A stretch of DNA of 64,000 bases from positions 1,054,001 to 1,118,000 of the forward strand of contig MU008167.1 in the NCBI GenBank assembly GCA_010909165.1, given 5' to 3'. Under the pieces are notes generated by a model that saw only the letters and a list, made by a program, of their open reading frames with translations, ran no database searches and was not told where the DNA came from. Source of the stretch: Anthoceros angustus (lineage: Eukaryota > Plantae > Anthocerotophyta). Within the stretch, counting starts at the first letter, position 1; every line of letters begins with the position of its first letter. Shown piece after piece: positions 1 through 64,000 of this stretch. The position numbers and the translations under genes were made by a program.

Positions 1-226
1 CAGAGTCCATGCGTCACGGCTAATGGGACAACGGAAGTCCTTTTTCACTGCGCTGCATTTTCATGCAAACCAAAACTGGCCTTCGAAAGCATCAAAAAAT
101 TTTCCATCCAGGTCAACCGAACTTCACAGTCCCAATACGACGCAAAACAATTCCCATTCCCTTTCCCGAAAACACATCCGAAGGCAAGCCAAAGCTGAAT
201 CCAGACACATGAGCCAAAGAACGGAC

Positions 227-328
227 CAGGGCTCGGTGCATGAAGAAGGCATGGTGCTGCACGAGCGCCATGGCGTCAGCCAACCATTTCTCCTGCTCCT
301 CCCCACTGGTGGACGTATCGTGCTGCAT
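227..328 (-). CDS. VPS35: VPS35 (retromer subunit), first coding exon; gene continues toward/beyond the left edge
   Basis: MQHDTSTSGEEQEKWLADAMALVQHHAFFMHRAL matches the plant VPS35 N-terminus (E-E-K-W-L...AF-M-RA), followed by a GT donor (CTG|GTCCGT). Confidence 0.85.
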
Positions 329-1285
329 CCTGCACCTGGAGGCGGTCTCCGCCCCGCACACACACGCCGCAAAATTTTTCTGCTCGCCACACCAAAAGTT
401 TGTGCTAAGCCTAAAACAACATACGATTTATCCCCCCACACTTTCCATCCCAAGATCGCGCCATTTCAAATTCCGGCCACACGAGCTCCCGCATCTTCCC
501 CTCCTCACAGGCACAATTCCCCGCAGCGTGGAGCTCCAATTCTGCAGCGGGCTCCTGTGCTGCAGCCTTTCCTCATCACTGCGCCAATCCGGGCCAGAAA
601 AAATGCTGCAAGCAAATGACGGTGAGAACAGAACCCAAATGCGCACCAATCCGGGAGGCCGGCGAAAGCCCAGATCCGGCTCTGCCGCGCAATCGACGGG
701 AGGAAAGCAAGGGGACTGACCAGCGACGAAGAATGAGGGGCGGGACGGCGTGTGACGGAGAGTGGGCTGAGCTGTGACGCCCGGCGCAACGGGATCAGGA
801 CCCGGGCCCCAGCCCGACCCGTGAAAGCCTTTTCACGGCGTCTATGTGGACGGCGTTTAAATTACGAACAGCTTGGCGGCAAGCACGATTCAAATACATA
901 GGATCTGGCTTTGTGTGGTCAGGCCCGGAGTTGAGGCTGAGGCTCACAGATCTGGTCTTTGGCCCTCCTGCCTTACGCTTTTCACGCTCCAGTGAAGCCG
1001 TGCTCTTCGAAGCCCTAGAGATCGTGAGGCGGTTTGGTGTTGGAGCGGAGCTGCTGGCGAACAAGGGAGTGGTGGAATTTGTGGCGGTGTGATGTGATTC
1101 TTTTGAGGAGGGATTGGGAGCGGGATTGATCTCTAAAGTGTCAGTGATGAATTCCTCCACTTCTCATCTCGAGAATGTACGGAGCTCTGTTTCCTTTGTT
1201 GTTTTGCTGAGATGAGCTCAATGTGGTGTTGACAGCAGCATTTGAAGTATATTGTGCTGTTTCTCCTTCCTCCAAGCTGGCGGAG

Positions 1286-2956
1286 ATGGAGGAGCAGGCC
1301 GGCGTGGCTGCTGAGCAGCCACAGCACGGACCCTACCTTATCGAGCAGCTTCAGGTCAGGCCTGTCTTGCTGTTGCGATGTCTCGGGGCGGAGCTCGTTC
1401 GTGTGAGAGAGATTTGAAGATGGATTCTAATGTGGATTTGCAGACTGTAGGCATTGCAGCAGCGGATGTCAAAAAGCTCAAGGAATCGGGGCTCTGGACA
1501 GTCGAGGCTGTGGCTTATGCTCCAAAAAAGGATCTCATCAAAATCAAGGGATTGAGCGAAGCGAAAGTGGATAAGATCACCGAAGCTGGTGCGTCTAAGT
1601 GGTCGCTAGGTTGAGGGTGGGAGCCTTGAGTGGGGTCTTTAACCTGAAGCCTGCCTTTGCGACAGCTATCAAGCTCGTGCCGATGGGATTCACAAGTGCC
1701 GCTATGATGCATCAGCAACGGGGGGAAATGATTCAGGTTACATCAGGATCGAAGGACCTCGATAAGATCTTAGAAGGTGAGTTTTGTGTAAAAGGATGGA
1801 ACAGTTGGTGGCCTAGAATGTGAGTACCTATCCCGAACAAATCTGCATTGCTGTGGCAGGTGGTTTTGAGACGGGTGCAATCACAGAGATCTATGGCGAA
1901 TTCAGGACTGGAAAAACGCAATTATGTCACACCCTGTGCGTGACCTGTCAGGTTCGTTTTCATTCTGGTAGGAAAGGTGCAAGAAAGTGGATGCTTGTTA
2001 CCCCTACCCCCTAAGCTGTTTGCATATCCACCAGCTTCCATTGAGTCAAGGTGGTGGAGAGGGAAAGGCGCTGTTCATTGATGCCGAGGGCACGTTCAGA
2101 CCTAGCCGGTTGCTGCAGATAGCTGAAAGGTAGTAAAGCTGAATAGCCATCTGTCACATTCCAGAATGCTCCAGAAGGATAAAGGTGAGGCTTCTGATTC
2201 ATACTGTCGTTACCTATCCGTGCTTCTACAGGTATGGATTGAATGGCCAAGATGTTCTGGACAATGTTGCTTATGCCCGAGCATATAACACGGATCACCA
2301 GATGAGGCTGCTTGTGGAGGCGGCTTCCATGATGGCCGAGACTCGGTGAGTTGAAATGTCTGTCCAGCCTCCTCTTTTTCTGTTATTTTTTCCTGTCTTC
2401 TGACCATCTCCCTTCCATTGCCCAGGTTTGCCTTGATCGTCATAGACAGTGCCACTGCGCTCTACCGCTCAGACTTTTCAGGTCGTGGAGAGCTTGCAGC
2501 CAGGCAAAACCATCTTGGGAAGTTCATGCGAGGGCTTCAGAAAATGGCAGATGAGGTAAACTTTTGAGCTGTGTTCAATATTGAATGCCTTATATTTCGA
2601 GACATCTAAAACTATACTCGCATTTTGCAGTTCGGCGTGGCCGTGGTAATCACGAATCAAGTTGTGGCGCAAGTTGATGGCATGGCCTCCATGTTCGGAC
2701 CTCAGGTCAAGCCCATTGGAGGCAACATCCTTGCTCACGCTTCCACAACGAGGTGAAAACTCGTTCCCCAGTCACTGTCATGCCCTTGGGGTTCCGTGTA
2801 TTTACAGTTCAACATTTGTGGTTTGTGGATAGGCTTGCACTACGTAAGGCTAAAGGCGAAGAGCGGATTTGCAAGATTGTGTGCTCCCCATGTCTACCTG
2901 AGTCAGAGGCAAGGTTCCTAATATCCACAGAGGGAGTTACAGATGTAAAGGAATAA
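1286..2956 (+). CDS. RAD51: RAD51 recombinase, multi-exon with short GT-AG introns
   Basis: Spliced exons give [24 protein letters not shown], Walker [68 protein letters not shown] and [19 protein letters not shown]. First donor after 1354, first acceptor before 1444. Confidence 0.96.
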
Positions 2957-3097
2957 AGCACATGTAGATTTGATATGCACAAAATGTACAAAGCGCTGGC
3001 GTGTCCACCTTAATTGTTGTAGCCTAAACCCGGCCCAGCGCAGAATCTCACTGACAGCCGGCAGAACAACGTGAGGAAGTGCTGTATCTCCAACTCG

Positions 3098-4408
3098 TCA
3101 GTTAGAGACCATAGTTTCTGTCTCCTTCACAAACCCCTCCCCGGTCCATTCCTTGTCCGACGCCAGCCCTCTGCGTACAGCCTTCTTCTTTTCAATAGCT
3201 TCTCTCTGAAGCCTTACAAGTTCAGTATGAGTTGTAAAATACTCCAGAGACGCACCACGGAAGTCATCAATGGAAACGAAATTGTGTTTTGTCATGAACG
3301 CCTTCAGTTCATCACACATTGTCTTGATATGGGGGTATCCATGCACCATGACCCCTGTACAAACCTGCACCGTGTTCGCTCCCAGCAGAAGAAACTCCGC
3401 AGCGTGGTTCCCTGATTCAACACCTCCGATTCCAGACAGAGATACATCTCTGCCTGCGAAATCAGACCTGATCATCTTTGCAATGGACATGACCTTGGCC
3501 AGAGCAATAGGTCGGACAGCCTTGGACGAATACCCTCCCGGGGTCGAGTACCCTTCAACGCAGGGCTCTGGCCGGAGAGTGTCCAGGTTCACTCCCATCA
3601 CGCTCATCACAGTGTTGATGGCGGACACGCCCTCGCAACCTGCCTCCAACGCAGTGCGCGATGGCTGAGTGATGTCGGTGATGTTAGGCGTCATCTTGGC
3701 CCAAACAGGCACCGTCGCCTTGTTGTTGATCCAGCCGCATACCTCCTCCAGCAAGCTGCAGTCTTGACCTATAGCCGCACCCATCCTCCTCTCGGGCATA
3801 CCATGCGGGCAAGAGAAATTGATCTCCAGAGCATCAACACCAGCATCCTCCACTCTGGCCACGATCTCCTCCCAAGCAGCTCGGTTATACTCTTCCATGA
3901 TGGAAGCAATGAGGACGCGGTCAGGATATTCCTTCTTCAGCCTCCTCATCTCCTCCAGCATTGTCTCAAACGGCCTGTCACTGATGAGCTCGATGTTCTC
4001 CCACCCGATCACCTCCTTCTTGCCCGTTCCATTGTTGGTGGCATGCATGCGCGCATAGCGCGGAGTCACGTTCACCACCTTGGAGGAGTCCAGAGCCACG
4101 GTCTTGGCTATCACAGCGCCCCAGCCCTCGTCGAATGCCCGCTTCATCACCTGGTAGTTCGTCCCTGGCGGGCCTGAGCCGATGACAAACGGATTAGGCA
4201 GCTTCAAACCGTTCACGGTGACGCTGAGATCAGGACCTGCTGCATCCTGGCCGCTAGCCCGCAGTTTGAGCTGGCCCGAGCTAGGCCGAGGCCTAGTCCT
4301 AGGCCATGCTCCCCTTTCAAGGCTCTCAAGATGGCGCCGGAACTCCCCTCCGACCTGGTCTGAAGAGGATAACAAGCTGGACACTCCAACGTGCTTCAAA
4401 CTTGCCAT
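3098..4408 (-). CDS. PYD1: Dihydropyrimidine dehydrogenase (plant PYD1, PreA-like) with transit-peptide-like N-terminus, intronless
   Basis: 436-aa ORF with DLSVTVNGLKLPNPFVIGSGPPGTNY, GWENIELISDRP, EINFSCPHGMPERRMGAA and WAKMTPNITDIT. Confidence 0.95.
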   Translation of the reverse strand: MASLKHVGVSSLLSSSDQVGGEFRRHLESLERGAWPRTRPRPSSGQLKLRASGQDAAGPDLSVTVNGLKLPNPFVIGSGPPGTNYQVMKRAFDEGWGAVIAKTVALDSSKVVNVTPRYARMHATNNGTGKKEVIGWENIELISDRPFETMLEEMRRLKKEYPDRVLIASIMEEYNRAAWEEIVARVEDAGVDALEINFSCPHGMPERRMGAAIGQDCSLLEEVCGWINNKATVPVWAKMTPNITDITQPSRTALEAGCEGVSAINTVMSVMGVNLDTLRPEPCVEGYSTPGGYSSKAVRPIALAKVMSIAKMIRSDFAGRDVSLSGIGGVESGNHAAEFLLLGANTVQVCTGVMVHGYPHIKTMCDELKAFMTKHNFVSIDDFRGASLEYFTTHTELVRLQREAIEKKKAVRRGLASDKEWTGEGFVKETETMVSN

Positions 4409-5161
4409 AATCCGCCGATGACGTCCCGAACAACCGCTTTTTTCACAGAAAATCGAGCAGAAGCCGCGGAAAGCACTGAAAGCTGAGGCACTTCAAGCAC
4501 GCTTTCATCTCAAGGTAGGCCACATAAAAGAACCAAAGAGCTACGTAGGAGGACCGCAAGAAACAAAACAAGCTCTCCGCGGAGGCGAGGAAGGAACACG
4601 GCGCGTGAAGGAACACGAGGCAAGCCGCGGATTGTTGCCAGCTGCCAAGTCGATGCCGTACGATCCCGGTTGCTCGCAGAATGCAGCTCAAGCTCACGCA
4701 TGCACGTTGCAACCGTGTAAGACGCAACACGTCACATAGTCCATTCTGCTTCCCTTCGACAGAGCGAGGGATTCCACAGAAGATGAGGGACTGTTGGTGA
4801 GAGCCGGGTGATGACATACATGAGTGAATGAGTTTCGGGCCGCGTTTTATTATTTTGTCTATCCAAACTCCTATCTACGTGTCACATATTTAATACATTA
4901 AAAGATGTGAATCTATTTTCCTACCAACCCACAAACCTGAGTTCAACCTTTCCAAATGATGTAGAGTTTAGTATGCCAAAAGAGGACAAAGAAACCCTAT
5001 CCATTACGTCTTGGCACGGAATGCGTGCCATGTCCATCTAACACCCCAAGATTTAAAAACAAACAGAGATTTGGTTACCACACTCACACCTAAACCCAGT
5101 CTCAGGTCAAACATAAATATGTCCTTAAGAATAGTTTAGCATGAACTCAGGCCCAAGCGAC

Positions 5162-5395
5162 TCTTGCAAAACCACAAAATTCTCACAAGGTTGCATTATA
5201 AATATGTTATCCTAATCACAAGCTTCAAAAGAAGAGTCCGGATTTATTATTAATGGTAGCTATTATGTGTCGGGTTCGAGTAGCTACTCTTACAAAACCA
5301 CAAAATCCTCACAAGCTTACAGTGTATACATACTATGTTGATCAAGGCTTCAAAAGAAAATTCCTTCATCTATTGTTGATGGTACCTATAATGTG
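5162..5395. repeat. Degenerate ~125 bp direct repeat pair
   Basis: TCTT(G/A)CAAAACCACAAAAT(T/C)CTCACAAG...GCTTCAAAAGAA...ATGGTA(G/C)CTAT occurs at ~5162 and ~5288. Confidence 0.6.
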
Positions 5396-5914
5396 TTTTC
5401 CCATCTCCTTTTTTATATAATATCTTCACGTTCCCCTATGATGTGCTGAATTCGAGTAGCTAGCCAGTAAGTGGATTATTGCTTGCTTCCACTGTTTTCT
5501 TAGTACACTTATATCATCACGACTTGCACTCAATCTCTATTCAAACTTACATTAGTACAAGGAACCAACAAATCTAGCCTTGTTCCTTCTATCTTCTTTC
5601 TTCTTTCTTGGCCTCTATGACCACAACCGTACATGTAGAATTTAATTTTCTAATAAATAAATTTCTAAAAATTATTTAAAATATAAATATATTAAAATCT
5701 CAACCTTTTCATACATAGATGGGTTAATATTCATACCCTCCTCTTATTCATAGGGTCATCATTAGAATCCTAAACAAATGATCCCATGGTTACGATGCTT
5801 AGGTACTCCATACGACTGTCCGTGACTAAATAGGAATGGATTCACGTGCTAAACTCCCCAAGCTCATACCAAATGGCCTAGGCCAAATGGACACACATTT
5901 ATAAGAATGCCATG

Positions 5915-6080
5915 ATTAAGCGTATCTTGAGCTTGGATCGATACTTAGATGGGGTGCCTAAAGGGAGTGGATGCCCTTGGTGCAAGTAGCTTAAGTACAC
6001 CATGGTACAAGTTGTTAAGTACCAAGTCCCATGACGGAAATCCGTCCTTAGTGGACTTAAATAAAATTCTTCTTCTTCTT
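5915..6080 (+). repeat. Dispersed ~150 bp repeat ending in (TTC)n, copy 1; possible SINE/LINE 3' tail
   Basis: Core TACTTAGATGGGGTGCCTA..GG.AGTGGATGCCCTTGGTGCAAGTAG...GTTGTTAAGT...TTCTTCTTC shared with ~9570 and ~57095. Confidence 0.75.
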
Positions 6081-6560
6081 CGTGAGTCCCGGCGTCACTG
6101 AGTAGGTTGATTAAAAAAGCTTGGGTAAGGACTAATAACATCAAATCATCTAGAACAATAATGTACGTATTCGCGTAGGCACAAAGATATCTCGACCACG
6201 GAATGGGGAGAATCGCGAAAGTGGCGAGCCCGGGGCAGGACGGGTCGTGAGGGTTTTGGGCTTCTTGGTGACGAGCAGGGCGCCCGTAATTTATGTGGTC
6301 GCAGGAGGGCTCGGCAAATGGAGATGGCTCGGGCTCTGCACGCTGGTTGACGTCCTCGGAGCCAGAGCTTTGGGATTGAGGTGAAGCAGGCGTGCCACAG
6401 CTGAAACTCAAATTCAGGGCTTCATTTCTTCCGTGGAAGCCTGCTTCGCTGGGAGCAGGGATGCAGCGTCGCGTCTTGGTAATGCTGATTTTCGGGCTTG
6501 TGCTGACATGACAGGTTGCGTAATTTCGGTGTTGAGCAGGGTTCGGTGGTGCGGGCGAAG

Positions 6561-8908
6561 ATGAACGCCTTCACCGGCCAGAACTTGGCTGACAAGTTGA
6601 GCAAGCTGAATAGCTCGCAGCAGAGTATTGAGAGTATCCTGGAAGTGGCTGTGTTTTTTTTTTGGTTCGAGTCTTGCTGGTTGAATGCCGCAGTTCGTGC
6701 GCGTGGAAGTGTTGTGTTTTTTCTTGACCTACTTCAGCTTTGTCCCATTGGTGTATATTCCACCGGAAGAAGGCCAGACAGGTTGTGGAAACATGGGAGA
6801 AGGAATTTTACCACGCTCCTAGGGAGCAGCGATTGCCTTTTTTGTACCTCGCGAATGATATTCTGCAGAACGGTAAGAAAAAGGGGACTGAGTTTGTGAC
6901 GGAGTTTTGGAAGGTCCTCCCGAACGCCCTTCGGGATGTGGCAGAGAAGGGCGAGGATGCGGCCCGCAATGCCGCGTTTCGGCTGGTGAGGGTGGTGTTT
7001 GCTGGCTTGGATAGGGATTGGTTTTTTTTTTTCTCCGGATGAGTTTGTAGGTTTTTGCTCGTCTCACGTTTCTGTGCATGGCAGGTTGACATATGGGAGG
7101 ATAGGAAGGTTTTTGGAACTCGGCCTCAAGGTCTCCGGGAAGAGTTGCTGGGAAACAAGCCAACTCATGCTCCGCTTAGAAATCTTGATGCTCCACCGCC
7201 GCCTGTCAAGCCTGTGAGTGTTTCTTTTGGATTCTTACACGCCTGCCAGCAAGGTTTTGACGTTTTGGCTGGCTTTGCTTGTCAGGTTGCTAGGGAGTAT
7301 GCTGATAGGGTATTGGTGACAGAAATTATTTGCAGGAGGATACTTGGAGAAGGTTGCAGCAGCGCTTCAGGTTGTGCAGGATGGTACTAAAGAGGAAGAA
7401 ACAGCACTGATGAAGTGTAACCTTGTCATCGGCCGGATCGATAACCTGGAGAAGCAAGCTCAAGTTCCAACTGGTTAGAACCTGATTCAACTTTTTTCTT
7501 GTCATCCTGACGTGCCTGGGAGCCGCTTAGCCAAAAAACTCCTGTTGTCTTTTCATACAGGCGAGGAGAACGTAGTACTTGAGCTGGAGAAGCAGCAAAA
7601 TCTGCTATCGGTGTTAATTGAGCAGCTTGAAACTATTGAAAAAAGCCGTGATGTCCTTGTTTCACAAATCAGGGAAATTCTTCAAGAGCAGGTACTTGGG
7701 ACACACTCCTTGCCTTTTACTTGCAGTCTCAGTATTCTCGGTGGGTACACAGCTGATGAGGATGTGTTGAAATGTTCAGGAAAAGAAGCTGGAGAGTCTT
7801 AGAACGTCAGTCCAGGTATTTTCTGACTTCGTGGTGTTTCATGAGATTTGTACCCTTCGATCGCCAGAAATGCCTATTGTGCTGAGGCTGTTGTTACTGT
7901 GTGTGGCTTGATGTGCAGATAGCGCAGGCACAAGCTGAGCAAGCGGCGAATTTGAAGCATCGTTTACTCACCGGAAGTCCTATTGGGGGCCCTAGTGTGT
8001 CCCCTATTCGGGAAAACGGACCAGAAGATGAAATACAGAATGGAGCAGATATGGATGAGCACCAGGAGGACGTTCTAGGTCATGACATGCTGGAGATGAG
8101 GGCCACAACAGCTGTCACCCCACCTCAATCAGCCCCACCCCCTCCTGTGCTCGAGAGGACACCATCACTTGAGGACGATGGGACCAAGGTGCCAAATCCT
8201 GCTGCAGCAGCGGCTGCAGAGGTTGCTGCAAGGTTGGCTGCGAATTCTTCTTCTGCGGCTATGCTGACGTCAGTGCTATCCTCCTTAGCAGCGCAGGAGA
8301 GCGCATCGCTGGGGCACTCTTCTCCTCTGAACCAACAGCAACTTCACGATGCTCTCCTGGGCGGTGGTGGACATATCGACAAGAGGCCAAGGCTTGACAA
8401 CAGCCTGAGTATGGGAGACGGAATGGGACTGTCTTTAGTAGATGGGGGCAGCCAGTCAAGTAGCTTCATTCAGCATCAGCAGAACATGAATAGTCAGTCG
8501 GGGCATCAAAACTCATCAGGGGCAGGTTTGCAGCAACTGCAACCACAGCAGCAGCAGCAGCAGCCACCTCCACCTCCCAGCTCACAGCATCAGCAGTCCC
8601 AGCTCCACAAGCAGATGCCAGGACCACCTCCCCTCCCTCAATACATCCATGGTTCGCAAGGGCAGGTGCAGATATCACCTCCAGGGCCTCTCCCGCCCAA
8701 CCAGTACAGCTATGCCGGAGGCCCAGGAATGTCTGTGATGCAGGCTGGCCCTCATGGTGGGATGATGCAGAGCGTCTCAGGCGCTCCTCGCCTGCAGCCG
8801 CCTCATCCTCCCAATTCCTACCAGCCTCTCCAGGCCCCAGGAGGGATGGTGGGATTCTACAGTCCGCCTCCCATTCCAGCCCCTCCAGCTCCTGTTCCCC
8901 GGCAGTAA
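6561..8908 (+). CDS. CID-domain (Pol II CTD-interacting) RPRD1/RPRD2-like protein with Q/P-rich tail, multi-exon
   Basis: MNAFTGQNLADKLSKLNSSQQSIE, LSHWCIFHRKKARQVVETW and LYLANDILQN are diagnostic CID motifs. Coiled-coil middle exons and a long Q/P-rich last exon ending PRQ*. Confidence 0.9.
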
Positions 8909-9569
8909 CTTCTGGGGCACATCCTTATGGTGTAACAGGTGAGACGACGGTGTTGCTGCTTGTATACTATCTAGCTTAGTACCAGAATCCTTTTCCTCCT
9001 CCTCCCAGTAGTGCTCTTGTTGAAGATTATGTAGCAGCAAGTCAACCACGGGTGAGCTTGCAGGGATTTCTTGCTTCTGACGTCTCCGAGGTTGTTTGGG
9101 ATGATTGACCTTTAGAGGATCCAGCCACCACCTTATGTCAACTTCACCAATTTTTGTTTCTTTAGGCTCTGTCCTCCATAGCTGAAGTGTACAACATGAG
9201 TAGTCTTCTTTTTCTGTAAAATGTTGACTGGAGTTCCTTTCCGTATCGAACTTCGTCTCTCGAGTTGCATGAGGATTATTTGTCTATTGTCAACTTGACT
9301 GCCTGTTTCACGCCTTGCCTTGCGACATATTTTATCTCTCTGTGCGGCGGCTGGGCAGAGCCCAAAGCCTAAATCTCGAAAGGTCGCTGCATTCGTGTGT
9401 GTGCATGTCTGAGGTCCACCGCACATAACACACCCGGTAGCCTGTCACCTGGGCATGCTCGTGTTTTCACATACTACGTCCATCCATGTCGCATGCCATG
9501 TCAAACTCCGGGTGGATTCGCCTAGCTTCCCAACGTATAAAAACGTTTCTGTTGAGCATATGCGCTTAC

Positions 9570-9720
9570 AACGGTACTTAGATGGGGTGCCTAGAGGAAG
9601 TGGATGCCCTTGGTGCAAGTAGTTTAGGCACACCATGGTACAAGTTGTTAAGTCTTAAATTCCATGACACAGAAATTTGGTACAAATGGACTCTAATAGA
9701 CTTCTTCTTCTTCTTCTTCA
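9570..9720 (+). repeat. Dispersed (TTC)n-tailed repeat, copy 2
   Basis: Same core as 5915-6080, ending GACTTCTTCTTCTTCTTC. Confidence 0.75.
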
Positions 9721-10713
9721 TCCTCCCGTGTGGAACACAAGTTTCTCATAGGTTATCTTTACAAGATATGAAGTAGATAGAATAATATATTTTCTCTAAG
9801 GATATTAAAATTAAACATCCTAATCCCCTCATCAGAGCGGGATGAGGTGCTTAAGCTTTTTTGAGATGGGGTAGGATGAGGGATGAGTTCCCCTTACCAT
9901 GGTGCCCTTGGTTGGGTTGTTCCTCTTTTCCTGTTGGGATAGATGGATTTTTGTATCTCTTTTCTTACATAAAGTCTCCACATTATATATTATATAGGAT
10001 GTGGGATGAGTCGCGCTAGGGTAGGATACATGTGATGCGGTCCATACATTAACATGGATCATGGATGGGATGGGAATGGGAATGGGGATGTAAAAGGGGA
10101 TGGGCATGGGGATGTGGAAGGGGATGAGATAGCACGCACGAGCACGGGGTGGACGGGCTAGCGGGTGATAGACGGCACGCTGGAGTCGGTGACCGGGCGG
10201 CTCATGACAATTTTGCGTGCATTTGGCTTGATGGCTGAAACATAAAAGAATGTGAGATTAGGCCGCTCATTTTGACTGCAACTCACCTCTCAGGTTGGTT
10301 CCCTGGTTTTCTTTTCTTTTCTCAAGCGAATAGGTTGATTCTCGTGCCTCAGGGTGCCCCACGTATGGACGTATGGTTGCTTCGTGGAACGGGACGGGAT
10401 GGGACGGGACGGAATGGGATTGGAGGACGCCGCCGTTTCGGACTTCAACAATTGTGCCTCTCGGACCAATGAAAGAGCTTTCCCGCGTACGTCAGCCAGC
10501 AGCCTGACGCGGTTGCATACCACAGGCTCCGCCATGTCATTCGGGCCTTCTTAAGGACGAGCTTCTCCACCGACTTTCACACATTCGCTGGATTCCAGTC
10601 TGGACACATTCTTGAGCCTGCCTCGCAATAATCCGACTTTCAGGCTGGCAACAATGTCGGTGAGGCAGCTTGCATTTCAGCTTTCTTGCTTCACGTTTTA
10701 TCCACTGTTCTGC

Positions 10714-10767
10714 CAGGATGCAAGGATGACAGGATGACAGGATGGCAGGATGACAGGACGCAAGGAT
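10714..10767. repeat. 8-bp unit short tandem repeat (CAGGATGA)n, about 6-7 imperfect units
   Basis: caggatgc aaggatga caggatga caggatgg caggatga caggacgc aaggatt, read directly. Confidence 0.8.
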
Positions 10768-11180
10768 TCCGAATTCTGTGAATGCAGTGCTGTCGTGTGT
10801 TAGGGAAAATTTGGAGCAATGTGATGTTGGAAGAATGCTTTCTCCAGGTTTTGTAGATTCGTTGAGCGAGATGATTCTTGGAATGGATGCTTTCTCCTGG
10901 TTCTGTTGATTCGAAGATTGTTGTGGAGGAACCGTGACGAGAAACTTTGTGATCATTCTACGCTCTGCTCATGACAGAACTGTACCTGGCTTGTGCAGAA
11001 CCAGAGAAAACTGACAAGCGCTGGCAACAAAATGTGCGGAGCGGATCGCCAGCAGTAGCTGCAGCTCGGCATTGTATGAAGGAAGCTAGCCTAGCGTCAG
11101 GGGTGTTCATGCTTGAACTCGCATTCACGCGCCTCGCATTCAGCTGACTGGAGCGCGCATTGCAAGTTTCTCGGCACAGA

Positions 11181-12794
11181 ATGAGTGGAGGCGTGTCAGG
11201 AGTGATGGCCTGGGTGCCTGCCCTGGCGATGCGCAACAATGGCAACATGAGCTGTCTGCACGAGAACGCGTTCCAGTACGACGCGAATTTCAGTGGCAGC
11301 TCCGATCTCGGTAGGCTGTGCGGTAGCGCGCCCTGGACAGAACGACTCGTGGCAGCGGTGGATCAGATACTGGCGGCCAGCGTGTTCAAGGCTTTGGATG
11401 GAATAGGATTGGATATCAGGCGTCCAAGTCCGAATACGGCCGGATTACCGTTCGTAAAAAGTCCGACACCTGTCGTAGTGGCTATTACCTGTTACTTGTT
11501 GATGGTATTCATATGGTCCCTCCAGATCAAGTGGGCGGGCTTGAAACCGAGACAACACGATCCAATGCCGTTGAGGTGTCTTGTCATTGGTCACAACTTC
11601 TTCCTTGCTGCACTGAGCATCTTCATGGGAGTGGGATTGATCCTGGAGGCCTGGAAATCTGGGTAAGCGTCAGTCGGGGCCACTTGATTCTTGCTTGAAT
11701 GTGTTATCTGCTGCTTAAAACTGGTGTTATCGCCTGACTCTTCTTATCAACTGCTTACTGTACAGGTATTCTCTGTGGGGCAATCCCTACAAAGATGATG
11801 ATGTCAAGGTAACCGTCTGATGGAGCTTTCTTCTTGCTTCGTGTTACCAGGAAATTTGAAATATACTGATGCTGACTCAACATGTTTACTCTGGTGCAGA
11901 TGGGATTCTACATCTATATCTTTTACGTCTCCAAGCTCTACGAGTTTGTTGACACGGTAATGCACTTGATGCCACTGAGCAATCCGTACTGTGAGCAAGA
12001 TGTCTGATAGAACCGCAGCCTCCCCAATGGTAAAACCTCATGTTGAAGTCGCTGGTTGCAGGGGATAATGCTTTTGAAAAGGAATCTTCGTCAAATCAGT
12101 TACTTGCATGTCTACCACCATGCAAGTATCTCGTTCATATGGTGGATAATGGCGTATCGCTGCCCTGGTGGCGATGGTACATCTCTTTCTTCCTACTTCC
12201 TGCTCCATTTCTGTCCCTTAGCTTTTGAGCTGCAGCATATTGCCACAGTTCCTGACCTGTTCCCCGCCAACAATTTGCAGCATATTTCTCAGCAGCGTTC
12301 AACTCTTGGATACATGTGGTGATGTATGTGTATTACATGCTCGCTGCAATTATCGCCAAGAATGAAGCAAAGAGACGCAAGTACCTTTTCTGGGGCAAGT
12401 AAGTGAAATGTGCTTATCGTTCTCCTGTCCATTGCTGCCTTCCCCACTACTTGTGGGCTAATGGCTGTGCCCTCCCCGCAGGTATCTCACCATGATGCAG
12501 ATGTTTCAATTCATGTCTTTCATCGGACAAGCTGTCTACGGGATGGTCAAACCAGGTCTCTACCCAAAGGGCCTGAGTGGGGTGAGTAGTCTCAGCCTTG
12601 ATTCCTTTGTCGTCATGCTCCTCCTGCGCACCCTTGTTTGTAGCTGTCTGCTGTGGTCGTCTCCTGGAGTAGCAGAGCACCTGGGATCGGAGCTATCTTT
12701 GGTCTGACCCACGTTTTCCTAATGCAGCTACTGTTTTCTACTCGTTGTCGCTGCTCCTGTTCTTCAGCAACTTCTTCTTCAAAAATATTCCAGA
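11181..12794 (+). CDS. ELO/GNS1 fatty-acid elongase (bryophyte PUFA elongase type), copy 1; last exon frameshifted and truncated at the duplication junction
   Basis: GLPFVKSPTPVV, YVSKLYEFVDT, histidine box LHVYHHAS, NSWIHVVMYVYY, KYLFWGKYLT-MQM-QF. T-run at 12734-12737 is one base short relative to copy 2. Confidence 0.88.
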
Positions 12795-12964
12795 CTGACA
12801 AGCGCTGGCAACAAAATGTGCGGAGCGGATCGCCAGCAGTAGCTGCAGCTCGGCATTGTATGAAGGAAGCTAGCCTAGCGTCAGGGGTGTTCATGCTTGA
12901 ACTCGCATTCACGCGCCTCGCATTCAGCTGACTGGAGCGCGCATTGCAAGTTTCTCGGCACAGA

Positions 12965-14602
12965 ATGAGTGGAGGCGTGTCAGAGTGATGGCCTGGGTGC
13001 CTGCCCTGGCGATGCGCAACAATGGCAACATGAGCTGTCTGCACGAGAACGCGTTCCAGTACGACGCGAATTTCAGTGGCAGCTCCGATCTCGGTAGGCT
13101 GTGCGGTAGCGCGCCCTGGACAGAACGACTCGTGGCAGCGGTGGATCAGATACTGGCGGCCAGCGTGTTCAAGGCTTTGGATGGAATAGGATTGGATATC
13201 AGGCGTCCAAGTCCGAATACGGCCGGATTACCGTTCGTAAAAGTCCGACACCTGTCGTAGTGGCTATTACCTGTTACTTGTTGATGGTATTCATATGGTC
13301 CCTCCAGATCAAGTGGGCGGGCTTGAAACCGAGACAACACGATCCAATGCCGTTGAGGTGTCTTGTCATTGGTCACAACTTCTTCCTTGCTGCACTGAGC
13401 ATCTTCATGGGAGTGGGATTGATCCTGGAGGCCTGGAAATCTGGGTAAGCGTCAGGGCCACTTGATTCTTGCTTGAATGTGTTATCTGCTGCTTAAAACT
13501 GGTGTTATCGCCTGACTCTTCTTATCAACTGCTTACTGTACAGGTATTCTCTGTGGGGCAATCCCTACAAAGATGATGATGTCAAGGTAACCGTCTGATG
13601 GAGCTTTCTTCTTGCTTCGTGTTACCAGGAAATTTGAAATATACTGATGCTGACTCAACATGTTTACTCTGGTGCAGATGGGATTCTACATCTATATCTT
13701 TTACGTCTCCAAGCTCTACGAGTTTGTTGACACGGTAATGCACTTGATGCCACTGAGCAATCCGTACTGTGAGCAAGATGTCTGATAGAACCGCAGCCTC
13801 CCCAATGGTAAAACCTCATGTTGAAGTCGCTGGTTGCAGGGATAATGCTTTTGAAAAGGAATCTTCGTCAAATCAGTTACTTGCATGTCTACCACCATGC
13901 AAGTATCTCGTTCATATGGTGGATAATGGCGTATCGCTGCCCTGGTGGCGATGGTACATCTCTTTCTTCCTACTTCCTGCTCCATTTCTGTCCCTTAGCT
14001 TTTGAGCTGCAGCATATTGCCACAGTTCCTGACCCCCGCCAACAATTTGCAGCATATTTCTCAGCAGCGTTCAACTCTTGGATACATGTGGTGATGTATG
14101 TGTATTACATGCTCGCTGCAATTATCGCCAAGAATGAAGCAAAGAGACGCAAGTACCTTTTCTGGGGCAAGTAAGTGAAATGTGCTTATCGTTCTCCTGT
14201 CCATTGCTGCCTTCCCCACTACTTGTGGGCTAATGGCTGTGCCCTCCCCGCAGGTATCTCACCATGATGCAGATGTTTCAATTCATGTCTTTCATCGGAC
14301 AAGCTGTCTACGGGATGGTCAAACCAGGTCTCTACCCAAAGGGCCTGAGTGGGGTGAGTAGTCTCAGCCTTGATTCCCTTTGTCGTCATGCTCCTCCTGC
14401 GCACCCTTGTTTGTAGCTGTCTGCTGTGGTCGTCTCCTGGAGTAGCAGAGCACCTGGGATCGGAGCTATCTTTGGTCTGACCCACGTTTTCCTAATGCAG
14501 CTACTGTTTTTCTACTCGTTGTCGCTGCTCCTGTTCTTCAGCAACTTCTTCTTCAAAAAATATTCCAGACCCCGACAAGCGTCAGCACACAAGCTTGACT
14601 GA
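12965..14602 (+). pseudogene. Elongase copy 2: near-identical tandem copy with at least 3 early single-base deletions but an intact C-terminus (...KKYSRPRQASAHKLD*)
   Basis: Period 1784 bp (11011 vs 12795). Missing bases near 12983, in the A-run 13239-13242 and in the G-run 13839-13841. Confidence 0.8.
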
Positions 14603-15005
14603 CGTAGACGAAAGGAGGCCATGTGTTGAAGAAATTAGCAGTAAAGTATATCGGCCGGGTCAGCTCACCTAGCCGATCAGTGTAGTGTGACGGCAAGTTT
14701 TGTAGTTTTCTCCCCAGTTAGCAGTAAACTTCAGGTGTGTCTCCACAACTCCGTTCCGTCCGCAACTCCATTTCCGTGTGAGTTGCTGTAGCGGGAGACC
14801 GCAGATCAGACCTGAACAATGTTTTTTTATGTAAACAAATTTCAATACTTTGTGGTGCATTTCGACTACAAAACTTCTGAATCCTATTCCTCTGCCAGGC
14901 TTTCAAGAATATTCCACTCTACCAAGTAGCGGCTTAGAGGCTGGCCTGTGTGATGACGAAGTGCGTCAGCTCTGACAAGTTGAACGAGTAATAATGCTTT
15001 TGGAA

Positions 15006-15993
15006 CTATTTGATTTCCACCTGTGAAGCCATCTTGCATTGCGTGGAGAGCCGGCGATGTTTGCGGTCCTGCTTCACAGCTAGCACCAGGCAATCAGAGT
15101 GCTTCATGCAGTATTTGGGAGTGTCTTCTTTCCCCAGGATCCTGCAGTTATTCCAGACCAAGCCCTGTCAAACCCTCAGCATCGCTTCTGACCGGGCACT
15201 GGGCTGGCCGTGACTTCCAGGCTAGGAGAACTCACCTCCATAACAATCCTCGTCTGTGCTGTCCCAGGATTATTGCAGAGGCTTTCAGCTTCTTGGTCAC
15301 CGACACTATGGTAGGGCCTTGATCACCTTCAACAACTATGATCTCCACTCTTGCCTGCATCGCATGTAAGAAAAATCCTCTCCCCTTCAGCCTGACAAGC
15401 ATGGTGGTCTTACAAGAATTGCTAGATCCAAACAAACAGAATCGATTTTCCCTCAGCCTGATCAGGATTGGTGTTTTACATCCAATTGTTAGATCCAAGT
15501 AGATTAAGATCTGCTACTAACCTCAGGGTTTTGACGATCACACAATTCCTTGAAGGAGAGAGCAAGCTGATAACCTTTGAGCCGGAGGAGCCTGCGAGTC
15601 CTGTCCACAACCTTGGTCCCGCTCTTAAGCAGGCTCGGTGCACTGTGAACTGCACTCCCACCACCACAGCCAGGGTGTTAGCCAAGAACTCCTAGACTGA
15701 GCTCAGCTCGCAATAATAACCCATATTGAATGGAAATTGTGGGCCTGCGCTGCTGGCAGGCAAAGAGGAGGGCAAGGAGAAGGCCAAGGAGGAGCACCGG
15801 AGGAAGAAGAACGGGCAGGGATAGAGGGGTGCACATGCAGCAAGGTGATGATGTCTCCCCTGCGCACCACATTGAGCATGGCCCAGCGCAATGCAGCCCT
15901 GGCAGGCTTCACATCATCCACCACCACCACCATCCTCCTGGCCTCCTGCCCATCCGCCTGAGGCTGCAAGCACCCGCTTTTATCCCATTCCAT
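15006..15993 (-). CDS. Universal stress protein (USP/UspA-like) domain gene, multi-exon
   Basis: RMVVVVDDVKPARAALRWAMLNVVRRGDIITLLHV; RLKGYQLALSFKELCD; ARVEIIVVEGDQGPTIVSVTKKLKASAIILGQHRRGLLWR; KYCMKHSDCLVLAVK. The first junction is unresolved. Confidence 0.8.
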
Positions 15994-17399
15994 GCACCCG
16001 CACCCCACTCTCCTACCTACCCCCTCCTCTCCTACCTCTGCCTACTAGAAACACACACACATTTTTCCACCCTTGCCTCCAGCTCCAGCTTCAATTCCCC
16101 TTCCTTCCCCGACCCGCCACATCCGCCTCCAATTCCTGTTGAGCGATCCCGCCAGGCACCGACGCCGCCATTAGATCCTTCCCCGTCCCTTCCCGAGCTC
16201 CATCCGAGGATTCACGGGCCTGGGGCCGGTAGCCGGCACTGGATTCCGTTACGAGAGGCCGCTGCTGATCCCGGCGCCCGCATCGCCACCCCAGGCAGGC
16301 AGGCTGGGCCGGAGCACCACGGCAGCGGCAGCGGTAGAGGCAGGGGCACCTGTCCTGCCCAGCGTCCAGCCAAACCACGGCCATAACGCTTGCTATTCAT
16401 AGCCGGCGACAGTGATGGCTTATGGCGGCCCAGCTCGCACCGAGCGCCCGGCCTAGAACTCCTCGCCTTCTGACGGGCGGGTAGGCGGGCGCGCAGCTCA
16501 GCAAGCCCGGGCGCGGCGTGGGCTCGAGTTCCCACTTGGGCACCAGGGCTATGCGGGGGCCCAGTGGCGAGGGAGAGCAGGAGGAACGTTGGGCGAGGCT
16601 AGCCCGGGCGGTTCGTACTCGAGCACGGACAAGGGGTCCACCGCCTGCCTTGGGAACAGGATATCTTCGGACCGACCATAAAGATTTTCTGTTCTGGATT
16701 CCGCACTGGCTTCTGTTCCGTAATCTGAATCATTACCTCACCAAAGCCTGAACATTTTGCTACGCCAAGGCCCTGTCATCGGCCCGCCTTGCGAAGCTCT
16801 CCTTGGCACCACATTTATTGGTTATGCTCGCTAAAAACAGAACGTTGATGATTTTCGTAGATTTTTAAAAATAGATATCAGATTTATTGATCAAGGCAGC
16901 AATGTGCTATGGAATTTCCTTTATTTACTCCTAGAGGGTGCAGTCTAGTGCCGACATGCGACATTCCAAAATGGTGTGCATACGGTCATTCTACCAAATA
17001 TTTATCTCTATCCTAAAATGCTTTGTGTGAAAACAATTGCAAAATTGCAGAATTACAACCACCACCTTAAAATGGCATTAAATTGGGATTAGACCGTTAT
17101 GAGACGGTTTATTTTTTCCCTACCGATGTGAAGGTGTCGGAGCAGTATAATCCAATTTTGAGCTTGGAGTTTGTGCTCCTTGCAAAGACATGAAAAATCT
17201 TAGTGCTGCCTACATCAAGACTCTAGGACAGAAGAGAAACCACTACGAATGAGCAATAGAAACATGTCCAGAAATGGATAGAGGCTAATTTGACAAAGGG
17301 AGAGCTGAGATTAGGCAGAGGTCCTAGGACGCAAGTCCTACGACACAAGTCCCGGGACATCAGGACGCTGGGACAGAAGATCCACTACAACACATGTGT

Positions 17400-17800
17400 T
17401 GTAGGGCCCCTCTCAGCCAAGTTTTGCTGCCCTCAATGGTGCACCATCGAGGGCTCACAAGAGCCCATCTGACAAGATTATTGTCGTAAAGCTTTTCCCA
17501 CCAGCTTTTCTCGGTCTGCAAGATCTGGTGCCCACCTTCCCCAAACAACCGACTTCCTAGCGCTCCGGTGAGCTTTGGATGCAGGCTCTCCCCGACCCAT
17601 GTAGAAATTCCTTGGCCCGATGACGATGGAGGACCTTTCCATAATCACAGCCCAATTTGGAAGTCTCAGTTGCTATGTGTTCAGAAGTCTTGGATGTGTG
17701 TTTGCCCCTGTATGATAGTAGCCTCATCTTCCTGATGCTGTATAAATCCCTGGACTTACAGGTGATGTTGCGCTTCATCCTTCGTACCCTCAACCCGGTC
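17400..17800 (-). mobile_element. Possible highly degenerate LINE (L1/Tx1-like) post-RT fragment
   Basis: Fragmentary motifs across frames (W-A-V-I-M-E, I-S-T-W-V-G, N-N-L-V). Weak. Confidence 0.3.
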
Positions 17801-18221
17801 AAGTAGGAGCTCCCGGAACCCATGCTGGAAGTTGCCTTTGCTCCTCCCCTTCCCTCCGCCTCTCCCCTGTTTACACTGCCTCCCGCCACCACCCCTCACC
17901 AACCCTTACCAACTGAGCCCATTTGAGGGGATCCTGGTGTGACAAGGCCGTTGGTGGGAAATGTTGTTGCTTGTTTGCTTTTGAATGATTGGTATCAAAC
18001 TGCTGCACCTGACTGCGAGCATGCACGGTGGTAGCTAGAAATGGATTATGCAAGAGGGAGACACCCCACGGCGAAAGGCGTGTTGAAAGTTGCCTGGTTT
18101 TTTCAGATTTGATGGGGTGGAGATGAGAAGATATGTTTGGGAGCTGCAAAGCCTCCAAATAACAAACCATTCACCTCCTTCCACTCCCGCCTCTTGCGTG
18201 GGGATAGGCCACTAGTGTAAA

Positions 18222-18277
18222 GCCTTTATGCGAATCAGTTCCAAGAACTCATCGAGTTAACTGATTCGCATAAAGGC
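18222..18277. other. Perfect 19-bp inverted repeat hairpin with a nested 5-bp inner stem
   Basis: GCCTTTATGCGAATCAGTT (18222-18240) pairs with AACTGATTCGCATAAAGGC (18259-18277); the loop contains AACTC-ATC-GAGTT. Confidence 0.9.
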
Positions 18278-20220
18278 CGCAAACGAGACACCAAGGAAGT
18301 GGAACGAGGTGTCAAGCTCGAGGAGGAAGAGGTTATGTCAGGATGTACTGGCATAGTTTTCGGACTTAATTGTAAAGGGGCTAGCTAGTCATTTTTTCAG
18401 CCAATACACACGGAGTTGGAACAACCGGTATGTGGAGCAGTAAAGGCATTGTGCGTTGGAGAAGTAACATATTGCTAATAGGTCCATGAAATTCAAGCCA
18501 CTTACGGCAAATAACAAAGAAGTACTCAAGGATGGTGGGAAATACTGACATATATGGACATGGGTGAAACTATGTAAGCATAGAAATTTATTTCCTACCA
18601 TTTAAGGCTCAGATAACAGTAAGAAAGCGGATGGTGAGCGGCCCAACCAGAATGACCGATGTGGCAAAAAAGGATGGAATTATCAGATTTCCTAATTGGG
18701 AAGCCATCGAATTGGCATGAAGTGGTCGAGGATGAGAAAGAGGATGCGAGTGGAGGGGAGGGAGCAATAGGTGATACTTACATTCTTGACTAGGTATCAA
18801 GTGAGGAAAGAGTTGGCGGGGATAACGATGAGGATGGGGAGGATGGGGAGGATGGGAAAAATAGGAAGAGGAGGACGATGAGAACAAAGGGAATGAGGAC
18901 GATGTGGAAGAGTAGGGTGAAAAGGAGCAGAAAGGAGATGAGAGTGACGCTAATGGTTCTGAAAGTGCACATTTTCATACAGTCAAAGTGACTATAGTGA
19001 GAAATGCAAAGCCAATCAAAAACCACAAATGGAAGGATGACTTACAAGAGCCCAAGCAGCATCTATGAAAGAGAAGGCATCTGGATCGAAAGGGAGCGGG
19101 CTATCGTTACTATGCTCCGGAAAAACTAAAATCGCTAAAGCGAGGAACAGCCCAGGTGCAACCGTGATCGGGCCAAGAGCGCCGACCTTAAGACATGTGA
19201 AAGAAGTCCTTCCTAACTTAGCAATGCCGCTGGACTCTACCATATGGCACCACTTGGACCATCCTTCTAATGAGTTGTCCCACCTCCCGTACTAACCATC
19301 CCTGATAATTAGTATTGTTTTACTGCTACTACCTATACTTAAAACATTTTACTATGTACCTGACTCTTATTATTTCTAATTACAATCTACCCAAATCCTA
19401 CATAGGTCTTACTTATATCCAACATTAATTTTCATACCGAGATGACTCGTACTCCTACACCTACTCCTATTCCTACTAGATGATTAATTCCTACATATTT
19501 CTATGACTCGTATTCCTAGTTTCTAGCTATTTCCTATATCAAAAATGTCTCTCTATCCTACTTATAGCCTATGCATGAATTGTCATTGTCCTAAGTAGGA
19601 AAATCCTAATTGCACCAATTAATTCCTAGAATTAAAAGAAATACTTGCAGGTTATCACGAATTGTTTCGTTTTAATTTCATTCTAGTCACTCATGTTTCC
19701 TTTAAGAACTTAGGCGTCCCCAAACTTTTGGATTCCGCAGACGTATTTTATGTCGGAAATTCGTTTAACAATTGTTTGGGATTTCCGATTATCGATTTTT
19801 CAATTTTTTAATTTCTGAACCGCCTTAGAGAGTTGCTCTCTTTGACGCACTGTAGCGCCAGCCTCATTTCAAAGACATACTCCAATTTTAGAACAAAAAA
19901 TGTAACCACAAGTAATTGACCACAAAAGTTGGAGGCTAGGCATTCTCAGCTCCCAAAACAGTGAGTAATGCTTTTAGCAGCAAGTTCATCCGAAAGAAAC
20001 CCCTAGCTTGAGTATACCTATGAAAACAAAAAACAAGGGTGGGCATGTGCACATCAGAAGCGATTTTGGTGCCCCAAAAGCATAGCAAAAGCATACTCAA
20101 AGTCTCACTTTAATATTGTTGGGCATTTTGCACCCATATTTTGAGATCCCGACTTTGAGTCCCTCATTCCCTCATTAAGTCTTACATTTTGAGGTCCCGA
20201 CTTAGAGTCCCTCTATTGAG

Positions 20221-20312
20221 ACTTTATACTATTTTAAGCTATTGAATGTTATGATAAAAAAAATCAACTTTATACTATTTTAAGCTATTGAATGTTATGA
20301 TAAAAAAAATCA
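20221..20312. repeat. Perfect 46-bp tandem duplication
   Basis: ACTTTATACTATTTTAAGCTATTGAATGTTATGATAAAAAAAATCA twice. Confidence 0.9.
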
Positions 20313-20974
20313 ACCGTCCAAAATCTTACCCCATAATGAGAGTTCCCAATCGTCCTTCCTTTTCTTCCAGTAATAATGTTCTGGGCCCTTTCTATAAACA
20401 TCTGGTTGTAAGAGTTTAGATAATACCATATAAGGCATAAATTATAACGAATTGCCGAAACGACATGTATAAATATAATGCAGATTTAGCCTGGCGTGAA
20501 AGTTCGATATATCCACTGCGGCACGATAGAAATGTCCTGAAAGAGAGGTGTACCACAGCTCTTTCAAAAGCTATGAATACTTGTCATAGAGTGAAAGCAA
20601 AAGCAAAGTAGAAAAGGCCTGTTCGTGGAACGAGGATGTCGTAATGGTACTTGAGGTGGTTGCAAGTTAGGTTTCCCGTCCAACTGTGTGCTCTAATAGG
20701 GACTGGGTATTCTAGTGTCACTCGCACTATAGACAATCCAACCAACCAACAAAGCCCAAACAAGTCCTTTCATATCGTGCAGAGCTGCTCATGTTCTTGA
20801 TGACACGTCTCAACAGGATGCCACAGGAGGGCAATACAGTGCACATACTAGTAGTAGCCGTTGCACGCATACATCTGATTTGCATCCCAGGAGACAACAG
20901 TTCGTAGCCAGCTAACCGGCAACTCTTCCTATCAGTCTATCATGAGTCCAAATGTGTCCGATATCCGTCTCTAT

Positions 20975-23900
20975 TCATCTCGGGCAATGTATGCTGCAAC
21001 CTGCTTGAAACTGGAGATGCTCCTCTTCCCCAACCAAAAAGCTATGCACCAGTCCGTCCTTATCTGTCCACCAGCTCTGACCTGGCTGCTTCCATGCCCT
21101 GCTACTTTTTCGTCTTGCCTCCACATTCTGTGCCTGCTCCTGCATCTGGGCACCGGTGTAAATGTTTGACATCACCACATATGCTGATGCATCTGTTTGG
21201 TCTAGCTTCACTGCTTCATTGAAGGCGTGGCATGCCACCTCCACATTGCTCCACTTTCGACAGGCTCCCAACAGAGTGTGCCAAACTGCAGCACTTGGCG
21301 ATACAGGCATCGTCCTTATTAAATCTAGTGCCTCATCCAGTAGTCCTGCACGACCCAGGAGATCCACCATGCATGTGTAGTGGTTCTCCGTGGGAGTAAT
21401 GCCATGTTGTCTCCTCATGGCCTCAAAGTATTCACGGCCCTCGACCACTAGACCAGCATGACTGCACACTGTTAGCACACTAAGGAATGTGATGCCGTCT
21501 GGCTGGATGCCATCCTCTTTCATTCTCTGGATCAAGTCAAAGACCACCTCACTGTTCCCTTGACAAGTGTACCCTGCAATAAGAGCGTTCCAGATTACGA
21601 CGTCTTTTTCAGGCAATGCATCAAACACCTGCTGTGCATCAACGGTGCTGCCAGACTTTCCATACATGTTGATTAAACTGCCGGCTACGAATACATCCAC
21701 CTGAAGGCCTTGCTCTACAATCTGTGCATGTAGCTGCCTTCCCATATGCAAAGCTGCTACATTTGCACATGCCTGTAGGAGGCACACGAATGTCACTGGA
21801 TCAGGTACACCCCTACCTTCTTCTCGCATAGCACTGTAGAGACGAAATGCTTCCTGACCCATACCCTGCTGAGAATACCCTGCTAGCATGGCATTCCATG
21901 TCACCACATTTTTTTCACCAAGTCCGGCAAACACTTTTTCTGCATCTCCCAAGCTGCCACACTTTGCATACATGTTCACCAGACTGCTGGCTACAAATAA
22001 ATCAGCTTCATGTCCCCCTTCGCGGATCTCCTTATGCAGCTCCTTTCCCTTCTCCAAACCCAGGGTGCCCAAAGTTGCACATGCCTGCAAGAGGCACACA
22101 AATGTTGCAGAATCGGGTAAAGCCATGCCTTCATCTTGCATAGAACTGTAGAGACAAAAAGCTTCACGCACCATACCCTGCTGGATATACCCTGCTATCA
22201 TGGCATTCCACATAGCCACATTTTTTTGACCGAATTTGTCAAACAATCGTTGAGCATCCATTAAGCTGCCACACTTTGAGTACATGTTTACCAAACTGCT
22301 GGCTATAAAGACATCACCTTCATGTCCTCGTCTTCTGATCTGCAAATGAAGCTCCTTCCCCTTCTCCAAGGCTGGAGTGCCCACACTTGCACAAGCCTGC
22401 AGGAGGCACATGAATGTCACAGAATCAGGTGAAGCCATGCCTCCTTCTTGCAGCGCACTGTACAGACAAAGGGCTTCCAGTCCTGTGCCCTGCTGGGAAT
22501 ACCCTGCTATCATGGCATTCCACGTCACCAAATCTTTTTGACCAAGTCCATCAAACACTTGCTGAGCATCCTCCAAACTCCCACACTTTGCATACATGTT
22601 CACCAAACTGCTAGCTACAAACCCATCAGGCTCATGACCTTGTTCTTGGATCTGCATATGAAGCTCCTTGCCTTTCCCCAAAGCTGGGGTGCCCATACTT
22701 GCACATGCCTGCAGGAGGCACACATATGTCACGGAATCAGGTACAGCCATGCCTTCCTCTTGCATAGCACTGTAGAGACCAAGGGCTTCCTGCCCCATAC
22801 CCTGCTGGGAGTACCCTGCTATCATGGCATTCCATGTGACAACATCCTTTTGTTTGAGTTCCTTGAATACTCTCTGGGCATCTTCCAAGCTGCCACACTT
22901 TGCATACATGTTCACCAGATTATTGGCTACATACACATCGGTTTCATGTCCTAGTTCTTTAATTTTCTCATGAAGCTCTTTACCCTTCTCCAGGGCTGGG
23001 GGGCCCATACTTGCACATGCCTGTAAGAGGCAAGAAAAAGTTATCAAATTAGATAAAGCCATGTCTTCCCCTACGAGAGCACTGTAGAGACGAAGGGCTT
23101 CCTGCCCCAACCCTTGCTTGGCATACCCTGCTATCATGGCATTCCACGTCACCACATCTTTATGATCAAGACCATCAAACACTATCTGAGCATCGTCCAA
23201 GCTCCCACACTTGGCATACATGTTCACCAAAGCGTTAGCTACAAACCCATCAGCATGATGTCCTCGCTCCTTGATTTGTGCATGAAGGTGTTTTCCCTTC
23301 TGCAGTGCCAGGTTGCCCACACTTGCACATGCCTGCAGGAGGCACAAGAATGTCACAGAATCGGGGACAACAACACCCTCTTCTTGCATAGTACTGTAGA
23401 GGCGAAGGGCTTCATGCCCCATGCCCTGCTGGGAATACCCTGCAATCATGGCATTCCATGTCACCACATCCTTTTGTTTGAGTTCCTTGAATACTCTCTG
23501 GGCATCTTCAAGCTGCCACACTTTGCATACATGTTCACCAGATTATTGGCTACATACACATCGGTTTCATGTCCTAGTTCTTTAATTTTCTCATGAAGCT
23601 CTTTACCCTTCTCCAGGGCTGGGGGGCCCATACTTGCACATGCCTGTAAGAGGCAAGAAAAAGTTATCAAATTAGATAAAGCCATGTCTTCCCCTACGAG
23701 AGCACTGTAGAGACGAAGGGCTTCCTGCCCCAACCCTTGCTTGGCATACCCTGCTATCATGGCATTCCACGTCACCACATCTTTATGATCAAGACCATCA
23801 AACACTATCTGAGCATCGTCCAAGCTCCCACACTTGGCATACATGTTCACCAAAGCGTTAGCTACAAACCCATCAGCATGATGTCCTCGCTCCTTGATTT

Positions 23901-25719
23901 GTGCATGAAGGTGTTTTCCCTTCTGCAGTGCCAGGTTGCCCACACTTGCACATGCCTGCAGGAGGCACAAGAATGTCACAGAATCGGGGACAACAACACC
24001 CTCTTCTTGCATAGTACTGTAGAGACGAAGGGCTTCATGCCCCATGCCCTGCTGGGAATACCCTGCAATCATGGCATTCCAAGTCACCAGATCTTTATGA
24101 CGAAGTCCATCAAACACTCTCTGAGCATCCTCCAAACTGCCACACTTGGCATACATGTTCACCAAACTGCTGGATACAAACACATCACCTTCATACCCTC
24201 CTTCTCTGATTTGCGTATGAAACTGCCTCCCCGCCCCCAATGCCACGGTTCCCACACTTGCACATGCCTGCAAGAGGCTCACAAACGTCATGGAATCAGG
24301 TAGGACTACACCTTCTTCTTGCATAGAACTGTAGAGACGAAGGGCTTCCTGCCCCATTCCCTGTTTGCAATACCCTGCTATCATCGCATTCCACGTCACC
24401 ACATTTTTTTGACCAAGCCTGTCAAACAATCTCTGTGCATCCTTCAAGCTGCCGCACTTGGCATACATGTTAACCAAGCTGCTGGCAACAAACACATCAC
24501 CTTCACATCCTCGTTCTCGAACCTGGGCATGAAGCTGCCTCCCTTTCTCCAAACCTGGCGTGCCCACATTTGCACATGCCTGCAGGAGGCTCGCATATGT
24601 CACAGAATTGGGTACAGCCGTGCTTCCTTCTACCATGACACTGTAGAGTCGAAGGGCTTCCTGCCCCATGCCCTGCTGGGCATACCCTGATATCAATGCA
24701 TTCCACATAACCACATCCTTTCGCCCAACTCCATCAAACACTCTCCGTGCTTCTTCCAAGCTGCCACACTTTGCATACATGTCCACCAAGCAACTAGAAA
24801 CAAACAAATTATCCCCAATGCCACTGGCCAACACATCAGCATGCACCTGCTGCCCAGTTTTCAAATCCAATCCTCTTCCACAAGCCTGAAGAGCTGCCAC
24901 AAACACATGCCCATTTGGCCTCACACTAGACCCACACATCCTACGATACAGCTCTATGGCTTCCTTGTATCGTCCATGATTGACATGTGCAGAAATTATG
25001 GCAGACCACGTGAACGTATCCGGCTCAGCAAGAGCATCAAAGACCTCCATCGCATCTTGCAACCTGCCATGCGAAGCGTACATCCTCAGGACGTGAAATC
25101 CCAGGAAAGTGTCTGACTCGTACCCCTTTCTCACCGTAAAAGCATGTACCCGCCTACCGAGCACAAGATCCTTCTTCCCGACACATTCCTTCAGGACAGC
25201 ATAAAAGAGAGACCCTGAAACCTCACTATCTGCCTGCACCAGAACTTCCAAAGCCTCCACAGCCTCAGTGAGATGCCCCTCCTTACATAGCCTGCTCACC
25301 GTTTCAACAGTCACGCCCCTACCGTCACCTGCAGGCCTGCGACAGTCAGGATCATCCAGTAAGCTCCTGTTAAAGCCACAACGACCCATCCCCATATCCA
25401 GAGCAGCAAGCCGCACACCCACCCAACCGGGCTTGCAGAAGTTGTTTAACCAGAGGACCTCGTGAGACTGCCAGTGCAGGAAGTCTGGCCACCAGAGGCT
25501 CATCGTAATTTGCACGTTATCCCACCAAACTGTTGGGTCCCAAAAGAATTGTCTCCACAAAGCCTCCTGGCGAGGTGGGCAAGCCCCGTCTCCAGCTACA
25601 CATCTTCTTTGCCTTGCAAAGGTACATAGCGTCCCGACTTGGTTGTGCGCCAGCTGTTGATTCCTCGAAGAGATGCCAGCGGAAGCTCTTCGTAAAATAC
25701 CCATCACGCCACCGGCCAT
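20975..25719 (-). CDS. PLS-class PPR protein A: presequence, degenerate PDF motif, PLS array, E1/E2, WW-type PG box, no complete DYW; one frameshift (~23510) inside a 624-bp internal duplication
   Basis: ORFs 23461-25827 and 20975-23521 join at a 1-bp deletion (TCTTCAAG vs TCTTCCAAG). Repeated VVTWNAMIAGY / VTF.CLLQAC / VFVA.SLVNMYAKCG; C-terminus KQPGQSWWTDKDGLVHSFLVG. Start at 25719 chosen by homology with protein B. Confidence 0.92.
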
Positions 25720-25928
25720 GGCACGGCCTGAGCCATGCATGCAAGCCGCACGACCCCATAGCTGGTGATCAAGACCTGCCATCGATGCAGCTGGCCGAGA
25801 GGTCAAACGTATTCGATACAAAAGCATGTTAGAAAAACCTTTGCTACTCGCATCATGAGTTATGAAAGCAAAGCGAGGGCGCAGCGACAGTGGGCGCTTG
25901 TTGCATCCATGGCGGGCCAGTGTGTGTC

Positions 25929-28900
25929 ATGGCTGCTGGCCTAACAGGCATTCTAGGAAGAGCTTCGGCTCGTCTGTCGTCAAGAAACAAGCTTTTTGCG
26001 CACAACCAAGTCGGGAGATGGAGCAGCTTGGCACGACAGCCAAGTGGACTCCTGGCTGCAGACGGATCTTCCAACGAGGGTGGTCGCCAGGAGCATTTGT
26101 GGCGACAGTTTTTCTGGGACCCAACACTGTGGTGGGATAACAGGCAACATAAGAGGAGCCTCCGGGCGCCTGACTTCCGGCACAGGCATTCCCAAGAGGT
26201 CCTCTGGTTGAACAATTTTCACAAGCCAGCATGGGTGGATGCGCATCTTGCTGCCCTGGATATGGGGATGGGGCGTGGTGCCTCCAACAGGAGGTTGCTG
26301 GATGATCCTAACCATGAAGGTGTGGGCGTCACGGCCGAAACTGTGAGCAAGCTATGTCATGAGGGCCATCTCACTGAGGCTGTTGAGGTTTTGGAGGCAC
26401 TGGTGGAGACAGAGGGCTGTATTTCTGGATCTCTTTGTTATGCTGTGCTGAAGAAATGTGCGTTGAAGAAGGATCTTGTGATGGGTAGCCGCGTGCATGC
26501 TCTCACGGTGAAACTCGGGTACCAGTCAGACACGTTCCTAGGGTTCCACACCCTGCGGATGTATGCTGCTCATGGCAGGTTGCAAGATGCGGTGGACGTG
26601 TTTGAGGCCGTTGCAGAGCCTGATGCCTTCACGTGGTCTGCCATTATTTCTGCGCATGTGAAACATGGACAGGACAAGCAGGCTATGCAACTGTATCATC
26701 GTATGCGCCGGTCCAGTGTGAAGCCAGATGGGCATGTGTTTGTAGCAGCTCTTCAGGCTTGTGCAAGGGGATCGGACTTGAAATCTGGGCAGCAGGTGCA
26801 TGCCGATGTGTTGGCCACTGGCATGGAGCCTAATTTGTTCGTTTGTAGTTGCTTGGTGGACATGTATGCCAAGTGTGGCAGCTTGGAAGACGCTCAGAGA
26901 GTGTTTGATGGACTTGTTCAGAAGGATGTGGTGACATGGAATTCTTTGATAGCAGGGTATTCCCAACAGGGCATGGGGCAGGAGGCCCTCCAGCTGTACG
27001 GGGCCATGCTAGAAGAAGGCGTGGCTGTTCCCAACTCTGTTACATTTGCATGCCTTTTGCAGGCTTGTGGCAGTGTGGGTGACTCTGCTCTGGAGAAGGG
27101 GAGGCAGCTCCATGCTCAGATCAGAGAACGAGGACATCAAGCTGATGTCTTTGTAGCCAGTAGTTTGGTGAACATGTATTCCAAGTGTGGTAGCTTGACG
27201 GATGCTCAGAGAGTGTTTGATGAACTTGGTCCAAAAAATGTAGTAACATGGAATGCCATGATAGCAGGGTATTGTCAACAGGGCATGGGGGAGGAAGCCC
27301 TTGATCTCTACAGTGCTATGTTAGAAGGAGGTATGGCAGTACCCGATTCCGTGACATTTGTGTCCCTTCTGCAGGCATGTGCACGTGTGGGCACACTGGC
27401 ACTGCAAAAAGGGAAACAGCTTCATTCACAGATCAGAGGAGTCGGTCTTGAAGTGGACGTGTTTGTAGCCAGCAGTTTAATAAACATGTATGCAAAGTGT
27501 GGCAGCTTGGAAGACGCTGAGAGTGTGTTTGAGGGACTTGATCAAAAGGATTTGGTGATGTGGAACGCCATGATAGCAGGGTATTCCCAGCAGGGCATGG
27601 GCCAGGAAGCCCTTCGTCTGTACACTACAATGCAAGAGGAAGGCATCACTGTACCAGACTCTGTTACGTTCCTCTGCCTCTTGCAGGCATGTGCAAGTAT
27701 GAGCACCCAAGCATTGCAAACAGGGAATCAGCTTCATGCAGAAATCAAGGAGCGAGGACATCAAGCTGATGTATTTGTAGCCAACGGTTTGGTGAACATG
27801 TATGCGAAGTGTGGGAGCCTGGAAGACGCTCAGAGAGTCTTTGATGGACTTGGTAAAAAGGATTTGGTGACATGGAATGCTATAATAGGAGGGTATTCCC
27901 AGCAGGGTATGTTGTCAAAAGCCCTTCATCTCTACAATGCCATGCAGGAAGAGGGCCTGGCGGAACCTGATTCTGTGACGTTCGTGTGCCTCTTGCAGGC
28001 TTGTGCAAGTGTGGGCATCACAGCGTTGGAGAGTGGGAAGGATCTTCATATGCAGATCAGAGAGCGAGGACATGAAGCTGATGTGTTTGTCGGCAACAGC
28101 TTGGTGAACATGTATGCAAAGTGCGGCAGCGTAAAGGACGCTCAGAGAGTGTTTGATGGACTTGGCAAGAAAAATGTGGTGACATGGAATGCCATGATAG
28201 CAGGGTATTCCCAACAGGGTATGGTGCAGGAAGCCCTTGGTCTTTACAGTGCTATGCTAGAAGGAGGTATGGCAGTACCTGATTCCGTGACATTTATCTG
28301 CCTTCTACAGGCATGCGCAATTATGGGCACCCTGGCATTGCAAAAGGGAATGCAGCTTCATACACAGATCAAAGGAGCTGGACATGAAGCTGATGTATTC
28401 GTAGCCAACAGTTTGGTAAACATGTATGCAAAGTGCGGCAGCTTGGAAGATGCTCAGAGAGTCTTTGACAGACTTGGTAAAAAAGATTTGGTGACATGGA
28501 ATGCTATGATAGGAGGGTATTCACAGCAGGGCATGGGGCAGGAAGCTCTTCATCTCTACAGTGCTATGCAAGAAGAAGGCACGGCTGTACCTGACTCGGT
28601 GACATTTGTGTCCCTCCTGCAGGCATGTGCAACTATTGGAACCCCGGCGTTGGAAAAGGGGAAGCAGCTTCATGCAGAAATCAAGTCACTGGGACATCAG
28701 TCTAATGTTTTTGTAACCAGCAGTTTGGTGAAAATGTATACGAAGTGTGGGAGTTTGGAATATGCGCAGAGTTTGTTTGACGGAATTGATCAAAGAGATT
28801 TGGTGATGTGGAATGCCATGATAGCAGGGTATTCTCAAAACGGTATGGGGCAGGAAGCCTTTCGTCTCTATAGTGCTATGCAAGAAGATGGCAGGGCTGT

Positions 28901-30023
28901 GCCTGATTCCATGACATTCGTCTACCTCCTGCAGGCATGTGCACGTATGGGCACTCTGGCATTGCAGAAGGGTAGGCTGGTTCATGCTCAAATCAAGGAA
29001 CGAGGGCATCATACTGATGTCTTTGTGGCCAACAGTTTGGTAAACATGTATGCAAAGTGTGGGAGCTTGGAAGATGCTCAAAGAGTGTTTGACGGACTTG
29101 ACCAAAAGGATTTGGTAACATGGAATGCCATGATAGCAGGGTATTCCCAGCAGGGTATGGGGCAAGAAGCCCTTTGTCTTTACCATGCTATGCAAGCACA
29201 AGGCATGGCTGTGCCTGATTCCGTAACATATGTGTGCCTTCTCCAGGCATGTGCAAACGTGGCAGATTTGCATTCAGGAAGGCAGGTACATGCACAGATT
29301 GTAGCGCAAGGGCTTCAGGTCGATGTGTTCGTAGCAGGCAGTCTGATTGACATGTATGGAAAGTCTGGGAGCATGGTTCATGCAAAGCAGGTGTTTGATG
29401 CTTTGCCTGAAACAGACGTCGTCGTCTGGAATGCACTCATTGCAGGCTACGCCAGTCAGGGCGACAGTGACGTGGTCTTCAACTTGGTCCAGAGAATGCA
29501 AGAGGATGGCATACAGCCAGACGGCATCACATTGTCTAGTGTACTAACAGTTTGCAGTCATGCAGGTCTAGTGAACAAGGGATGGGAGTACTTCGAGGCA
29601 ATGACCAGACACTACTGCATCCCTCCTACGGAGAAACACTACACATGCATGGTGGATCTCCTAGGTCGTGCAGGACAACTGGATGAGGCACTAGATTTAA
29701 TAAGCTCAATGCCTTTACCGCCCAGTGCTGCAGTTTGGCACACTCTGTTGGGTGCTTGTCAAAAGTGGAGCAATGTGGAGGTGGGACGCCATGCGTTCAA
29801 TGAGGCAGTGAAGCTAGACAAGAAAGATGCTGCAGCATATGTGTTGATGTCGAACATATACACCGGTGCTCAGATGTGGGAGTGGGCACAGAAAATGCAA
29901 GCGAGGAGAACAAGAATCAGGGCATGGAAGCCGGCAGGTCTGAGCTGGTGGACGGACAAGGAGGGAGTGGTGCATAGTTTTTTGGTTGGGGATATGAAGC
30001 ATCTTCCCAGCAAGCAAAGTTGA
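25929..30023 (+). CDS. PLS-class PPR protein B (~1364 aa, intronless): presequence, intact PDF motif, about 33 PPR motifs, E1/E2, WW-type box, truncated before the DYW deaminase
   Basis: Uninterrupted ORF with 10 S-type MY(A/S/T/G)K-type motifs plus P2-L2-S2; ends KPAGLSWWTDKEGVVHSFLVGDMKHLPSKQS*; no HxE or CxxC. Confidence 0.95.
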   Translation: MAAGLTGILGRASARLSSRNKLFAHNQVGRWSSLARQPSGLLAADGSSNEGGRQEHLWRQFFWDPTLWWDNRQHKRSLRAPDFRHRHSQEVLWLNNFHKPAWVDAHLAALDMGMGRGASNRRLLDDPNHEGVGVTAETVSKLCHEGHLTEAVEVLEALVETEGCISGSLCYAVLKKCALKKDLVMGSRVHALTVKLGYQSDTFLGFHTLRMYAAHGRLQDAVDVFEAVAEPDAFTWSAIISAHVKHGQDKQAMQLYHRMRRSSVKPDGHVFVAALQACARGSDLKSGQQVHADVLATGMEPNLFVCSCLVDMYAKCGSLEDAQRVFDGLVQKDVVTWNSLIAGYSQQGMGQEALQLYGAMLEEGVAVPNSVTFACLLQACGSVGDSALEKGRQLHAQIRERGHQADVFVASSLVNMYSKCGSLTDAQRVFDELGPKNVVTWNAMIAGYCQQGMGEEALDLYSAMLEGGMAVPDSVTFVSLLQACARVGTLALQKGKQLHSQIRGVGLEVDVFVASSLINMYAKCGSLEDAESVFEGLDQKDLVMWNAMIAGYSQQGMGQEALRLYTTMQEEGITVPDSVTFLCLLQACASMSTQALQTGNQLHAEIKERGHQADVFVANGLVNMYAKCGSLEDAQRVFDGLGKKDLVTWNAIIGGYSQQGMLSKALHLYNAMQEEGLAEPDSVTFVCLLQACASVGITALESGKDLHMQIRERGHEADVFVGNSLVNMYAKCGSVKDAQRVFDGLGKKNVVTWNAMIAGYSQQGMVQEALGLYSAMLEGGMAVPDSVTFICLLQACAIMGTLALQKGMQLHTQIKGAGHEADVFVANSLVNMYAKCGSLEDAQRVFDRLGKKDLVTWNAMIGGYSQQGMGQEALHLYSAMQEEGTAVPDSVTFVSLLQACATIGTPALEKGKQLHAEIKSLGHQSNVFVTSSLVKMYTKCGSLEYAQSLFDGIDQRDLVMWNAMIAGYSQNGMGQEAFRLYSAMQEDGRAVPDSMTFVYLLQACARMGTLALQKGRLVHAQIKERGHHTDVFVANSLVNMYAKCGSLEDAQRVFDGLDQKDLVTWNAMIAGYSQQGMGQEALCLYHAMQAQGMAVPDSVTYVCLLQACANVADLHSGRQVHAQIVAQGLQVDVFVAGSLIDMYGKSGSMVHAKQVFDALPETDVVVWNALIAGYASQGDSDVVFNLVQRMQEDGIQPDGITLSSVLTVCSHAGLVNKGWEYFEAMTRHYCIPPTEKHYTCMVDLLGRAGQLDEALDLISSMPLPPSAAVWHTLLGACQKWSNVEVGRHAFNEAVKLDKKDAAAYVLMSNIYTGAQMWEWAQKMQARRTRIRAWKPAGLSWWTDKEGVVHSFLVGDMKHLPSKQS

Positions 30024-30479
30024 ACATGAGTTTCGCAAGATGATAGCTGTTCTTCACACGGGCGTATGCGGTGATACCGCCTACGTCTGTCATTTGCGGG
30101 CATGGATTTCAGCGGTGCCAACTTCCGCAGTGTCTTGTGCATATGATGTCTTCAGCATTCTATCCCCTACCATTTTTGCGCGAGCATTCCACCTCCCTGC
30201 TTAAAATATACGAAGGAGATCGCACTCGCGCTCGGGGGAATTTGCCCATCACCCACGTCCTTCTTAGCGATTTCGGGTTTTGGGAAGGTATCAGATGAGT
30301 CCTGTTTGATTTTCATCATGTGAAATCTTCATCTTGAATCACTCACACATAAATTTGAAGATTTTGATTGAAACCATCTTATTTTGTCTGTTTAATACCA
30401 AAAAGTTGGTCATTTATTTTATCACGCTTAATAACACGCGCTGATCAAATCAGATAAAATGGTGAAAAACTAAAAAAAA

Positions 30480-31100
30480 AAGTCTAAGTAATAGCTACTA
30501 TGTTAACAAATGCCTGTATTGTATGCTTCATCTATAATCTCCTAAGAGTTCGCGATGAATAGTGCCTATGAAGAGCTGCCTAGAGAGGACTTTTAGTGAT
30601 CAGTGGTCTGGGGTTGGCAGCTATGTCGTTGCGTCCAGCCTTCGAAATATATAAGGGCTAGGGCAAAGTCGTGTATTTTAGTTTGTCTTGTGTTATGAGA
30701 CCTTTGGATATCTAGCCAAAGAGTTTGGCCCGAAGGCAAGGGCAATAGCCAAAAGACAGTAGATAGTTAGCCTATTTTCTATATTCTGTGAATAAAGAGC
30801 AGTACCTCAAGGAGGTTAAACTCTTTGTGTATTGAGGTTAAACTCTTTGTGTATTCTGTGAAAAAAGAAAACACCTCAAGGACGTTAGACCCTTTCTGTA
30901 TTCTCTGAATAAAGAGCAGCGCCTTGAGGAGGCTAAACTCTCTGTATTCTGTGAATAAAGAGCGGCACCTTGAGGGGGTCGTTTGCGAGTCGTCCTTATA
31001 GCCTATTGATGTGTCGTGAGGTTGAGAACGTTGAGAGCTTGAGCATGCACTGGGTAAAGAGTGAATTGGTGAGATCTCAGGTCGTCGGAAAGTTAGCACT
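30480..31100 (+). mobile_element. LTR-like fragment with an internal ~46-bp tandem repeat (30781-30975)
   Basis: Shares AGCTACTAT, CTGCCTAGAGAGGACT.TTAGTGATCA, a TATA-like ATATAAG.GCTAG and GTGAATAAAGAGCAG with 62600-62920. Confidence 0.55.
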
Positions 31101-31481
31101 AGTCGCTTCTTTATTGATTATGTGGTAAGAAGCGCTTCTCACCTAGCAAATTACATTTTTCCATGTTCCGTGAAAGTTGAACAGATTCTAAAGACAAAGT
31201 TTGGTCATTATACTACGGTAATGAGTTCATTAGTGCGCATTTCTGATCATTTATCTATTATTTACATAAGATTTTTTTAATAACTAAGTGAATGTGGAAT
31301 GGAATTAAAAGCGTCATTTTGGAACGGATGTGTGACATACTAAGATAGTTAAATTTTTGACCACCCTAAGTAAACGTGGGTATGATTGTTGCTTAAGGCA
31401 AACTTGCAAATTACAAATTGCTTAGTTGAGTTGAAAAGAAGTTAAACGGATTCCAGGTTTCAAGAAACTTGCATAAAAGCC

Positions 31482-31837
31482 AAGATTAAATGTCGCACAG
31501 TACCGAGATAGAATGCCTATCTGTTAACAATTAAATTAATCTAGGATAATAGTAACTCGCATACAAAAAAGATATATCAGATTGAGAAGGAGTTAAATTA
31601 CGCATTACTTGATTGGTCTTTAAAAAGAACTTGCTTAAAGTCACAAATGTGTTATTAATTGAAAAGAGTTAAACTGGCAATTAGTTGGTTAGTGGTTCAA
31701 AAGAATTTAAGATTAAATGTCGCAGAGTACTGAGATAGAATGCCTATCTGTTAACAATTAAATTAATCTAGGATAATAGTAACTCGCATACAAAAAAGAT
31801 ATACAAATTGAGAAGGAGTTAAATTACGCATTACTTG
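31482..31837. repeat. ~130-bp AT-rich direct repeat pair (31482-31611 and 31709-31837)
   Basis: AAGATTAAATGTCGCA.AGTAC.GAGATAGAATGCCTATCTG...TTACGCATTACTTG twice, period 227. Confidence 0.85.
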
Positions 31838-31838
31838 C

Positions 31839-34800
31839 TGTGGACAAGGGACGGATAATTTGACTCTCCTTCGGGTCAATTAGTAAGGGTTTTTCATTTT
31901 TTTTCATGAGGATTTGTGTGAGAAATAAGGGATACACGTGGATAATAAGGCATATTCAACCAAGTACGTAGGCTGGCGGCAACTCCTATGTAGGCAAAGT
32001 CTGGAGAAGCTCCGGAGGACGGCTATGGGTATCAAGGGAAGCAAGGTCCGAAGCAGCTCCGGAGGAGGACAAGAGAAGGTCCGAAGGCCGGGGGAGCGGG
32101 GGGGTCTTATGTGGATAAGACATGCAAGTCCGACGAAGTGGGTCGTAATTACAGAAGGGTGACACGTGGACGGTGGCATGGGGCCGTGTGACATGCAGAA
32201 GGCCAGAACCCCAGACTTGCCAGAAGCCGTAATAGGCACCTAGTCACGACCCAAGGACATGCGCCAAGAAGGCGGCAGGCATGAAGCTACGGTACAAGAT
32301 GCAAAGGGGTGGCAATTACTGGCAACGAAAGGACACCTTCTCGCGTGACAATTACGCCCTCCGCACTGCAGCTAAGAGAAGAAGAAGACCCCAAGACTGG
32401 GTATCTTGGCAGTTTTCTCAGTCTCTCGCGCTTCGTCACCCGGCCCTCTGGCAGTCGCTCTTCCATCGCTCAAACGCTCCGTCTTGGAGGACTTGGATCG
32501 TCTCAGCGCGCTTTCCTCCTTTAGGGCTAAGGGCGACGAGAGTTGAAGTGAGGCCGGAGCTATTCAGTGAGGGAGACGACCAGAAGGCCGGAGCTATTCA
32601 GTGAGCGTAGCGGCATGGCTCCCAAGAAAGTAGTAGAGACTCTGAGACCCCTAAACGCTGGTGGAGAAGAACATCAGCACCAAGCGCTACCAGTTCGCCC
32701 ATGGGCTGGAGGCGAGCGAGCTCGTGCAAGAGTGGCACCTGGATATATTCCGCAACTGGACTTCTGACAAGACGCTAGGGAGTATGCCTTGAAGCTGCTG
32801 GTGGCGGCAAACAAGTCAGTCCGCTCAAAGAGTTTTAGAGAGGACCCTAGGCGATGGACGGTGGAAGCACTTCAAGGTGTATAACCCAAGACGCTGGAGG
32901 AGCTATGGGTATCAAGGGAAGCAAGGTCCAAGCAGCCCGGAGGAGGACAAGAGAAGGTCCAAGGAGTGTATGCGGGATAAGACATGCAAGTCCGACGGCG
33001 GGTCGAATTACGTGGGTGACACGTGGGCGGTGGCATGGGGCCGTGTGACATGCGTAAGGCCGTAACCCGGACTTGCGGGCTGTGGGCACCTAGTCACGAC
33101 CAAGGACATGCGCCAAGAAGGCGAAGGTTACTGTGACAAGATGCAAAGGTGGCAATTATCGCAACGAAGGACACCTTCTGGCGTGACACCACGCTCCGTG
33201 ACTGCTAGTTTAAGAGAAGAAGAAGACCCCAAGATCTGCATTCTCGCCTCGGCCGTCACCCGGCCGGCGCCGCTCTTCCATCGCTCAAACGCCTCCGTCT
33301 TGGAGGACTTGGATGCCCCTTTCCTCCTTTAGGGCTAAGGGCGACGAGAGTTGAAGTGAGGAGCTATTCGGTGAGGAGACGACTGAAGGCGTGAGCTATT
33401 GCTGGCGCGGCATGGCTCCCAAGAAAGTAGTAGAGACTCTGAGACCCCTAAACGCTGGTGGAGAAGAACATCAGCACCAAGCGCTACCCAGATTTCTGCC
33501 CATGGCTGGAGGAGGCGAGCGAGCTCGTGCAAGAGTGGCACCTGGATATATTCCAGGCAATCTGGACTTACGACAGCATGACGCTAGGGAGTATGCCTGG
33601 AAGCTGCTGGTGGCGGCAAACAAGTCAGTCCGCTCAAAGAGTTTTAGAGAGGACCCTAGGCGATGGACGGTGGAAGCACTTCAGGCGGTGTATAACCGGC
33701 ACGCGGAGGAAATCAAAGGGGTGGTGCCGGAGCCACTGAAAGGGAAGGGGATGCTGGAAGCGGCAAAGGTGGCACTCTTGAGGACAGATGCCCAGAGGTC
33801 CTCCAATGGGTGGTTGATGTCGGACCTAAAGGACCGGCGGGTGAGGGCAATGGCCAAAATTATTGTCCACTGGAACATGCTCACAAAGATAGACCACCTG
33901 GGGGACAACCTACTCGTGTTCCTGCATGCTCTCATGAGGTGGAAGCAGGCGAACTGGGGGCGGATCATTTTTGCCCGGATAGCGCAGGAGGCACGGAAAT
34001 TGCACAACGAGCGGCCTCCTCTGTCGGCGTTGTCTCCTTTCATCTTGCATGTCTAGGGTCACCAAAACCTTCTGAAGGAGGGTGAGGAGGAGCGCGCACT
34101 CCGCCGGGGGTTAACGCACCTGCTGATTGCAGGGAGGGACGATGAGGAGCAAGCCCCGGACAGCAGGCCTAGAGCGGAGCCTCGGACCGGGCGTAATTAG
34201 GCCAAGGAGGATTGGGAGGGCATCCTGATGCCATTCACTTGGAACGAACCCCTTCCCCCCCAAGGTAGATTTGGGAGGAGATTCCCACGTCCTTGCTGCT
34301 AGTTGGGGCACCGAAGGAGCAGACCCCAGCGTCTGTACTGACAGGGCCAGTAGTCGCGCCAGTGGAGGCAGCTCCGACGGTGATGAGACCAACCCCGGTC
34401 ACCCCAGTAGAATCACGCCGGACCAGGACGGAGGGTCGAAAGAAGAAGGCAGCGTTGGAGGTGGCCGCCAAGGATGTGGCACCGGCACCCCTACCAGTGA
34501 GTGAAGAGTGGGCAAAAGCAAAGCTGCCCGGTCCACCGGGCAGCTCAAGGCGGGGAGTACACTAGTAGTGTGCCGAACCAAAAGGCTCTCCCACCAAGAG
34601 AGGAAAACGGGCCAGTTCGAGAACTCCGTCGCCCCCACCGGACCCCAAGCATAGGAGGGTGGAAAAGGAGTTGACCACCAAAAGGGCCAAGGAAGTTGAA
34701 GGTCTGGTGCCAGATGGGCAGGACCTAGGCCCCCTGATTGAGGCCAGATCCAGACACCTAGTCCGGACCAACTCCGCCGAGCGGTCTGGTAATCCTTGGT

Positions 34801-34950
34801 AGGCCAGGAGATGCCCGCGCCCTCAGTGGGGTTTGAGGGGAGTTCGCCGCTGGTGGAAGAGGCCAAAGCAGTCCGGCGAGTGTGAAGAGCATGGTCCGGG
34901 GCTCTGCGAGCCTGCGAGCGCAAGAGGTGGAGGTGGTGGCTTAGGCCAGT
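31839..34950 (+). mobile_element. TGTGG-initiated element copy A with a 'MAPKK' ORF (from ~33411; partial duplicate from ~32615)
   Basis: Starts TGTGGAC. Frameshifted ORF MAPKK...RYPDFCPWLEE...REDPRRWTV...NGWLMSDL...IIVHWN...NWGRIIFAR; internal ~0.85 kb tandem duplication. Confidence 0.65.
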
Positions 34951-34959
34951 CTAACTTGT

Positions 34960-36967
34960 TGGTGACCCAGCCATTCTCCACCCTAGACAATGTGGGGCAA
35001 TGGCGACAGCCTCCTACGACTTTTGGGGAGATGGCTTCCGGAAGGATCAATGATTATCCGCCACATTCCTCTTCAGGCCTCATAAAAGCGACTGGAACAA
35101 TCAATATTCCAGTGCGGGGTTGGTTCTCGTGTTGCCTTCCCCTGTGGCCTTCTCCCTCATGTGCCCTGCACACTCCCGAACCAACGCCGGACTATTGTAA
35201 CACCACTTTTTGTCCATGAAGGACAGGTGATGCTTAGCCACCAAAGAACCCGCCTTCACTCTCCAGTGGCTCATGTTAGGCCACTGGACAGTGGTAATGG
35301 CCTCAATGGCCACCGGAGTGGTCTTCTTAGGGGCCATGCTTCCTGACCTGTGACGCGGGCTCCGAGTTTACAGAAGCAAGAGTCCCGGCTATCGCGATGC
35401 ACCGCCACAGGCGCCACTTCACCACAAGCCTTCTGTGTCTACTGTTCAGGTATCGGCCTTCTCAGGGCCGACTCCCCATCCGAAATTTCCACTTAGCCCT
35501 GGCTGCTTGACTAGAGAATCTCCCTATGGAGTAACTGCTGCTCGGCTTGGTATCTTTCTGTCCCTACAACCTGGAAGGCACGTCAGACTACCCTCAGGTC
35601 CTGGATTTATTCCACCCGCAGTCAGCCCGTTCCTATGTCCCGACTTTTCTCCGCACCACCACGAATTGGAACCCTGTTCTCCTTCTCACAACTGCCGCCT
35701 CGGCTCGGACCCGGTGCCAACATGCCGCCGCTCGGACTAATCAGCCGCCTTCCACCTCGAATTGGAACCCTGTTCTCCTTCTCTGACTGCCAACCCCGGC
35801 CGCCTGCTCGCACTGCCAACATGCCCCGCTCAGATTAATCGCCGCCCACCTCACCTACTCGTGGTAAGGCTTGAGGTGTATCCACCCAACTTGGTTAGAT
35901 GACTCTGGTGCACGCCGTCTCGGCCCCTATCCGCAGCAGGCGTCCGCACTTCGGTTAATTATTCCGGGCATGTCTCTCCCATCGTGTTACTCTGCTCGGC
36001 CTACTCGGCATGCCCAACCCTTATGGTCAGACCCTGTTTCCACTTCTCTAGTTACAAGAATCACTTTCTCAGGACACTTCTCCCGAGTGCGTACACACCG
36101 TCCGTCCTTGCCACACCCTACTTTTTCATCAATCCTGCGGGCGGTTCTCCCGGCCGCTTCACTGCTCTATCCAATTCGCCGGTTTTTCCAGCCTTCTGCG
36201 GCGCGATCGCGGCGCTGCAAACACCGCCCATCCTCCTCCAGGAGCTGCAGCGATTACTTCCACCGCTAGAGAACTGCCACGCCTCCTCGCTACGTCGGTG
36301 CTCGATCACGCCGCTTCGTATGGCGTTCTCCACTGCACTGCCATGCGTCGCTCGCGCCACCTCGCTCCTTCCACCGATCAGTAACTTGGTGCCGCCGCGG
36401 CTTTCGGCTCTCCGCTTCACCCCGCATCCTCCCGAGCGTGTTGCCTCACCAAATTCAGCTGCTTCAGCGTTGCTGCGCTGGCACCTTCGCGACTCTGCTG
36501 TGACCCGCCTTATGACTGGTCTCCACCACGGGCGCACTCGAAGTTCAGGGCTGGGTGTTTGATTATAAGATACCCTCGTCACTTCCACCGTGGGCTTAAT
36601 TGCTAATAGGACCCCCCGTTACTTCCGTCCGGTTATTTTCCTGTGATTTCGCCCAAATAGGTTTTCCGAATTTATCGGAAAATAACTCCGACTTGGTTGC
36701 TACCACAACAACAGGCTCCCGAGGCTATTCTATAGCATAGTCCTGTTAGCAACGGCTCTAGCGATCACAAGTAGCGCCGAAAGCACCGACCCTCCGAGGT
36801 TCTGTCAAGGATCAGGACTAGACTCTCTTTCTCCTTCTAGGCCCTAGTAGACTTTTCTTATTTCCTAACCTACTTCACATTCCAACTCCACACGATTCTC
36901 ACAACTTAAACAAAAACAAAAAAAACACTCCTTTTCGAGGGGGTCTGAGTACCCATGTGGTCACCAC
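34960..36967 (-). mobile_element. Divergent member (copy B) of the same family, tail-to-tail with copy A
   Basis: TGTGG terminus at 36967, then a C-run and a T-run as in the other copies; MAPKKTTP ORF at 35337; RVENGWVTNKL motif near 34965; ~97-bp repeat pair at 35660-35850. Confidence 0.55.
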
Positions 36968-38589
36968 AGCTACTGATCTAAGTGCGGCTTATCTCCGACA
37001 CGGAGGCCAGTCGAGACATGGTATGCCTGCCGTCTGGGATTGCTCTGAATCACGGGGTTTGAAAAGAGAATTGATGTGAGTGTTGGTGCGGTGGTAAGTG
37101 TGCACAGGCAACTTGAACGAAAGTGTTTGCCTATACAATTATTGACGCAACCCTCTCCAAACACGGAGTATTGCACCTCTTTGGAGTATAAGTGCGCCGG
37201 ACGTCCGGCTCACTCCAGTTCTTTGGAGCATAAGTGCGCCAGTCATCCGGCCACTTGGTACAAATATATGTCCGGCATTTGTACGGACGGTGGGCACATT
37301 AGGTCTTCTTTTGGGCTCGGATGCATGGGCTGTAGGTTCGCAAATCATTGAAAACAATGAAACGAGACATGTGCATTTCTGGATGGTTGGGGCCAAAATG
37401 GGGTTCGGAGACAAACCCCTATGCTGAGAAACATTGTTCTTATCATCACCTGATACCAGATGCATGAATGCAGATGCAGGGATGACTGGAAACTTTGTTG
37501 AATCAAGAGCACCTGCGCAGGCCATGGTCCTGGTGCTATATGTATAGTAGGAGGTGTCGGGCAGCTCCCGGAGCTTCTGCAATTTGTGTTGGAGGCAGGT
37601 AGGACCAGTGAAGGTATCTAGGAGAAGTGATAGAGCTACTACATACCTACATTCTGATATTCTTCGATAAAGTTATCAACCGCCAAATGGATTGAGTAGG
37701 TTGAGAGCGTCGTCAAGGACTAGACCAATTGCAAATAATTACAGCAATATAATGTGATCCTTCGCCACTTCATATAGCCCAGTCAAGAGGCAAGCCAATT
37801 GATCCTTGGTATGTTTGATTAGCAATCTTGGTGACCTTCCAAGCGATCGCTGGCGAGAAAGCTTGGTCCAGGTTGTTCAATCCTCTGAATAAATTCATCG
37901 TTCATTCAGCTCTTTGACGTATCATTTCTTGGGAATCGTTGCTCCTCTTGAGTTTGCAACTCTCAGATGGAGATAAACGTCCTGAAATTGCTGGTTAGTC
38001 CAGCATATGGGATAGAGCCTAACGTCATGTCATTCTCCCCTTAGACATGAAGCTACAGGATCTCCGCACACCTTCAGTTAAATCCTTGAATATATTACTT
38101 CTGCTCCTAGACAGAGTCTCGGGATCCTCAAACCTTAGTTTCAATCCTTTAATGCTAGAATTGCCCTGACACATACTTTTCTTAAACCTTCAATTCAATC
38201 CTTTTAAAACATTCCAAAGCTGCCTTGTAGATATAATTGACACATTATTAGAACCTACGGATAAAATGAACCCATGTACCTTAGGACCCCATAGACAATA
38301 TTCGCAAAGGTTGCATCAAATTGAAGAGGTATACATGAGGAATATTAGCTTGTTCAAACCTACAACATATTATGGTATAAAGGTGATCTTGTACCGAAGA
38401 AGTTGCATGAAGGAATATGGCACATGTGGGCGAACTTTCGTTGATGGACCAGCTAGGCGCACACTAAATCCCATATCGTGTAGTACAAGGTTCGATCCCA
38501 AGGGAATGTTTCGCACCGTCCGCTTATTAATTACCTACTTCGAGCTCCTAACTAATCCAGGCTGTTATCGTTAGCCGGACCCCGACGCC

Positions 38590-39231
38590 ACCATACCCAC
38601 TCTATGCCTTCTTTTCCAGGTTTTCAATGTCTTTCCTCTTTCCGACATCATGTCTTCAATAACTCAGACAAGGCCTTTGGAGGTATCGCCTGCTATCTCC
38701 GTAAGCCCCTGGCTGCCTTTATCTCTCTGGTCAGGATTGATATGCAAAGCACCGTTCTATGAGTGGAGACTTTTGCCTCCCTTCTACCTTCAGTGCATAA
38801 CCTTTATATACGTGTTTGTTATTTTCCTCCCTAATCCTCCAAATATGCTGCAAACGGTGTCAACCCATATGTCGACCTCTCCAAGCCTGTGTCTGAGTTT
38901 TCTTCTATTGCTGACATTCTCCTTGTTGGCGATTTCAACGCCTGGACTAGTTGCTAGCAGGCTTCCATTTATGATTCTATAGACTCTGACAAATTATTCC
39001 CGCTGGACCCACAAGATTTCGGGCTCAACAGATTTTCGATGATACCCATGATGTCAACGCCTATGGCTTTGCCTTATTTCAGCTTGCTGAGGCTCACAAT
39101 CTCCTCATCTTCAATGATCTACCACGTTGGCCGGACAGTTGCAGAAATTCTTTCTTTTGCGGCGATGGTCATACTTCTAGCAGGCGGGGTTATATTATTG
39201 GAGAAATCAACTTCTATCCGCAACTCTAACC
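38590..39231 (+). mobile_element. Non-LTR retrotransposon APE endonuclease fragment (degenerate)
   Basis: GGIACYLRK, LYIRVCYFPP, ILLVGDFNAWT and NAYGFALFQLAEAHNLLIFND.PRWP motifs across frames. Confidence 0.85.
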
Positions 39232-40759
39232 TGTGGACTAGGGTGTATGTCCGCTTTGGTGTACCACGTTATGTATTAAAAAAACAAGTGACCCAAGCGG
39301 ACCCAAGCGGCACAGTGACACAATTGGCCATAATTTGAGTGTTTTCAAAATAGTCAAATGGCTGAGTATATGTCGAATACATTTCGAATGTGTACCCGTG
39401 ACCGGCGTGAAGCTAACAAGGCGCCACGCCATCATCTTCACGCCCTGGCGGAGTGAAGCCACTGTGTCACCAAAGTGCATGTTGATTTCTGCGAGCGCCA
39501 AGCACGCAATTTCTTGGCGTTTGAATGCGGTCCCTCGACTAGAGCGCAAAGGGAGGGAAGGCGCGGTGGAAGCAACCCAAAGAAGGTGTGTATTTTTGCT
39601 GGACTCTCTCAATGCTCCGAGGCAGGTCCCTAAGCCGGCAGCTGTTTTTGCAGGAAGCGGCTCCCCGTCCATGTCGTGGAAGGTGGGAACACCTCCCAAA
39701 CATTGGGCTCTCGCTCGACTGCAAGAGGGAGCAGCAAAGGAGCATCCGGCCTAGTGTCCAGGTTCCAATTTCCCGCTCGGATGCCAGTTACGCAGTGTTG
39801 TGGCCTGTGTGGTTTGGTCCAGGGTATCTGGAATAGGCACCGGCGTCTGTCTGCAGTGTGATGAGCTACTGCTTTGTGGCAGGTCAGATTGGCATGTGTG
39901 CCTCCAAGTGTGTGCAATCATGCAATTCTTTTGCTCCACTCGATCTTGCTCTCGTGGCGATGTGCAGCTCATGAGCTACGATTCCGCTCATGCGCAAATT
40001 GCACTCTGGTTGCGCCAAGGGGATAAGAGCCATCTCCTTTGCCTCTTGCAGCAGCTAAAGTGGCTAGTCTGTTTGTGTGCAGTGTGTAGTGTCTATGACC
40101 GCTCATTGTCTGTGCGGATTGCGTTTGGTTTGGGGTAGGACGGCTCCACATGTGTGTCGGGTGTATGCATCAAAGTTGGCGATGTGCGGGCGTGAGCTGC
40201 TCTTTGTGTGCATGTGCAAGATGAGATGCTAGAATGCTACTGTGGTCAATTAGAGCATGTGCACGAATGATATGATGGTTCTGCAGTGAACGATTTTCCG
40301 ATTGATAGGCTCCGGAAAATGATTGGCTATGCATGAGGTGTGGCTACGGGTTTTGTGAGGTGTGCCACACAAAACCCGTAGCCTTGTGGTGTTGTGTGGT
40401 TTGTGGCTTTGTCCGTGTGTTTTGGTGTGTGGTTTGCATGTGTGGTGTGTTTTGTGGCTTTGCCTTTGTGGTGAGGTGTGTGGCTTTGTCTTAGTCTATG
40501 TGGTGTGCTGCGTTTCTTGCTTGTTGTTAATGTTTTGGAGCGGAAGCACATGTACCGACCTAAGAGATCTGGGCTTAGTGAGGAGACTGGAAGGGAAGCT
40601 TTGTCCAGGTTCACAAGCAACTTGGTGAGCTTGCTTCCGGCCAGGTGAGCTTCTAACTAATTGCATGTTCCGAGGCTATGTTTGAGGCGAAGCATCCTCG
40701 ATCCAATCTGAGGATGAGGAGTCCGGGAGAGTGCAACTAGCGGCGATGTTCGCCGTGGC

Positions 40760-43700
40760 GTGAGGGGAGATCAACGCATAATAGCAAAGCAACGAAACAA
40801 GCGGGGATGCACAGCAGCTAAGCGAGATAGCAAGATTGATGCCATCTGGGATCACCTAAGCGGTCCGCAACTTTGGACATGGAAGGATGAAGAGGGAACA
40901 TGCGGCAAGATGGGTGCAATGTTAGAGACAAGGCATCATAGGAGCCTGCGTGAAAAGATTGGAGGCAAAGAGGTGATTGAATCGTGGTTTGGACCCCCAT
41001 CTACCAATGATGGTTACATTTGGAAGCAAACTGATAAACTAAGTGATGAAGAATGGAGGATGGTGGACGACCTTGTCTACCATATTTACCTGAGGCCCTC
41101 CTTAGGGAGAAGAAGATTCCCGGTGATGTGCCTTGGGATACTAATGGAGAAGCTCGAGGAGTTCGTGTTAGCTGAGCCAAGATAAGAATGTACGGAGGGC
41201 ATCGAGGCTCATGCAAAACGGGTGGAAAACGATTCAAGGTGAAAGATGCTTTGGATTGCTTGGAGAGGAGGTCCACGAGATAGATCTTATGGTGGGTGAC
41301 AAGAGGGTGAGCGAACCACAACTGGTAAGTCCACATTCAGCATGCAAACATTCGCTGGAAGTGGTAAGGTGGTCATGTATGCTTGCATGGTTAGAATTCA
41401 TGTTGTTCCTTGGTTGCTTGCTCAATTTTGGCTCACGTCATGTCACTCGGGATGCCCTGTGAATGGATTTATGAGAGAAACATCGAGGTATGCCAAGTGA
41501 CACAGCGTGTCACTTGAATTGCCTCAGTGTCACCTAGTTTGCTAGCTTGATTAGGTTCTGATGTGTTGAGCACGCTCGGTGACAAGCACCGAGCGCACTG
41601 TCGCGGAACATGGCACGCTAGTTGCACTCATGTGACACAACCACGAGGTGGTCTGTAGGTGTACAGGGCATTGTGTCATCTCGTGTAATCCACAACTGCT
41701 CGTCGTGATAGTGCGAGACCTCGACTCAAGACCGAATCGCAGCTTTCATCGAACGCCCGCCTGCGGGGAGTGTAGGAGGTGATAATTGCAATCGCGTTGG
41801 GGTCGACCGGAGGCGACGCCACAAGAGAGCCTCTAGAGGAGAAGCAGCGATTAGGGAGGTGGCCTTTGACATTCGTAAAAGCCTACAAGAGATGGAAGAT
41901 TTGGATCGGGTGATCCAAGCGGCGTTGAGGATACACGATCTTCCGAACAACGTGCATTAGTGAATCACTTAGGGACCCAACCGCAAGGGTGTATGGTCTT
42001 GAAAAGGTCCACTGTCAAAGGGTGGAGGAGCTAGCTCGGGAGTCAGACATCAAAGGTTATGAGCAAGCGTGTGCCATCGTGTGGACCGCATGCAGCGGAG
42101 TTGGAGTGCATTGCAGCGTCTGAAAGAAGTGGTTGATAGAACAGAGTCCCAAGGCAAGGGCACCAGATGGGTTGCTGCGCCATTGGAAAGGAAGAGTGCA
42201 CCAACCATCTCTGTTAACGCCTGCCCTATTTGTTCCAGGTAATACCCATGAGGCTAGGCCACTGAGTGTCGTTGTTGCTGCATCACGACCCTTGTCTTGG
42301 TTTTCGTGCTGCCTCACCAATCTTTGGCTATTTTTGATGTTTTCGCCCGCAGTGGTTTGTGAGCGATCATGTTGTCTTGTGGGCACATGTACCACGAGCC
42401 ATGCTTGTTTCAGATCGCAAACAACAAACACTGCACTAGATTGTAGTCGGAAGTTGACCCCCATCTACCAATGATGGTTACATTTGGAAGCAAGCAAACT
42501 AAGTGATGAAGAATGGAGGATGGTGGGCGACCTTGTCTACCATATTTACGAGGCCCTCCTTAGGGAGAAGAAGATTCCCGGTGATGTGCCTTGGGATACT
42601 AATGGAGAAGCTCGAGGAGTTCGTGTTAATGGAGCCAACTGGAGCATCGAGGCTCATGCAAAAACGGGTGGAAAACGTATTCAAGGTGAAAGATCTTTGG
42701 ATTGGAGAGGGAGGTCCACAGAGATAGATCTTATGGTGGGTGACAAGACCCAGGTAAAACCACAATCTGGTAAGTCCACATTCAGCATGCAAACATTATT
42801 TGGAAGTGGTAAGGTGGTCATGTATGCTTGCATGGTTAGAATTCATGTTGTTCCTTGGTTGCTCAATTTTGGCTCACGTCATGTCACTCGGGATGCCCTG
42901 TGAGCGATTTACTGCGTATGAGATTCGAGAAACATCGAGGTATGCCAAGTGACACGTGTCACTTGAATTGCCTCGATGCTAGCTTGATTAGGTTCTGATG
43001 TGTTGAGCACGCTCGGTGACAAGCCCGGGGCACAGCGACTGCCATGGAACATGGCACGCTAGTTGCACTCATGTGACACAACCACGAGGTGGTCTGTAGG
43101 TGTAGGGCATTGTGTCATCTCGTGTAATCCATGTAACAAATCGTGGCGGTCACGAGAACCTCGGCTCAAGACCGAATCGCAAGAGCTTCTTCGAGCCCGC
43201 CTGGGTGGGCGAGGAGGTGATAATTGCAATCGCGTTGGGGTGAGGCGGGGGCCACACAGCGAGGCCTCCTAAGCAGGAGAAGCAGCGATTAGGGAAGGTG
43301 GCCTTTGACATTCGTAAAAGCCTACAAGAGATGGAAGATTTGGATCGGGTGATCCAAGCGGCGTTGAGGATACACCGATCTTCCGAACAACGTGCATTAG
43401 TGAATCACTTAGGGACCCAACCGCAAGGGTTGTATGGTCTTGAAAAGGTCCACTTGTCAAAGGTGGAGGAGCTAGCTGAGTCGACATCAAAGGTTATGAG
43501 CATGAAAGCGGTGCTCTTGTGGGCATGCATGAGTTGGAGTGCATTGTCCGAAAGAAGTGGTTGATAGAGCGAGTCCCAAGGCAAGGGCACGGATGGGTTC
43601 GCGCCATTGGAAAGGAAGAGTGCACCAACCATCTCTGCCGCCCTATTTGTTCCGTGTAATACCCATGAGGCCGAGCCCGAAATTATGTGCATCACGACCT

Positions 43701-43873
43701 TGTCTTGGTTTTCGTGGTGCCTCACCAATCTTTGGCTATTTTTGATGTTTTCGCCCGCAGTGGTTGGTATTGTGAGCGAGATCATGTTGTCTTGTGGGCA
43801 CATGTACCACGAGCCATGCTTGTTTCAGATCGCAAACAACAAACACTGCACTAGAAGATTGTATGGAAGTTGA
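40760..43873 (+). other. Fragmented, probably intron-containing gene of unknown type with a RING-H2 core; present as a ~1.45 kb tandem duplication
   Basis: ORF pieces at 40760-41185, 42484-42903 and 43298-43564; GTAAGT donors; LSCGHMYHEPC (C-x-H-x2-H-x2-C) at 42378-42404 and 43793-43819. Confidence 0.45.
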
Positions 43874-43878
43874 CCCCG

Positions 43879-44358
43879 ATGGATGAGAGCAAAGGTCGAA
43901 GCAGCCCCCACAATCGACCAATGAGTAAGGAATGGGAGTCCGAGTTCATGAACCTCCTCAAAGATCCGGATCACTTCCTCACACTGGACAAAGTACAACG
44001 TCGGGTGCGACAGGAGATCCCACCGCTTCTCCGGTATCTCTGCATGCGGGCTTATTCATTGTGTTGTGCGGTTTGTTGGCCCGTTGACATTATGCTACCA
44101 CTCAAGGATCTTGACAACAATATTCCTTTTGTCAATTGTGCGGCATGTTATGAGAAGCGCCACTACTATCTAGTGGATCTCGGTGTTCCTATAAGGAACA
44201 CCCAAAATTATTTTCCGAGGCACGGATCATTGGTTGGCCTGGCTCCATTTGTATTGTGCGCTTGGATGAAAGGAGGTTTTTGCTACCCTCCTTCCGTGAA
44301 GCCGGAGTGGAGGTGCAAGTCATGGCAACTAAGCATGCAAGTGGACACCACGAAGTAG
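43879..44358 (+). CDS. Unknown 159-aa ORF with two CxxC pairs (CAVC...CAAC), possible zinc ribbon
   Basis: Open frame from ATG 43879; no recognisable family. Confidence 0.35.
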   Translation: MDESKGRSSPHNRPMSKEWESEFMNLLKDPDHFLTLDKVQRRVRQEIPPLLRYLCMRAYSLCCAVCWPVDIMLPLKDLDNNIPFVNCAACYEKRHYYLVDLGVPIRNTQNYFPRHGSLVGLAPFVLCAWMKGGFCYPPSVKPEWRCKSWQLSMQVDTTK

Positions 44359-45065
44359 GAGAGCGTTGGTGCTAGGGATGTGTGATGAGTCGGACGAGCT
44401 GCAGACAAAGGACACACCTCCAAACTTACCTCGGGACGTGGTGGAGGCCATGGAAGCATTGGAAGCTGCAGATGCCTTGCCGGACATACATGATCAGGAG
44501 GCCAGCCAGGCGCAGAACCCACAAGCTCTTCAAGAACCCCAAGCCTTCCCAAGAGTTGAGGTGCGAGGTTTCACATGTCAACACCATGCCACCCTGTAGC
44601 CATTGGCACACCATGAGTGGAGATGGAGACACTAGCATGTATCCGCCACCACCATGTGTGGAGTTGGTGCATCAAGTGGCGGTGAAGTGCACCAGACGTG
44701 AGGTGGAAAAAGGGTCACTAGTAGTGGGCACGAAGTCACGAGCTGGAAAAAGAAACACCTGAGCTAGAGACGGAGACACATCCGGATGTCACACCAGACA
44801 TGTCTAACCGAATCATGTTACTGCGCGTGAACGGCCGGTGAGGAGAGAGAGTCCGGACCAGGGGGTCCAAGCGGAAGTCAAGGCAATCGACTAAGACAAA
44901 GCGACCGATAAAATCAAGAGTGGTTGCGAGCGGTGGACCCGCGCACGAATTGGAGCCGGAGACAACTACGTGGTGGCGGTGAGGAAGGCAATGATGAACA
45001 CGTGACTTCTACGTCCCGAAGTGCATCGGGGGTTCACAAGTTGTCCTGACGTTGGATCTGGAACA

Positions 45066-46010
45066 GATGCTCTTCCCAAGGAACTGAGGTTTGAAGGAAC
45101 TATTACAGGCAAGTGTCCCTAGGTGTGTATGAACTATTGAACAAGGGGAAGACTGGAGTCCCGGTTGTCCTCCGTGCAAGCTTGGTGAAAGCGACAAAGG
45201 TCGTCCTTGAAGAACAGGAGAGGATGGAGCCCAACAACAAGAATGAAGTACCACTGTTTTGGATGAACCCAGCAATGGTAGCATTCGTAAAGGCTGCATG
45301 CAAAGAGCCCCCTATGTATAGCTTATTCCTCTTTGTTGATCAGAGAAGGTTGCAGACATTGACATATTGCACGGATTCTCTTTTTGTGCGATCTGATTTC
45401 AAATCAGATCGCAGTCGAGCCGGGGTTCTCACATACTGTTTGAGTCACATGTCGAGACATTGAAGACATCCTTTAATCCCACGATACAGTGGGTCCTATC
45501 ATCACTACTCGGGAAGAGTGCACTTGTGCACACTCATGATCGTGCAGTGATGCTCTTCCCAAGGCTGGTTGAAGGAACTATTACGCAAGTGTCCCCGGTG
45601 TGTATGAACTATTGAACAAGGGAAGATCGGTGTCCGGTTGTCCTCCGTGCAAGCTCAGTGAAAGCGACAAAGGTCGTCCTTGAAGAATCAGGAGGATGGA
45701 GCCCAACAACAAGAATGAAGTACCCTTTTTGGATGAACCCCAAAGCATGTAGAAGGCTGCATGCAAAGAGGCCCCTAAGTAGAGCTTATTCCTTTTTGGT
45801 GATCGAGAAGGTTGCGAGACATTGACATATTGCACGGATTCTCTTTTTGTGCCATCGATTTCAAATCGGATCGCGATCAGTCGGGGTTCTCACATCTTTG
45901 TTTGAGTCACATGTCGAGACATTGAAGACATCCTTTAATCCCACGATGGGTCGGTCCTATCATCACTACTCGGGAAGAGTGTGCACTTGTGCACACTCAT
46001 GATCAGTGCA
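45066..46010. repeat. ~483-bp tandem duplication of unknown coding-like sequence
   Basis: GATGCTCTTCCCAAGG at 45066 and 45549; the copies differ mainly by indels. Confidence 0.85.
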
Positions 46011-46941
46011 TAGCGGATCGACCTTGATTGTGTGAAAACTAATGAACATCACGATCCGTTGGGTGAAACCAACTTTGGTTGTCAGTACTCAAGTCTCATT
46101 TCTAGCCGAGTCATGAAACCGATTGCAAATAACGCAGATGCACTTATCGTCCTAAGGGATTACAACCCAACTTCATGGGTGACTCCTAGAACTCTCAGTG
46201 CATACATGGGATAGCTAGCTAGACTAGCTCTTACATCACAAGATTGGGACTTAGAGGATGGAGCCACAAGTGGGGTGATCGGCCGCCATCTCCATTTCTG
46301 CAAGGTGAGACACTTGTTGTGTTGTAATTGTGGTATCACATCCGGCATCTTCCTCGTCCGCCATAGTCGGTGATTACCGCTCGTGAGCCGGGCAATACTT
46401 GAATTTGCGCCTGCCTTCCAGCTTGCCGAACTTGCCGGATCAACGCCACCGCCGCAACTCCACCGCCACCGGTCCGGCGCTATTTGCTGCGGCACTCGCA
46501 GCACCAATGGATCGACCTGCCTGCGACGTTGAGCCACCACACCAGCCATAGCATCGGCCCTTGCCACCGCTCTGTCTCAGCCCGCCATCGCAGCCATGTC
46601 GTTCAGAATCTTGAAGGTAGAAACGTCTGGTAAGAAGGTGATGTACGGGAAGATGTGTCTATCAGTATTGACAGTCTGTCAGTATCGCCCGAGAAGATAT
46701 GTCTGTCAACGCGAGGCTTAGGGGCACCAATATCGCGCTCACATAGTGTGCACCACTGTGCATGTTTTGTGGCCTACGCAACACAATACTGTGAAGGATT
46801 TACCACATACTTTGGATGCCATTCAGGTATGGATAACGAGGCAATATGGCACATGGTTCCAATAGGTGCCATCCGACATCCAATAGGTGCCATCCGGCAT
46901 TCCAAGCAAGCAACGTCTCACACACACATTCCTAATTGCTA

Positions 46942-48830
46942 TCATAACGATCTGAATGTGTCTAGAGTGTCTGCATCTAACTGAAATACCTCACATCCGT
47001 CTACCATCCGCTGCAAGAGTGCAAACTTGCAAGTCTGCACACATGCAACCGGAAGTATGCACTCTGCCTCATTAAGGTCTAGTGTGTAAAGAGATCCGTC
47101 TGGCTCAAGCCCCTGGTAATACTGGCCTACTACTATTTCATCACCTGGAAGGAAAGTATAATTGCTCCAGGAATACATTCTAAGCACATCTGTTTTGTGA
47201 CAAGACTCGATGCACTTGACCAAGTAGAAGGTTGACCCTTCATCCCGAGTGTCAGGCACAACAAAGTTATCGCCTCCTCCAAAAGCTCAGCCATCTCGGT
47301 GACATCCTCTGGCTTCCTCAGGCTCGCCGCCATGTTCCGAAATCGACAAGGTTCCACCGCTGCGGGTTGCAATTCTCTGCCTGTCACCAATATCAGGCTT
47401 CAAGGTCACATTGCACCAAATTCCAGCCTGAGGCACTGTCTCACAACTGGCATGGTCACTGTCCATGCAAGCACCACAAAAGCACGCCAAGTGTCGCATT
47501 TTGAGCTGTGGATTCAAAGCATCTTGAGAATACCCATAAATGGAGTGCATGCTTTTGGAACTGCATCGAGCACACCCCACCTGCCTTCTTGGTTTACCTC
47601 GTTTCTCAACAAGCCAAAAATTCGCTTCACTTGCCGCCGCCATCGGTGTCGAAGATGCTGCCCGTTAGAGACGAACAGAAAATCCACCACATCGGCCTTG
47701 CAACCTCACGAGGCGGAGACAATTCTTGACTCGCGGTGCTCTCTTGATGGCTCTGCACCATCATGTTTTCCCTTCCCATGACCTGATCCAAAATAACTCC
47801 ACAACATGTTGCACCCGCCAGTTAGGCCAGGGTATCTGGCCACAAAGTAACTTGGCCTGCAAGGCTTGAACTGGGATGCAGCCCCATCACTCCACATCCA
47901 GTGCTCCCGTGGTCTAGTATACCCGCTTCTCAGCAACCATTCCCAGTGAACCATGAGACAATGTTGGACAAATAGTGTGTCATGCTGCATGTCATCGCTA
48001 ATGTAAAAATGATAGAACTTTTGAACATTGCAAAATGGGTCCTCCTCCACAATTGGACCAGTCCTCATGTAAGAAACGTGGACAAGAATGGTAACCTGAT
48101 CATTATGCCAATGCATGCTTTGGATCTCGTTCTGCACTTGGAAAGCATAGTTTTGTGAAAAATCAATGACTGACACAATGACATCCTCCGAAACCACTCC
48201 AAACACTTGCGGAACTCCAAAGCTTGCCATCTCCGAACGAAATCATGAGTGATGAAATGTTTCAACTTCCCTTTGAGAAACTCTACCATTTCAGATGGGT
48301 GAGTTTCCTTGTATATAAGCTTGATTCGGGACTTGGAAGTGCCGTCCTCATTTTGCCCGACGCTTTTGGTATTCAAAACGCCACTTCAATGTCGCGGCAA
48401 CAAGGTTGCATTAACCTCTTTAGGCGTAATCAAGCTTTTGAACTCCGCACAAGTTCTTCCCATTAAACACTTCCGCTTATGGAAGTCGCCGTCAGTGCTT
48501 TAGGGCACAATACACTATGCACCATTTCGTGACCGAGCCAAAGCAACTACGCCACATCGGGTCTTGTGAAGCGTTCTCACCTCCGCATATGCGACACAAG
48601 CATGCACCTTGGGTGAACCTTTGACCGAACATAGCTTGGTTGAGCGCATCCTTTAGAAATGCCATTTCAACGTGATACCTGCAGCAACATACATTGCGCT
48701 CCTGGAGGGATTTGATGTAGAAGGGTTTCAACCTCTCGAACGCACGCTGGGCTATCTTGATCTCAGGATGCTCCATCTTAAATCGGAGGAAGAACTCCGT
48801 CTGCATCAGCAACAACATCATCGCTCATTA
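46942..48830 (-). mobile_element. Sola2-like DDD DNA transposase, interrupted by single-base frameshifts
   Basis: QTEFF..FKMEHPEIKIAQRAFERLKPFY, CCCRYHVE, HFITHDFVRRWQ, VIDFSQNY..QNEIQSMHW, SDD..HD, WSDGAASQFK, YFGSGHGKGKHDGA and RHLACFCGAC. The superfamily is assigned from recalled motifs. Confidence 0.7.
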
Positions 48831-49002
48831 GTCTGTGGGAGAGCATATACAAGCAGGGCACATGCAGGTGCACCCCTGACACTTGAACTGTAGCCTGGAT
48901 CGGGGCATGTGGTCTAGGCAGCCACAAAGTCTGCCATTCCACCGCACGAAGTGACAAACTTTACAAGCAAAGTGTAATCAAGCACAGAGCCCGCGACAAC
49001 AC

Positions 49003-52000
49003 GAGCACGACATACATAGCCTGAGGCACAAGGTGGCGGGAGTCCGCTCACCCCAGGTGACATCTGAGTCAAAAATCTGCACAAGGCATCTAGGCAGTAT
49101 CACTCGTTGTAACAACTTGGGTTTAGTAACTCCAACACTCATCCACATCTTGTGTCAGGTCAATGGACAATCGCCATCGCATGTTACGTAGATCAACCGA
49201 GGTATGCATTCACACGAGGAGGATCATGGAAGCCAAAGGCCGTAAAGTTCGATAGGTGATTTCGTATCTTCAACATCGCCCTTCCGCACTTTGGACGTAA
49301 ACACGGACGGTTAATTTTGAGAGTGGTGAACGCTGAGCAAGGGGTCATCGAGTTGAAGGGCAAGATGGGCGCCGATGCAAGGAGCACACATCCGCCCTCG
49401 CCACTTGCCGAATCTTGATACGCGCATACAACCACAAGCATGGAAGCCACTGCTGATGCCGTGCGAACACGTGGTCAAATCAACGACCAGGCGATGTTGT
49501 TGTGTGACCGGTGCAACCAAGGACATCATGTCTTTTGTCTTCGACCGCTGAAAGCGATCCGGAAGGAGAATGGTTTTATCACAAATGCACGACGGAAAAG
49601 TTAGGGCGGAAAGAAGCTGGGGGCTGTAAAGCAGCGCACTCACGGTGTGGGCGTGCGGGAAGAGCGTCACTAAGAAGGGAAGGTCTATAAAACCCGTTAC
49701 TTGCCTTATCGATATCACGGGTTGTGTGAGGCGTCTGTGAGGTTGGCGGCGCAAGAAGTAAAGGTGTGGACGGAGGATTGGCGGGCACGAAGGAGGATTC
49801 TACAATTTGGAGGATTCAGATCTATTGGAGAAGGCGACAATTCTGGAGAAATACGGTGTGAGTGCATCGATCTGCGGTGGCGGTGCGAGAAGGTGAGCAG
49901 GGGGTCATCCACGGTGCATGTGGGAGAAAGCTAATTGCGGTGACCGGTGTGGGTCGAGAAGCAAGGAAAGGCGGCTGATCCGGACATCAACGAGTTGTTG
50001 CGGTGAAGGAAGGCGATGAGGATGGAACATCGGTGGCGAGCAAGGGGTCATCGAGTTGTTAACTGCATGTAGTTGCGGTGTAGATAGGGATAAGGGCTCA
50101 AGTGTGAAAGTGAAAAGGCGGTGATCACAGAAGAATTGGAGGTGAAGAACAAGCGCGAAGGTGGTCATGGCATCAAGTATCTGGATGTGAGCACGAGCAG
50201 TAGAGGGTGCATGGTATGTTTGTTGTGTAGACGGCAAGTGCAGTGGCAGGACGACCCACAGGTAAGACCAAGTGACATTCAGTCGTTGCAATCAGGCCAG
50301 CTTGTGTTGACTAACAAGCAAGACACTCGCTTTGCAAGGCCGGTTGCAAACATAGGTAGTCTTCCAGGAATCAACCAGTTCATATGGTTGTTTGACCAAC
50401 ACTAACAACACCCGTTTTCCAAATTCTGAGAGCATCAAAGAGGGGTTCCCATTGGGGACAACACAGGTGGTTGACATGGATATGGAAGCAGACCACACTT
50501 GCAAATCATGCTTCCGGAGAATGAGCACAAGTGTTCCACAATTTCCAGACAGGCCATGGGAAGACAAATGGAAAACACCTTTGGTAAGGAAGTATCACCG
50601 GTAAACCCGAGCGACCGAGACATTTACGGGTTGCAAGCATTTTCTTTGTATATGGAATCACACCATGAGGGCTGCAACATAGAGTTTTCCTTATGATCAT
50701 AGAGATCTTTTGAGTGGCGGAAGGGGCATGAGCAGGCAAAGCTCGTGTGGACCCGATTCGTGAAGGGGCCTTTCAGCGGAACATCACTGTTCATGCATCG
50801 GTGTTTGATCAACGCCTTGAAGGGTTCTTAATGTCGAGCACAACATACATCATAGCTTGAGGCACAAGGTGGCGGGAGTCCGCTCACCCCAGGTGACATC
50901 TGAGTCAAAAATCTGCACAAGGCATCTAGACAGGTATCACTCGTTGTAACAACTTGGCCCGGTTTCGTAACTCTAAGCAACACTCATCCACATCTTGTGT
51001 CCAGTCAATGGACAATCTGGCCATCGCACAGCACAGAGATCAACTGAGGTATGCATTCACACGAGGAGGATCATGGAAGCCAAAGGCCAGAAAGTTCGAA
51101 GTAGGTGATTTCGTGTATCTTCAGCATCGTCCTTCTGGCACTTTGGACGTAAACACGGGACGGTTAATTTTGAGAGTGGTGAACGTTGGTGAGCAAGGGG
51201 TCATCGAGTTGGAAGGGCAAGATGGGCGCAAGGAGCACATGCGACATCCGCCCTCGCCACTTGCCGAATCTTGATACGCGCCAACCACAAGCATGGAAGC
51301 CACCGCTGATCTCGTGCGGCAACACCGTGGTCAAATCACGACCAATCGATGTTGTTGTGTGACTGCAACCAAGGACATCATGTCTTTTGTCTTCGACCGC
51401 TGAAAGCGATCCTAAGGAGAATGGTTTTGTCACAAATGCACGACGGAAAAGTTAGGGCGAAAGAAGCTGGGGGCTGTAAACGCGACTCACGGTGTGGGCG
51501 TGCGGGAAGAGAGTCACTAAAGGGAAGGTCTATAAAACCCACATTTGCCTTATCGGTTGTGTGAGACGACAATGGGTTGTGAGCAAGGGAAGTAAAGGTG
51601 GACGGAGGATTGGCGGGCACGAAGGAGGATTCTAATAGACTGGAGGATTCAGATCTATTGGAGAAGGCCCGACAATTTGCCGGAGAAATACAGTGTGAGT
51701 GCATCGATCCGCAGGAGAAAGGTGAACGGGGTCACACAAGGCATGTGGGAGAGAAAGCTAATTGCGGTGACTGCGGGTGCGAGAAGCAAGGAAGGCGGCT
51801 CGATCCGGACATCAACGAGTTGTTGCGGTGAAGGAAAGGCGATGACGATGGAACATCGTAGCAAGCACACGATCGAGCGATAATCGAATTGTTAACAAAG
51901 TGCATGTAGTTGCAGTGTAGATAGGGATAAGGAGCTCAAGTGACAAAAGTGAGAAGGCGGTGATCACGTAAGAATTGGGGTGAAGAACAAGCGAAGGTGG

Positions 52001-52647
52001 TCATGGCATCAAGTGTCCGGATGTGAGCACGAGAGGGTGCATGGTATGTTATGTAGACGGCAAGAATAAAGGTGACGACCCATGTAAGACCAAGTGACAT
52101 TCACTGGTAATCGTGCCACTTGTGTTGACTAACAAGCAAGACACTCGCTTTGCAAGGCCAGTTGCAAACCTAGGTAGTCTTCCAGAAATCAACCAGTTCA
52201 TATGGCTGTTTGACTAACACTAACAACACCCGTTTTCCAAATTCTGAGAGCATCAAAGAGGGGTTCCCATTGGGGACAACACAGGTGGTTGACATGGATA
52301 TGGAAGCAGACCACACTTGCAAATCATGCTTCCGGAGAATGAGCACAAGTGTTCCACAATTTCGCATGTGCCATGGGAAGACAAATGGAAAACACCTGGT
52401 AAGGAAGTATCACCGGTAAACCCGAACGACCCGAGACATTTCGAGTTGCAAGCATTTTTGCTGTATATGGAATCACACCATGAGGGCTGCAACATAGAGT
52501 TTTCCTTATGATCATAGAGATCTTTTGAGTCGGCAGAAGGCAGCAAAGCTTCGTGTGGACCGCCATCGTGAAGGGGCCTTTCAAAAATCGGAACATCACC
52601 GCTCATGCATCGTGTTTGATCACCGCCCATCAAGGGTTCTTAATGCT
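49003..52647 (+). mobile_element. Tandem-duplicated ~1.83 kb unit encoding a Ty3/gypsy-type integrase C-terminal tail plus PHD finger, without integrase core
   Basis: MDNLAIAQHRDQLRYAFTRGGSWKPKARKFEVGDFVYL...ILRVVNVG.QGVIELEGQDG, then CHLPNLD and MLLCDRCNQGHHVFCL.P.LKAIPEGEWFCHKC, reconstructed from copies at 49163-49588 and 51008-51439. Confidence 0.75.
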
Positions 52648-53187
52648 GCACAAGGAAAACCAGCTGACCTACGAAGTCTGAAAGTTTGGCTAAGTCACTT
52701 GCACAGAGAAAAGGCAGGGCGTTTCGCCATCGGATACCCACGAGCTTTCTACAGGGTGTTTGCTTGCTTACACACAGGAGTGTTGGAATGGGATGAAGCC
52801 ACTCTGGAATCTTGGTATCTTCTGAACGACAATGTGGGTGATTATCTGAGGGCACAGTGTATCGAAAAACAGTATTATGTAAATGGTTTGAATGGGTAGC
52901 AACTGCCTAGGGTGAAGACTGAACTAGATAGCGATGAAGAAGAAGAGCTCATGGCGCGGCATCGAGCGAAAGAGCAACGCAGTTGGGCAAAGCACAAGTT
53001 GATGAGTATTTCGATCCGGAAGAGCGGCGTGTGGGCTGCGTTATTAGCCAGGAGAATGGATCACGATAAACCGTCGGAACCACAACTAAGGGATGGCATG
53101 TTCCAAGGTTTTACGATTCTCTGACATTTGAGAGTGCCAAAGTGGTGCTTTCACAACATGACGCGCCATCTGAGCCCAACTTTGGCG

Positions 53188-53860
53188 GGGGCCATTTGTA
53201 AACGCAGTGAGGCGGAGGTGGTGATGGCGCATGTGGCCCAAGGTTACGAGTTGATAGCAAGTAGTTGAAAGACTTTTTTTGTGGATTTTGATAGGATGGC
53301 TGCCATGTCCGCTATCTTGGCGTGGCGCCAGTCATAATGTGATGGTAGAAAGAGGTAGATAAGAATCAGGTGTGATGGTGTGTGTGTGCTATGTGTGTGG
53401 TGGCATGATGAGTGGCATGGTATGGAAATAGGATGGTGTCGTGGTTATGTGGACCATACAAGCGAGTCTGGTCAAGCGCAATTAAGGCTCGTGGCGAAGA
53501 TCTCCGACATGTGCGGGTGTGATCACGGCTTGAATTCGGGCGATAATTAAGATCGGCGGTGTAGGCTACAAAGTCCAGCAATCCGTCATTGAGGGCGGAT
53601 TGTTGATGTCTGATTCAAGAGAACAGCCAGACAGATCCCAAGCACTTTTTCATGTACCTTGTGATGCTTCAGCTGTGGTGTGTGCATAGGATAACCATCC
53701 CAAGCCAGTAAATTTTGCCATTTGCAAACGCAGTGAGACGGAGGTGGTGATGACGCATGTGGCCCAAGGTTACGAGTTGATAGCAAGTAGTTGAAAGACT
53801 TTCTGTTTTGTGGATTTTGATAGGATGGCATGCTGCCATGTCCGCTATGCGGCCGTGGCG
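53188..53860. repeat. ~140-bp direct repeat pair (53188 and 53716) flanking a TG-rich spacer
   Basis: GCCATTTG(T/C)AAACGCAGTGAG.CGGAGGTGGTGATG.CGCATGTGGCCCAAGGTTACGAG...GCCATGTCCGCTAT twice. Confidence 0.8.
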
Positions 53861-53865
53861 CGACA

Positions 53866-54216
53866 TGGCTCCGCCTTCTGGAAGGAATTCCACTCTAGGT
53901 CCCCCGTTCTCCTCAAATATAATCCCGAACTTCTTTCCTTTGTTGATGGAATTTACCATATCCCCTCTGCTATCCCCTCTCCTAAGTCCTTTGATCTTGG
54001 TCTAAGGATTTTTTTGCCAGATCTCATGGCCAAAGCCACAAAGAAGCTTCGGAGCGAGACTGCTATGGATCCTGCTTGCATCCCTAGAGACCTGTTTCAT
54101 TATGCTGACCATGTCTCACTCTCGTCTCACCTTGCTTCCCTTTTCAATGATGCTCTCTCCCATGGATTTCCGGATAGCTGGTGTGAGAATGATATTCATT
54201 TAATTTTGAAGGCTGG
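53866..54216 (+). mobile_element. LINE ORF2 fragment immediately upstream of the RT domain (duplicated at ~55100-55400)
   Basis: FWKEF...HLASLFNDALSHGFPDSWCENDIHLILKAG matches the L..LFN...GFP..W....I..I.K.G pre-RT block. Confidence 0.8.
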
Positions 54217-56590
54217 TGTGACGCGGAAGCGAAGTAATGCATAAAGAAAAATACATTACAATAAAGAGCAAAGGAGATGCCTTAAATATAAAAATGTGTA
54301 TGTGTCCTTTGGGTTTAATATATTGTTCCAATGCACGATGACTTTCGCTACCGCTCTCACCCGTCAGTCCAATAGGTTCGACATCAGCCATCCGTTTGAG
54401 AACCGCTGCATCCCCGGCTTCAAGGGCGCCGCCTTGGCTGCCTCCACCCTCCCTTTTACCTTAAGGGGCTCCGGAACTACGCCCCCAATCTCTTCCACTG
54501 GCCGATTGTAGACCGCTCGCGGGACAGTCCATCTCCTTAGGTCCTCCTCAAGCTCTTGGGCGGGCCGATTTTGTTGGCCGTCGCCAGCATCTTCGGCATA
54601 GTCCCGGACCGTCGCTATCAAATGTCCACACCGGAAGATGTTCAGTGCGATCTGCGCTCCTCCACCTCCTCCGGCCAAGGCTCAATGGTGGCCTTTGGTG
54701 ACAATGTTCTTTTCCACTAGGCGCCAGGGCTCCCAGACCTCCGCCGCCTTCTTGGGTCCCATACTCGCCGCCGGTGGCGTCTTTGTGGTGGTGGGCAGCA
54801 ATGCTCTCCGCTTGCCCGCCGCGATGAACGCTATGTTCGGGGGAGATGGCCGCTCGTAGTGGCGCTTGAGCGTCGGAAAAGGTAGCGCCCGAGCGGTGCA
54901 CAGGCGGTGGCTGCAGCCGAGAAGTCGCCGAGAGAATGGCCTTCTCGCCGAATGTCGGAAGTCAAGGCGGAGGAGGACGTCCTTTCGCTGCCCATAACTG
55001 CCAGAGTCTTGCATCACTTACTCTAGCCTTATGCCGCCTGCGCATGTACAGGTCGTGGTTACACGCCTGCTGTGCCAACCTGCGGTCCTCGTCCAGCATG
55101 CCGTTCTCCTCAAATATAATCCGAACTTCTTTCCTTTGTTGATGGAATTTACCATATCCCCTCTGCTATCCCCTCTCCTAAGTCCTTTGATCTTGGTCTA
55201 AGGATTTTTTTGCCAGATCTCATGGCCAAAGCCACAAAGAAGCTTCGGAGCGAGACTGCTATGGATCCTGCTTGCATCCCTAGAGACCTGTTTCATTATG
55301 CTGACCATGTCTCACTCTCGTCTCACCTTGCTTCCCTTTTCAATGATGCTCTCTCCCATGGATTTCCGGATAGGTGTGAGAATGATATTCATTTAATTTG
55401 AAGGTTTGGTGTGTGTGAGCCAGTAATGCATAAAGAAAAATACATTACAATAAGAGCAAAGGAGATGCCTTAAATATAAAAATGTGTATGTGTCCTTTGG
55501 GTTTAATATATTGTTCAATGCACGATGACTTTCGCTACCGCTCTCACCGTCGATCAATAGGTTCGACATCACCATCCGTTTGAGAACAGCTGCATCCCGG
55601 CTTCAAGGCTTGGCTGCCTCCACCCTCCTTTTACCTTAAGGGCTCGGAACTCGCCCAATCTCTTCCAGCGATTGTAGACCGCTCGCAGGACCTGCACGGT
55701 CCATCTCCTTGGGTCCTCCCTCAAGCTCTTGGAGCGGACGATTTTGTTGGCCGTCGCCAGCATCTTTCGGGCATAGTCCCGGACCAGCGTTACGCTATCA
55801 AATGTCCACACCGCCTGGAAGATGTTCAGGTGCCAGTCCTGCACCAGCTCCTCCACCTCCTCCAGCCAAGGCTCGAAATCTGGGTAGCGCCTGGTGACAA
55901 TGTTCTTTTCCACTAGGCGCCAGGGCTCCCAGACCTCCGCCGCCTTCTTGGGTCCCATACTCGCCGCCGGTGGCGTCTTTGATGGTGGTGGGCAACAATG
56001 CTCTTCGCTGCACCGCGATGAGCGCTATGTTCGGGAGATGGCCGTAGTGGCGTCAGAAAAGGTAGCGCCCGAGGCGGTGCAGAGCGGTGGCTGGCCTTCT
56101 CGCCGAGAATGGCCGGCGTCGAGAATGTCGGAAGTCAAGCGGCGGAGGGCGTCCTTTCGCTGCCCATAAGCGCAGTCTTGCATCACTCTAGCCTTATGCC
56201 GCCGCTGCTCTGCGCATGTACAGGTCGTGGTTACACGCCCTGCTGTGCACAACCTGCGGTCGTCCATTGCATGCCGTTCTCCTCTCTGCGCCCACGTGGC
56301 CCCCTTGCCAAACACGCTCCACCCCTTTCCCGAAGTTACTTGTCCCAGCGGACTTATCGCGGCCTACTCCGGAGTCCAGTCCGGACTCCCCCCAGCTTAC
56401 TCCGGAGTTTAGTCTGGCGCGGCTCACGCCAGGGTTTCCCGCTACTCGTCCTTATGCCTTTCAATCGTCCATTCCTCTTTCACCCGTTCCTGACCTTATT
56501 TCCCCCTTTTTCGCCTTATTTTCCACTCCACACTAACAAAAAAACAAAAACAAGCTCATTATCTTCCTAAGGGGGGAGCCTCAGTCCACA
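54217..56590 (-). mobile_element. TGTGG...TCACA element copy C with an internally deleted MGPKK ORF; contains a ~1.2 kb tandem duplication
   Basis: Starts TGTGGAC at 56590. ORF at 55958 MGPKKAAEVWEPW..RYPDFEPWLEE..REDPRRWTV..NGW, stopping after VIVHWN. Ends CGCGTCACA at 54217. Confidence 0.7.
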
Positions 56591-57094
56591 GTTACCTAAG
56601 TTCCCCCATGTCTTTCAAGCTTTGCTCTTTAACTGGTCAATTTCGTGTCAGCTCCCATTAGCTCGGGGTTGAGACTAACCGCTGGCTAAAGCCAGCCCCT
56701 CCTCGGGAAGATCGTATTTGCAGGCTCTGTTCTTCTAATACGGAATGCGAAATGCACTTTCTCTTTTATTGCCCTGCTTTTAGATATCCGGGCCAAATAC
56801 TCTATCCTTTTTTAGTGTGCAGGTTTTTCCCTGCAGCACTTTTTTTCCTTTCTCCCAAGCTCTCTGCTCTATGTCTTTCTGAGATGCTTCATCACAGGCT
56901 GTCCTTGCTTGGCCCCCTGTAACTTTCTTGTCAATCCTCCGCCTTTTATTTTCCCTGTTCCTGCTTCTCTAGTTCAGGTGTACGTATATGTACATCCTCC
57001 TTCATCCAATTTATGGCTGTATAAGTTCTGTTCGATGGTGGTTTTTCCACCTTAGTGAACATAAATAAAGTTGTTGTTGTATAAGAATATCGTT

Positions 57095-57251
57095 ATTAAG
57101 CATCCTGCGCTTGGATCGGTACTTAAATGGGGTGCCTAAAGGGAATGGATGCCTTTATGCAAGTAGTTTAGGCACACCTTGTGCAAGTTGTTAAGTACCA
57201 AGTGCCATGACAGAAATCCGTCCTTAGTGGACTTAAATAAAATTCTTCTTC
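57095..57251 (+). repeat. Dispersed (TTC)n-tailed repeat, copy 3
   Basis: Nearly collinear with copy 1, including GAAATCCGTCCTTAGTGGACTTAAATAAAATTCTTCTT. Confidence 0.78.
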
Positions 57252-57512
57252 TATCTATGGTCACCTTATTCGGAAAGCAGCGCACAAGCCCACGGGTAGC
57301 TGGCTACCTATGTCTATGTGTATCCATGTGTGATAAAAAGGGAAGTTTCAGGTATATGTGATCCGTTTCCGGATTCAGGAGGACGCCAACCGGTAGACGG
57401 TAATAAATTCCCCAGGCCCCCAGCCTATCCTAGGGTTTGAGCTGGTAAGTCCTGGCTCCTGACTAGCGTGTGGTGTGAGCAACGAGAGGAAAGGTGAGAG
57501 TTGGAGGGAGGC

Positions 57513-60416
57513 ATGGCCGCCGAGGGGGACCGCGTGAGGGCCCGGGCGCGCGTCCAGGTGATGGCGCTCATGCACGAATGCAGACACAGTGCTGACTGGA
57601 AGTCCAAGCAGGAAAGCCTGCAGCGCGCTATGGACCTGGTGCTTCAGGAGGTGCCGGGGCAGCTCCCGGAACTGCTGCTACTTGTGCTGGAGGAGCTGCA
57701 AGGAGGCGGGTGGGAGCAGCGGAGGTATCTGGCAAAAGTGACGGAGCTGCTAGGGTTCAGGTTCTTGAATGAGGTGCCGGTCATGGTGCCGATCATGCTG
57801 CCGACACTGTTGCTGCTGCTGCGGGATCACGTTCCCGAGGTGGCGATGGAGGCCATTGTTGCAGCTCAGAAGCTCTCGAAACGCGGCTTCTGGGAGCTGG
57901 TTGTGCAGGAGAAGGAGGCCGGGAAGGTGGATGACTCGGTGGTGGAGGTCTGGCGGGGGATGGCTGTCGTGAAGGAGCTTGTGGCTCCCATGCTCGGCCC
58001 GGGTCATGATACCCGGGTGCGTACGCGTGCGGTTAAGTATTTCGAGCACCAGGCTTTGCTCTTCTCTCCGGATCCGGAGAGGTCCGGGAAGGAGGAGGAG
58101 TGTAGTGTGGCGTGGATCGAGGGCCGGGTGCACCCCGTGCTGGCTGTGAGCGAGTTAGGGCAAGAAGCTGTGCGGAGTGTGGATCTGCTGCTGGCCCTGC
58201 TGCGGGAGCCCGGGGCTTCCAAGTTGTCGTGTACTTTGGTGCTGGTGTTGTTTAACAGCTTGGAAAACATTGCCAGGAGGCGGCCGAGTTTGGTGAAAAC
58301 GATCGTGCCGGTGTTGATTGATTTGGCGCCCCGGTGTGATGGTTTGAAGGAGCACTTGGTTTCGGACGGTCTGATGCCGAACGTGGTGCGATGTCTTTGG
58401 ATCAATTTGAACCGCCTTCTCAGGTGTTGCCAGATGCATGCCGCAGACTTGCACAAGCGGTTGCTGCCGGTCGTGAAAGAGATGCAGTCGGATTTAATGC
58501 CTCGTCTAAGCCGGGGCCAGCGGGCGGAGAACGAGAAGGCTGGTATGGATCGGCGGGCAAGAGATGGGAGGTTGCCGGGATCTTCTTTTGCTAACCCGGT
58601 GCCGGAGCTTGGTCCTGCTGATGTGGATGGGGTGCGGAAGCGGACTTTCACGCAGGAGAATGGGGGCAGGGTTGAAGGAGTGGTTGATCGTGCTAAACGA
58701 TCAAAGCTGAGCCCCGGTGAGCAGGAGTTGGAGTCAGCGACCAAGCTTCAGCAGGTTGTGCGACCGGTTGCACAGGATGGTAGGATTCCTCATCAGGAGT
58801 CGATGGATGTGCTGCAGGAGCAGGTTGAACCGCAGCAGGAGCACATGCGGCCTCTGGAGCAGAGCCAACTCCAGCAGCTGATCGGCATGATCGCCGCAAT
58901 GTTGGCACGAGGAGAGCAAGGGGCGCAGTCATGTAAGATCCTGGTTGAAAGTCTCACCACAGACATGCTGGTCGACGTATGTATTGCGAATTTGGTTCAC
59001 CTGCCGGCAGTTCGTCCCTCGGAAGACCTATGTATTGCGAATTTGGCTCACTTGCCGGCAGCCCGTCCCTCGGAAGAAAATGATCCCGAACCCAGTGCCG
59101 CAGACAACACATCAGGGCCGGCTGGTGTGTTGCCTGCTGTTCCGGTTTTGGAGTCGCAGCATGCAGCACCGGAGGAGGAACTTCATGTTCTGGACGATGT
59201 GCCTGCTCCTACATCCGCAGGCATTACAAGACAAGCACTGCTGCCTCAGGCAGTGCTAGCAGACCACACAGCGAGCTCACCTGTGACAAGGAGCGAAGAA
59301 GTGAACAGCATGAGAGACCCGAGAGCCGCAACGGCCATAGCCACCGAAGCCACGACGGTGAGTGTCTCCAGAGACACAACACCTAGTAACGGGTCTCAGC
59401 CGGCAGCAGATCTGCCCAGAGCTAGGTTTGTCCCAATGAGGCTGGGGAGGGAACCAGCCTCAGGATCAGAAATCAAGGAGAAAGGCAGCGACAGTGAATC
59501 ACACCCCAGCCCTGCAGCACTTCCACCCAACAGCACATGGCAAGCAACAGCAGCAGCAGCTACAGCAACAACGGCAATTCGTTCAGATCCTGGAGGCGTC
59601 GAGGAAGACACTGGTAGCCAACCTGCAGTATCTACATTAGGAAATGGCCCCGAGCATGAAAGGGTGCCGGATAGTGGCAGCTCTCCCTCGGGAGATGTAC
59701 CTACAGATGAGCCACAAGATCTTGGCAAAGCATCACTTGAGCGCATTCGACAAAGCTACATGGCAACTTCAGGTGGTGGGGGCCTGCAGGCTGGTTTGAT
59801 TTTCCTTCTTGAAGGTAATGCTTCCTCGCTGGATTTCAAAGATTATTACGCGCGTCACGACGGACATGCTCTGGCCATGGACGTCCTTGCTCGCATATAC
59901 AGTGCATTCGGTGTCCGTGCGGCCCACGAGGCCTTCTTCGGAAAACTCTGCCATTGCATCTTGCACGCCTTCCCTCCAGACTCCCTGGTCCTCGCCAAGC
60001 TGTTGTTTGAGGCCCCGTTTGTTCCTACATACACACTCTCCCTCCTGGACCACCTTTGCCAATCCAAGGTCCGGGTTGGGCAGGGCCTGCACACTACCGG
60101 CCTGCCCGTCAGGCGGGATCATCCAGACGATCTCCGTCTACGGGACGAGTTTGTGCAGTTCGCGCTTCACTTCGCAGTTCACGAGATGACGGAGCTGAGA
60201 CTGGGCGCAATCGACTTGGTGGTCGAGGAGCTGTACCCTCTGCATCGTTTGTCAGCAAAGATCGAGGCCTTTGCGATGGACATGTTAGACCAATCGAAAG
60301 TGGTTTCGGAGAACCATGTTAGGACAGTCTCGCTGTTCCTGGCTCTTGGCAAGAAAAGGCCTGAGTTGTTGTGCCATCTGTTCGCAATTTACGGCAACGC
60401 TCCGGTACGCAAATAA
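57513..60416 (+). CDS. Symplekin/ESP4-like protein (N-terminal HEAT domain plus divergent middle), intronless, lacking the C-terminal domain
   Basis: N-terminus resembles plant symplekin (VQVMALM..SLQRAMDL..LLRDHVPEVA..AVKYFEHQALLFSPD..SWIEGRVHPVL-type blocks, IARRRP, MLVDVCIANL.HLP); late LGAIDLVVEELYPL and LFLALGKKRPELL. Homology continues in another frame to 60522. Confidence 0.75.
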   Translation: MAAEGDRVRARARVQVMALMHECRHSADWKSKQESLQRAMDLVLQEVPGQLPELLLLVLEELQGGGWEQRRYLAKVTELLGFRFLNEVPVMVPIMLPTLLLLLRDHVPEVAMEAIVAAQKLSKRGFWELVVQEKEAGKVDDSVVEVWRGMAVVKELVAPMLGPGHDTRVRTRAVKYFEHQALLFSPDPERSGKEEECSVAWIEGRVHPVLAVSELGQEAVRSVDLLLALLREPGASKLSCTLVLVLFNSLENIARRRPSLVKTIVPVLIDLAPRCDGLKEHLVSDGLMPNVVRCLWINLNRLLRCCQMHAADLHKRLLPVVKEMQSDLMPRLSRGQRAENEKAGMDRRARDGRLPGSSFANPVPELGPADVDGVRKRTFTQENGGRVEGVVDRAKRSKLSPGEQELESATKLQQVVRPVAQDGRIPHQESMDVLQEQVEPQQEHMRPLEQSQLQQLIGMIAAMLARGEQGAQSCKILVESLTTDMLVDVCIANLVHLPAVRPSEDLCIANLAHLPAARPSEENDPEPSAADNTSGPAGVLPAVPVLESQHAAPEEELHVLDDVPAPTSAGITRQALLPQAVLADHTASSPVTRSEEVNSMRDPRAATAIATEATTVSVSRDTTPSNGSQPAADLPRARFVPMRLGREPASGSEIKEKGSDSESHPSPAALPPNSTWQATAAAATATTAIRSDPGGVEEDTGSQPAVSTLGNGPEHERVPDSGSSPSGDVPTDEPQDLGKASLERIRQSYMATSGGGGLQAGLIFLLEGNASSLDFKDYYARHDGHALAMDVLARIYSAFGVRAAHEAFFGKLCHCILHAFPPDSLVLAKLLFEAPFVPTYTLSLLDHLCQSKVRVGQGLHTTGLPVRRDHPDDLRLRDEFVQFALHFAVHEMTELRLGAIDLVVEELYPLHRLSAKIEAFAMDMLDQSKVVSENHVRTVSLFLALGKKRPELLCHLFAIYGNAPVRK

Positions 60417-60559
60417 AACGAAAATTACTGAGGTTGTGAGCGTCATCGGTAGAGGACCGACTGTGTCTGTCCTGAGGAGAATTATAAACTATTATCGACA
60501 TGCACCGGGTGCCAACAATTGATAAGGCTATGGACAATCCAAAGGCTAAAAGGGAGATA

Positions 60560-60760
60560 ATGAGGGGCAGGGAAGGACAAAGGAAAAAAAATAGGAACTG
60601 ATGCGGGGCAGGGAAGGGAAAAAGAAGGTGATGAGGGGCAGGGAAGGGAAAAGTTAAAAGGGAGAGAAGGAAAAAGGGGGAAAAGGGGAGCTGATGAGGG
60701 GCAGGGAAGGGAAAAGTTCAAAGGGAGCTGGTAAGAGGCAGGGAAGGAAAAAGAGAGCTT
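60560..60760 (+). repeat. Polypurine tandem repeats, about 5 copies of TGAGGGGCAGGGAAGGGAAAAG
   Basis: Read directly; lies between the convergent symplekin-like and TMEM41-like genes. Confidence 0.85.
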
Positions 60761-60851
60761 CGGAATGGACAGCCTACTTCTGACACATGTTTCGAAAGTA
60801 CCGTTCTATTTGGGTGGATTGGGAGCTGGCTGACTTGTGCAACATTTTTGG

Positions 60852-62190
60852 TTAGCTTTCGTGTTCCCCTTTCCCAGCAAGCAGAGGGGGAAGAATGGAC
60901 ATGATGCCGATGAAGAAAAGCGTTGCCAGCGTCTTGAAGTCGTAAAGTTCCGCGAAGGAATGGAGCTCTCCTAAGGAGAGACCAGCCTGTTGGGACATGG
61001 CGGTAGTGATGCAGGGTTAGTGATAGGCACGGCGGGTGAAAGGCAGCAGGAAAGGGAAGGCAGAAAAGAGGGGGCAAGTAAATTACTTACCCTCACGGTG
61101 ACGAAGGCAGCAGGAATGAGGCCGATGAAGGTTGCCAGGAAGAAGGTTGAGTAAGGGATGCCCACGATGGGAGATGCAACGTTGATGAAAGTGTTAGGAA
61201 GAGTCGGTGTTATGCGTAGGAATAGCATGTAGTTGAGGAGGCTGCTCTTCCTCTTGGAGACCTGGAAGGAAGGCAGTTTTGGAGATATGTGAGGCTCATG
61301 CAACAATGAGTCGAAAGGAAGGGGAGAATGAGTGAGCAACAGGACTAGGGGAAAGAGTGATGAACCTCGTCCCGAAAGAACTGAAGCTTGTCAGGCCACA
61401 TCCAGAATGCGATAGGCCTCCCAATGTGCACAGACAGGTAGTAGCAGGCTGAAGCTCCAGCCGTGGCTGTGATGACCACCAGAACAAGACCCGGTACAAC
61501 ACCGAATAGGGCTCCAGCAAGCAACGACATGAAGATGGTGCCGGGGATCATGAAAGTCTGCATGAAGACATACGTGACGAAGTACCCCAGCACCACCTGT
61601 GCAGTGTAGTCCTCAGAATAAGCTGCCAAGTAGTCCCTACAGTGTGGTCACAACAGCTCACTGTCAAAAAACCACAACTCACAGTATAATGCTCATACAT
61701 TACTCCTGCACAGTTCAGGTCTTTCGTTCTCCAACGCATGCACAGTTTAGGTCTCCGTTCTTGAACAAAGAGTTCTGCATACACACCGTCAACTCGATTG
61801 AACAACATCAAAAGTGCCAGCCAGCTTGAAGGCTTTGCTTCTCTTCCACTACTAGTATCTTAACGCTGGAAAAACATTCAAGCACATCCAAACACATCTG
61901 GTTGCGCCTCCGTACCTGAGACTACGAAGCTCATCGATCGTGCTTGGGAATTTTAGCCGGCTGTAGTCGACAGACGGCATGGTGAAGTAAATCGCGGACA
62001 AAAGAAGCGCGTAGGCCAGAAACAGTGAAGAGACTGCCAGCAATTCCTTGTGAGTCAGAGGACTGCTACTCTTCTTCTGCTGCCGGCCACTGACTCTGGC
62101 CTTCAAATCGGCCTCCAAATTTCTCTCTTCCTCCATCTCATCTCTGCCCGATGTGGTTGCAGCTGCCGGAAATCTGCTCCTTTCAGTCAT
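60852..62190 (-). CDS. SNARE-associated Golgi / TVP38-TMEM41 (DedA/VTT) family membrane protein, At4g09580-like, 4 exons
   Basis: YFTMPSVDYSRLKFP, YVFMQTFMIPGTIFMSLLAGALFG, LNYMLFLRITPTLPNTFIN and AGLSLGELHSFAELYDFKTL...GEHES*; GT-AG introns. Confidence 0.93.
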
Positions 62191-62599
62191 CTTGTTTCAG
62201 CCAGTCCCACGTTAACACACCACACTTGTTATGGAGAGGACAACCTCCCTGCTCAACCCCAACCCCGAATCTTGCTCAGCAGGCATGGCGATCGGCCTGC
62301 TGCCGCTCCACGGAATAAGACCTCTTGCTCCTCCTGCCCTCAAGGACAAGGTCACCGTGGGGACAGTGTTGTCCATGCTCTTGCATGCCCGCAGATCTAA
62401 GATGGGAATCATACTCCTCCTCACAATCATATTCCCTTTAACTTCTTCATCTCCTTGTAGTAAATTTCGTTTCAAGTTTCACACGTAGCAGGGACATTGC
62501 TAATTTTGGCCGAATGTAACAGCTCCAAACCTCCAAAGAAGTAAGGGCACTTGTGAAATAAAGATAGACCGGTGAAAAGTTGAAAGAGATAAAAGATTA

Positions 62600-63170
62600 A
62601 TTAAGTAGCTACTATATTAAGAAGAAGAGAGGAATTGTTGCAACCACTCTGCCTAGAGAGGACTCTTAGTGATCAATCTCCAAGAATCTCCTGAGTTAGT
62701 AGCTGCCAAGTTGAGGTGAGTCTGAGATATATATAAGAGCTAGAGCAAGAGTGTTCGGTTCATTGCGTACAGCAAGTTTTGTGTTGAGAGAGCTGTGGAA
62801 AGCCTAGCTAGTGAGCTTGTCCTTGAGTCAAGTGTAGTAGCCAGTTGGGCGTACAAAACTAGATTTAAGTGATTTAAGTGTTTATTCAGTGAATAAAGAG
62901 CAGCATCTCCAGGAGGTTGTCACGCAAGTGCATCTCGAGGAGGTTGTCACGCAAGTGCAGTAGCTAGTATAACCAAACTTGTCACGCAAGTGCAGTAGCT
63001 AGCATAACCAAACTTGTCACAAGTGCAGTAGCTAGTCTAACCAAACTTGTCACGCAAGTGCAGTAGCTAGTATAACTAAACTTGTCACGCAAGTACAGTA
63101 GCTAGTATAACCAAACTTGTCACCCAAGTGCAGTAGCTAGTATAACCAAACTTGTCACCCAAGTGCCTAA
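62600..63170 (+). mobile_element. LTR-like fragment related to 30480-31100; purine tract then TGTTG at 62636
   Basis: AAGAAGAAGAGAGGAAT|TGTTG; TATA-like ATATATAAG; AATAAA; shared blocks with the 30.5 kb copy. Confidence 0.55.
62944..63166. repeat. 35-bp minisatellite, 6 full units plus a partial unit
   Basis: TTGTCACGCAAGTGCAGTAGCTAGTATAACCAAAC units at 62944, 62979, 63014 (33 bp), 63047, 63082, 63117; partial unit at 63152. Confidence 0.93.
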
Positions 63171-63762
63171 CCATGCTAAGTAGCCACTAAGTAGCCACAT
63201 AGGCTCTACGTAGAAGGCAAAAAGTGACCAGGCCACTAAACCTACAGGCTTGGTCAGGGGCAGGCAACAAAGCAAGAGCTTAAGGCCTGCTAATAGCCAC
63301 CTTGTCAAAATTGGTGAAGGCCCAAAATCAAATTTGGCACCCACTAGTCACCATCCCATCGTTGCTGAAAACGCGCCAGGTATGAAGAAGAGCCCTCCTG
63401 ACCAGCATCCTCACACTCATCTCCTAGATAGGGCTCACTCTTCACTTCGAAAGACTCACCAAAACAAATGCTGCTATCACAATGATCTGAGGGCTTAACC
63501 CTGTCAAAAGCAATGGTATCCGGATAGGATTGCACTAGCTGGCGGATGCACACAGCCATGAGAAGTTGAGCCAAAGTGCACAAGTTGCAAAAAGTCTCCA
63601 TCAATTCCTGCGTCCACACCACAGAGGCAAACCGAACCATATGACTACCTTGTAAAACTGGCGAGGCCAGCCCACAACTTGTTTGCTTGCATGGACGTGA
63701 TAGAGCATTGCTAGTCAATCCTTCGAATAGGGCAAAGCGCGGGTGTAGACAAGGAGAGAACT

Positions 63763-64000
63763 GTGGACTCCCCCTTAGGAAGGTAATAGCCGGATTTTTT
63801 TTTTTTGGTTTTTCTTTAGTGTGTGTGTGAAAATAAGGCGGAAAAGGGGAAATAAGGTTGAAGAGGGGGAATTGCGATGGACAAGGGGACGGGATGCGAC
63901 CGGGTCGGACACACGGGATGCTCCAGAGGAGGCCACTCCGGACTAGACTCGGGCAGCCACTCGGACTAGACTCGAGGCAGCCACTCCGGACTAGGCCACT
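63763..64000 (+). mobile_element. 5' end of another TGTGG-family element (copy D), running off the window
   Basis: TGTGGACTCCCCCTTAGGAAG..T-run..GTGAAAATAAGGCG.AAAAGGGGAAATAAGG matches the reverse complement of 56490-56590; ACTCCGGACTAG-type short repeats are also shared. Confidence 0.7.

Follow-up and report, generated by a model that had tools for sequence, protein, structure and literature searches.

In Anthoceros angustus, gene B almost certainly encodes an organelle-targeted, PLS/E-type PPR protein in which a PDF module that shares ancestry with the ssDNA-binding PDF motif of OSB proteins, and is predicted to fold on its own, lies at the N-terminus of the mature protein and is joined to the first PPR motif by a flexible tether of about 24 residues. 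The gene was analyzed within a window of 64,000 nucleotides (contig MU008167.1, positions 1,054,001 to 1,118,000), and all coordinates given here are those of the window. It is a member of a large and old subfamily of PDF-PPR proteins, present in mosses, lycophytes, ferns and A. angustus.

The forward-strand ORF at 25890..30023 holds gene B, and its first in-frame ATG, at 25929, opens an uninterrupted frame of 1364 codons plus stop (25929..30023, +), recognized from the list of open reading frames and from Pfam matches to PPR and E_motif. The domain order is leader, PDF module, linker, PPR array, E motif and stop. As assembled, the gene is intact, with neither an intron nor a stop between the PDF and PPR parts of the genomic ORF, and the peptide that the original prediction placed at 26091-26258 (+) is the exact translation of that stretch. 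Given the 1364-residue protein opened by the ATG at 25929, this motif corresponds to residues 55-110, inside a PDF module at 26073..26261 (+, residues 49-111) which we delimited by phmmer, alignment, AlphaFold (AF2) and Foldseek, and which is predicted to comprise a helix, three short strands and a second helix. No database record matches the gene B product exactly.

Ahead of the module lies an Arg/Ser/Ala-rich, nearly acid-free leader (25929..26072, +, residues 1-48), and composition over residues 1-54 (8 Ser, 8 Ala, 6 Arg and 2 acidic residues) resembles that of an organellar presequence. The start codon aligns to M37 of the neighboring paralogue, gene A (tblastn, DNA alignment), and modeled confidence immediately ahead of the module is low (pLDDT <50). 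Pfam assigned no family to the N-terminal 157 residues, and found no SSB/OB domain in gene B. In an AF2 model of residues 40-420, the PDF module (pLDDT 84-94) and the PPR solenoid (>90) are confident domains on either side of a stretch at pLDDT <50 (model residues 74-93), which we read as a flexible linker, some 24 residues long, running from the module to the first PPR helix (26262..26333, +, residues 112-135). The PPR array itself (26334..29765, +) comprises about 30 motifs in repeat blocks that resemble one another, as judged by the Pfam models PPR, PPR_1, PPR_2 and PPR_3 (PPR_2, E 1.3e-169; PPR, E 8.7e-137), by self-similar tblastn matches, and by the helical-hairpin solenoid predicted by AF2.

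The C-terminal end (29766..30020, +) consists of an E motif (PF20431, residues 1280-1340, 42.5 bits against a cut-off of 27.3) and an E2-like extension delineated by alignment to the C-termini of relatives. Two of these, P0077 and P0091, align by tblastn as far as 29993 and 30002, respectively, and gene B terminates just past the '...FLVGD..H' position at which the DYW domain begins in relatives. Pfam detected no DYW domain in gene B. We considered a hidden or frameshifted DYW domain 3' of the gene, and rejected it, as a tblastn search with the C-termini of the DYW-bearing P0077 and P0091 found no DYW-like sequence anywhere in the window. The E motif, together with similarity to PLS-E-DYW relatives, leads us to infer that gene B belongs to the E subgroup of PLS-class PPR proteins, which are organellar RNA-editing specificity factors. 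Gene B shares with that subgroup a long PPR array, an E motif, an end at the E2/DYW boundary and a presequence-like leader, but its array is unusually long at about 30 motifs; it differs from the PPR-DYW editing enzymes in lacking the deaminase domain. Pfam, tblastn and AF2 bear out the original proposal that the module follows a presequence-like leader and stands ahead of the first PPR helix in a PLS/E-type protein, here one without DYW.

The identity of the module is carried by three lines of evidence that agree: database matches, conserved columns and predicted fold. An exhaustive phmmer search of 1.84 billion proteins with a 65-residue query returned 584 matches at E<=1e-3 and 144 at E<=1e-10, and 67 of the best 150 of those 584 are built like OSB proteins, with PDF copies after an SSB/OB domain. 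Significant matches at E values around 1e-18 include proteins named as OSB1 and OSB3, among them a Populus 'protein OSB1, mitochondrial-like' (E 4.7e-18) and a Euphorbia 'organellar single-stranded DNA binding protein 3' (E 1.5e-19). A word-indexed search with gene B residues 45-125 yielded 20 candidates, none of them significant, a null which reflects the sensitivity limit of that method rather than absence, given the many matches found by phmmer. In an alignment of 53 PDF motifs, the four invariant residues (W9, D21, D33 and F34) and the ten near-invariant ones (F13, W19, R23, K26, P32, L43, W44, P51, W53 and V54) are all retained in gene B, and a core shared with OSB proteins (W8, F12, W18-W19-D20, R22, K25, P31-D32-F33, K/R34, H35, K/R36, W43 and W52) is kept in gene B and in 130 PPR-linked copies. 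On these sequence grounds the module and the PDF motif of OSB proteins are genuinely homologous.

Structure prediction points the same way. The AF2 model of the module (pLDDT 88.7) had as its sole Foldseek matches among Swiss-Prot models the PDF regions of Arabidopsis OSB1-4 (TM by query 0.73-0.89), the best being residues 183-243 of OSB1 (TM 0.89, rmsd 1.1 A), with predicted models on both sides of the comparison. At the level of models, then, its fold is that of the OSB1-4 PDF regions. We found no solved structure of any PDF motif. The alpha-beta-beta-beta-alpha topology raised the possibility of a dsRBD, which we rejected: Foldseek found nothing similar to the module in the PDB, and an independent structure search gave only unrelated helical matches (best Z 3.7).

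Gene B is nevertheless not itself an OSB protein, because it lacks an OB/SSB domain and only a leader of about 48 residues precedes the module. The PDF motif of Arabidopsis OSB1-4 (Zaegel et al., 2006, as cited in PMC6963530 and PMC4166229) has about 55 residues and a core, W..F..P..WWD.R..K...PDF.H....LW....P.WV, that is found in gene B too; in OSB proteins, however, it lies C-terminally, after an OB/SSB-like domain, whereas in gene B it is N-terminal, has no OB domain, and stands ahead of a PPR array.

The fusion is not a rarity of this one gene. Mosses, lycophytes and ferns carry it as well, and gene A is a further case in the same window. The PDF motif occurs in PPR proteins, known from annotation or derived from transcripts, of Sphagnum, Selaginella, Diphasiastrum, Adiantum and Pteridium, some with E and DYW domains (for example Selaginella XP_024517303, Diphasiastrum KAJ7517631, Adiantum KAI5076972 and Sphagnum CAM6033764), which are labeled in databases only as hypothetical or PPR proteins. 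In these proteins a leader comes first, then PDF, then the PPR array, and E and DYW may or may not follow; one to three tandem PDF copies stand ahead of the array, as they stand after the OB domain in OSB proteins; many of them carry the DYW domain that gene B does not. Their PDF motifs are 40-63% identical to that of gene B. Diphasiastrum alone has at least 71 clusters of PDF-carrying PPR proteins, and across 72 of its paralogues conservation within the first 200 residues is highest in the PDF block. Among the best 150 of the 584 phmmer matches, 13 are PDF-PPR proteins, all from seedless plants or unnamed samples. PPR-linked PDFs group with nine OSB-linked ones with good support, in trees that are poorly resolved and built on a motif too short to decide whether PPR-linked PDFs had a single origin; the AU test gave p 0.41 for a single clade, which neither rejects nor demonstrates one.

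The recognized architecture of editing PPR proteins is presequence, PPR array, E and DYW, and we know of no report of a folded domain before the first PPR motif in the described editing factors of model species. A PPR array lies parallel to its RNA, its N-terminal motifs contacting the 5' nucleotides, so the module would touch the strand directly 5' of the PPR footprint. Contact there may add affinity or hold the target unfolded, and we consider it possible, if somewhat short of an even chance, that the PDF module is a sequence-nonspecific clamp for single-stranded nucleic acid; taken as a whole, the combination of the PDF-PPR architecture with such a clamp is the best explanation we can offer, and we rate it at about even. 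In favor of the clamp are the identity of the module, the ssDNA binding reported for the PDF of AtOSB1 (PMC6963530), the retained basic and aromatic core, the separate tethered domain, conservation across lineages, dN/dS below 1, and tandem copies. The module may further serve as a built-in helper in lineages without the MORF cofactors of seed plants, as MORFs are confined to seed plants (PMC13386178), whereas the 13 PDF-PPR proteins noted above were from seedless plants or unnamed samples. Any analogy to MORF/RIP and ORRM-type accessory domains would be functional only, that of a non-PPR module aiding a PLS protein on RNA; MORFs show no kinship to PDF in sequence or fold and, unlike PDF, an N-terminal fusion in cis, they target L motifs in trans.

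What is reported of OSB proteins weighs against the clamp, in that recombinant OSB1 and OSB2 prefer ssDNA over dsDNA or RNA (PMC4166229), a preference which leaves an RNA role in the PPR context neither proven nor excluded. Together with the finding that the PDF of AtOSB1 alone suffices to bind ssDNA (PMC6963530), it favors a reading in which the module retains its ssDNA preference and anchors the PPR protein to the nucleoid, at transcription bubbles, R-loops or replication and recombination intermediates, where nascent RNA would be met co-transcriptionally, the role that the original prediction put first. The conserved core common to PPR-linked and OSB-linked motifs is compatible with such a tether, and through the flexible linker seen in the model the protein could engage two different ligands simultaneously. 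However, the two groups of motifs differ at several columns (for example FF.DP versus LF.NP, in a comparison dominated by one species), such that ligand preference could have shifted, and hundreds of site-specific factors placed on DNA would compete with abundant OSB proteins. We regard anchoring to DNA as unlikely.

The lack of a DYW domain also counts against the best explanation, since gene B might depend on a partner or might have no role in editing. If it does edit, a protein that stops after E2 without a deaminase would need one, and the module might be supposed to bind protein rather than nucleic acid, its partner being an OSB, a second PDF-PPR or, where the protein is of the E type like gene B, a DYW deaminase supplied in trans. 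A discrete domain on a tether predicted to be flexible would suit this role, and AtOSB2 is reported to be a tetramer (PMC6963530). But DYW-bearing relatives, including P0077, P0091 and many Diphasiastrum proteins, also have PDF, so that recruitment of DYW is not its general role, and its conserved surface has the basic and aromatic character to be expected of a nucleic-acid binder; recruitment of a protein partner is in our judgement distinctly unlikely.

The paralogue and transcript coverage bear on whether gene B is functional. Gene A (20975..25719, -) stands head-to-head with gene B and is a paralogous PDF-PPR-E gene in two frames, identified from ORFs 23461..25827 and 20975..23521, tblastn with gene B, and Pfam. 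Its one frame break, near 23510, is consistent with a single missing base in a short G run, and its second frame bears PPR and E motif matches in Pfam. The gene A PDF motif (25387..25572, -; tblastn, DNA alignment and the 53-motif alignment) is 72% identical to that of gene B, and has replaced the near-invariant Arg and Lys after WWDN. A CpG-decay signature in gene A was looked for and is not evident, with only 6 of 180 differences of this kind. A PYD1-like gene adjoins; its best named matches are from ferns, a lycophyte, liverworts and mosses, at 75-83% identity.

The frame break and the two lost basic residues of gene A are what might be expected if the module had been inherited passively through duplication or retroposition of the PPR family, with gene B, or the local pair, silent or decaying. 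In a run presumed to be RNA, its library type being guessed, 26118-26583 is covered in one continuous stretch and 25810-26117, including the start codon, is uncovered. Transcription of gene B is thus weakly supported, the uncovered 5' end being compatible with a relic and the weak coverage counting against the clamp. Against a relic, the gene B ORF runs uninterrupted through 1364 codons with every conserved PDF column kept, the fusion has been retained across lineages that split hundreds of millions of years ago, and dN/dS between the paralogues is 0.24 in the leader, 0.32 in the PDF and 0.24 in the PPR part (0.24-0.41 over all parts). Further, among the differences in a partial list from contigs of a related organism, the single one in the gene B PDF region is synonymous. 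A relic without present function is improbable.

We found no paper describing a PDF-PPR fusion, in agreement with the original expectation of novelty, in a search that did not cover the original OSB description (Zaegel 2006). Domain-based surveys have missed it, including a kingdom-wide survey from 2026 of domain fusions in editing factors, which mentions neither OSB nor PDF, as would be explained by the lack of a PDF model in Pfam. We tentatively suggest, as a possibility less likely than not, that PDF-PPR proteins are an ancient, numerous and unrecognized class of organellar RNA-editing factors of seedless land plants, in which the fused OSB-type module is required for target engagement, and may replace MORF in cis or link editing to single strands of organellar DNA while transcription proceeds. 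If a conserved, folded, probably nucleic-acid-binding N-terminal domain holds for many PPR editing proteins, the model of the editosome would gain a new part, and the role of the PDF motif would extend past DNA maintenance. Such a module could furnish synthetic PPR tools with a small affinity element, and might account for the ability of PLS proteins in seedless plants to function when MORFs are lacking.

The segment preceding the PPR array of gene B (25929..30023, +) was read in the original prediction as the PDF motif of plant Organellar Single-stranded DNA Binding (OSB) proteins, an identification upheld by three independent lines: sequence, conserved columns and predicted fold. The peptide on which it was based is an exact translation of 26091-26258 (+), and no ORF in the window is longer than the one containing it (25890..30023). 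Searching 1.84 billion representative proteins by phmmer with a 65-residue gene B segment returned 584 matches at E<=1e-3 (144 at E<=1e-10), among them 'protein OSB1, mitochondrial-like' of Populus (E 4.7e-18) and 'organellar single-stranded DNA binding protein 3' of Euphorbia (E 1.5e-19); 67 of the best 150 of these 584 have the OSB architecture, an SSB/OB-like domain followed by one to six motif copies. In an alignment of 53 motifs, gene B keeps the invariant W9, D21, D33 and F34, and the near-invariant F13, W19, R23, K26, P32, L43, W44, P51, W53 and V54. The AlphaFold2 model of the segment (pLDDT 88.7) comprises a helix, three short strands and a helix, and when compared with Swiss-Prot models its sole matches were the PDF regions of Arabidopsis OSB1, OSB2, OSB3 and OSB4 (TM by query 0.89, 0.75, 0.77 and 0.73, respectively). 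Almost every confident match among AlphaFold DB clusters is a plant protein, several being named OSB and the majority unnamed. No solved structure resembling the model was found by Foldseek, and a Foldseek-independent search reached a best Z of 3.7; a suspected dsRBD-like relationship was dropped because these searches gave no resemblance. Two clusters, A0A7S2HFR7 and A0A3M1NXI7, are weaker matches (TM 0.88 and 0.71; identity 31% and 25%), and, judging by their accession series, the first may come from a protist transcriptome and the second from a metagenomic bacterium; these models are a possible hint of PDF-like folds beyond land plants.

In gene B a single ORF runs from a presequence-like leader into a folded PDF module of OSB type, which a flexible linker connects to a long PPR array; an E motif comes last. 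Its first in-frame ATG, at 25929, opens a protein of 1364 residues, and the remaining Met codons of the N-terminal region lie only directly past the PDF motif, at about residues 112-114. Residues 1-54 contain 8 Ser, 8 Ala and 6 Arg with just 2 acidic residues, a composition compatible with an organellar presequence. Pfam assigns no family to residues 1-157; further on it recognizes numerous PPR repeats (PPR_2, E 1.3e-169) as well as the E motif, which occupies residues 1280-1340 and scores 42.5 bits against a cut-off of 27.3. The protein stops where the DYW domains of its relatives start, and no DYW-like sequence occurs 3' of the gene or elsewhere within the window; this copy is intact as assembled, and of E type without DYW. 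A second model, of residues 40-420, drew on 19 homologous N-terminal regions (mean pLDDT 88.5). It places the PDF module (residues 49-111, 26073..26261; pLDDT 84-94) outside any unstructured presequence, and continues through about 20 residues of pLDDT below 50 into a confident PPR solenoid, into which the module does not pack. From this succession the PDF module is predicted to fold as a domain of its own, held by a flexible tether. Upstream of the gene B start, out-of-frame ATGs at 25862 (+) and 25909 (+) open an overlapping 92-codon ORF and an 11-codon ORF, respectively; whether they fall within the 5' UTR depends on the transcription start. Closely 3' of the gene, at 30770-30990 (+), lie several head-to-tail units of about 55-60 bp ('...attctgtgaataaagagc...cctcaaggagg.taaactct...').

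The fused architecture is real, but it is no one-off, being that of a large family. The motif is N-terminal to a PPR array in 13 of the best 150 of the 584 matches, from Adiantum capillus-veneris (two proteins), A. nelumboides, Pteridium aquilinum, Selaginella moellendorffii, Diphasiastrum complanatum, Sphagnum compactum and S. jensenii. As the Pteridium ORFs derive from a transcriptome, PDF and PPR are co-transcribed there. Some of these proteins are of PLS-E-DYW type, including P0077, which is the closest relative among the matches listed (63% motif identity), and P0091, from Sphagnum, and another, P0005, carries three tandem PDF copies before its array. A word-indexed search with one Diphasiastrum motif recovered at least 71 more distinct PDF-PPR clusters, all from this one species, of which many have E and DYW domains; their PDF copies number one (36 clusters), two (29) or three (6). 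PPR-linked and OSB-linked motifs tend to differ, for example FF.DP versus LF.NP, and gene B has PPR-type residues at such columns, in a comparison dominated by one species. So short a motif gives poorly resolved trees; all 34 PPR-linked motifs fall with 9 OSB-linked ones in one well-supported group, and an AU test does not reject a single PPR-linked clade (p 0.41). On these motif sequences, an origin in one or few ancient fusions is plausible.

The paralogue gene A (25719 to ~21014, -) lies head-to-head with gene B, with its parts in identical order and, by alignment, the start codon at the homologous position. Its PDF motif (25387-25572, -) is 72% identical to that of gene B, and the near-invariant Arg and Lys after WWDN are substituted; several conserved Arg/Lys have become Val, Thr, Met, Trp or Leu, with the aromatic core retained. 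This loss of basic residues may reflect relaxed constraint or an altered ligand. As assembled, gene A has one frame break near 23510 (frames switch within 23461-23521, -), which fits one absent base in a short G run within a conserved 'KCGSL.DA' PPR segment, and could be a true frameshift or an assembly error. Nei-Gojobori dN/dS between the genes is 0.24 in both the leader and the PPR part, 0.32 in the PDF and 0.41 in the linker; the module is thus under constraint similar to that on the rest of the protein, and that it is a functionless relic in the gene B copy is quite improbable. Contigs of a related organism differ from gene B at 25 or more positions, those listed comprising 11 synonymous and 14 non-synonymous differences; of the listed ones, a single synonymous difference falls within the PDF segment. 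Distantly related seedless plants have conserved the PDF-PPR arrangement, which is under purifying selection.

Expression was assessed from assembled contigs of a run whose RNA library type is guessed, and which shares its sample with the best DNA run. It matches the window without a break or splice joint over 26118-26583, a stretch that takes in the greater part of the PDF together with the linker and first PPR, and spans several unique parts of gene B as well as 29853-30392. Little or no depth was seen at 25382-25575 and at 25810-26117, which includes the start codon, and such holes prove nothing; given these and the guessed library type, transcription of the whole fusion in Anthoceros angustus is likely, if weakly supported. 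Over 25584-30173, single bases of the window are deleted in the best DNA run at 12 or more positions, several within gene B; these deletions are probably read or assembly noise in its contigs rather than window errors, because the other run from this sample, where it has coverage, does not share them.

Elsewhere in the window, an unbroken 436-codon ORF at 3101-4408 (-) encodes a plastid-type dihydropyrimidine dehydrogenase (PYD1-like, Pfam DHO_dh), whose best named relatives, from ferns, a lycophyte, liverworts and mosses, are 75-83% identical, with none near-identical. A 971-codon ORF at 57501-60413 (+) has the N-terminal domain of Symplekin/PTA1, a scaffold for 3'-end processing.

In OSBs, the PDF motif spans about 50 residues and occurs in one to several copies C-terminal to the OB-like domain; that of AtOSB1 alone suffices for ssDNA binding, and OSB1 and OSB2 prefer ssDNA over dsDNA or RNA (PMC6963530, PMC4166229, PMC6451138). 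In gene B, by contrast, the module is N-terminal, before the PPR array. OSBs are described with one to four copies; five phmmer matches (P0001, P0002, P0004, P0007 and P0015) far exceed this, with 8-13 tandem motifs, and an SSB-like domain was detected near the C-terminus of one and in none of the others. In a further match, P0034 (Coptis chinensis KAF9616283, 1526 aa), a kinesin motor domain comes after an SSB-like domain and three PDF motifs; the protein represents an unusual fusion, or else two gene models that were merged.

The functions originally proposed for the fusion are hypotheses. Since PPR arrays bind RNA with their N-terminal motifs toward the 5' side, a tethered single-strand-binding PDF module would contact the strand immediately upstream of the PPR footprint. 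We tentatively regard nonspecific single-strand binding, raising affinity or keeping the target unfolded, as its most likely role. Tethering of the PPR protein to ssDNA or nucleoids, which the preference for ssDNA reported for OSB PDFs would favor, seems unlikely. An aromatic and basic core is common to PPR-linked and OSB-linked motifs; a module given over to protein interaction is less likely again. As to the favored single-strand binding, MORF cofactors are restricted to seed plants (PMC13386178), and all PDF-PPR proteins of named source among the matches listed (best 150 of 584) come from seedless plants, a distribution that would be compatible with a helper role, as a correlation alone.

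The statement that no description of the fusion was known holds for the papers reached by full-text search, subscription literature lying outside its scope: both modules are known, and their joint arrangement was not found described. OSB, PDF and ssDNA receive no mention in a survey from 2026 that covered domain fusions of editing factors kingdom-wide (PMC13386178) or in a 2024 PPR review (PMC11897456), and domain surveys likely overlook the fusion because Pfam has no PDF model. The PDF-PPR fusion is easily tested, and of clear interest for the fields of organelle RNA editing and PPR engineering.
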